From Raillietiella orientalis (lineage: Eukaryota), in assembly GCA_036172245.1 (NCBI GenBank), contig JAYWIR010000003.1, forward strand, positions 6,324,001-6,388,000: a DNA stretch of 64,000 nt. Reading direction: 5' to 3'. Positions within the stretch are counted from its first letter, which is position 1. Each line of letters starts with the position of its first letter. The notes beneath the pieces are model-generated. The model saw nothing but the letters and a program-made list of their open reading frames with translations. It was not told the DNA's origin and did not search any database. Below, piece by piece: positions 1 through 64,000 of this stretch. A program made the position numbers and the translations under genes.

Positions 1-3000
1 CTGGAGACGTGCACTTACGATCAGGAGTGTCCAGGGAACCTCACTGTCACCATCACACTTCTGCATCCTTCAAAATCCAAATGATTAAAAAAAAAAAAGG
101 AAAAGGAAAACACCAAAACCCCAAGTGGAAATCAATAAGCATCATAGCTTTAGAGAAACCATCGGGTTCGATCAGTAAAAAGATCGTGCTAACGGTTTGA
201 TTCCATGAAATGTGGCCACAATGTGATAATGCGCTCAGATTATTTCGATTCATAGAAAATATAGGAATCGAAAGCTTATCGCTCTCATTGCCATGAGGCT
301 ATCTTCATCATCTTCCCTGCTTCATAATTCTCATTTAGCAAGTGCTTGGCACTCAATGTAATGCTTGGTATAACTCATTCTTCGTGTATCACGGCATCGG
401 AATTGCCATATGAGGATCTCAACTGGAGATGCACCCTTTCATTTTCGTTGTAAAGGGCTGTCCATAAGTCGAACGTGCACAGTGTCGTCACTTCTTCTTG
501 CGCCCTTCTTGTGCACTCGGATCTCAGAACCATCGTTCCACATTGCCGATTTCTTTTATGCTGCCGCAACTTTTGTGCGGATGCGATCTTCTTTGTATGA
601 TGCTCCTGGTGGTGTACGGACAAAATCAAGCCGACTGGGCGCGAACCATCTGCAAACATTTCGCTAACGAAAGGGTTGCCATCCTTCAGCATTCGGCGAT
701 ACGTCTTCCAGCGTTTGCTGACGTGTCAATAAGTCGTTGAAACACATACCGCGTCTCGAATGAAATCAGCTGATAGGGACATTCGAGCAAGCTCCAGAAT
801 TTCTGCAAAGGGGATAGGCTTATCCTTTATAGGAAAAAGCGCGCGAGCACATGGCGGGAACTGTACCGTGCATGGGAAACGCATTTTTGCAAGAGAGGGA
901 TTGAGAGGGGCCACACCGCTTGCTGTGGTCTAACTGGAGCTGCAATCCAACATGGAACAAGATCCGAGAATCGGAATTTCATTTGCCGCAGTGTGGGTAT
1001 TTTGCAGAGGTTCGCAGACAAAGTGGAAAGTGCCGTACTTTTTTATGACCGGGACAGTAAGTGATTTTGGAACAAGAGCTCTACAGATCGACGTGGCAGT
1101 GCTTACTGAATGGAGAAAGGTTCAACGAACAGAGAGGAAGATGTGGAAATAAAGCTCCTAACTGAAAAAAGGATTCGTGTAATTCAGTTATTGTTCGATT
1201 ATTCCGTTGGGTGAGGAAATTTCATCTCCTTTCCTAACTGAAAATGCAGAATTACTTGAAACAGCTGTCAGGATGAAACGAGCCTCCAGGAAACGGCATC
1301 ACAGTACATCACATGATTCAGTACGAGTCGCATTTCACGAACCGGAAAAGGGGAAGATGGACTGCAAACCCTTGGTGCCCGTACTCTCTGCGGTACGACA
1401 GGTCCCGAATTTCCCGATGCTTACATCTTTCCCTTGCAATATCCAAGTCACACGTTTATGTGCTAAGCATTGGAAATTCGGGTGAGGCCCCGCTGCCGAT
1501 CGGTTGCCCTTCGGCGCCCGGCGGTGATGCTTCGATCGGGCAGGAACAGGAAGCAGAGTACGCGCGACACGCACGAGACAGAGCAGCCCAGTCCGTGTTT
1601 GCTGCAGTGTTCCCCCCCCCCCTTTCCTTGCCCCGAGGATTTGCGACTCGCTCCCTCTTTGTGAGGTGGCGACTTGCACACGCACCCCACCTCCCAACCC
1701 GAAGCTCCCCATCTCACAATGAGGACGAAAGCTGCCATGACGACCGCGGTGTTTTTCCTTTGCAGCATCTCTGGTTCCTCAAAAAGTGACAGGTAAGAGA
1801 CTGGGAAAGAGAGCACGAAAACGATGCAGGAGTCCTTCCTCTCTTCCTCATTTCAAAGAGCTTGAAGCGTAGGGACAGACAGGGTCACGCGGCATGAGCT
1901 GGAAGGGACAGAAGGAGTGTTCTCCGAGAGGGATAAGTCCGACAATCTCTTTTCCCGAAACATCCCGACGGTCGGTTCATCTTTAACCGACTGGAGAGAT
2001 TCCCCCCTGGTCGGCTGCAGAGGATTCTGGGCAGCAAGACGGACTGACCTTCCTCTCGAGCCAGAGGTCGCAGCTCTGCCTCAACAGACGACGCCCGACT
2101 TTCGAATGAGGGATCACCAGGAAGGCGAATTCGGAACATACGGTATTTCCCGTCTCCGGGCGGGTGGGTGCCTACAGGCAGAAACGGTAACCGTGGGACC
2201 GAGCGCGGCTGAGACCTCGGGGAGGGCTCCACGCTCGAGCACTCGAGAAGTCTGCGGGGAGTCGGTCCGTGGCTGCCACCTTCCGGCCGTGATGGCGGGT
2301 CCTCGTGGATGCACCTGAGCCGAGCAGGGGACTAGCGCCTCCTGGCTTCGCCGCGGCGGTCATCGGGAAGAGAGAGGACCGCAGCCAGCAATTCCTCTGC
2401 CCACAAGCCAGGCGGCGGAGAGGGGTGGGATGCAGGTGTCGCAACCGGACGCGGGCGTTTCCCGATTCCATTCCATCGGAGCTCAAAGGTGAATCATCTT
2501 TTGGATGTTGTCATATGGAAACATCGAACTTTGGAAGAAGGTGGAAAACCATGAGGTACATAGGCCTCCACTCGGAGAAGAAGCGTGGATGCTGTCGAAT
2601 TTTTGACCGTGACAGTCCTTTCAATCATCTGCAGTCAAGTTTTGAAAATCAGGTTCCCTTCTTTGCATAGAATTTGGCATTAAAAAGGAGGACTCATTTT
2701 CCGAATGGTTCTCAGGATGTCCTGAATTTCGCAAATCCCTTTATCATTCTCTAACTGTATATTTGGTAGAAGCAATGCCAAAAGGTATCTCACACGTCTC
2801 TGCAAAGTTGAAAGCACCCATTCGAAAAACGAATATTTTTTGATCTCATAGCAACTGGTTCTTCCCCATTTCGGTGATCTCCGATGCATTTGCAAGAGGG
2901 ATCATTCCATTAGATGTTCATGGAGTCGAAGAAGCAGTTTGTTTCTTTCGAGCGGAATGAGACAGCACGATGCAGATTTCCAGGTGCCTTTGGAGGTCGC

Positions 3001-3999
3001 TGATTTCAGCAAAGGAGGGAGAGCATAAGCAAAAGAACAAGATCAACGATTCGCGAAGGTCAACTGACCAATCTACATGGAACACCGACGAAACAAAAGT
3101 AAGAAGAATCGGGAGGAGCTACAAAAAAGTAAGAACTGTTTCAAAGAAAGCAAGGAAACCGCAAAAGCAGAACGTCAACAAGTGAGAGTAAGGATTCTTT
3201 CTTTCTAAATAGTCGGCTAATATGTTTGATTTCTTCCAACGCTGCCGGGTGAGTCTCCTTTGGCTATCAGCCACCTGCAGCGCTGCTGCCCACCGAAGAA
3301 GACGTGGGCGGAGCAGTAGTTGGGAGATCCGAAGATGCCGAAGAGATCGGTTCAACGTGCAACAAGCAGCGGCATGGAATGCGAATAGGGCGTGTCAGGT
3401 TGTTAGGTGTTGTGAGGTGTCAGTCAAATCCAAGTACTATGGAGTTGGATGATTCCAAGGGTCTGCATCCAACTCGAATCAGATGGAATCTCGTTTAAAA
3501 TCTCAATCTCAATGGAATCTCACCTCCATCTCACTTCGCAGTCTATCACGGATATGAAGCTCCACATCGCGCGGTAACGCATCACGTCATGCAGGAGCAG
3601 AAATAACTCTGAATGCTGCAAATGATGTTAGGAAATTTCCTCGACTCGTGGTCAAGTTTCTTGCATAGCATTCTAAGATCGAAGTGGTAGTGGTTAATGA
3701 ATAGATGGATCGGAAGAGAAAAAGACTTTGGTAAGCAGTTACGAAAACGCCTACTACTGCTTTCAGATGATTCCATGAGTGAACGGCCTATGGAACAATA
3801 GCCCCTTTTATTGAATACGCTTTCTAAGGCAACTCTGCTTTGAAAATAATTAACTGAATGAGACTGTTTGACTATTTCTATCGACTTTGCTTTGAAGGGA
3901 TGGCGCAAAACCCACTGCAGGCTGACAAACTTCAGGAGGGAGGAACTTTAGCTGCGGCACTTGGAAAAAGGTTTGCCTTCCCCTGAGTACTTTGAAATC

Positions 4000-4286
4000 A
4001 AAAGTTGCGGAGACCTTAGGCCGTAGTCACACGACCCGCGTTGGTGGCCCTGTGACTACGGCCTCCAAGCGTAGCACCAAGCGTTGCAGGTTCGAACACC
4101 CACAAAGGATAGATGCCCCTCATCGGGGAGCTGCTCACGCGAAGCAGCGCCTCCGAGGCACCTCCCTTCGTAGTGGTGGTGCGAAGCCACTACGAAGAAA
4201 GACATTTTATATTTTATATGATTTGTTTATTTATTTTTAAACATTTCCTTACAATAAACGCCCCGGAGTGACCCGGTGAAAATAAA
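4000..4286 (+). mobile_element. Candidate SINE-like or non-coding retroposed element carrying the LINE-family 3' end
   Basis: Degenerate A-box-like TGGCCCTGTGA (4045-4055) and B-box-like GGTTCGAAC (4089-4097); chain of hairpins; terminal AATAAACGCCCCGG..CCCGGTG shared with LINE copies A, B and C. Confidence 0.4.
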
Positions 4287-4299
4287 GGATCGATGCCGA

Positions 4300-5016
4300 G
4301 AAATGGGAGCCTTCGTGGGTTTTGAGTCTCCCCCCGGAAGATGACGCTGGTTGGCCTTGGTTGGCTTCGGGGGAGGCACTGGTGGAAGCCGGAAACCGGA
4401 TGCCCCCTTGACTGGCCGAAACCGGAAGCTGACCCTCCAAGGTTCTCCCGGGAATCAAGGAGCGTCGGTTCCCTTCGGGGTTCTCCTCCTCCTGGGAAAA
4501 TGAAGTCGTCCCCCCCTTGGGGGGCGAAGGGATTCTCCATCGCGTACTGGTTGGTACCCTGGTAGACGGTTGCCTCTCCAGAGTGTTACAGAAGCGCGCT
4601 GCTCCCTTCGGAGAGTGTCCTTCAGAGAAACTTGGAAGTGTTTCTTCAGGGTTCTCTTCAGAGAAGCCCCGTGTCTGAAGAGGAATAACAAGGAGCAGAT
4701 CCTTTCCGGGTCCCCTTCGGCGAAGAAACGAGAAGTGGCCTTCTCCGGAGAGTTCCTCTGGAGAGAATAAGGAAGAGGCTCCTTTCGGGGATCCCTTCGG
4801 AGACTACCAGGGCGAGGGGTTCCCACCCAAGCGTAAGAAGAAAGGACTCCTTCCTCCAGAGCCTTCCTGGATACATAGGGTGGTCCCTCTGGAGTTAGCC
4901 CTAACTTGAAGAGTAACATGCACCCTCGGGTGGTGGTGTGGACAGTGTTAAAGAAGTTTGGAGGGTCTCACCCTAAGGAGATGGACGGCTCTTCAGCATT
5001 TGGCGAACCAAAAAAA
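4300..5016 (+). other. Highly self-complementary, structured-RNA-like segment of unknown class ending in A7
   Basis: Multiple nested perfect helices and five CTTCGG motifs on the + strand; no recognisable protein in any frame (see findings). Confidence 0.55.
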
Positions 5017-5364
5017 GACATGACCCGAAAAAGAAAAAAAAATCAAAAGTTGCATGTCACATGCAAACGACTTAATGAAAATGATAAAAAACCTCACCAC
5101 ACCATTTTTGAGTCTGTACCTAAAGGCTGTTTAGGGAACATTCGAAATGGGGGGATCTCTGGAAGTTTGTTGCAAAATTTTGTTGACCTCTGGAAGGGAC
5201 TGTGTTTTATGAGATATTTTTTTTACATGCGCAAAAACGAGCTGAGCGAACTGAAATGAAAGCATGTTTGGAAAAGAATTCTTTTTTCCGGAATGCATGG
5301 GCATCTAGAGAGTGATGCGGTGATAAGTTTTGAAATTGTCCATGCTCGGAGGCACATCTGTGGG

Positions 5365-5600
5365 CATTTTCACAAAGCCCCCGGAGCAGACACGCCCATT
5401 TGGGCATGTCCGCTCCGAAGCACGGAACTCATCCTTGAAAAGCGCAGTGGTACTTGGAAACGCAAAATTTGTACTTCACGTTTCGTACTGTGCTATGAAT
5501 CGGAGAGATTGAATTTACCATGCCACTAGTGAAACTCGAAAATACATCTCTCGACCTCAGGCTCCACATGGAAAAACGGGATGACTTTTCGGAATCATTC
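5365..5600 (+). mobile_element. Decayed LINE RT remnant
   Basis: HKAPGADT (~KAPGPDG) followed by a GNAKFVL (~WKxAxIVL) segment in another frame. Confidence 0.35.
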
Positions 5601-8132
5601 CGCATAACCCGTTACTCTTTCAAAGGGAAATGTGCACGAGGAGTCCTCTACTGAAGGCAATTTTTCGTATTAAAAAAAAATACACCATCTGTATGTAGGA
5701 ATCACAGCTATTACCAAGGATGGTTGATTTAATTTCTAATTCACATAAAGTTTCATATGCATTTTAAGCAGAGGTTTGGATTTACTGGCATCGGATCATA
5801 ATTTGCGTACAACTAGATCAAAGATAAATACCGATAAATACGCACAAAGCTCAGCTTTACTACTTCACTCATCTTATATTTACTTCTTCCATGCAAGAAA
5901 ATCTTAAAATCATATCCACCAATTTACCACAAGCACGCGAAGTACATATTCCTCCATCACGCCCATGCGGAGTGCAGTGCTGTTCCAAGCTATGTATCGA
6001 TATGAGCATAGTTAACATAAGGAAATTCTGCTGGTTACACCCTAGCAAGGTGTGACCTTCCCTTTTTTTTGCCTTATCAAGTGACCTGAATAAGATGAGA
6101 TTACTTAAATCAATTTTTATTTTTATTTTTTATGCGCGCGCGCGAAGTTTCCAATTGCTGGTGTTATCGCCCGCGATTCGCTTCCTTCGTACACCCAACT
6201 TTGCCCCGGAGTAACCAGGTGACCACCATCCATCCAACTTCGTGTACTTCCACAAGGCTTTATGCAATTGACTGCATTCTTGGTAAAACATTTTCGAGTC
6301 ACTGAGCGCTAGTTGTGTTTCTCATCTTACTCTCAAGCATGGTTTCAATGACCAAATAAAAAAAAAAATCATAGACTTCTCAACATAAGAACTGCAGGGG
6401 CACTGTTTCGGGTCATTTTCTATTTCTATGTCCCCCATTGCTTAATTACGATGAACCTCTGCTCTACTGACCTCAGTTATAACATTGAAGATGCTATCCA
6501 TTGCTGTAAGCAACTCAATCACCCACTGCTATGAGCTGTGAGTTAAGGTAAATTAATAGAATGCACCTTGAAAACTTAGATAAATAATTTTTTTCAAGAA
6601 AACTTATATTTTACATCTCCTTAAAGACAAAGCCTTTTTTGTTACATCAAAAGTCTTCGATTTGAAATTTAGTTTCTGCTATGTATGAGGAATTGAGGTA
6701 CTTTACTGCGTAAATCAATCCACTGAAAATTCAGTGTTAATATGCGCTCATGGGTCAATTTTGAACAAACCGGAATACATAAGCCACATACATGACGACA
6801 CAGAAACGCATCTCGTTGTCATTTCGAACTGGATGCTGCAAAAACATTGCCAGGGCTTGCAATTTCATGTTCCCAAATACAGAGACACACTCCTCACTTG
6901 CTCGTACCGGCATAGTTCACTGCAGTTTGACAGAATGCTGATCATACCTGTTCTTTACGCCATAATAAATGAGAAAATTTTAACTGAGGGGACACTTGGT
7001 AACACTTGATGCAAATGAAATTTACCGGTGCGCATTCAGCTTGTTCTAAGAAAATTTTAAAACGTTCATTTTTTGATATTTGGATCTCAAGGGGGACCTG
7101 ATATTACTACATTTTACAAGCAGAAAATTAGTGATAACATTTCATGCGCTCCTTTATCATTTTTATAATTATTTAGCCATTTGAACTTGATAAGGGAGGG
7201 GAAGGTTGGGGGGGGGGGGGGGACTGAAGCGCAAGGACACTCCACGTGTTAACGAGAATCAGTATACCCAACGTTGTCGAATCCACTAAGACCTCACCAC
7301 GAACTTACTCCTTCAACCCATAAGTTACCCTCTACGCTGTTTTCAATATACCAAGTGTACCTATAATTACCAGAAATCTGATGCTGCAACAATTTATATT
7401 CATGCCATTGAATCAACTGCACTTTATTCCATGACCTGATTAATCTACAGATTAATGATAGAAAAGTAACTTTTCATAACTGTCCAATATGCTGGGAATA
7501 ATTGATCAAGAGATCATTCAAACTAGCAAAATTCCCCTTTCAAGTTTGCAAATAAATGAAATACGCAGCATTCAACCAAATGCTTTACGAAATGCACATT
7601 CTTTTCCCAAAACAAATCACGCACACTCCAAAATTATATTGCTCTGATTTTTTAATCCATCCAAAGCTATTTTAAAATTTTAAATAAGTATGGTAAATTA
7701 GTCTCATAACTTAAAAAATGAAAAATCGTGATTACGGTGACAAAAACAGCATTCACAGGCATGACGTGATTTCTCAGTGCTTCCAGTCAACAGTATTTAA
7801 TCTCTTCATTCTGAGCAATGTCTAGTGTTTTCTCCAGCTATCATCTAAAAATATGGTATGGAATATTTCATCATCTGAAACATACATCTAGTCAAGTAAA
7901 ATCAATACAAAATTCGGATCTTGACGAATTTTGCACTGATTTTACTTTTACAGTTTATACCATTAATAATAATTTTTTTAATATGTGTAGAAACCCAATT
8001 TTCTATGAGAAAAGGTCATGCAACAATACAGAGCACTCACTCACAACAATACAGAAGTTGAACTCTTAGAAAGAATTCTAGAAATAATTGTTTACCTAAG
8101 ATTGCTTCTATTCAAGCAATTCACTAAAATGC

Positions 8133-10986
<2,854 letters not shown>

Positions 10987-13900
10987 TTATGAATCTCCTC
11001 GTGGTATGATATTATATGACTTGCTGAATCATATTTCGTTTGGAAGCTAAGCGGAGCTACAGTTCAGCTTCGTTACATTGTGATTTTTAAAACAATAAAA
11101 TAATCTAATGGACATCAGGATAATGCTAAGAGGCAAACCAAATATTTCTCTAAATTACTGCAAACACCTGCACTTCACATGAAGAGACCTTCAACGTGTT
11201 CAAAGTAACCACAAATATCTTCCAATGCAACACGTTGAGTTTACGTGCACAGACAACTCAACAAGTACCAAATACTTCTGACTGGATAAAATTAAATTTT
11301 AAATCGTTTTGCAGAAACTTTAATGTATCATTCACCAAAGGGCTTAAATTTGTATTATGATGCGCAATCTATTAGTAATATTTAAAAAAAAAAACATCAA
11401 CGATTTCTGGAAATATGAAATGAATGGAAAAGCAGTCTATTTACTTATTTCGGCAATTATGAACTGAAATTCTTGCAAGACTCTCTTAAAAACATTCAGT
11501 GAAAAAAAAAAAAAAACTCATGGAGAATTCCCTTACTTTGACTTTCAATGAAAGTAAGCAAGTAAAATATTTATTATTTTTTCTCCATAATCTGAGTAAA
11601 TTTATAAGGAAGTGAAATAATTCAACGATTTCCAAGAATGAAATTCTTTAGAATATCAAATAAATTTCTGTTTATTTCAAAAAACAAGAGATTCAAAGTT
11701 TTCTGACTAAAATGGCAAATGTTTAGTCTTTTATGTTCCCAAATAATTGGGCTTTAACCTGCAATCTTTTAGGATACTTGAAAGTGCTTCTGTTTGCTTG
11801 TTTAAACTAGAGGCATATTTAGAATTCATTACTATTCTTAAGAACCCTATATTCATATGCCACTATTCCATGACTATGTAAGCGATTTCCAGTATGATCT
11901 CATTATCAAGATCTATAAAATTACAAAAGCAAATGTGAACTTCAAAGCATGCACATCTGTAACTTAAAGCAGATTCCAGATTGCTCTTTTGAAAAATTTT
12001 ATGTATCCATCACTATTCCATTAGTTTTATGTGTTGTTGTTAGTAATATTTTCTTAGATTGCCGTTCGAGGACAATATAGACACCAAACGGCAAAGCTGA
12101 AGCTAAACCTCGCTCTTGCCTACATCTCGGAATTTCTTTGTATTTTCGTAATTAGTGCAAATAAACAAGCTACTGATATTTATCGAGAGCATCTCAAGAC
12201 TTATGGCGAATGCATTTTATAAGCTCTTCACTCATTGCGTTCACGAAAGTCTTAAATTAATTTTCTATAAATCATGTTTCGAGGTGATAAATGATGATGT
12301 AAGAAATCCATTATACATATTCTAAGAGTAATTACGATAATGGTGATATGGTTAATCAACAAATGTAACGCCCCAATATTTCGTAAAAGAAAATTATGTG
12401 CATTTGAATCACACTAATTCAGATCGAACGACCGCAAAGATAGTATTCATGTTTTAGTGTATCGTTAGAAGTTCATCAGTGTAATATGATTTCTACTAAT
12501 TGTTGTAATCTGTTTCATGAAGATCTTAAATTTTCAATGTTAATGACAATGTTAGTAAAATGAGGAGTCTGAATTATTAGGACGCAAATTCATCTGAAAC
12601 AATGGATTATTAAGAAAATTAAAGTCTTCTATCATGTTTTAAATATGTGCTTTGAATTCAGGATGCACTTGATTATTAGGATGCTTTAAGGATGTTTTCA
12701 TGTTTTAAGGATCAGACATCAATGAATCAGAAAATCGGTGCTAATATACTCATGGTTATATTTTCCTTTACAATTTCATCAAAGAGAATACCATCGATTT
12801 TCAAGAAATACATTCTTGAAGATAAAAGAAATTTCTAGAGTTTATTCAATGATTGCCTAAAATAACTCTTGATACTAACTTGGCATTTTGTCTGTTTTGG
12901 AGTCTCTCAGATGAGAGTCTTCCAACTTCATTCACAAGAATATCTTCAACACTCTCATGTCTCCAATATATTTCTTTCTCAAGAGATGACTTTGTATCAA
13001 AAAGATAGTGTATTTTTCATTATTTTCTTTTTTTTTTTGCATTGCCAGATTTGCAACCTTACAAGTAACCTGTCTAGAATAAAATATATCAGCTTTTTCT
13101 TCAGCATTCCAATTCCAGAACATACATTGCATAATAAAGTGTCATGAATCCACACTTTTACCGAAACTCTGCAACATCAGTGTTGCCTGCATTGGTTATG
13201 TAATACTTTCTGTGCGAATCGGTGCTCTGGGGATCAAGGAATTTTTTCCCTTATCTCTGTACATTAACGTGAATTAGCAGCATAAATAATACACTGTCAG
13301 GCGAGTATCTGCTGCAAGTTTTGATGCAAGATTCATTTTAGGAATCCTTGCAATACAAAGCGTCGTCGCGAGGCGACCACCTCGCCGCATCCGTTCGTCT
13401 AACGGGACACCTGACGTACGGTTTGTGACATTACCGTTTTGTGGGAGGATCTGGATGAAATCACCTGTCCGTTGAAATGAAAACTGTGCACCTATTGATG
13501 GGATAATTGAATTGCCAGCTGGAGCATTCTTAACAGCGATGCGTGGGATTCAATGAATGTGGGTTTTCCACGTCCGAGTGGAATTGGCAGCAAAGTTTTG
13601 GTCTTGCTGCCTGCGACAGAATTCAGTGCTTGAACTCCATTCTCGTCAAATTTATTCCTAAGGGCTGCCGATGTTTTCTTTTCCTGGCAAGTTGCTTCAC
13701 GTATATTACTGTTCTTAGCTGCTCTCGTTCACAGTAACCACATGCAAATCTCGAAAGAGAAATTCTAGAAATTTTAGATTATCTTTTTACAGAGTTTGTT
13801 ACCTGGATAGATGCTTTAATAAGGACAAAAATTACCTCACGAAATATAGAAATATATGACTCTTGAATTGTTTTGGAAATACATCAGTAGGATAGAAGGA

Positions 13901-16900
13901 AAACCCGGAAAATTCTGGCTTACTAATATTGCTTCATAGTGCAACAAGTCGAAATTGACAAATGAACAATAAATAAAAAAAAGAGAACATTAACGATTAT
14001 TTTATAAGTTCGGCTCTGAATAGTTTTGAAAGATCTGCGCTGGAAGATTCAGAAATGAAAAGAATCGGAAACGGAGGCTTCGTAAGGATTCGTTACATTC
14101 GTCTATACCAGAAAACAGAATTTGTTCTGCGGGACTTCGTTTATGGATGTTATCTCTGTTTTTCCATGGAGCTAATGGCTGATTTCTATTTCCTTGCCGC
14201 AGACTGGACCATGCCTTCAAAAGGAAGAAATTTTCTTTGAACTACATTAATAACTCCATATTCAATTCGATTCCGTGTTATCGTAGATTACGAGCTAAAT
14301 GAACATTTGTAGACCTAGGTCACCAACAGTATTTCCCATAATTTACAAACATGAGCATTTAGAAATTATTATTGCGATTAGATCATGAGTGAAAGTTCCG
14401 GGTAAATGATAAGTAATTGCATTGTCTTTTTTCTTTCATATTCGACTTGCAAATTTGCAGTGTCTTGGAAATATTTTCATGGCGCTCTTATTTTTGAAAC
14501 TTAAAATAGGAGTTCCATGGAAGATTGAAAAGACGCTTAGCATTCTAAAGCTTCTAATACTAGACACGGAAATACATTTGCAAATGAAAAATAATTGGAT
14601 ACAGTTGTTTCCAATTTAGTGAAGTTTAGTTTGAAAGGAGGTTTTCTTAGTTTCTGATTTTATTTCTGCATTGGAAAACACGCAGATGTCATGCTAAATG
14701 AAATGGTATGAAACTTTACGTTGCTATTGCCATCTGTCATGCAAACGAACCTCCTCGAAGTGTCAGAACATCTATGACCAATGTGACACTGTGCTCCTTC
14801 TCAACGACTCATTTGGGATAGTGAAGAGTCGTTGAGGATGCGGGGCTGCTGTCAAAAGATGCGAAGGTGCTGTACCACAACTGCCGAAGGCGTCATTGAA
14901 ATGGTTTGTGGCTCCAACCTATATTCAACGGCGGGTAAAGTTGATTCTAGAGATACTGTCTGGACATTGGCATTGCTCGTCGATGGGTCAAACGGAATTG
15001 CTTCTTGAAGGCCGAAGGCGAGAGTCATTCCGGTTAACCACCGACGTTATGATCTGTTTCTAGAAGACGCGTTTGTCTTCACCCCACTTGGCACTTGACG
15101 TTTTCCTCCTACGAGCTGAATGCAACGCTTATCGGAGTATGCCATTGCAAAGCTGGTTCAATTTTCACCATAATAACTGATGTATTCTTAGTTACAAATG
15201 TTCCTGCAAAAAATTTCTGCATTTTCTGCAATTCTTGCGGAAAATGGCAAAATAAAGCGATGTGGTGAAAAGCGGACACGTACTATGGCGAAGTGAAGAT
15301 TCGCGTGCATATTTGCCTTTGTCTCATGCAATAGGTAAGAAGTGCTCCTTTTGAGAAAGGGGAAAAAAGCGATCATCATCTCCATAAGATTAAGATGTGT
15401 GACTGTGCATAGTTACCGCGAAAGCCTCAAAGTCAAAGTGAGAAATAATGCAAAAATCGTTGTGGATCGACTCGTGCATTTTCCTTCTCGCATGTGCTTT
15501 CTGTTTATTTTCATATCATAAGGGTGCAGATTTTCTCAAATCGCTACTATTTTTTAGTATGGTGTCTCCAAAAATTATGCGGATCATCTCAATTGATGAG
15601 CTGAGGCAGGCACAAGGTTACCATCGAAAAACATGCAGAATTGCCAGGAATATTGCAGGGTTTTTTGGTGAATTAACTCACGGGAAATTCGTTCAGCGAA
15701 TTGCTCAGAATTCACACTTTAACATCCTAAAGCCTCTGAGCTCATTGATTTCATCGTTTGCTTTCTGATGCTTTCAGAAGCTTTGGGGTTACATATCCTA
15801 GAGAAAAATTCGATGAGATTGGTGAAATTTGTCAAATTTTCGATAGGTGTGGTTGCATTCGGATGCTGAAATTGCAAAACACGTTTTGGCTTTAATTTCG
15901 AAAAGAAGTACTTTCCCCTGAGTTTCTTTTTTGTTTTTGAAGAACCCTGCAATGTCTTTTACATTCCATAGTTCGTTAAATGAATTAAATTAAAATGTCA
16001 AGCATGTAGTGTTCATCTTTATGCACCAGAATACTTCCTTACGTGCATGCATTTCCTCATCGTTTTCACTTTATCATTTTTATATTCTTGTTTGCAGTTA
16101 TATATATTATTACATTATTTGACAATTGCAGTTATATGGGATATTGGCCAATATGATTTTTAGTGATGACTTGCTTTTGAAATTCTGGCGCAGTTAAGAT
16201 TCTCACTCAGAATCCATGATGGATGAGACGTTGCTTACGGTTTATTTGCGGCAACTTTATCAAAAGAATTGTTCTCCAAGTCGCAACGATTCAATGAGTA
16301 GTAAGTAATTTAGGTTTCCCATAGTACTAATTCTGGTGACGAAACCAGTTACCAGCTTCACTTTGTTCAACATGCGATCTTTGCTTTATTCTTTCTCAAT
16401 CTCCATGTGAGTGGAGCCTCCAATCATAAAGCATAGAATTCTCGCTCTCGTGATACGTGGGCAATGATCAATTATATTCTGCTAGAAAAAAAAATGGAAG
16501 AATAAATGCTGAATGAAAAGTGCATATACACGGATCACTGGAAATTTGCCATGAACATGAGGGAATGCAGCAAAATGAGAGTATGAATGATCAGCCAGAA
16601 AGACGAAATACAAATCATAAGGATCGAAGATTATTCGAATAAAAGATAAAAATGAAAAACATCATTTTTTCCTGCGGTATGGGACGATTGGTAGTAATTA
16701 TTACCAAACTAGCAAACAATTAAAATGTATCTAAATGAAAAATTCCATTAGAATTTCATTTTGTACTACCTGGCAAATACACTTACAGTGTTGTTTTCGA
16801 ACTCTTCCCAACATGTTAGCTCTCTCTTGACCAAAGTCGTATTTATAATTGCGCAGTTACCATTTTCGGAGAGCTTGAGGTGTATCTTCAACCAGTTCTC

Positions 16901-18629
16901 TTATCTCCCTTTTTGACAAGAGCATGCGTACTACCTTTGTCTCGAATCTGTGGTCTCGTTATGATGGCTATTGGGATGAAAAAATCAAATGCCATGCTTA
17001 ATTGCCTCATCGTTCTGAGAAAATCCTACCAAGCCTTGGAATCCAAAACACTTGCAAAGTCCGTCAGAATCCGTTTTCCGTGACCGTAGAGTCAACTTTA
17101 AGCAAAGCAGATGTAGATGATCATGCAGAAAGTGTGTGACCGTCTATGGTAAACTCCGAATTCTGTGTAAGAAAGGTATAGTCTTTGTACACGGAGCAAG
17201 ATTACAAAGAAATCTGCAAGCACTTCGACAACCCTTGACGAGTCGACTTAAGACGACTAGGAGAGTGCAGTTCTTCCTGTTACCTCAAGGAAGGTGAAAA
17301 AAACACCATAAAGTCTATAGAAGTGCTGCTTATTTTTAGATGGGCTTTCGGTAGAATGGATAAAGTTAATAAATTGAGAAAATAGGAATGTTGAAAGTCC
17401 TCGAACAGGCATAAGGAATCAACCTAAGGAACAAAATGAGAGGAATGTTTCGAGCGATTAACCATAAGATGAGATCAATAGAGAGTTTCTCCAATAATTG
17501 AGTTTTCAAGTCAGATGGAGGAGATTTGATACTGCAATAACAGATTGTCTCAAAGTGTTGTTTCCAATTACAAAAACAAAATTGGAATCTGCACAGAAAG
17601 GAACAAGGGTTAGCATTAAGTCAGTGAACCACAAAACGGGTGCAAGGATGTTACGTACGTTAATCATAGAATTACTTTTGCTTGATTCATGCAACGTTCA
17701 AAGAATTCATAGGATTCCAGGACACTTGCATAGGCAGCTTTAAGAATTCTCAAATGACCTGATACCGCAATGAATATATGTTTGCTTTCCATCAAGAGCT
17801 GATATTTCGAAAGACCACTTCGAGAACTACCTTATGTCACATCATGGTATTTTTCCTATCAGTAGATGCAGACCACAGAGTGTCATTTCATTTTCACAAA
17901 AATATGGAATTTTCGACTGCAAACATTGAAGTTTCCTAACATCCATCAGCGAACAGAGCATCATACTGAACAGTAATACACTCAAATAATTAAGGAATCG
18001 CGCTCGAGAGAAGCCTCGTAGACTTCAGGGCACAAAAGAATCCAAAATATCCATCCATGTATGAATAAGCATTTTGAAAGCCTCCCAGTTTAATCACAGA
18101 TGCTTTGTTTTATTTTCGTGGAACAAATTTTTCTTCCCGCTAGACATCATTTTAATCGTTAGTAGTATTTTATGAATCACTCATTTTTGCCTTACACTGA
18201 TTCTTGTTTATCAATTTTCATATTATAAGCTCTCTCTTACGATTTTCATTTAATACTCCAAGAGATTTTCGACCGCTGTCTTTCTTTGTCTATCCTTCCT
18301 TCTGAGTGCTCCGTGGATTGGCGATCCACTGCTTGTAGAAAATTCAGTGGAGCATGGATTCAGTCAATGCCCAAAATGAACATTACCAACTTTCATTGTG
18401 AATTCGTGCGGTTACAGAGTCTCAACAATTATGTAATAAAAGTGCACACATTTAAAAAAAAAAAAAAATGCGAAAGTCCCAATGATTTCATCGAGAATGC
18501 AGTGAGTTTGTATGTAAATCAGCTAAGGTGAAAAGGAATTAAATGGCACAAATGAACTAATTTGATGTGTTCATTCGGAAATAGGTGGGTGATAGAGAAT
18601 CAACAGTCAAGGTCATATTCTCCACGAGG

Positions 18630-19220
18630 ATATCAGAAGTAAAGCACCAGAAAAGTATGATGTAGTTGAAGGTGATCTCAGCTATTAAGCAGTTTTGAAA
18701 CTAAGAGGAATATCTCACTCTTCATGTGAGGGAATGTTGCCCGAAGACCTCAAATCAGTCCACTCATATATAGACTCATTGTAATTACTCGGATAATAAT
18801 GAAACAGTTCTGTTCCGAAATTGAAGGGAAATCGGAACAAAAATTTTAAAAAGATATTTCATTCAGGAAAGGATCAGTATTAACAGATTACTTAGGTTCC
18901 ATGAGGAAATCCGGTGTTTGATTATTAATGTCATCGTTCGATGAAACATAAGTTTCATTCAGATTGCCTGAATCAACGATCAGCTAAGGATTAGCAGAAC
19001 AACTGAAGGATTCAAACGAGTGAAATGAAATATCTATGAGATTACAAAATCTATTACACTGCTCGAAAATTTAAGAGAAACGCTTGTTATGCAGCCGCTT
19101 CACCGGTGGACGAAAATAATGGAAATAACTGTAACATCCAGGATAATAGTTGAATATTTTGCTTTCCATTAGAGTATGACAAGTGATGTTTCTTCCAGGA
19201 ACAACACTTTTTTTAAAACT
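18630..19220 (+). mobile_element. Very old LINE RT remnant between sec23 and MTA
   Basis: Ordered, heavily decayed motifs SKAPEKYD (18638), GMLPEDLK (18731) and RV*QV (~GVRQG, 19171). Confidence 0.35.
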
Positions 19221-20089
19221 TTCGAGGCACAGTTCCCCAATTCATAAATTTAGGCTTGAAATTAAAAAAAATGATTCGTAACGAAATTTGAAATAATATG
19301 AAAACAGATGGAAGCAGAAGCTCACTTGTTCTTATCTCTCTTGCTTCGGTTTGGTAACTGAGCTATCCGTTCGATTCTTCAAAAGTTAAATGAAGTTAAA
19401 AAATATATATCATGCCTTATGTTTTGATATACTTTACCAGAAGCATGATATCATGGAATCAAAAAATTGAGCTGCATTCAAGTTTAGGCAGTATTTAGAC
19501 AGAACAACGCAGTATTCTAGATTCTAGCAAAAGTCAGAATTTGCAGCCTTCAAGAAAAGAATTCATTAACATATTGATTTGGATTCCCATAAAACTAATT
19601 CATGAGGAAATCCCTAATTTTGGATTTTTCGGACAGTGAAGCATCACAGTAATTAGTGACATGCCCTCGTTATGATTTGTTGCTAATTAAAAAGAATGTG
19701 AACAATTCCAGAAATTTCAAATATTTTTAAAGATTTTTCTGACACGAAAAAATGCCATGTACTTTAAATATCGATTTTTTTTCTTCAAGCGAGCTGATTT
19801 TCTGGTTCCAACAAAATCAGTTCCAAAACCGAATCACGAACACTTCAGTACATTACATAACAGAAAATGTGATTTGTTTCACAGTAACGACCTATTATGC
19901 ATTTCAAATCGGTTCCGGAGCAATTTTAACTCAGTAGGAAAATTTGAAGCAGACAGTCCAGGAATTGTGAAATTTGCTTCTAATTTGTTTCTTTTTTTAT
20001 GCGGTTTATCGGCTGAATTAAGATTTTGTGTTTTGCACATTTATTATAAAGCGTTCCAATACTAATGGATGATGTCATTGTAGTATATG

Positions 20090-20098
20090 AAAATGGCG
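20090..20098 (+). promoter_or_regulatory. YY1/Pho-type motif AAAATGGCG in the presumptive MTA promoter or 5' UTR
   Basis: Matches the YY1 core about 130 nt upstream of the ATG, in a CpG-retaining zone; function not demonstrated. Confidence 0.3.
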
Positions 20099-20226
20099 TA
20101 ACGTTGTGTCGTTAGATGAAATTGCCATGATATTTGGAAGTATGTTTATGTGTTTACTATTGTCCTTAAATCTAAGTGTCGGTTAGAATTCATGATGATA
20201 GGAAATATCTGTATATAACTACTACA

Positions 20227-23200
20227 ATGGCAGCGAATATGTATCGAGTTGGAGGTTTGTATTTCACATCTGTATATAGTTTCGATATTTGTTCTTCAAC
20301 TTTTTAAATTATGTGGTTCAAGTAGTCAGTTCAGATGGAACGAAACGAAAAGATCAACAATCATGTGTTATGTGTAGAGTTTTTTGGCTTGATGATATTT
20401 TACTGAGAAACTCAAAGTCTACTGGGTGCTAATCGTAACGTTCAAAATAAACGTATAATTTTATATAAAAAAATTACATGTGTAATACTTTCGTCTTTAG
20501 CCGCCCTTTTTTCGAGTTATGATTATTAAAACTGAAACTTTATCCTATACATTTGAGAAACTCCGAATTTGAGATTCGTTTTATTTCCCTGTACTGATAT
20601 GTAAGTGTAATGAAAGCATGTTTTAACAAAAAGAATAAGAGATATTAGTGTAATATATTTGTGAATTCTTGTTGTCTTTTCACAATGTCTTCCGTGAGAC
20701 GATAATTTGGTAATTCGGTGAATTGTTTAAGTTTAATTTATTTAGCCGTCGTTGGTTCAATTTCCTCGTTTTTTGACTAGGACTTTGCCGTAATTTGCAT
20801 TGAATGAATCTTTTCATTTGTATTATATGATCTTTTTTCCAGACTATGTTTATTTTGAAACACTATCAACAGCCCCATATCAAATTAGAAGAATTGAAGA
20901 ACTGACTAAGGTAAAAAGTTTCCAGGTGTTATTTTTAAATGCTTATTTATATTCTAGAATCCAAATGGAAATGTCGATGCAAAGGTAATTTGCTTTTTTC
21001 GAAGAAAAGATATTTCATCTTCTTTAGTTCTGCTTGCTGATAAGCATCAAAGTAAGTACTTAAAACTTGAGCATTCTTATGAAACAACAACAAATCAAGC
21101 TGATGGTGCTATTTCAGTCCTATATTAACAATACCTGATTCAGAACAGTGACTTAATGTTGCTACTTTTATGATAGCCATTTTTTGTGTCAGCATCTTGA
21201 AATTTAAATTGGTTTTCAATTCTTACAAGAGATCACTTTTCTGCTTATGTGTCTGCTATGTTTTTTACATTTTAATTAGTTTCATTGCAAAAAAGTGATC
21301 CTTAATAGTACATTTGTAATATCAGTATCACAGTAGGATATTGATAATAATCTAGAATAATGTAACCTAATGTGATTGGTTTCTAGCCATTTCTTGGTGA
21401 TGCTACTTGTGTATCATGAAGAAATGGCTAAACATTTCCATTTTTCAATTAATTAATATAGAAGATTAATTAATATGTCATGTAATTAGTACCTCATTTT
21501 AATTAATTAATATCTCATGTAATTTCATTAGGAATATTTCTCATTCTTATTTTGTGACTTTTTACTTTGTTACCATATTTTGAGGGGATACTAGCAGATA
21601 AAAGTTTCCATTGCATAGAATTTCGTTTGTTAAAGAGTGTGCTAATTGATACTGAATCAGCTGTGATTAGTTTTAAGTCATTAGAGAATGTAATATGATT
21701 CCTTTTGATTGTTTTGATGTTTGCATTGCATTATTTTCAAAAAATTGAAGATCTGAAGTTCTGATGAAGAAAGTTTTCACTGTTAATAGAAAAAGCAAGG
21801 AGATTCTATAGGATTTGTTGAATAACAAGCCCTGGATTAAAAAAAATTTCTGTTGATGTCATTGTGGGTTTTCTTATAAAGAATGGATTGTAAGCTGGAT
21901 TAATAATGTTTCCTATGAGCTACAAAAGATTAAGTTTATTGAGTGAACATCTGAAATCACCAAATCCGTTTATATATCTGAACCAGTCAATCATTTAAAG
22001 ATCATCTTAAATCGAAATTCAGGAAAATTAATAATTTCTTCTTGCTGTGCCTTTTCATAGTTCATATGACATTTCATGTTTTAGTTCTTTGAACATAAAC
22101 AGCAAGTTAATTCGGATTAAACAAAATTATGCCTTTCGGACAAATCTTATCACTATTCATAGTAATGAGATTGAGATTATGCATCTTGAAATACATATTT
22201 CCCCAAAAAAGACTAAAAGTTATTTGGTAATTATAGGACTTTTTGGATAGGATCTTTTTTTAGTTACTGCAAATTAGTGTCTGGCATTAAAGATGTCTAT
22301 GTATTTTTGTGCTCTTTGGTTAATTCAGCAGATGTATTCTCATTAAAGTCTTCAGTGAGAATGTTAATGGTTTGTCATTTTTGTTTTTGTCTTTTAAATC
22401 TCATTATTAGTTTATGCAGTCTGGAAGCTGTTTGATTGGTTAAGTTTAATTCAATCCTGTTCATTGTGTACTTTTCACATATTACATGATGATTTTTGTT
22501 AGAATGTACCAACAAATTAAGTGAGAATGTTGATGGTAATATAAGATCATATGCATTTACAATATTTATAATGGAAATTTCTGAAGGTATTCAGTAATTA
22601 TAGGGAAAGTATTAATGAAAGAACTACAAACTTCATGTTCATTATTAGAGAGTTTATTACTGCTGTAACTCATTCGATTTAATGGGAAATTCTGGGTTTG
22701 CATGAAGAGTACTAAATTTGAACATGCATAATTATGCATTTGAATTGAAACTCCTTGTATGTCAATTATTTGAAAACCAGTAAATCCTTAATTACAGACA
22801 TTGCTTTTGAAGTGGTTATTTTCTGGTATAAGATAAGCATTGCGATGAGCATTTAGTATATAAAGCAATTTTTTTTTTATTCATGTCAGGATAGAAGTTC
22901 GAAATTTCCTGGTACCTAAAATTAGTAAAGAATTATATACATGAAATGCAACTTTGTAAGTTGAATTGAAGTACTTGTTATTCATAGAACTTGATCTATG
23001 TTATGAAAGATTTTTAAGTATGTTTCTGAATTAGAATGAGAAGACTGCCACAGTAGTGAACCACAGGGGTTTTCAGTGGGTTCTTTTAATTGGAACCAAT
23101 CTTCAGTAAACAACTGTTAGGAATAAGAATATCTGTGCTGGGCACAATTTAGTTAATTTAAATAATGCACCATCTGTGATTAAGGTTTAACTATTTCCTG

Positions 23201-26200
23201 TTGGTAATGCGTGTCTTGTGAAGAAATGTTCATATGTTTTAGTCATTACAGTAGTTTCTCGTGTATTTTATTAGGAATATTTCTGATTACCATTTATTAA
23301 GAACGTTATGCTTTTGTTACTTGATGTTATCTCATGAGATTATTATACATTGGAGGAGTTTCATGATAATCATACTGTATCAAAGATTCTGATGAAATAT
23401 CGATAAGATCATTATGCAGAAGGTCATTCATTCAATTTGAGGAAAGAAGATGGATCTCAGATAAAAATAAAATTTAAGCTTGTGCATAAATCTCAAAGGC
23501 CAGATTTGGGTATTTGCTTATTAAGGGGGCAACAATTTTCTTAAACAGCCAAAAGTTTTCTATAAGCCACACCTCTTGCGTACATATGGATTTCAGTGTA
23601 ACAAAATAGAATTCTAAGATCTGAAAAGATGAAGAGCAGCCAAGAGTAGTTTTGAGCATTCATGCAGGGCAGGCATTGCTTTTGTTGATTATTTTATTGC
23701 CCTTATGAGTTAGTTTCTCAGCATTTCACAACAGAGGTTCTTCATGGGAATGAAGAATGTATTTCATTTTTGTTTGAGAATTATTTATATTGAGAATTCT
23801 TAGTATTGTTTACTTCTGAAGTTTTTTTTTTTTATATATATATATATACTTTTGAACATTTTTTCAGATGTTAGTTTAGTTGGATCATTGACACTTAAGT
23901 TCTGATGTATAGAGGTGGAAGTAGATTCATATTCATATTTAAATTTCTTGTATCTGATATCTCTTTCTTTCTATCTCCTTTCATGTATCCTTTAATTGTG
24001 CAAAGAAATGTCACTTGATTCAAAAGTGGTTTTTTAATTTAGCAGTTCATTTATGTTTTCAAGTAACTTCATTTTTATGGATTGTTTTTGTGAATTAAGA
24101 AACTGATGTAGGTTAATTTATTAATTTGATGAAATGGATTTTTAGACTGTTTTTGTTTTTGTTTTAGATACCATTTTTCTTGAACTTAACTTTTAGTAAT
24201 TTTCATTTGAAATGAGTAATTGCAAAGAAACTTATAGTGTAGTGCTTATACAAAACCAAAATACCAAGTACTGTTGAAAGCCTCAAACAATAAAATTGAC
24301 AAAAGTTGTGTAGATTATGATGTGGAATAATGGTGCATCATCCTAAATAAAATTAAACTTCAAACTTCTGAGCATTATATGTAAAAAATTGTATGATCCA
24401 GGTTGTATTTAACAAGTGTTGAAGTACATCATAAAGTTATTAGATGTCTCAGTGTGTAATGTTTTTCTCCAAGTGATGGAACACAAAACTCTTGCTAATT
24501 TCAATGGTATTTTCAATGCTGTTTCAAAGAATCAATAATATAAACTTTGTTATCTTTTTTTTTTTTCCATTTTTTTTTCTTTTTTTACTTCAGTGTTTTA
24601 TTTGCTTAGAATGTTCATATGTGTGAGATGGCTCTGAAGTTTTAATATTCATTGTTAACACAGCAAAAATTCTTACTTTCTTCACGAACCTATTGAGAGT
24701 AGACTAATTGACTGTATTATAGGTGCCTTAGAAGAAGAATCTGATTATATTAGTGAAGAGCTACAGCCTCTTCAAAAGCATCAATTAAAGCATCGAGAAT
24801 TATTCTTATCGCGACAATTGGAAACACTTCCAGCTACCCACATTCGTGGAAAATGTGTTGTTACATTGCTTAATGAAACAGAATCACTCCAAAGTTATCT
24901 GAAAAAAGAGGTATTTTAAAAGCTAATGTTATTTTATGAAGATGTTTTCTGTAGGATGCTTTTTTTTATACACTAGTGTATGATCCACAGCAAAAGACCT
25001 TGCTGGCAGATCGTGGCGAAATTCGTGTTGGAAATAAGTATCAAGCAGAAGTAATACCCCCAGTACTTTCAGAAGGAGAATCTGATGGACGTTGTTTAAA
25101 TGATTTAGAAACTCTCATTTGGTCTCCAGAAAATAGCCTATCTGATCGTCAAATTGATCAGTTCTTGGTTATAGCAAGGTAAGCTTACCAGATGTGTGTA
25201 TTTGGGTTTTCTAATTTTAGCTGAATGCAAATTTCTACAGTATCTCCAAATTTCTCTATAAGGAATGTTGAGTACTGTTTTAAAGTAGGGGCTCTCGAAT
25301 AGTTGGAAAGAAGTTCAAAATTCAGTGTCTGTATGCTGAGGAAATGAATAGATTTCTATTTAAATAAAAAACTTTGTCAAGATTTACCTTATTATTTGAG
25401 GACCATTGGAATTAGTTTAAAGTATCGCTTTACAATAAATGGCGGATCATGAACTTTTATAGGTGATTACCAAATTTAGGAGAATGAATACACATTCATT
25501 GAAGAACCATTGTTTATAATGAATATGCATTCATTCTCCTAAATTTGGTAATCTGTGTGGGGATGGTTCAGTTTCCAGTTATTACTGTGCCATAATTTTC
25601 TTTTAACTTTTTTGCATTGTATTGTTTTTTGTCTTTACTTTTTGCTATGTTGCTTGCTTTGCAATTTGTTTTCGCATTGTGATGGATGTAGAAATAAAAT
25701 AGGGCAAGAGAACTTGATTTTATTGCATCTTGACTTACCATGTGGTTTTCACCTTATTGTGATTTTTCGTTTTTGATGCCTGTTGGAATCCACAGTTATG
25801 TTTATTCAGATATTTGATGAGTATTGCAGCTTTCCTTGTGTATAAATCACAAATCCCTATTGATTCATAATGTGAAATTTGTTAAACCTTTGAGATAGTT
25901 AAGAAAAGTGAAAACTGAAAGTTCATTTGTTTAAAAGTTCATTTCTCATTTGATTGATTGTTCGTGTACCCTGAATGTGTAATTTCTTTGCTGGAAAATA
26001 ATGCTTGAAGTTATATTGACTTGTCAATGAGGACATTTATTTCGATTTGGTGAACTTCAATTTATGACCAGTACATGCCACAAGCATGCACTTCACATGC
26101 AACAGAGAAAATGCCTGTATGACAGATTACTTAATGAAAATCTCATTTTGTCACATGTAGCATTTAGTGAATTGTATATGTCATGTCATGTTGGGTAATT

Positions 26201-29200
26201 TTGTATGTCTTCCTGAATCTGATGTACTGGAATATTCAACAACAGTAAAAAGATAAAATTGCTGTAGGATTATTTTGACCACTTTTCTTAAATTATCTTT
26301 TGTTCTGGTCTTCAAAACTGAAGAACCATTGTTTATAATGGTTTGCATAAAGGATTCGTTTTTTTGATGAACTTGTTGCCTAATCCATTTTAGAATTTCA
26401 TGTGTATTGTTTGGAAAAAGAATGCTTGAGTTCCTATTTTTGTTTTGTTGTATACTGAATGTAGCAATTTATTAAGTTACTAAAGGGTAATGGATTAAAT
26501 GAATTTCAAGTCGAATAATTGGATCACAGCTTGTGAAAATACTTCAATAATTGGTTTAAAAGATTGTTGTTTTTTTATATATTCACTTCAGTGTTCTTTG
26601 TGAATATAATTTAAAAAATATCTTGTTGAATTCAAAAGATTTTTTTTAGATCCAATGAATGATTTGTTTTTTTATGGAAATATTTACTAATGGAATTTAT
26701 AAGAAGCCATGTTTCGATTTTATTTGTAATTCCATGTCGTAATTTAAATAGGTTCATGTAATTCTTCATCTGTTCTGTTCTTTATCTGTTTGATTTGGGT
26801 AAAATCCATATTCATTCAATTCACAATAAAATACCTACTAGTGCATTTAGAAGCTCTAAAAAATAAGTGGGTTAAATAAACAAACACATATTAGAATGTA
26901 TGTTGAATTAAGTGTTTACAAACTATTTAGTATTAGTGATCACTGTTTAAGGAGCACTGTTCATCTGCTGGTTCAGTAGACTTGTATATTGAGATAGCAT
27001 AGGTATGCAGTTGTATCATCACTTTGTTGAAAATAATAGAAGAATTCAATTATTTTCAAGTTCGAATTGCTGCAATGATGAAATTGTGCGTGTGTGTTTT
27101 TTGTAAAAAGCATGCCAGATAAGACTTTTATAACACCAATAATAATTGCTAAACATAGGATGGCCTCATAATGAATTTTTCATTTCAACTAGAAATATAA
27201 ACATAATTAGGAAATTAATGGCAAAAGCTTCTGTTTTGTCCATTAATTTGCTGTCTGTTGTTTTTTAATTTGCCACGAAAATCACGAATGTTTCAATGGA
27301 AGCATGAGATTTATATATATTCCTAGAAAGCAGTAGACTCTTCTGTTTTTTTTGTTTTGGAATAAGTTTTTATTTTTCAGTGTATGATTTCAAAATATTC
27401 GATGGAAATATGACAAAACTATGCAAACATTTTGAGAAGTGAAAGCATTTTGATTCCAAATCTTTCATTTCTGAAATCACATTCTGATTAAATATTTTTT
27501 CGTTTTGTTCAAGTGTTTAATTTCCTTGTTTTCCAAAAACCATTCCCCAAACTGAAAATTTTACAGAAGCTTGTGCCAAGTAAGGGAGAGAAAGGGACAT
27601 TCTCAGTTTTTATTCCCTATTAAGTTTCAGAAACTACAACTGACGTAATTTCAAGGTATTTAATTGATTGCATTCACAGATGAAGTGTTTTTATAATTTC
27701 ACTCATTAATTTTTTTACATGAAGCATGTCAAGTTTTTGGGTTATGAAATTGTGTGTCCCTTCGCTGTTATTCAGTGGTTTTGATAACAAAGAAAAAATT
27801 AATGTTTTAGCCAAAAATATTTATAATTTTGTATTTCTACCAGAATTTAAAGTTAAGGAAAGCCAAATTTTATGTCAATTGATGCTGTTAATCAAATATA
27901 TAGTGAGGCAAATGTATATCTATATATATTTGACTTGAGATTTGGTTTGCAAGGGAAGATTGTTATTTAATATATTGCGAGTTCCAGTTTCTCTCGACTA
28001 TTAAGTTGAAACAAAAACAATAGCAAATTCAGAAGCTTTGTCGATGCGTGCAATCGGGAAAAATAAAGTGCTTTTTAGTAAGCTCAAAAATATTTAAGTT
28101 TCTCGAAGTATGTATATAAAAGTAATTTTATTACTTCGGCTATTCTATAAGGTTTGTGATTTTAAAGAAAAAAATGCAATAAATAAATTTATTAGCAGAA
28201 GAATTGTATCGGTTGCAATGAAACTACAGCAACATGGAAAATCATGTTGAGAGAATTTAATTAATAAGCGATGAATTTAGTTTTGAAGGTTTGTAATGAA
28301 AATGTGAAAGCTGAAGTAATTTTAAGTTCAATGAAATTTCAAGTCCATTATTCTGGGACTTGTAAGACAATGCCGTCAATAATTATGTTAGTAATGCCAT
28401 TTTGCATGGGTACAAAACAACATTAACAGCATTTCATATCCAAAAAAAATATTGATCCAGTCTGAACATTAGGTTCTTAGTAAGCAGTAAAGGTGTTTGG
28501 CCTTCCCTATTTTTAAGTATTTGTTTCGATCTTTCTGTTTGAAAACGGAAAACTATTACATAAAAACTTTATGATTGGTATTTAAGTGCAAAAATATCCT
28601 ATATTTAAATGTTCTTGACAAGATTGTCAAAGTAAAACTTTGAACCGACGAGTTGAAAGTTGCCAAGAGTATGACAAAGTGTGCTAGGATGATCGTGTTA
28701 TTTGTTCAATTAGATAAGAAGGAAAATGAAGATAAAAGAACATTGCAATAGACATACAAAAAAAAAATAATAATATTGCCATAGATTGCTATATCTATTC
28801 CAAGAACACTGTTAAAGAAAAATTTAGAAGATAATTATATGGGGATCATGTAAGTTGAAGTATTGTTTTAAAAATATGTATAAGAACCATCTTAGCTTGC
28901 AATATTTAAAGGATTTCCATTTGTTATTAGTATTTCTTGAGTAAAAGTGAGTAAGGCTAAAGGAACAGTTTTTTTCCATCGCAGCTTAGTTCTGTATTGC
29001 CTTTTATGTTTGTGTACACAAAAACGAATATAAAAGTACATTTATTTTCTGTTAAGAAAAAGAATGTACATGCTTGTGTTTGCGAATAATCAGTTCATTA
29101 GAAATTTCTGGATTTGTTGTTTATTTTGTTTCTGTCTATTCACTCTTTCAGTTTCCTTCTTGATACGTCTGTATATGCATTTATATTTATGTATGTATCA

Positions 29201-31308
29201 GTTTATCCCCCAGGCTTCTTGTTTGACATGTATGCCAAAACTGTTTAGTACTACTTGAATAATTTAACGAAGATTATATTCAAAAAAGAGTGTTTCAGAT
29301 CTGTAGGTACGTTTGCTCGAGCTCTTGATTGTTCCAGTTCAGTGAAGCAACCAAGTTTGCATATGAGTGCTGCTGCAGCATCACGTGATATCACTTTGGT
29401 GTGTATCTTGACGTCATGTTTATTTTATACTACCTTTGCTACAGTTTCATGCTATGGACACTCTTCACTTTAGTAAATACCGTCTTTCTGAAGCAGTTTC
29501 TGCCCTTGTACCCTGTTCTGGTCCTGTGCTTTGCCGGGATGAAATGGAAGAATGGTCAGCATCTGAAGCAAATTTGTTTGAAGAAGCTTTGGAAAAGTAT
29601 GGAAAGGATTTCCGAGATATCCGTCAAGATTTTCTCCCTTGGAAATCACTAAAGAGTCTTATTGAATATTATTACATGTGGAAGACCACTGATAGATATG
29701 TGCAGCAGAAACGAGTAAAAGCTGTTGAAGCAGAATTCAAGTTGAAACAGGTGTACATTCCTAACTACAACAAACTTAATCCGGCTGCTATTATGCCAAC
29801 TAAATCTGGAATAATCAATGGGGATACAGATGGTCTGTTAAGTGGAAAATCTTGTGAATCTTGTTATGGTAATAAATATTAGTCATCAAATTTACTTGAT
29901 TATCTTATCATATCAGCAATGTCAAGTACCCAATGGTATGCTTGGGGCCCCTCTCATCTCAATCTCCGTCTTTGTCAAAACTGTTGGGGATACTGGAAAA
30001 AATTTGGTGGTTTAAAGAATCCTTCCACCTTTGTTGATGAAGGTTAGTTACTTTTCTTTAAGTAGTGCAAATAATTTCATTTAATGTGATTCCTCAAGAT
30101 GGAGAGCTTGCACCAGTAGCAGAGTCCGATGGTCAATATCAGTGTCGAGACTGTAATAAATGTTTCAGTCGGCAAGAACGTCTTTCTGCTCACATGGCTT
30201 CACATCGTCCTTTCCGTTGCTCTACTCCAGGATGTGGCAAAGAATTCAAATTAAAAGCTCATTTAGCACGCCACTGTGCTGTATTCCATGGTGTTGTAGT
30301 AAGAAATGGATCACCAAGACCTATTATGAAGACACGTGCTGCCTTTTATTTGTGGACTACTCTATTAACTCGAGTAGCACGGCGTGTCTGTCGACATCTT
30401 TTACATTCTAGACATGCTTCACGGTCGCCTTTTTGGGCCATTAATAGCCTTGCGATCAAACAGGAATGTAAGGTGTAACATTAGATTTGCAAATTGACAT
30501 TTCATTTTCAGTTGCCAATTTGTTTCCCCATCTTGGCATAGGCCAATCTCCTGAAGAATTAATAGCATTTCTCAAATCACCTGGTCATCCCCGCCCCACA
30601 CTGCTAACAGTGGTTGCCAATCTTGGTTATGTTTTGGGGCCATGTCCTGCTTGGCTAATTCCAACAGATAAAGACAAGTTGCCAAAACACGATAGGATAG
30701 CATTTCCAGCACCTCCAAAGCGCAAAGGTAACTTGTATTATGATGAATTTTGGTTTTTCAACTTGGCTTTTGCAGATGGTAGTTTAATTTATGAACCCCC
30801 TCGCTCTGTTACTCCCACCATCAATCATGTGTCTCCCTCTTTACTGAAACGAAGGTACGAGGAGCAGAATGGTGTAGATGGTAAGATAGAATGTTGACTA
30901 ACATGTGTTGTATAGAACTAAGTTTGAACAGCACCTGCATTGAAAAAAATCATTAGTAATTCTCGAGATGGGTCCAGCATTCCGATAGATTTGTATCCAT
31001 CCGTAGTTAGCCGACCGTTTATCAGTCATTATAACGGGAAGCCTGCTAAATCACCTAATGACCGAATGAGTCATCAAGGCTTAGCACCAACACGAAAACA
31101 GTTATCATCCTGGGTTGATGCCCCAGATGATGTATATTTTCAGGTCACCTCTTGTATTCGGTAATTATTTACCGTGTTCTTCTGATTTGTTTGTTTTGTA
31201 ATCCATTTTAGAAAACTGCGAATTCAGTTACCTGCTGCTGAATTACGTCGTGCAGCTCGAAAACCATGGCGTAGATTGAGTCTGAGTCCGGTGGTGGTGC
31301 TAGAATGA
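20227..31308 (+). CDS. MTA1: Metastasis-associated protein (MTA1-like, NuRD subunit; BAH-ELM2-SANT-GATA zinc finger plus two C2H2 fingers), 13 exons, 755 aa. Exons: 20227-20254, 20843-20910, 20958-21051, 24723-24910, 24955-25178, 29299-29398, 29445-29868, 29917-30042, 30099-30467, 30512-30727, 30776-30880, 30932-31160, 31212-31308
   Basis: Diagnostic start [47 protein letters not shown]2 [53 protein letters not shown] finger [28 protein letters not shown]-terminal LRRAARKPW. All introns are GT..AG, and the exons sum to 2268 nt in frame ending in TGA. This is a single invertebrate-type MTA, so the paralog number is nominal. Confidence 0.95.
25465..25553. repeat. 36-bp-arm inverted repeat in MTA intron 5
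   Basis: Arms 25465-25500 and 25518-25553 are complementary at 34 of 36 positions around a 17-nt spacer. Confidence 0.9.
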
Positions 31309-31457
31309 TTATAATGGCCATGCTGGGGTCTGATCTCAGTGTGTATGTTTACCCTTACCCTTGCTGGCCATGTGAATCATATATGTTGGGACTTATGTCA
31401 GAAAATCCTATCTTATCAAAGATGTGACGATTCTTGTGATCATCAATATACATGGTC

Positions 31458-31463
31458 AATAAA
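31458..31463 (+). promoter_or_regulatory. Candidate polyadenylation signal of MTA
   Basis: AATAAA 150 nt after the stop codon, followed by a GT/T-rich (TTTTG)n tract at about 31509-31543. Confidence 0.45.
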
Positions 31464-31508
31464 AAAACTAAGGAATAATTCTTGCAAAGAGGTAGAATTA
31501 TCAAAGAG

Positions 31509-31540
<32 letters not shown>

Positions 31541-31781
31541 TTTATAAATCTTCACCAGTGTGCTAGTGTGCTTTGCTAGAAAAAAAATATATCATTACTG
31601 AAGGAAGATGATCAGTTTAAAAGTTTAAAATTTTGCATATAAATTTGTTTATTTCCTTTGTATTAACCCAAATACGAACGTGAATCAACATATTGTCAGT
31701 GATGTTTTTCAGATGTTGGTTTACTTCAAATGAATCACACCTCGAGTGAAACCAAAAAACACTGCTTTGGTATACCTTTGG

Positions 31782-31810
31782 GAGAGAGAGAGAGAGAGAG
31801 GGGGGGGGGG
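31782..31810. repeat. (GA)n followed by a G homopolymer at the boundary between the MTA island and the TE-rich block
   Basis: gagagagagagagagagag followed by a G-run. Confidence 0.85.
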
Positions 31811-34800
31811 AAACAAAACCAATCAATCATTCATGAAGTTTATCAGATACATAGTTTCGTGTCGTGGTAATCGAAACTCCTTCTCCTACTTACAGAGTCC
31901 TTGCGAATTTTTTTTTCCTTATTTTTTCCTTTTCATTGAGTATTGTGGGCATCGTTCACGATCTGTCAGCAGATCTGTGTGCGCGTATGTACAGAATGGA
32001 CAGCACGGCTTCGATTACTAGAAAAGCAATGCAAATGAAATGTTACGATATGCTTTCATCCACTTTTCATTTACGAACGTCTTCGTGTGGCGAGGCGCTT
32101 TTTCCGTGGTTTTCGAAAAGTGATGGTTCGTTTTGCTTCACGTAATGTAATGAAAAATCGGAGATGTGTTCTCCCGTGAGGGAAGGTCATCCCGGATTTC
32201 GAAGAGCAAAGCGAAACACTGATTTTTTGCGTTTGAAGTGTGTACGCGAGTGAGTCGGGGAAGTCCGCGGGTGAGTCGGGCGGAAAAAATCTCACAACCG
32301 ATATGATAATAATAATGTCAAAACGCAGAGCTCCTTCCGAGGACCTTTTGCGAGGATGAGGTCAAGTGCGTCCCAGCAACTTTCCGTTGACCACCTCTAC
32401 GAAACAGCCAACTCTCCAACTTCTATTTAAAGTGGAGCACAGCGCGTTTTGTGGAATGGTTCGGATTTTTTTTTTTTTTTTGAGTACTTTTCATCCATTC
32501 GAGGGTGCGCTAAGGAAAACATTCCTATATTGGCTGAAAGGTGCGTCGGACTGCGCATGAAGAATCGCATATGTAATATACAATTAAATGGAACCTTTGA
32601 ATGTTTTGGAATGGCAGCTGCGGACTCGGAATTCGAAGCAACTTTCCTTTTCTTTTTTTTTTTTTTTTTTTTTTTTTATAATCCCCCCCCCCTCCCCTTG
32701 CATCTCCGATGTCGCTGCATCCTTTTCTTTTTTCTTGTGGTAATCTGAAGCTGTAAAGCAACTTTTGTGTCGAAGATTGTAAAATTGCGTTTTCCTTGGT
32801 CCACCACCACCGTTTCGGGTTACGTTTTCCCCGATTTCCTGATGTACATCAGGGGGGGAGGGGGGAGGGTATTTCCACCTTCCACAATGCTGATTCTACG
32901 CTCTGCACGAGAAAGCTTCCGTCCTCTTCAAAATCCGTGCCGAGACGACGCTTCTCCTCTGTACTCGTGGGAGCGTTTCCAAAGGAACGCTTCTCCGTTG
33001 CTGCAGCAATCGCCCTCTTCAGCAGACCTCCGCTTCTGCCGCCCTTTTCGTTCTCCGTTCTTCCCCTTCTGATCTCATGCCATTCGTCGTGGTGAGGAAT
33101 GGTGGTTCTCCCTGCGGGTTGTGCTGCGGAGTGATTCCTTGCCCTTCTTCTATCCTTCCGGCCCAGCACGCCTCGGCCCTCACCGGTTCGAATGGTGATA
33201 CTTCTCGCATATTTCCAGTCGCCGTCCAGAGTGCTGCAAGGAAAAAGTGTGCATTTGCCACCATCTCTCGGCTCGTGGGGCAGTAGTGGTCCGCCGTGGT
33301 TTTTGAGGCCAGTGCAAGAGAGCCTCTGTCCACATGGTAATCCTCAGTGGCGGTGGAGGAGAAATACATTCTCTACTAACACGCCTGGAGGCAGTATCTG
33401 TTTCTCTCGATTGTGGTCCCGGCGGTTCTTGGGCATTATGTGAAGCTGGTGGCCTTTCCATTTTTCCAAGGCTTCCTAGTTGATGTTTTGCCAATAAAAT
33501 AATTTCTCAAAGTTCTGTTCGTCCATTTTTCTTCGTTTTTTTTTTTTTTTTTTTTTTTTCTCCCTCTCTCCCCCTCCCCCCTTCCCCCGTTCGCAGTTCC
33601 CCATTTTCTGTGGGTGGACTGCCCTCCCATTTTGAGGATGGAGCTCAGGATTATCCGATGCATGGATCCTCATAATGCTAATTGTACGGTGCCTCCTGTT
33701 TTCGTGGGTCTTGTCATTCTGCTATTTCCTTCGAGCCCATTTGTCCCGGACCATTTGTTTCCTCCTCCTTGCTTCTTAGGATTGCTCTTACAGGGTGTGT
33801 CCACACAGAATGTGTGTTTCCGTCGTAGCGTTCCTTGCCCCCCCCCCCCCATACATCAAAAATCTGAGGATTCGTGTAGGTGGTCAAGTGTCATTCGGCA
33901 GAAATCCAGTCGTTCCATTTGTAGAAGGCACGATTCGATGAAAGAAGGCGCTCGTGCTTTGTTCCTTCTCTGTTTGTTTGCATTTTGCTTTTGGAATTAC
34001 GCGACGGTGGCGGTATTTGGGAAGCTGTGGAATGAAAATTCAGAGCGATTTCGGAAAATAAGGAAGGAAGAGCTTTTCGAAGAAGGGATGTTCTTATGCC
34101 CATATTGTCCATCGCCGGTGTCTTTCTGGGTACGTACGTGGGAAGAATGCGCGTACTCTTTTTCGGTATCGATTTCGCCGTCCATTTTTTCATATTGCAA
34201 CCGAAAATTGGAAGAAAAAAAAAAAGGCCCAAAGGTTCACTTGTAGTCGAGTCTGCATAATTGCTTATTCGGTGTTCGTTTCCACGTTGGCAGGAACGTA
34301 GAGTTATAAATATTTTAGCAGTGGCTAAGGGCAAGGGCAGAAGAAAAAAAAATCGCAAAAAAAAAAAAAAAAAGGCCAAGAAAGAAAGAAAGAAAAAATG
34401 GGTTGAAGGTTTTTCCGCGTGTGACATGAAATTCATCTTCAAAGTATTTTCAGAGTCTCCCTCGACGCCTCCGAGCAGTGAATGCAAACGTTGTCAAACT
34501 GCCAGTTCTTTGCGGGCTGTTCTTCCTCGGCGCGGAACCAAAAGCACAGGTCGCTCCCGTCCGATTCAATCATTTTCGAAGCAGAAGAATACCCCCTCGG
34601 GCATTCCGGAACGACCACGAACAACAACAGCTTTTGTCTTTTGCTCGCGAGCGCGAATTGCTTGGTGCGAGGCAGCAGCCGGAAGGCTCAGTTTTCCGAC
34701 TTTGCCACCGAAAAAAACACAGCGAATTCTGTGGAATGGGGGGGGGGCACCAAATCATTTTAAACTTTTGCCTCCCCCCTCCCCCCCCCCCGACCTTGCG

Positions 34801-34899
34801 AACATTCCTGCTGTTTATTTATCGGGGAAGGGGGGGTAATCTGTGCGAGGATTAATGCACGCATCGAGTCGAAAGGTGAAGCTGTCTTTCGCAGGAAAA

Positions 34900-35100
34900 T
34901 TACCCCTCATTTCAGTACGATTTTGCAAAATCATTTTGCCATCGAAGGCTCTCAGAATCGGATAATCGCAAACGGAAATTCCTCTCTTCGGGATGAGCGC
35001 GTTCTTTCCAAGTTTGGTCACGCTGAAAGAAAGTGACCGTCGGCAGCTGCATGTCAGGGAATCCATTCCTCACCATCTTCTTCTGCGCGCTCCCTTGGGA
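34900..35100 (-). mobile_element. Decayed non-LTR RT fragment
   Basis: LIPKRGISVCDYPILRAFDGKMILQNR resembles LIPKKG..YRPISL..DYKI..NRL. Confidence 0.55.
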
Positions 35101-36759
35101 ACGATCTGCGAAGCGATGAATGCGATTCGTCTGTGTGCCCACTGCTTGGCAACTTTCTCGGGATCGAATCTTTTCCCCTGCCGCGTCTGCGGTGGAGTCT
35201 TCCGCACGTTTGAAGAAGAGGACGCCGCGTTTGGTTACGTAGCGACGTGCAGACTGACCACCTGGTGCGGTCGCAGCCGGCAGGCGACGTTTTGCGTCCC
35301 GCAGCTTGTCCGTTCTTCTCAAAGTAGAACTTTTCCGAACATTGGAAGCAAACCCATCCTTACCGCCAGTAAGCCTTTTCCCTGCAGCTGCGAAATCGCT
35401 TCGCCATGACATCCAATGGTGGACGCATCGACGGTGATTCTTCCATTAGAGGAATGCCTCCCAACAAAACATTTGCGCATTACCATTAGGCTGCCGAGGC
35501 TGCCAAAATTTACTGCACTCTTTCCGGAATGCGTGCTCACTGGCGGAAAGAGTGGTCAGAAGAAAGCACGGACTTTTTTTTTTTTGATACGGACGCTGGC
35601 CAGCCGACACGGCCTCCTCATCGGGACGCAAGTCGTCGAATTTCCTTTATTTCGTCAATCCGTGCGACCTGTCACCGCTTCGCTACAGGGCAACGCTCTC
35701 GACTTGGGAGGCACAGCGTGGCTGTCGGAGGTCTTTCCGAGTCGAAGCAATCGATCGAACGTTTCGACATTCGCGAAGGACCCACGCTGAATCTCTCTTT
35801 GCTGTGTCGGACCTCAGAATGGAATTGTTTCTGGCAGGGGAGCACCAAACGTGCATAAAGGGGTTTGTCACCAAGAGAAAGAAGAATTCGGAACCCCATG
35901 CATGGCCTGAACAGGGAACAAGAGCGCGCCTTCCGGTGGTACTGGAAAGGAAAATTTCGAAATGATCAGGAAAAGACGATTCGCCCTGTCCTTCCGGTCC
36001 CTGCCTCCTCACTAGATGAAATGGATGCAATGTCGCGTCTGACTATTTCGCAGGATGATGACCGTACCCCCCATCCAAAGACAGAACGTGATGAAAGATG
36101 GCGGATAGGTGGAATGCTTGTAAAGGAGTCCAACACAGAGTTGCATTCCTTTCTTTTTTTGGCTTTCTTCGCAAATTACACTTTTGTAAGTCCGCGAACG
36201 TTCAGCTGCAAAGCAATTTGAAATTCATGAATTCTCGTTGCAATAAGCACTGTAAATGGCCGTCTACCTATTGGCAGCGTAGATAGGAAGAACATTTCAT
36301 AAACCGAAGTCACCTCGGAAGCTGCCGACTTGAAAAGCACTTCGATTGCGTTTCCGAAGGATCAAAACACCCAGAATAAATCGGGATGCAACCCCATGTC
36401 AGCAGTGCCATGAAAATAGGTTGCATAATGAACTTTCCTTGGTGCCAACTGAGCATGGAATTGATGATGCACTTGCACAATCAAAATGTCAGTTATGGAC
36501 ATGATGTGCAGCAGCCACTCTGGCACATAGAAAAGACGCATTCTGTGTTGCAAAAAACAACTTCCGCTTGAAATTCGATTCAAAGGAGGCTAAAAAATGC
36601 CAAAATTCGTGCCAGCCCGTTTTGAAATCGAACTCGAGGAAACCTCTTATAAGCAAAACCTTGAACGACTGGGTGTTTCTCGTAAATGCAACTCTTCAAC
36701 TGCATAAATTGTGTTTGCCCGCAAACAGACCGAAGGCCAAAAGGTCGGCATAGCTTCCG

Positions 36760-37052
36760 CGCACCAGTGCTCCCTTTGAGTGGTTCGTACACGTCTACCA
36801 GGAAAAGGTAAGCACCTCCAAACCAGGACACGCAGACCATGGTGAACCGGCCTTCTCGACGTCTCCAGAACCGTTGCGTGACAACTGGTTTTCTTTCCTC
36901 TTTGTGTCCTCGGCTTGGGTCTTTGGCAACAGTTGGGTGTTGGTGGTCTTCGCAGCTCCAATCCGATGTTCCGCCAAGTCATGCATTTCCTGCAGGCAGA
37001 CGATGTGACCGTTCACATTCTGAATGTGTTCAGCCCACTTGAGTATATCCAA
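36760..37052 (-). mobile_element. APE-type endonuclease N-terminal fragment of a non-LTR element
   Basis: HIVCLQEMH matches the DIxCLQETH motif. After a frameshift, EGRFTMVCVSWFGGAYLFLVDVYEP matches the GR...NVYAP motif. Confidence 0.75.
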
Positions 37053-37066
37053 CGGATTGAATAATA

Positions 37067-38360
37067 GTGCCAGTCTTTCGACCGAGAGTCCGCCTCAAGC
37101 CACTGTGTCGTCCTAAGGAGGAAGGCGGTACCGGGATGAAGTCGCTTGCACACGCTGTGGACACCGTGAACGTGCGAAAACTGCTGGACATGTCGGAAAA
37201 CTGGGAAGACTGGCCGTATGCAGCGCACAGGGCTTACCCGTTGTTGATAAATAGCGCGAGAGGACTGATGACTGCGCTGCTCGGCCGAGTGGGTAAATGG
37301 AGGACCATCGACTCAACCTGGAGACGAAAGCAACAGCCGGCACACAAGCACCAGCTGAAGATCATACCAAGGAACAAGGAACTCTGGCAGGAGGAATCCA
37401 TCCTAGTGATCCCGTGGATGCTCCCGGCACCTCCGGATACGGAGAATACTGGATCCACCGGCGGTCCAGGGTTACCTTGCAAGCAGCTGAAGCATGGAGA
37501 CGAGGAGAGTACCTTCACCACTCCTGAGTACTCCGATGCATTGACAGGATAGCTGGAAGATTCACCTTCCGCGAAGCGTGGGAAAACCACAACACAACTC
37601 CGTGTGGTCCAGGGTAACAAAGAGAAACCTATGCCGACCAATGGTCGAAGAGGACCAAGACACCAGTGCCCTCCAAGAAGCCGCCGATCGCCACGGGAGT
37701 GCTGGGATAAACCTGTTGGCGATCGGAACGACGCTCTGGAAGAGTGACTTGTCACTGGATTCACAGGATAACCCCCTGATGTTTTATCCTGGAGGAATCC
37801 TGTGCGGGACGTCCATGAAGCGATTCACGGGAAGAAGAGAAGATGAGGCCTGCAAAGCATGTGGAGACAAGGATACACGTCCCACTATGCAACAAGAGTG
37901 GCACCCCCTCAAAAGGGCTATCGGACTGCCCACCACATCGACCATGGGAATTTTAGCAAGCGTGTTCCAAGGAAATGGGAACGTTCCCTGTTACAATCCC
38001 ATGGTAAGGACGACCATCGCCCTCTTCATCACCGCCATCCATGTGCGGTGGTGGAAGATGAAGACCACCAGCACCGCCGTATCTCCGATGGAAATCCCGA
38101 AAGGGCTTATCCAGAAGGAGATCGGCATAAGAAACTGTGGAAGAGTACAGGCCTGGAACTACCGACATATCCTGAGAAGGACCGAGGACGACGTCCAGGC
38201 ATGAACGACGCCCAGCTCCCCAAGTGTAGTGAACCCCAGCGATGATCCCACGAAGCAGACTTCCAGGTGACGTAAGTGGAATGATTGGAGAAAACGAATG
38301 CATGAATATGTAGAGTGAATGATAAAAGAAAATAAATTCACCCCACCCCTTGTGGGACTT
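37067..38360 (+). mobile_element. L1/Tx1-like ORF2 C-terminal remnant (post-RT region to 3' UTR), frame-broken
   Basis: Motif LCRPKEEGGTG (L1/Tx1 'PKxxGGLG' box); partial knuckle ACKACGDKDT; C-terminal IHVRWWK; ends with AATAAA followed by a CCCAC/GTGGG hairpin near 38331-38356. Confidence 0.75.
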
Positions 38361-39699
38361 TCTATCTTTAAACTAGTGCCTATCTTTCCATCTCTCTCCG
38401 GTTTCTGAAACAGAAGAGCTTTTTTCCAAGTCTAAAAGAAAAGTTAGAAAGATACGAATAGAAAACTTGCGCTGAAAATGTCTGTAAGAGATTGTCCGTG
38501 TCATGGAGACCCCGGCCTGGGAAACCTAACGGTTGATGCAAGCGAATAAGATGTACTGAAATTCCAAGAATCGAAGTTTCCAGACTTGAAAAACTTGCAA
38601 TTTCTGGGGTCGCCATTTGTTCTCCGAGTCTCGAGGTCAGTTTCATTTCGATTATGGCAACTCGGTCATCGGCTGGGATGTTTTGTTTTTTTTTTGGTTT
38701 CTCCTTTCAAACGTAACGTGAAGTGGGTGCTCCACCTTGGCTACTGTTCATTCACGTGTGCACGAGAACAGTGAAAGTGAATGAACACAGTCCAGGAGAT
38801 GGGTGCTGCCTGCATAGGTCTGAACGAACGTGGTCGGAATGCAAAATGCAGCAGTCTTTGCGAGAGCACCTCTGCTCTTCGCCTTTCCCCAACCACCAAA
38901 TCCAATTCTCGACATGCGCGCAGATCTACGAAAAGTTTATGAATTCGCCGTGGGTTACTCGAAGTGGGTGTGGCCTCAACACTCCATCCTTGCCGTTTCT
39001 CGCGGTCCCCGCGAGAATACGCTTTCCGTTCACGGAAACAATTTCCCGCCCGCTTACTGTGGAATGAAACGGATAAACTATACCAAGGCTTCTTGACTTT
39101 GTAATAGTAAGTTCCCTTTGTTCCATTCGATTCTGAGATGTTCTGTTGAAAAATACCACTTGATGGACACGGAGGAGCTAAACTGTCAGGTGACGGCCGT
39201 AAATTTTGGGGTAGGGGATGGGGACGCACATTCGAAAGCGGAAATTGAGAAACTAGAATTTCAAAATGGCGGTTTCCTTTTTCTATGACAGTCAAACTTT
39301 GCTTTGAAAAATCATTCAGATACTCTGCTACTTTTGGGGGACTTGCAAGAAGAGAACGCTTCAGTCAGCTCTTCTTACCACGCAGAAGTAGAAAAGAAAT
39401 CGGAGTGCAGATGGCAATCCCTTAATCTAAAGCCAGGAACCGGAGGACCAACCGCCCAAGGCAAAGGGGATGTCAGATGGACGGCACTTCACACAGCACA
39501 CGTGCTTTTTTCCAGGTCGCCGTCCATTCTTTCCTTCCTCGCTCTTACTACGAACAGCAGGGGGTCGGGTGGGACGTGACCTTTTCTGCATGGACACAAC
39601 CGCCGCGTGCTTTCCCGGGAAAGGCCGCTTCGCAGGAAGTGTTCCCCAAAGACGGAACGGCTCCACCGTTTTCCTCGGACCTGGACCTCCCTCGCCAGG

Positions 39700-40105
39700 A
39701 AAATTCGCTGTCGGTCCGACAGCGCCTCGGACCCGCCGTTACGTCCGATTCCCACTGCAGGAAGGAGCGAACCGCTGCTGCATTCGAGTTTCCCTCTCCG
39801 CCGTCCAATTCCTGAGGAGGGCGTCGCGATGGCCCCACCTGGATCCAGGAATGCAGAAAGAGCTTGCCGGCATCCTGCGAAGGATGCAACGGCCCCGCCG
39901 GCTACAGGGATCCCTTCCCGTACCCTCCCACTTTTTGTTTCCTCCCTTCCCCCTGCTGCCGTGGGGGAGCGTGCCGGGTCTGCGAACCGGTGACCCGGCG
40001 GGCTCCGTGTTCCTTCGTGCGTGGCTGGAGCACCGGTCCGGCCGCTGCACGTCTTTGTCGAAGTTTGTTTTCATAATAAACGCACCGGCGGAGCCCGGGG
40101 TGAAC
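39700..40105 (+). mobile_element. Diverged 3' end of a related non-LTR element (copy C); 5' boundary approximate
   Basis: Peptide CCIR..QFLR..RWPHLDPGMQKEL resembles CCIR..AFLR..RWPHLPEDVRKEI of copy B. Ends AATAAACGCACCGG..CCCGGGGTG (40075-40102). Confidence 0.7.
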
Positions 40106-41213
40106 ATCCGAGTTTTGCTCTCCGTGACGATTACGCCGTCACTTTCGCTCTTTGCTTGCCGATCAATGGCAACGTACGTACGGAGATGTTCGGAACGACA
40201 CGCTCTTACGTTGAAAATGGGTTTTGCTTCGCAAAATAAATCGCACGAGCGCAGCAAAGTGTTTCCCCGGGCGGGAAAAAAAAGGCACCTCCGGTTCGGC
40301 TCCGGCTCCACGTGTTTCGAAAACACGGTGTTCCCAACGAACTCCCACCCACGTGAGAATCAGCTGTCTCAGTCGGGCGGTGGGGAACGCTCAGAGATGT
40401 TCGAACTTCCATTGGCAACAGCTTCTGCATGCAGGAAGCTTTCCGGAAACGCATTCCGATGTTCCAAACCTGAGACTTAAATTGATGAAATTCCTTTTCC
40501 GAGGATACTCTGTAACAAGTCGGCAATGGAAAGAAAACGCTTACCTGGTATACCGTATACGTCAGTGTACAAACCGAAGAACGAACCGAAAAAATTTCGT
40601 TCGAGTCGGATGAACAGATTGCTGGAAATGGAAAGAACGCAGTTCGTGTGCAGAACCGCTGTGGTCCTGCAATTCCTCCGGATGCCCGGTAGGCATCGAG
40701 AAGACGCCGTTCCAGATTTCCAGTTTTCCTTGGGAGTTGGCACGGAGGAATTCAAAAAAGTACATCGATACAATCGCCTATTTGATGCCATTCGATAAAA
40801 AATGCACCGTGCCAATGCACACAAACCAAACCATAGCATCCAACTTTTGCATTTCAGGTTTCAGGCACAAACAGTCAATCCTCCATAGAAGGTACGGACT
40901 GTTGAAAGTCCAGTTAATGGGCTAGTTTTATTAAAAAGGCTTGAAAAGCTTACAAATTTGTTAAATTGTATTCAAATGAAACTGACCAACAGCAACTTTG
41001 GGAATAAATTTTCAAACATTCGCCGCCGCATAACAGAATAATAAATATGGTATTTCCACAGTTATAATTTACCAAGATACTTGGGATGGAAAAACATAAT
41101 GGCAGCTGATGTATAATGGGAAGCAACTCTTGACCGAGTAATTTATATCACAGTAAACATTTTCATTCAGTATTTTTGGACTACATATGTTTCGGAACTA
41201 CGAAGCAGTTTCA

Positions 41214-42767
41214 CTATAGTCTTACTTCTGTGAAGTTGCAGTGGGAGGTAGCATCTGCATGCTTATGAGCTTCCAACTGTCCTAGTAATTTGGCACCACA
41301 TACAGTACACATGAGAGCAAATTGACTTGTGTTTGTAAATTGTCCAGTGCACCTGGCTTCCTCTCCAATCTGCTGGGCTTGTATTAGCACACCATCATCA
41401 TATACAGAAAATATGGTCTGTATCTCCCCAGAAGGCTGGAAAATTTAAAGTCAATCAAGGGAGCATTATTTTATAACTGCTCACGCATTTCCAATTCATG
41501 ATCCACACTATGAATCAAATTCATTTCCAGTTTTATCATCCAATCAAAAACGACTGTGCACAGTGCGATGAAGCTCAAGGTTAAAATCAGGTTAAAATTT
41601 ACAAATAAATAGAAGCATACTACTTTATTCAGAAATGGAATGGATTAAATTCCGTACCATTACAAAACGCACACTCTATTAAAGCTTTCAGTTATCAATA
41701 ATGAGTGAACAGTAACATTTTCAGAATACAATCACATCTTACTCACCTCATATAATTCCAAGTACAGAGGATCATAGTGAATTCCATCATAAATTAGGAA
41801 CATTTGATGCTCGTATTTTTTGTCTTCGCCAAATTTATTTAATACTGCATTTTGTATGTCAACAACACAAATCTGGATTTTACAATATCCACTCAAAATG
41901 GAGAGTTCAATCGCTCCACCCCATGAGCTGTCTTTCTGTATCCATGCTGCATAATCTTCACCACTTTTACCTAATAAGGCATCATTGTATATCTCGGGAG
42001 ACGAAAGAATCGAATTGGAAACAATTTGTCGCAACTTCTTTGCTGTAGGTGTAAGCACTCCTGTGAATGACGACAAGTTGAACGGGTAAATTCAAGTGAG
42101 CACGAAGTCAGATGCAAGTTAGGCTTTAAAATTGGTTAATTATAATTACTTCCTGACGATTTGGAATTACTCCAATAATTATAAGCATCCAACAGATATT
42201 ATTAATAAGTATAACAGGAGGAATGATTCCATTTATAGTTATCGTTATCTCATTTTACAGGGCAAAATTTATATCGGGAAAAACAAGAAAAACACCAATA
42301 CAACAATCATTAATTATGAAAATAATTACCAGCAAACCTCTTACAGTTCTATGTAAACAAATTATGAGTGCATAAATACCTGTTACACAAAAGTGAATAC
42401 TGTTAAATAGGCACGAATTATCAGCAGGAACAACTTTTCTCATGAGAATTCCGTCCGACTGAGCACTCACGGGATTATTAGCAAGTCTCGATAAAGTAAC
42501 GTCAAACTGGTCTTTTGGAATCGATTCCAACTGCCTTTTACGAACTGTGATGGCATCACCACTTCTTATCTGGCAATCCAGCAATAGTTTGTTCGGTTTC
42601 GTTACATCAACAATTTTCGGTGGGAATCCTATCCTCAACTCTAACGCAGATAACGCAATTCCCGTTAACTTTTCGATTTCTTTCAACAAATCTTTAATTG
42701 AAGCTGAATCATTCACAACAAGCTCATATTCTCCACTCTCACTTTTGATTTTAAGGTGGATATCCAT
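41214..42767 (-). CDS. YOD1: Ubiquitin thioesterase OTU1/YOD1 (ubiquitin-like domain, OTU domain, C-terminal zinc finger), 3 exons: 42767-42380, 42060-41747, 41435-41214; 307 aa
   Basis: N-terminal ubiquitin-like region (LRIGFPPK..IRSGDAITV); catalytic Cys box VVPADNSCLF; WGGAIELSILS; His box YDGIHYDPL; terminal CTVC..H..H finger ending HCNFTEVRL*. GT..AG introns of 319 and 311 nt; 924 nt in frame. Confidence 0.95.
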
Positions 42768-43064
42768 TTAACGAAAACGATTTCTCATTTCATGCACACC
42801 ATTTTCTCACAGAGAATACATCGCCTCCTTCCGGAGCATCCGCCCACTAATCAGAAGTGTCAGATCTGCGCAGCAAACTTCTTTATCCGTACGGAATCGT
42901 CTTCGTCTTCTTTCGGCCCAGCGTTCGTAGCAACAGATCTGTCCAAAACGTGTGCTCCCACTTGCCCCGTTGCATTTCGAAGCTTCGGTGATAACCAGAG
43001 AATTCAGTCCTTAAATTAAAAATGCATACCTTACAACAGAACTGCGGCGCAGTGTGTAATCGGT

Positions 43065-43272
43065 ACGTGTACACATACACGTACACATGCGCACGCATAC
43101 ATATGCGTAAACTCTTTATATATGCGTGTATATTTATACATACTCATATAGGTACATACTATATAAATAAGTATGCATATTATATATAAGCTTATGTTTG
43201 TATAATAATATATACGTACGTATTTATATATTCATATATATGTGTAAATGTATAAGTAAGTATATATAGGTA
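43065..43272. repeat. Degenerate (TA/CA)n purine-pyrimidine alternating microsatellite upstream of YOD1
   Basis: Visible run of TATA/CATA/CGTA units. Confidence 0.85.
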
Positions 43273-43849
43273 CGCTCTCTCACTAAGTAGCTAGAGGATA
43301 AGCGCGCCTCTTAAGCTCCTTATCACTTTTCAATGCATTTGATAGTTGTTTCCAAAGGACAAGTTTACAATTTTGATAAAAATTAAGGATATGTAACGTT
43401 TATGTATTTAGTATATGTTTTCTCTTACTAAGTAGCTAGAGTTTTCGAATAAATAAATGGACTCTTTGCTTGCCTTGGTATGTGCCATTGCAAAAGGAAA
43501 ATAAATTTTACAACTGAAAGAAAGTATTAATAATCAGCCTTTTCCTTACATCGTTTGCATAGATACTGGAAATCATATTATGTACCATATAAAAACACAT
43601 TACAACTATAACAGCCAAATAAATACATGTTAGCCTTAATTAGTCTAAAATTTATTTCCCATTCTTGAAAACACCAGAGAAATTTTCAAAAATGAGCGTT
43701 AGAAAGGAGTGATTGTTTTAAATTGACATAGCATTTGCTTGTCATTGAGTTCCATTAATATTTCTGATATCCTTCCTAATGTCTCATTTCTTTTTTATTT
43801 AAGAATACGTATTTTGCATTAACACTTATTTTGAATATATAACTTTCAT

Positions 43850-44035
43850 ATTCATACGTATGTAAGTATATATAAATACATAATTATATGTTATATATGA
43901 ATATACACTTATATATTCTATATAAATATATACTTATATGTATAATTAGTTATATGGTATGCATATATGAGCATGTATAAGTATATATAAATATATATGT
44001 AAATAATTTTATGTATATAAGTTTATATATATAAA
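43850..44035. repeat. Degenerate (TA)n microsatellite
   Basis: Visible TA-rich low-complexity tract. Confidence 0.85.
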
Positions 44036-45810
44036 AGCATTCTTTGTGAACAAATTTAACAAGCGCTTCTTGTAAAACTAGTCTATTATTTTTCCCATAG
44101 TGAGAGTTTCATTCATCAGAAATAGGATTACATCAGTTTTATAAAAACAAAAAAAAAAATGAGCTTCGTATCTCCTGAAGCTGAGTTCATATCTAAAGTT
44201 TTTCCTTTACTCATTCGATTATTCTTTCCCTTTTTTATTTCATGACGTGGCAGCTCCTTTCCTCCGATCGCATCGCTAACCACGATTTTCAAAATTACCA
44301 TGTGCCCCATGAACAGAGATGCAATGAATTCGTCACGAAGGTGATGAGTATGATTAAATTTCATTTACTTTTCTTTCCTTCTAAATAGGCAACCAAAGAT
44401 GCTGATAATTTTAGTTCATAGAGTCACAAACATTTAGATTGAACTATCCCGACTTCATTATTTTAATGCTATTCTGAATCACTCTCTGAATAGAATGAGT
44501 TTTGTTGAAAAAATTATAGTGTTTCTCTTTTGATTTGACAAACGCTTTCTTCTTTCACTTATCCAGGTGAACTAACGAGGACTTCAACCTTGGCACTATC
44601 TTAGATCCTACACGCTTTCTCACGCCATTCCAAGAATCGATTTCAGTCTAAGAGATCTTTACCATAAATCGAAGCTCAGGTGTCGTCATTCGGGTGCTTA
44701 CTGTCGTGTTTTTTATCCCTGGAGTTGTTATCCCTGGTTTATCGCTAGAATCCATTATTAGATTTAAAAACAAAACAAAAAAAATTCCTTCCAACATTGA
44801 AAACCTGCTTTTATAATTTCTTTTCTGACTTGGTAAACCTGGAAATCTCCCGTCTATCTTCTAATATCATTCCCTTATTCTTACTTCTGTTTTCAGCTTA
44901 ATCTTTAGTCTTGAAAACATTTGCTGGTTAAAGTCTCCTTGTTACTAATGAAAAACAAAAAGCACATTCATAATCGACTTTCTTATGTTATTCTATTCAG
45001 TGAGAGCATGGTTGTCTCTCTGATCAGTGTTCTTAGAGGCTGGTGGATTGGGTGAATAGTGCAACACCAACTAACTATAGAGCATAGTATTTTTAGAGGT
45101 TATTACTTTCTTCCCACTATGTTGGATCCATTTGGCCTTTGTCTCATCAGCACATTGAAATTCCGTGTGGAGCTGAAGAAATGGCTGTCTTCAAAAAGAT
45201 CGAAATTTTCCATTTTTGGATTCGTTACATATTTATCACTGAATGAAAATTTCCAGTTAGAGCATTCTATCACTCAATTCATAGAAGGAGGATTTGGCTT
45301 GTCTAAACCAAGACAATAACAAAAATACACAACACATTTCTTTTGCTTTAGGAAAACTTAATCCTTCTGAAGGTTTGAATTCCTTTTAGGGTTTCGGGTT
45401 GGATTCTCTTTATTGCTGCACGTCTAACCTTAGCAGCTTTTGTGACGATTCAACACTTTCCATCTTTTTTTCCCTCTTGACAACATGATGCACAATTTGC
45501 AGGAGTTTTCAGAGTATTTCTTTTTACATTTCCTATGGGAAATTTTCGCTTTCTGAGTCCGTATAAGTTTCAGCAGTGATTCTGATTGAAATATCGCATC
45601 AGTTCCCCTTCTATACACACCACGGCGACATTTGCATCGCTTGCAGTGTGTGATCCCTATCGTTCGTGCACGAATTTTCCCAAGGAGACATCCAAGGAGT
45701 CGCTGGCCATCGTCATCTTCGTTGGAATTTGTTTGCTCCTCTGCAGATGCTCCTTTACGGAGAGCTTCTTCTTCTTCTTCTTCTTTTTATCTGAATAGCA
45801 ATGCTTCTGT

Positions 45811-46475
45811 TTTTCGCCCGGGCGCGCCGGGGCGTTTATTGCTAAACTATCCGAGAACAAAAGCTCCCAGACAAAGGGTACAGAGGTACGGAGGGAAGGA
45901 TCCCCGACACGCAGGTCGGTAAATCCGAAAGTCCGGAACGGGAAAGAGGGGGCCACCAATAAACATATGAAAAATGCAAAAAAAAAGACATGGGGGGGAT
46001 TGGGACAGGGGTCTTTGGCTTCGGCCGTTCCTTCCTTTGAGAACCGGCGTTGGATGCGTGAGATCTCCTTCCTGACGTCTTCTGGAAGATGAGGCCACCC
46101 GGCAGCCGACGTCATGATCGCTATTCCGCTGATCTCTCGAAGAATGGCCTGCGGCTGCAACTGGCGGCGGGCCGCGACGATGGCGCGGATGCAACAGATC
46201 GTTGCGGCAACCTCACCTAACGATGGGCCTCCTGGCGCGAAGAGGCGGCGCGTCAACATTCTTGCGGCGTCCCCCTGGTGCAGGAGAGCTGAGGCCAGCC
46301 TCCTTGGAGGACACCGCAGTCCAACAGCAGATGCGGGAGCGTTTCTGCTTCTCCGCACCTTTTGCAGTTCGGGGAGACAACTCCCCCGGAAACAAGGTTC
46401 GTGCGCTGGTTGCAATGGAAGCCCCAATGCACCAGCAAGATCACGTCCAGCTTCCATGGAAGGGGGAACGCAGAT
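45811..46475 (-). mobile_element. 5'-truncated non-LTR retrotransposon, same family (copy A)
   Basis: Nearly identical to 50380-50780 in the reverse orientation, with the same CCHC motif and the same AATAAA+hairpin end. Flanked by 13-bp direct repeat GCAATG(C/T)TTCTGT (45798-45810 and 46476-46488, one mismatch). Confidence 0.9.
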
Positions 46476-48999
46476 GCAATGTTTCTGTCGAGGTATAGAA
46501 GATGTGGCTTGTCCAGTGCTGAGATGAGTGTTGAGATGGAAGGCTGCAATGCGTTGCTTCTGAGTCGATTCTCTACGCAACGATTGGCCGAGGGAATAAG
46601 CAAATCTGTTAATTGCTAGCATATTCATCTTTAAAAGCGTTTAGCTATTTCATTCATGACAAGTTCAATATGGGTACATATCTGAAGAGACGAGGATGGT
46701 GGTCCTACTGCTTCTGTCACGCTATTCATCAACACTGGTCGGAATAGTACCGTAGACTGAAATACATGTCATAACAAAAAGCTCCTTCTGTGGGGAAAGG
46801 CGCGTTCCACAGGACACTGCTTCGTTCCGAAAAAACCTTTTGGGACAGCATAGTGAAGTTGAAGATGTAAACATAGTGTGAAAAACAAACAAACAAGCAG
46901 ACACTCCCTCGTTCTATCCGTTCAACGAGTGAAGAACAAAAAGTTCAAAAATAGAACGCTGATAAGCACTGCCCATGTAATATGTAATAGGAAAAAAAAT
47001 TACTGTGCATTATTACTACTGCCTGAAAGCCAGAGGGTAAGGAGTGGCAGATTGGTACAGCAGAGAGTGTGAATGCAGATTCTCTTTAACATGCCACATG
47101 AAATACCTTGAATTCCATTTCAAACCACACTATGCTATGCCACAGCACCTCAGATGCCACGCCAGGAGGGAACTTCGTATTGAAACATATCCTCCGGGAT
47201 TTCGATTCGATCATGTGGCCAGCACTCCTCAAGTCACCACCGGATATAATTCTGTCAAGATTTTCTTTCTCACGAGTTTCAACTCCAGATTGCAATTCCC
47301 CAAAAAAGTCAGCTTCCTACTGGTGGCGAATGTTGGAAGGAAAGCATTGTGTTCTCAGTCTGTTTCATCCCACATAATTGGAATTTCATTTTCATTCCAT
47401 CTTTTTCCACGCTACACATTACTGGTCCTGAAAAACTGCTGTCGTGACCTTTTCTTCTTTGTGATTATACTTTTCGATCTCAGAGTTTGCTCTCTGAGTG
47501 CTTTGTGTTCCGGTACATTGCTAGTTGTCCTCATGAAGATGATCACTTCTAACCACTAGGCCATAACTTGTAGGTACAGCCGTAACAGCCTCAGCAACCT
47601 CAGCTTCCCGAACGCGTAGGATTACTCTGATTACTGTTTGAAGGCGCTTACGCAGATCCGATTCGACATCAGTACTTCAAGATTTTTTGGTCTGTGCAAG
47701 TGCCTGAGGTCCACTATTTCCCCCTTCAAAACGAGTGCTTTTCGAGTCTGCCCAACTTCATTGCATACGAAGGCTCTTCAGAATGGCTAGCAAGAAGCTT
47801 GAAGAGAGGCAACTCATTCCAGAGGCCTGCGCTTCCCTTTTGCGGAAATCGCCATTTATTTTGCTTTTTCATTTTCCCTTTTTGATAGGATTTGTGCTTT
47901 TCGTTTCGCAGCTCTTCCAGCTGGCCAGTTGTTGCATTTGGAGCTGACCTGTCGGCTTCCGGTTCTCAGTTGGCATTTTCCATTCGAAACCTCATGTTTT
48001 GAAATTGATTCCATTCGTCCGGTGACCTCGAGTCCTTTGCTTGCCTCCGATCTCGGCTGCCTAGTGTTCCTCCTCCAGGGTTACTCCTGCTCCCCAGTTC
48101 CCTCATGGAGCGAATGGAGATGTCTCCATTTACTTCTCAAGGGTCATAAATTCCATGTGGTCTGGAGATACGAATCTCCTCAGGAGACGAGTCGCTCTCC
48201 TGCAGAGGCCGGATGCTGGACTGTACCTCTCTGAACGATGCAGCTTCCTCAGGATCTCGAGGCCACTGAATCCCCTTCCGCGGTGCATCTGTGGGCAGGC
48301 CAAACGGGAGTGCACTTGGAGAGTCCCTTCGCGCGATTTGTTCCCTTTTCTCGTGGCAAGGCAGTGAGCGAAGTTGCTGTTCGTTCCACTCGTCCTGATT
48401 CTGCGTAACTCCGGGATAGGTAACTCTTCGGTGTGTCCTGAGAAACTTCCACGGGATCCCAGATCCTTCAACTCTTGCCAGTGTAAAAGCATCTTTTGAA
48501 TTCACCTCAGACAAGTGCGTGCTTTCTTCCTTGCATCTGCGTCCTTTTTCGCGAAGGACTCGCAGATTTTCGTTCATGGATGCGAATTCGAGATCGCAAG
48601 TTTCGGTGCAGTTTCTCCCATGGCGACGGAACTAAGAGCTGGCAACGGATTCATCTCGAATCGGAACTTCTGTAGTGAGCATACCTCTGCGCAATCGCAT
48701 CGGTTCTATCATTTCACGTTGTAATTAACGTCTGATGGTGCGCCACGGTCATGGCGAGTCTTTTTTCATCGGCCTCCATAAGACATGCGCAGAGGGGGCC
48801 GATATGCTGAAGCCACTGACTCAGAGAAGGCGGCTTTTGTTTTCTAAATTCGTTCTAAAGGTTCTTTCTTGGTAGTGCTTTCATCGGTGAGAAAATGAAG
48901 ATCATGGTCAGCACGTCCGTCGAGCAGAAAAATTACCGACTATGATTATGGATTTGATAGGTTGTAATCAGCCGTATGTCTAATAAACGATTCCTACAT

Positions 49000-49800
49000 C
49001 CTTAAGAACACCCAATCAACCAGAAGTGCGGCTTCAATGACGATGATTTCTTTCCCAAGAAATTCTTGAATGAACGAATCGAGTTTTCGAAGAACATGTT
49101 AAATACCCCATTCCATTTTCCCAAGCTGTCTTTTTCAAATGTGATGGAGCGGGTGATATTGAGTGACTGACGTACTGTCGTCATCTTTCGCGAATGTGAA
49201 TGTGCATATCCATTTGGTTTTACACGGTGATTTTTCTCTCCGGTTGAAATGCCAAACTGCCGAACTGTTTCTTACTCTTCCAAGCTGGCTGATCGGTTTT
49301 CCTTGAAATAGCAACCGTGTGAGTTTGTCCGTGGTGATTCGATCATCGTGTGCACCTTTCAGACACCGCGTGCACATCTCGCCGTTCGTTTTGGTAATTT
49401 TTTTCCGTCTCAACAGAAATGAGTGCAATCCTTTGATTGTATAAATCTGGCAGTGTGCATCAGTGGCATGCAATCCCGATTCCGTTCTTTTAATCAAATC
49501 ATCAAAAGCCCTGGAATGCTTACCACATGAATTAGGAGCCCTCCTTCTTCCGCATATAACGTCTATTCTAAACAAGTTGGGCAGTCAGAAAACGATCTCC
49601 ATATTTCGAAGGAACACTTATAAGACTGACATGCATTGCTACCAGCAATTTTAGCGCCCTTCGAAGACACATACCTTACTGCCCATCATCAATTTCCCTC
49701 ATGCAATCGAGAAAGCTCATGAAATTTTCATCGGCATCAGGCTGGAGGCAGCTGCTTTCTAGTGGATCTTCCGAGATTTTTATCCGAGATTGAATGGATC
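49000..49800 (-). mobile_element. Decayed non-LTR reverse transcriptase core; boundaries approximate
   Basis: ORF 49135-49575 carries, in order, HSRAFD (~KAFD), FQGKPIS (~QGxPLS) and FAKDD (~YADD). Confidence 0.6.
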
Positions 49801-50053
49801 CCCCAAAATCTGGAGCTTCCCAGCTTTCTTTTGGATAAATTTCTCATTTGTTACCTTGGTGTTGCAAAAAAAAAAAAAATCTAAAGGAGAGAGGAGATAA
49901 CACTTCGGATGATTCCTGCTGTCCTCATCCTTAAGTGCATCCTCGGAAGGACGATTCTGTTTGAATGAGCAACAGACCGCATCGGTAGATCACGAATCTC
50001 AAATTGCTCTTTGTGTGAATTGAACAACAACAACAGCAGCAGCAGCAAAACCA

Positions 50054-50952
50054 GGAAAAGGAGGAGGTGATGCAGAACCAGGAGAAGTGGACTCACTTGG
50101 CCGTCACGCCCCTCGCCGAAGCGCTGTCTGCCCTCAGGGCGAGCGATGACAGCTGCCTACCGGCGAGGTGAAAGCTCGCCTGCACTATCGCAGGAGCAAC
50201 CCGACCCATGGGCGGCTGGAAAATTAGCGAGGTGGCAGACGCCGCCACGCCTCGCAACATCCCGAAGGGACTCCTTCGGTGGAGCGAACTTTTGAGTGTG
50301 CCCCCCGAAGGACTTCTGGTCCCTCCCTCGTGCGTGGGCACTTCTGTGTTCCCCCTTTCGTGGAAACAGGACGTCTTCCTGCTGGTGCATTGGGGCTTCC
50401 ATTGCAACCAGCGCACGAACCGTGTTTCCGGGGGAGTTGTCTCCCCGAACTGCAAAAGGTGCGGAGAAGCAGAAACGCTCCCGCATCTGCTGTTGGACTG
50501 CGGTGTCCTCCAAGGAGGCTGGCCTCAGCTCTCCTGCACCAGGGGGACGCCGCAAGGATGTTGACGCGCCGCCTCTTCGCGCCAGGAGGCCCATCGTTAG
50601 GTGAGGTTGCCGCAACGATCTGTTGCATCCGCGCCATCGTCGCGGCCCGCCGCCAGTTGCAGCCGCAGGCCTTTCTTCGAGAGATCACCGGAATAGCCGA
50701 CGACATGACGTCGGCTGCCAGGTGGCCTCATCTTCCAGAAGACGTCAGGAAGGAGATCTCACGCATCCAACGCCGGTTCTGGAAGTAAGGAGCGGCCGAA
50801 GCCAAAGACCCCCTGTCCCCAATCCCCCCATATCTTGTTTTATATTTTTTATATATTTATTGGTGGTCCCTTCGTTTTTCTGTGTCCTTTGTCCGGGAAC
50901 CCTGTTCCCGGATAGTTTAGCAATAAACGCCCCGGCGCATCCGGGTGGGAAA
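50054..50952 (+). mobile_element. 5'-truncated non-LTR retrotransposon (L1/Tx1-like), 3' end of ORF2 plus 3' UTR (copy B)
   Basis: CCHC zinc knuckle CKRCGEAETLPHLLLDC; 3' end AATAAA (50922-50927) plus GC hairpin; flanked by exact 14-bp direct repeat CAGCAGCAAAACCA (50040-50053 and 50953-50966), interpreted as a target-site duplication. Confidence 0.9.
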
Positions 50953-51824
50953 CAGCAGCAAAACCATGTAAACACACCTTATCGGGATCCATTAGGAAGA
51001 TGGATCTTTTCAGGAAGAGACAAGTGATGGAGTGGAACCGACTGCTCGTGCTGCAGAAATTCATTTTGTCTCTAATGAGGGGAAGCAGGGCATTTATTCG
51101 ATTCTGAGAATTCTGCGCAATTAATCCAGAATTCCGGATCCTCTAGATGTACGATGCAAACTGCTGCAAATGAAGATCAGCGAGACACTAACTGATTGCA
51201 GCGTGGAAATGAGAAACTTCCGGCTTTGCACCTACAGGGTTTCTCTGTGTAGGAGTTGCCACGGCAACTTCCTTTCGAAGTCAGCATCCTCACATCCTTC
51301 CTTCATCAGAGAAAGGACCTCTTCTGTTTGCAATTCGTAGCCAAGCTTGTTCCCAACTCATCCTGGTTATAGAAATACTCGGAATTCATTTCATTCATGA
51401 CGAGGGAACTGTGCGACCAGAGGAACGTCGAAAGGACAGAGGCGAAAGGACAGCAGCTAATTCCGAGTTTTCAACATTCTGTTCCGCGTTTCATCTTTGT
51501 GTTCTTTATAACGATTAAGGAAACAGATACGCATCCTTTTCCCAATCTTTTGTTTTGTAAGAAGCTGTTTCTTTTGCATTATTTATGCATGCTGCCCATA
51601 GTCACGGTGAATTCTGGGATGGTCATTAATGATGAGTGCCAAATTCATCAAATCTAATCTATCGGGGGAACGAATGTCTTGTTGGAAGCGATGCATCGTT
51701 TATACAAATACAGAAGAATACAAAAGAATTATGGATTGAATGGTGAGGAAGAGCAAATGAGCATCGGCTGACTGGAAAAACGAGGTTCAATCAGGGACCA
51801 CGAATGCGTAAGACTTGTTGAAGA

Positions 51825-52855
51825 TCACACTGCAGTAAACAAAATGGGGGTCAGTGGAACGGCAATCAGAGGGCGGATTTTCCTAATGCAGAGAAAAAAA
51901 GGAGACAAAGGTAGGACTTCCCCATCATCTACCCTTGCACATGCTTTTAGCTGGAGATGACTCGAGTAGGAACCATTCCCAGGTTTTGCCAAAAAAATCA
52001 CCTGCCTTCGGCGTCTGTTTCGTTCCAGCTCGGAACCGAGGCGTGGATCTTCGTGAAAGAAGTTTGGGTTCCAAGCAAAATTTTCCGAAATCTCCATTGC
52101 TTTACAATGGAAGATTTCGGTGTCACTTGGAAAACAAAAATCAACGCTGCTTACCTGTGAAAACAAATTCCCATATTCAGCCCTCTCAGATGCAAATGAG
52201 TTCTCTGCACAGAACCGACTGCTCGTATGGGATCTTTCGTTAATGCTGTCAAGCAGTTCGCAAACGAAAAGCAACCACGGTTGAAGAGCAATGTCAAAGG
52301 CCAAACACTCTGTGGACTTTGCTGGTCATTTCTTTTTTTTACGTGTAATTGAAATCTCCAGACGGGCTCATCGTGCGTCCTTGCTATCTTCATCTTTATT
52401 TGGCGACCAGTTTGAAAAACATATGGGGTGGAATGATCCCACGTGGGTAGCAATCAGATTGAGGATGCAGATGGATGTAGCCCTCAGTAGCAAAACGAGT
52501 ATGCACAGTAAAGCCGTGAATCTGCAAAAGCTTTTTGTAAACTTGAAACGGAAATGGAACACACTGGAAACGATTTTCCAGTGTGTTCCATTACTTCCGT
52601 ATCATACAACGTGATGATACTTGCTTCCTCAGAAGCTGGAGCAGTATTCTTCCTCATAGGACGAAGCTGGTCCGCTTTTCGTGGAAGGTTTATCTCACGG
52701 CTGTAGAACTCTTTGGCAACTAGCTGCTTCGAATTGCTCCTTAGAATTCCGGAAACCTTTGGTCTCTTTGTTGGTGGGGGATCTGAATAAAAGCCACGCA
52801 GCACACGATTTGCAATCTTCATCCACGGCCATTTAATTACTACGTTACTGTGCAT
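51825..52855 (-). mobile_element. Decayed L1/Tx1-like RT N-terminal half
   Basis: Ordered degenerate motifs across frames: MRKNTAPAS (~KAPGPD), WPLTLL..FANCL (~WRPITLL..LANRL), ENFAWNPNF (~FGFGPxF). Confidence 0.5.
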
Positions 52856-55800
52856 TTTGAACAGATTCCCATAATTATCTCCTTGATCCTCCTATAGCAT
52901 TTCTCGAAAGTAGCTCCTCAAGATACGACATGATCTTTGAAAAACATCTTAGCCATAAGGCGAAAGCAGCACAGAAGATCAGTGCTTCTCCCTTTGCTGG
53001 AACAAATTTGGGAACGACCAGCATCTATGCACAATACATATTTGCCACGACAACACGAAATTACTTTTGTGCATTAATCTTCTATGGCACCGTTATAAAC
53101 CATCATGCGATTCAATCCCATTCCACAGTGCACGAAATCGAGTCTTTTCAGAAACGGAAGATCACCTTTAGCATCCAGCGTGCAGCATGAATAGTATGGC
53201 ACGCGAAATCCATGGAATCCAATTTACTATTCGGATCCCATTACTGATCATTCGTTTGGTGGGATCAGCAGTGAGATGCGCAGCGCTTCAATGGTGAGAT
53301 TCCTTCAGAGCAATGCTTTCTGCCCATTTTATCAAATCATCAACCGTAGTGCGGGGCTGCACCAAAGGGTTGTTCACGCACCGTAGCCGTTCTGTCCATC
53401 CAAGAACAGACAACAACAGTGTTTCCGAACGTCTCCTTCCAAGGACTGCGTTGGTAATCCAAGCCGCCAAGAAAGAGGCAGCCTCGAGTCCATTTCAGCG
53501 TCGGTAAGAGTTCCTCACAGATCTGCGAGTAGTGAGGAGGAAACAACAACCGGCAACGTCTTCCGACAACCGTAGCAAAATTCCGGGGACAGTCTTCTTC
53601 TTCGGTGGAATCTGCATTTCTCACGGACTTGGTCCACTGCCTTCATGCCTGGACAAGTTCTTTGCTCGTGCATGTGTGAATATGGATACGATTTATGGTG
53701 GCGGACTTAAAGCACGCTTCCGGGAAAGATGAACGGGGAATCTCACTCCTTCGAATTTCCATAATTGGACAAAGACTGGACCATGACCACGGATCAGAGT
53801 GCAATCGAAAGACCGGAGAGACGGACGGTGCGTCGATGAGGCGATGGCAAGTATGGCGGAGGAGTCCTACGGAGGAGATTTTGACTTTGGAACATTGCAC
53901 ACAGGGAAGAGGAGAATGTGAGCCGGAAACAAGATCTCGCTCTTCATGGCCAATGTGGATGTCTTGCGAGTTTCCTTCACACATCGACCGCTTCCCTCTG
54001 GAGTAAGAAGCAGAGGCTTTTCGTTCCATAGGGTGCATTCCTTCCATTGGTGGCAGTCTTGGGCATTGCCATTATGCTTAGAATAAAAAGATTTCTATGG
54101 ATTTCTATGGACTCTATTCTACAGTACATTGATCGCTCGGTCAGAGGAAAACATTACTCTCCCCTCCTCATGATTCTCCTTTATAATGGAAAATTTTAAA
54201 AGAAAAACATTCGCAGTCCTATGATTCTGTGATTTGTGTCAAAGAAAAGCTCATAGGGATTGTCTCTGCAGAGGTATTGGTCGCCGTTTTACTCGAGAAG
54301 GAAGTAAATGAAAGCAAACTGAAAGTAGGATTATGATTTCGATGCAACACACTGCTCTCTTGGTAAGAATATTCCCCACGGTTGACGTTTCATTCCAGTG
54401 CTTCGAGGATCGAGGGCATGACTGTGGTTCCCGTCGTTTCTCTTCATTCCCAAGGTTGCTGCTGCATGCTGGTCCAAACCTCCACAGGCAACGGCGAACT
54501 GAGAGCTCGGGTCGATGAAACCACACAGGTCAAACCAATCCATCTCATGTGTTGTGGCGTTGTTAAAGAAGAGGCAACTTGGAAACAGTGGGGAAGCCAT
54601 TGGCACCCAATCTCAGAGGGAGGATCCACTCGATATTTGCTGCCTTTCGCAAATTCGATAGCAGCTCGCGAGGAGACGCGACAAGAGAAGGAGTGCCCAA
54701 TGGCTCCAATGGCCCTCCTTCCTTCCGGAGGAGTGCGAGCACCCCTCTGAGCGTTGGTGGTGGTGGTGGGCTACCTGGGGTCCAGGAAACGGTGCACTAC
54801 GAGTCGGAACTCCATCTCTCTCTCTCCCCGTGTGTGACTACCGAATGAAGCGCCCGATAATGTGTTTCAATTCGAGACATCTGTTAGACACTTAGGACGC
54901 CTTCCGGGACATCGCCCAAAAAGTGGTTCCGGGAAGTCCTCAGCAGCGGCAGAAGACGGCAAAAGAGGCAGTTTTCTCTGGACCGAGAAGGCGCAACACC
55001 GTTTTCCAGGAGCGAACGAACAGATTGCGGAAGTGCTTAAAGCGATCCAAAGCGTTTGCAAATGTATCCCCAAACTTTTCCCTTCATAAATCTGTTCTGC
55101 GCCTCGAAACGTGCCACTGCGTGCCATCATCATCACGTTGCAAAGAACGATTAACGCCCAGTGAGGTGCTCGTAGGCAAGAGACGTTCCCAGGGAGCCCC
55201 GTGAGGAAGCTGCAATAAAAGCAGCCTCTTTGCGTTTTTGATCACTATTTCTAACCAGGAAGCCGCAGGGATTTTTCCGCTGTTTGAGGATTTGGGAGAA
55301 AAATCTCGGAACTTCGTTTCGTCCAAATCCAAAGATGGGCGGAAGCAGAATGGAGGGGAAACGAAGAAAGGCAGGATGGAGTCAAAGGAGATGCTGCACA
55401 AGGAAAAGGTGGGAAGGAGCTGTTTTTTTTTTTTTTTCCCAGAGACGTTGACTATATCGGATAATGGCAATGACCCAACTATTCGGAAGGCTTCGGAGAG
55501 AATGTGCTCCAAAAGTCATCAATATAATCTTCTACCTCCTCTTGTATTGATGATTGTTCTGTACTTCCGGGATTCCGTTGCCATGTCAAGCTTCCAGTGC
55601 GAGCACTGATGTGATTATTCCATGGAACTCGAAGGTTGCTCTTCCGTCCAAGAAGGAATGCGATCAACCGGAATGTGTTACCGAAGAGTGCGCAGATTGA
55701 GCTCTTAGACACGAAGAAATCCACATCCAAGTACAGATCTCAGATCAGGAAATCTTTCACTTCTATCCCGGGGAAACTGGACTATCATGGGAGGAATCTA

Positions 55801-58800
55801 TGAAACCCGATTCATTTTTAGGAAGAGGGCAGTTTTTGCAAAAGAATTTCCTTTATCGGTTTCCAAAAAAAAGGCAGCAAAACAATCCTAAGCTACTTCA
55901 TCTATAATCTGGAAATCTTCGCAGCTGAAGTTTCGGTTCCGTACAGACTCTATTATTGGGAAAGCAAGAAAGGAGCCTCAAGGATTACTTTGCTTGAGAT
56001 TCCAGAAGCTGTGCTTTCACCAAGGTCACGGCCTGAGGGATTATTTCATTATGCACCCCAAATTGAAGAAAGATGAAAAAAAAAATAAATGAATAAAATG
56101 AAGAAATGAAAAACCGTTGAGATTATCTTAAAAAAAAACAAAACTGACTGCAATCGGATTGTTTGCAACGTTAGAAAATCAGATAGATGCTGACTTTCCG
56201 ACCTACCTATAATCCATTGAAAAGCAGTAATTCAATCGCAGCAAATTCGGATCTTACGAGACTTTGCTTCCATTTCAAATATGGATGAAGCTTTGGGTCT
56301 TGCGCGAAGAACGATGTCGGAGATGACAGTTGTCAGGTCATCCCACAACGTGGGATGACCTGACAACTCTTAAGCGAGTCATCGCCGCACACTTCGAGAA
56401 TCCCACGCGTCGGAATTTTCGCCTGCAACCGGAAGTGTCTTTTCAGCGACGGATGAAGGAGGAGCTCGGTTTCGATCTCGGTCGTGGTCCAGCGTTCCAG
56501 CGTGTGATACCAACGAGAGACACGGGAAGCTGTTCCAAGTCCTCGGAGGTCCCGCGGAAGCAGCAGCGTGCCGCCATTGCCGCTGCGGGCAAAGTGAAGA
56601 AGAAATCCGGGAAGCTCCTTTTCCGAAACCATCCCTCTTTTCAACATGGCTCCCGGAACTTGATGTTCCCAAGGTTTCCCGTGGAGGCGGTTTCGTGCTC
56701 CACTTCATAGATGGTTTTCATACGTCTCTCTGCAGATCCTCTTCCGTGTGTTTCACGCCGCGGATCCTGATGAAGTTTGACGGATGCTTCTTCCCTTTCT
56801 CATTTCCTCGGGAAACATGTACCTTTTTTTGATAATTAAATGAAAAGAGCAGTGAAAAGAAGGAAGCAAAAGGGATCAAAATAATATCATCATCGCTCTT
56901 CATTCATCTCGCTTTCGTAAGATTCTCAGTTCGCGATGCGTTCGAACTTCGAAGAGCCGAGTAATAATTATTTTCCCATTTCCTCCACCTCTCTGATCTC
57001 GAGCTTTTTGCAATTTGTATTCAAATGCTTTGTCTTTCTGAGGCTGCTGCTAATCTGTGTTTTATCGGTGGATTAAGCTGCATGCGCTTCGACCAAGGCT
57101 CTCAGACTAATCCTCATGAGTCCACAATGGGTTCCATGAGAGAAATGATTTCCTGAGATCCTGAAAACTCCGATCTGCTTATTTCTTTTCTTAACTGCTT
57201 ATTCTGATGGCACTTTGGATGCCTCTACCCATGAATTTCATACACCCAACTCGTTTTCCTTGTGTTGTCCTCCGCCATCGGGAAGAATTCCGGCATTCAA
57301 GAGAAGAATCCTTCTTTTGTAATGGCAAGTTTTTATTCTTTGTCTCGGATTTCATCCCATCGCTGATTCCAACCTTCATGAATCATTCTCGTGATGAGCT
57401 CATGGGATAATATTTTTCCAATTTTCAGACGCTTGGACTCATCTTCACAGTTCACCGTACTCTGTCGATTGTGTGAAGAATGCTTTCCGTGGCTGCCAAC
57501 ATAACGAGGAAACGAAAACTTACTCGATTTCGATTCTGCCACTCTTTCGCGGAAGGGAGCAGTTTACGGATTTCATAAGAGTTCGCAGTTCACTCAATGT
57601 AGTTCTCAAGAGCAATTACTGCGCTCATTTCATACCTCTCGGGCTAAGCTTTGACATCTCTGTTCTGAAGATTTCTGCAATTTGATACCATCCACCTATT
57701 TGATTCAGCTTCCCACCAGGGAGCATTTTTCCACGTTCCCTAAGCTGCAAGGTGTTGGTTCCAACTCCCAAGTCTCTCTTCCGCTTCTTCCTGATGGCCC
57801 TCGACTGTTCCTTCCTGTCAAACGGAAAAGGGCAGCCGTGGAACGTCGGCTGGGATCCGAGAGCTGAATCCCAGCCGACCCGGTTCTGCACAGCATGCAC
57901 GACAAGCATCCCCAAATCGCTCTTCATCTTTTGTGATCGCTGGCAAATTCGAGCTTCCGTCTAGCCATCGTGCGACGCGGTGTCGCGTCGCACCCTTTTG
58001 GTGTGTTCCGGAAGACCCCAACAGGAGAAGAGGCCTCTAAGGCCTCCTGGCATCATCCATACGACGCATCGTTATTTTCCGCAGCGAAACTTTTTGCACT
58101 GCTGCGTCCATCATGCTGCTGACATCCGATCGGTCGGTCAGATCATCCCCACGGAGCATCGGCGATGCGTTCCACTGGGACAGCAACGACCGGTTCCAGG
58201 CAGGAATGCAAGGGGCCCTACGATGTGCACATCAGCGAGGGCAGCGGATGAACGATCTGGGAATGTAAGACAAATGGGTCAAACCCCGCGCGTGAGTTGG
58301 TCAGACGCTATCGGCACGCAATCAGCATGCGAGTCTTTCGGTATGAAATGAACTCCGATATCCCGGAAGAAAAGTGCCCTACGCTGGGAGATCAGTCAGA
58401 GAATGATAATAATGATAAAAAGCTTATCAACCTGTGCATCTGAGGACTTTATCTGGAACAACAGAGACGAGAAGGATTGAATGCAGATGTGAAGTCATCT
58501 CAGAGGAATGTTGGGAAACGAAATGCCGACCTCACTCAAGAAGAGGATTCTGCGAGTGGTCCATCAGTATGGAGCGTGTTGCGCTGCTCACAGTATGGTT
58601 ACGCTTATAGAGATAATCGCATTCGACGATTTGAGCTTCTGTCACTGCAACTTGACTCCTTGTTTCGCTTCTCTTTCCTTCTTAGAAACGGATGTAAAAA
58701 TCCTTTTTCCTGCTTTATCAGCGTCCATCTTCAGAGGCGTCGAAGTTCCATGGGAACCTGGAAAACTGTCTCGCGAACTTTTGAAAGTGCGCTGGAAAGT

Positions 58801-58846
58801 TTGAAAGTGGGAGGAAATTTCTGAAGGGGGGGGAGGGAAAAAAAAC

Positions 58847-59492
58847 GTGCCGTTGGGAGGAGAAGAGCACGTTCGAGGGCGATTCCATGGAGAAGGAAGC
58901 AATGAGGATGAGGACGCGAAGGTTCGGATGCCTCTGCTTTCCTCTCTTTAGCTTTTCGAGAACCGAGGAAATTGCTTCCACCAATTTTGCAGTTCCTCAC
59001 ATAGCGCGAAGCACATCTACACCCCATCTATCGATCGATCTGCCTGTGTGCGCATCTATACTTTTTTTCTATCCATCTATCTGACAAGGCAAAGGAGAAT
59101 CCCTACGAACGGAACGCCCATTGTGTATGAAGGAGGCAGCGAAGTTAATGGGGAGACAAAACGCATGGGCTGTCACTCACCTGCAGGTGTCATCGTGCCC
59201 ACGGTCTCCTCGTACAAGAAGCATCCGTTCAAGTTGTGGGCTTTCTCTCATGTTTGCTAATGAACATCGCTTTGCACCTAACTAACTCATTAGCAGTAAT
59301 GACCAAGTAATAGTGCTTATCCGTTTTCCTATCAATAATTCAGTGATCTCAGATTCCTAAGCCTCCTCCTATTCAGGGATCGATGAGCACCGACGAATGC
59401 GCTGCTTTCGGTTCTCATTCTCACTGCTTCCTTCTCCGTGAAATCGCTCTCGGAAGTCTTTTTTTTTCCTTGAAACCGCACGCACCATTGAT
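58847..59492. repeat. Diverged inverted repeat pair (about 80-nt arms), possible old MITE or DNA-transposon remnant
   Basis: GCGATTCCATGGAGAAGGAAGCAATGAGGATGAG near 58879 versus reverse-complement GCGATTTCACGGAGAAGGAAGCAGTGAGAATGAG ending near 59447. Confidence 0.55.
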
Positions 59493-60554
59493 TCCACACT
59501 CGAAGGGCTTCCCAGGAGAGAAAAAAGGAAAAAAAAGAAAAGGACCCCAAAGATTTTCTGACGGCATTAGGAAATCGGGAATTCTTTCCCAGTTTTCAGC
59601 ATTCGTGAGAATCCAAGTCTGCCGCTCTTCACTTCAAGCCAAACACTTCCAAACACTTTACAAAGCGGATGGCGGGTGGCACAGTCATTTGAGATAGTCA
59701 ATATTTGAACTTTTTTGCATCGAAGGCGGTTTCCATGGAAGTTTCCACGGAAGGAGGAACTACAGATTTCTCGAAATTCCTTCGTTCAAAAATGGTAGCA
59801 AACCAACACATCGCATAGAACGCTGATCTCAGCTGCTGGCTCCCAGCACGTGAGAAGAGAGCCTCATCCAGAAACCCTCATTTAATGAGAGGAGTTCGAA
59901 GCACGAAAGCCCGACATGGGGTGGCCAGAGCAGAAACCCTTCAAACAGCAGTCGTACGATAGTCCGCTGTCTCCTCAGCGGCTTCCATCACAAAGAGGAA
60001 GATGCAGTTCAGACCCGACTGTTCAGTTTCTCCTGGCGCCAGAAAGGGCTGTGGGGAACTCAAGGTGGCGCAAAGTTTCTTTTCCAGCCGGAAGAAGCAG
60101 TCTGGCCAGCAATCCTGAAGTTGAAAAAGGAGGTTGAAGAAAATGCGAACCTCTATCTTTTTTCCACCATGCATGCCGTGATGCCAACAACTCGTGACTA
60201 TGAATGTCCACACATCTGGTCACCCAGTAGAATTTTTCCTTCCGAGCTGCTCGTGGTCGTCGTAGTTGCGGATGCCTATCAATTTGATTCCGAGCCCCAA
60301 AGATCCATCCCTCTGCAGTACCCCGCTTGCAGATGCCGTTTGAGCACAAGTGGCGAGTCTCTCGCTCCATGAATTGACGCCAAGTCCACAGATTTCAGCA
60401 AAGTGGACTGCATCATGATGAGGAAGGTAGGAAAAATTCCAGACTGGACGAGTGGCGGCGCAGGCTGCGATCTCCTAGTAGGCGTGGGATGCTGGTGATC
60501 AAGGAGCTGAGTCAGGAAGAAACGCAACGACAAGGTTCCTTGCCGCAGTTTCCT

Positions 60555-60810
60555 AGTAATTGCAAGTGGTACAAGAAACGTTGAGGAACATGATTTCTCA
60601 TCCAGGTAGAATCAGATGGAGAGTAAGCGACACAGCAGGAAGAGCAGCAGGAGCAGGCATAAGGATTGCCAACAACACGGATCAGTTCTTTTTATTTATT
60701 AAGGCTGATGTAAATGTGCTGTTTCCGCAACACCACGAGGCGCTGAAAATGATCCAGAGGAATCATTATTCTTATCCATGACTCGAGTTCTTGTGATGGG
60801 AAGCAGTAGT
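60555..60810 (+). mobile_element. Decayed APE endonuclease fragment
   Basis: QVVQET..WRVSDTAGRAAGAGI..RVLVMG resembles the LQET / GRSAGVAI / ILxGDFN motif order. Confidence 0.45.
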
Positions 60811-63800
60811 CAAATCTCACGCAGACGGCTCGATGGATTTTCCATAGAACGCTTTAGCGATCTTTGCGTCCTTCTACTTGTTCTTGTGAGTTGATTTGCT
60901 TGTTTGATCCTTGGTACTAGGCGTGGCCGTCCCTGGAACGGGGAGGAAGTTCCTCCCGTTCGGAGCAGGCTCCCGGAGCACCCTCAGGTATGAGAATTTA
61001 CGGCCATCCACTGTGGCGAGTTGTCCAAAGCCAAAACGCAAATAATCGCTGCGAGCATTTGTGCGTGCCAACGAGGAGTTGCGTCACGTCTCCGGAATTT
61101 CAAAACGTGAATGACTCCGTGATCTCCGCAAAGCCTGAATGATTCTGGATTCGCAAACGTGGCACACGTCCGAATGAGCTTCGGAACGGTCACTCTGGAT
61201 CGCAGTGCCGCGTGAAGATGTGCCGAAAGGTAGGAATGATTCCAAAGTACGAATCGGCAGCAAGGACCAGAAAAGGCGCCGAGCTCCTCTTGAAACCGTT
61301 GTTTGTGTTCAACTCTGCAGAACACATACAAGCCAGGAAGTACAACCTGACTCTGGGGAGAGTACAGTCACCAGATGTACACTGTTTACTTTTGTCTCCA
61401 CGCAATCATCCTTCCGGAAGAAACGCCGGTGATACGAAACGAAGCAGAAGAGCAATTCTGAACTTCGTCGTCGTGATCATCGCATAATGCTTCCCGCTTA
61501 CTCGTGTTGACGGAACACCAAGCTGCGCGTGCACTTGAGGTGTTTCAGGGACGGAAACAATCTTTTTTTTGCGCCCTGATCTCTGCTATAGAGAGCAGCA
61601 CTTTCCTGGCACAAAAGTGCATGGAAGTAAGCTTGCCGAAATTAGGTTCAGCTAAACGAATATTGATGGACTGGCCCTGCGGCCTATAAAAGCGCCTCTG
61701 CCATCAGCTGCCATGTCAAGAACTGCTTTCTGGCTAATACGGTTCTGTACAGCTCCTTCACGTTATCAGGGATAACATCAATATACTGGATGGCCATCAA
61801 TATCCAGGACTCCTCCCTGCTCAGACCGGGAACAACTAAGTGAATGCCATTCAGCCAAGTGAAATTATGGTCATCATGCGTTATAATAGTTGCGGACACT
61901 GAGAATAAACTCTGCTGAAATGGCTGCTATAAGACCAAGGATTGGAAATCGTCATCGGAAACAAAAACGATGCCATAATATTCATCGATCAGTATTCAAT
62001 ACTCCGTTCTTTCGAATGCAAGTCCACAGATGCTGGCCGATTAGGAACGGATTGTGGTGACCAGTAGACACAGGTAAAGCAAGAGCGCAATTCTCCAAGC
62101 TGAGGATGGCGCAAAGAAATCGGCAAGCGGAAGTCGAGGGGAGATGCCATCGAGCAAACGACTCATTGAGATGAAGGCAGCTGCTCTTTGACAAAGACAA
62201 GATCTCACGACGAAAACGGTTTCGAAAGATGTATTTCCGTGTGGCCTTACAGCGATGTCAAGTCTCTTGGAAACAAAAGAGCAGCTGTAATCTCCGACCA
62301 GGCTCCAAGAAAACCGAGAAGGCTCAAGAGCTGCCGTAGGAAAATAATTCCGTGTGCTGCTTGAGAATCGTGAAAGGTAGAGCACGTGTGAAATTCAAAA
62401 GACGGTCGATGCGATCACGAAGATCCAGCATTCATCTTAAATCGCCATCTCTTGACTCTAATCATGAATAAGAGCAAGGCAGAATATTGAAGAACTCAGC
62501 TCTCATTTATCATCGCGAGTGCATGAACTCTGGCCCATGAGAGCGAAGGATCTCTTTATGATTCATCAATGACAGCGAAGTCATCCATCAAGCGCTTGCG
62601 GATCGGCGAGAAAGGTGGAGGAAGCATCGAACGTGGGACGCCGAAGTGTTTTGGCTTCCAAAGTGTGGGATATGTAGGTTCGGGGAGTATATCCCTCCGA
62701 GGAGTATGTGATCTTCAGGGATCTCGTTCGCTGAGGGGTTCTGCAGGGAATCAGTGTGTGATGTGTCAGGCTTACCTTGCCGTTTACAAGGGATGCGTTG
62801 ACCCATTAGGCACAGTTTTCTGTTCACCACGCAAAAAAGTACTTAGGAATCGAGCAAGCAAAAAGATGGGGGATCCGTTTGCATCACTGCTCCATCGATT
62901 TTCCAATAACGGAAGAAATGAATAATTTGATGCAGTCCGGAGACGTTTCGGCTCTAAGCTCACATGTTACGTGGGCTGCTGCCCTTTGTGCTTAGATTGC
63001 TGCTGCAATCAGCGAGCGCGAGAAAAGTCGGGCAAAAGAAAGAACAGGAAGAGAAACAGGTAGACGTTCATTTCTTTGTAAGCTCGTCGAGAGAAAGAGA
63101 GAGAGAGAGAGAAACAACAACAACAACAAAAAAAAAAACCCTGATACAGTTAGCAGTAAAATGCACAGAAAGTTAATTCACTACACAACGAGCTGATTCA
63201 GGGACGTGAATGCAAATGAAGAAAATCACAAAGAGTGTAAGGTGGTTCCCTCCAGGATTTCATATGGGAGGCAGGGATGATACCCAACGGGGTAGATGCT
63301 GGCTGACGCTTAATGGGGTCCTGGAAACATCAGAAGCCTTTCTTTTCGATGCAGAGACGGCATTCAGAACGATGTCAGGATCGATTCCACTGAAAATGGT
63401 CGTCGCTTCTCGGGGAGCTCATAAGGCGTTTCGTGTTCGCTGTGCATGCGGAAGGTCCAGCGGATGTTCGTTATCTTGGCAACGAAAATCCTGCCTCTGC
63501 TAGGGAGAAAATCTCGTCCGCCTCCGGTGCGAGGTCCACGTAACCGCTGTACGGAATCTGCTGGAAGGCCTCTTCGCAGCTGCAAAAAAATCGCACTTCC
63601 TGGTCAGGACCACTGGTCATCATCACAGAGTTGCCATCTGCACAGCACACTATAGAGAGGCAAATTTCTCTTGCAAAAAAAATCTCTTACTCTGCGACCA
63701 ATTAAGTGAAAAGGCACTTCTGATAGAGAAGAATACGCCTGAATTTCCAGGCGCGGTCCCGAGAGGAGGTCTAAAGACAGCATCCGTAAAGACCCCGCAG

Positions 63801-64000
63801 AATGTAAATGTATTTGAACGTTCTAGAATAAATCCACAATTTTAAGTAATCATCTACAATCGAAAAACCAGTGACATATTGGTTTTTCGATTATTTAGCA
63901 TTCTTTATAATTTATTCTTTGACTTGACTTTTGGAATGTCTAGGAGGTTACAACATGACTTTCCATTTTCCTGAAGGACAAAGAGGTGAACCTCACAGCT

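Follow-up and report, generated by a model that had tools for sequence, protein, structure and literature searches.

The window analysed here, a 64,000-nt stretch of Raillietiella orientalis contig JAYWIR010000003.1 (positions 6,324,001 to 6,388,000), contains at 4300-5016 a segment that the initial annotation described as a retroposed, densely folded RNA of unclassified type. This raises the questions of which RNA the segment was copied from and whether its folded appearance reflects a structure on which that RNA depended.

Motifs and folding of the flagged segment

The sequence motifs behind the proposal are present. All nine helix pairs that had been named (9/9) are exact reverse complements, CTTCGG occurs at 4365, 4473, 4606, 4715 and 4795, and a run of seven A is found at 5010-5016. 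Five CTTCGG motifs are more than expected by chance (mean of 0.46 in shuffled sequences, with none of 300 shuffles reaching five). Their interpretation as capped hairpins held for one of the five: as read from the sequence of the window copy, a stem of at least 3 bp is present at 4473 only. The motif at 4365 overlaps an arm of the named GGCTTC helix. The lack of CCGAAG, taken as a sign that the + strand is the folded one, proved uninformative, as 172 of 300 shuffles also lacked this motif. In the full window, CTTCGG and CCGAAG occur 18 times each.

No special folding of the segment was detected. The folding z-score was -0.45 on the + strand and -1.53 on the - strand (20 dinucleotide shuffles per strand), and none of the 120-nt windows within the segment reached a z of -2. 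Perfect helices of at least 6 bp numbered 87, compared to 86.0 ± 9.5 in shuffles; those of at least 8 bp numbered 12, compared to 6.8, a count reached by 16 of 300 shuffles. The three-domain model that had been drawn for the segment was absent from both its computed minimum free energy (MFE) structure and its centroid.

The folded look arises from an array of repeated modules. The autocorrelation of the body has maxima at 39-41 and 79-81 nt; a CCCTTCGGGG-like unit recurs at ~40-nt spacing. The modules are quasi-palindromic hairpins separated by purine-rich linkers; they are worn, and Tandem Repeats Finder missed them. Repetition of the ~40-nt module explains the excess of CTTCGG, and nested helices arise easily because near-palindromic modules pair within and between themselves. 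When 37 other old copies of the family described below were compared, their majority matched three of the nine named helices, namely 4363/4385, 4574/4756 (with one mismatch) and 4854/4887, with 75-80% of cells paired. The helix arm at 4674-4680 is a private insertion of the window copy, and the remaining named helices either lie in gapped columns or are private to it, in part or in full. The named helices are thus for the most part peculiar to one decayed copy or products of pairing between self-complementary modules.

The element at 4009-5039 and its family

The boundaries first assigned to the segment were wrong: the element starts ~290 nt upstream, and the A7 run is not the 3' end of the family. 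The window copy is one old copy of a short interspersed element (SINE) on the + strand, at 4009-5039, with its head split from its body by a 166-nt fragment of a long interspersed element (LINE). An exact 14-bp target-site duplication flanks it at 3995-4008 and 5040-5053, the only two occurrences of this 14-mer in the window. The view that the segment is a retroposed non-coding RNA was therefore borne out. The family also proved non-coding: four stop-free frames matched 0 Pfam families, and 1072 of 1183 indels were frame-shifting. Elsewhere in the window, exons of a Sec23 gene are located on the - strand at 8624-9934 (Pfam Sec23_helical and Gelsolin for 8627-9058).

Just inside the 5' duplication, a 5' extension at 4009-4033 appears non-templated from its sequence. 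Its positions 4019-4031 are an exact 13-bp inverted copy of head bases 4051-4063 and drive the fold of 4000-4300 (z -5.67). This inverted copy is a probable product of fold-back during insertion. No comparable 5' extension was seen upstream of the other SINE heads displayed; fold-back junctions are alike at two further loci (L087 and L291). The tRNA-derived head (4034-4103; profile match 4035-4117) carries a worn B box at 4089-4099 and is ~51% identical to tRNA-Arg(CCT). ARAGORN detected no tRNA in the window. The head is followed by the first copy of the nested LINE's own 14-bp duplication (4104-4117, 13/14 identical to 4284-4297) and by the 5'-truncated LINE 3' end (4118-4283), which comprises hairpins, an AT-rich stretch, AATAAA at 4253 and a terminal hairpin.

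The SINE body (4284-5009), corresponding to the flagged segment, contains a second T-arm-like motif near 4316-4333 and then the ~40-nt module array. It is 16% diverged from the family majority, which is typical of old copies. The copy ends in an internal A-rich linker (5010-5039); full elements extend past it for another ~130 nt, to a hairpin that is followed by 2-10 T and an A-tail. Many other copies are 3'-truncated at an internal A-stretch in the same manner. The primer-binding-site-like motif that had suggested the end of a long terminal repeat (LTR) leads into the A-linker and, in the copies, then into the SINE tail or the target-site duplication. Judging from its sequence, the window copy is presumably dead: the LINE insertion splits it, its B box is worn, and it has a private T4 (4320-4323), with neither subfamily majority containing T4.

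A search of the genome returned at least 50 matches from 40 scored of 5208 candidates, mostly at ~70% identity and on many contigs. A single 18-mer had 953 exact matches genome-wide (control, 0). The family thus has at least 953 members and, as copies diverge by 14-29% from the majority sequence, probably several thousand. Near full-length loci were kept in 46 of 78 cases, and the duplicates L031, L083 and L111 were dropped. Aligned copies begin at the tRNA-like head with its B box, and 53 profile fragments begin within the first 10 positions. Among 62 tRNA loci of the genome, tRNA-Arg(CCT) was the best match to the head of both the old majority (49/78 positions identical, 63%) and the young majority (47/77, 61%), a marginal assignment with Asn scoring nearly equal. 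Target-site duplications of ~11-19 bp flanked 7 of 38 and 11 of 27 copies, compared to 22 of 1406 (1.6%) and 16 of 702 (2.3%) mismatched controls. The elements measure ~790-950 nt before the first A-linker; with tail, the old subfamily reaches ~920 nt, and the young subfamily ~1085 nt.

The + strand of the 878- and 1085-nt majority sequences contains no T4, whereas A-runs occur there 4 and 7 times, consistent with polymerase III transcription of the + strand. The putative polymerase III features are the B box and the lack of T4 on the + strand before the terminal hairpin. The + strand singled out by the initial annotation is the transcribed one; a special fold of the flagged copy on that strand was not found. 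The tails of L260, L263, L264, L269, L271, L273, L278 and L281 consist of a variable T-run followed by A-runs, several of them mixed T/A, a pattern pointing to 3' tailing after transcription that does not use AATAAA.

The young subfamily is represented by 289 exact matches of a diagnostic 19-mer, and its copies mostly differ by 5-8% from their own majority. L289 and L291 share 683 nt at 100% identity but have different flanks, and L291, a 3'-truncated copy, has a ~13-bp duplication; this pair is a case of very recent activity in a third lineage. A young-type copy, L296, is located at G000:C3:6318945-6319850, ~4 kb before the window start.

SINEs were defined by the three operational criteria of SINEBase (PMC3531059), as set out in the part of that source used here. 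Two of these apply to the family, and for the third, a length of <1 kb, the elements are at the limit, with the young ones (~1085 nt) slightly over. The most fitting description of the family is a tRNA-derived SINE in a long, modular variant. As in the tRNA-derived SINEs of the same part of SINEBase, a tRNA-like head is joined to a non-coding body and an A-rich tail, hundreds to thousands of copies are dispersed, and subfamilies differ by internal duplications or deletions (PMC3531059). In contrast to the SINEs covered there, whose length ranges from 75 to 662 nt without tail, the elements here are longer, end in a terminal hairpin and T-run without AATAAA and are frequently 3'-truncated (PMC3531059). 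In the quasi-oligomeric SINE CHRS, a degenerate unit is likewise repeated ~10 times and variants differ in unit number; compared by description, that unit is ~20 nt, whereas the one here is ~40 nt and hairpin-forming (PMC3531059, same part).

The LINE fragment at 4118-4283 sits at a recurrent insertion site of the SINE. All 40 scored matches to it (40/40) were 79-100% identical, and its relatives share up to ~1.5 kb upstream. Of 19 other loci that carry this LINE end, 9 have the SINE body immediately after it; at several such loci the SINE head lies upstream of the LINE, with varying truncation points. Related LINE 3' ends occupy three recurrent SINE sites: one just behind the head in sense orientation, one in the tail, and one near 157-175, where nine inserts of 193-1354 nt are antisense. 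LINE-in-SINE loci comprise the window (4104-4297), L112-L130, the group L006, L010, L019, L041, L044 and L099, and the group L004, L009, L034, L045, L108 and L287. Reverse transcriptase fragments near these loci match RVT_1, and solved proteins of R2 type and of L1 match them at similar E-values. Of 87 tail loci, 30 were inspected; none of these carried a LINE with the 3' hairpin of the SINE, and 29 had SINE sequence upstream. Landing at a fixed site within another repeat, in either orientation, is also described, in the portion of the source drawn upon, for Tx1-Mar LINEs and SINEU in Mariner-N4_AMi and for Tx1L in Tx1D, but here the landing pad is a SINE (PMC4494074).

At L006 and L119, a related insert lies behind TTAA at SINE position ~733, which suggests a TTAA-specific DNA element. 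In the window, two inverted LINE 3' ends (45802-46474 and 50343-50960) are complementary over 355 nt (97%) and 109 nt (95%) and end in the AATAAA-hairpin motif also present at 4253-4278.

The fold in young and old subfamilies

In the young subfamily, the majority body folded at z -6.25 on the + strand and -4.77 on the - strand (20 shuffles), scores that duplicated hairpins alone could raise. The mis-oriented L142 was left out of the majority-fold set. The young RNA is predicted to be 65% paired, in 65 helices, none longer than 11 bp uninterrupted in the centroid. Across 18 of the 89 young copies, sampled for this purpose, the fold z weakened with divergence (rho 0.65, p 0.004).

The test set comprised 89 of 118 young loci, from which homopolymer runs and the flanks of indels were excluded. 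Alleles present in at least 10 copies were called shared and taken as inherited from source elements, and those in at most 3 copies were called rare and taken as mostly post-insertion. Sharing was scored by allele frequency, and few clades are supported in the tree of the young copies. The ratio of shared to rare alleles was 3/274 for pair-breaking changes, compared to 11/89 for pair-keeping changes and 19/170 at unpaired sites (p 8e-6 and 5e-5). This contrast also held at thresholds of 6 and 8 copies; transition-only contrasts were not significant at the 6-copy threshold. At predicted G-C pairs, shared C>T changes, which yield G-U on the + strand, stood at 17/169, compared to 3/166 for the mirror change G>A (p 0.002). 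The corresponding values at unpaired sites were 5/46 and 3/45, and the comparison of G>A at paired and unpaired sites alone gave p 0.11. Shared T>C changes numbered 0/49 at paired and 6/48 at unpaired sites. When the paired labels were shifted along the sequence, 1 of 914 shifts produced as low a value. Two predicted pairs among 28 change on both sides together, compared to 0.11 expected from background linkage. A raw excess of double changes in the young copies (90 vs 52.8) was set aside, being inflated by relatedness.

The old set consisted of 38 copies, after 8 young or intermediate copies had been left out. Compensated cells showed no excess in these copies (82 vs 84.5 ± 7.8 expected), and divergence was 0.183 at paired and 0.181 at other sites. 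The old majority sequence folded at z -0.9 to -1.7. Because copies decay after insertion, the lack of compensation in old copies says little about their sources. Transfer of structures between lineages gave mixed results: the old structure tested on young copies yielded p 0.003-0.20 and the young structure on old copies p 0.08-0.49, and there was no excess of double changes between lineages. On six divergent copies, the young structure yielded p 0.013-0.21 and the reverse test 0.37. Two divergent copies (L286 and L262) fold better on the minus strand, and strand-neutral counts of G-U vs A-C mismatches were 27 vs 17 and 22 vs 15.

These comparisons point to a predicted fold that is probably under purifying selection in the active source elements of the young subfamily and decays after insertion. 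Selection on the fold is supported for the young branch only and is presumed for the sources of the window copy. The proposal that folding matters was thus upheld at the family level, in the young subfamily, and not in the flagged copy. Covariation across genomic copies, suggested as a check, showed no excess in the 38 old copies and was found as the two linked compensatory pairs in the young ones.

A rival account would be an ordinary SINE in which a palindromic ~40-nt unit was duplicated and in which stems stay tidy, with no selection on the fold, through template switching or through mutation biased to loops at the RNA stage. The periodic modules do account for the CTTCGG motifs and the inter-module helices, local fold-back events are seen at insertion ends (4019-4031, L087 and L291), compensation is absent in old copies, and the lineage-to-lineage tests are weak. 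However, repair of DNA palindromes is strand-symmetric, yet shared C>T changes at G-C pairs exceed G>A by 17 to 3. Moreover, C>T is equally frequent in stems (10%) and loops (11%), whereas T>C and transversions show a depletion. A C>T bias tied to transcription might account for some of the asymmetry, but not for the depletion. We therefore consider hairpins as a by-product rather unlikely, though deserving of some weight. The explanation we favor, and hold with reasonable confidence, is that the window copy is an old and dead member of a long tRNA-Arg-like SINE family whose fold is selected in the sources of its young branch.

Possible role and origin of the structured body

Under the favored explanation, polymerase III would read a source copy from its internal promoter over ~0.9-1.1 kb to the hairpin and T-run, and the SINE RNA would then receive its A-tail. 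A LINE protein would nick the DNA and prime reverse transcription on the tail or on the internal A-stretch, as in the window copy. Priming would take place on A-rich stretches without a LINE-derived tail, in keeping with the SINE sequence upstream at 29 of 30 tail loci. Many short helices would keep a long, uncapped transcript stable and aid assembly with protein into a ribonucleoprotein (RNP) until it is copied. The most likely role of the fold is in RNA survival and RNP assembly, a function that would benefit the element, not the host.

Precedent exists in Alu RNA, whose jumping depends on RNA structure and in which, like here, an internal A-stretch divides the parts, according to the portion of that work considered (PMC12062377). 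Alu differs in being derived from 7SL, with a fold that binds SRP9/14, whereas the family here has a tRNA-like head and no Rfam SRP match (PMC12062377, same portion). In the literature searched, with most subscription journals, Repbase and Dfam outside its scope, neither a SINE body with selected UUCG-type hairpins nor such a nematode family was described.

A more far-reaching possibility is that the hairpin array is a multivalent RNA module, perhaps from an RNA-only replicon, that binds or decoys host double-stranded RNA or RNAi proteins, with the DNA copies serving as fixed landing pads for several LINE lineages, one of which copies the SINE. We regard this as speculative and improbable; if true, it would amount to a two-way SINE-LINE partnership centred on a selected ~1-kb structured RNA.

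Viroids, like the SINE body, are non-coding, hairpin-rich and heterogeneous. The body also contains UNCG- and GNRA-type loops and alternating purine/pyrimidine tracts, which we take to resemble those of viroid-like RNAs and counted in favor of capture. The initial annotation had considered a lone viroid-like, satellite or virus-derived RNA and, as a weaker alternative, an LTR end with a primer-binding site; the segment is neither, but belongs to an abundant tRNA-headed SINE as its body. Still, such an RNA, or a retrozyme-like circle, might have been captured behind the tRNA promoter or retroposed, and Rfam revealed no cellular source of the body. The window copy, one old copy and three young loci also gave no credible match in Rfam, to ribozymes or otherwise, at either the gathering or the E-value level. 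A motif scan yielded no complete hammerhead core: the young majority and the window copy each contain CUGANGA with GAAA after it, but hammerhead stems I and II were not seen around it by eye. There were no multimers (0 of 158 heads behind a 3' end), no LTRs or long direct repeat around the element and no conserved frame, given the frame-shifting indels. Searches of viral and metagenome contigs, confined to exact patterns, returned 0 motif matches. Capture is accordingly very improbable in our estimation. Retrozymes, in the section of the source used, are similarly non-coding, hairpin-rich and heterogeneous at 600-1000 nt; the family here differs in that no LTRs, ribozyme match or multimers were found and in that copies run from a tRNA-like head to an A-rich end and have target-site duplications (PMC4918200).

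That the window locus itself was exapted as a functional structured non-coding RNA is scarcely credible: two helices (4574-83/4756-65 and 4854-61/4887-94) do pair better in the window copy than in the family majority, but the fold z is only about -0.5 to -0.7, the head is split by a LINE fragment with T-runs, the B box is worn, T4 is present at 4320, and the 16% divergence is typical of old copies.

In conclusion, the flagged copy is ordinary debris, while its family, as a long tRNA-Arg-like SINE with a fold probably selected in young sources, is a natural experiment. Hundreds of young copies record the changes tolerated by active source elements, and they point to selection on the fold across ~900 nt of SINE body. 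Published work, in the parts we draw on, places the structural needs of SINEs in the SRP-binding domain or a 3' stem-loop. With this family, the role of SINE bodies becomes testable within one system.
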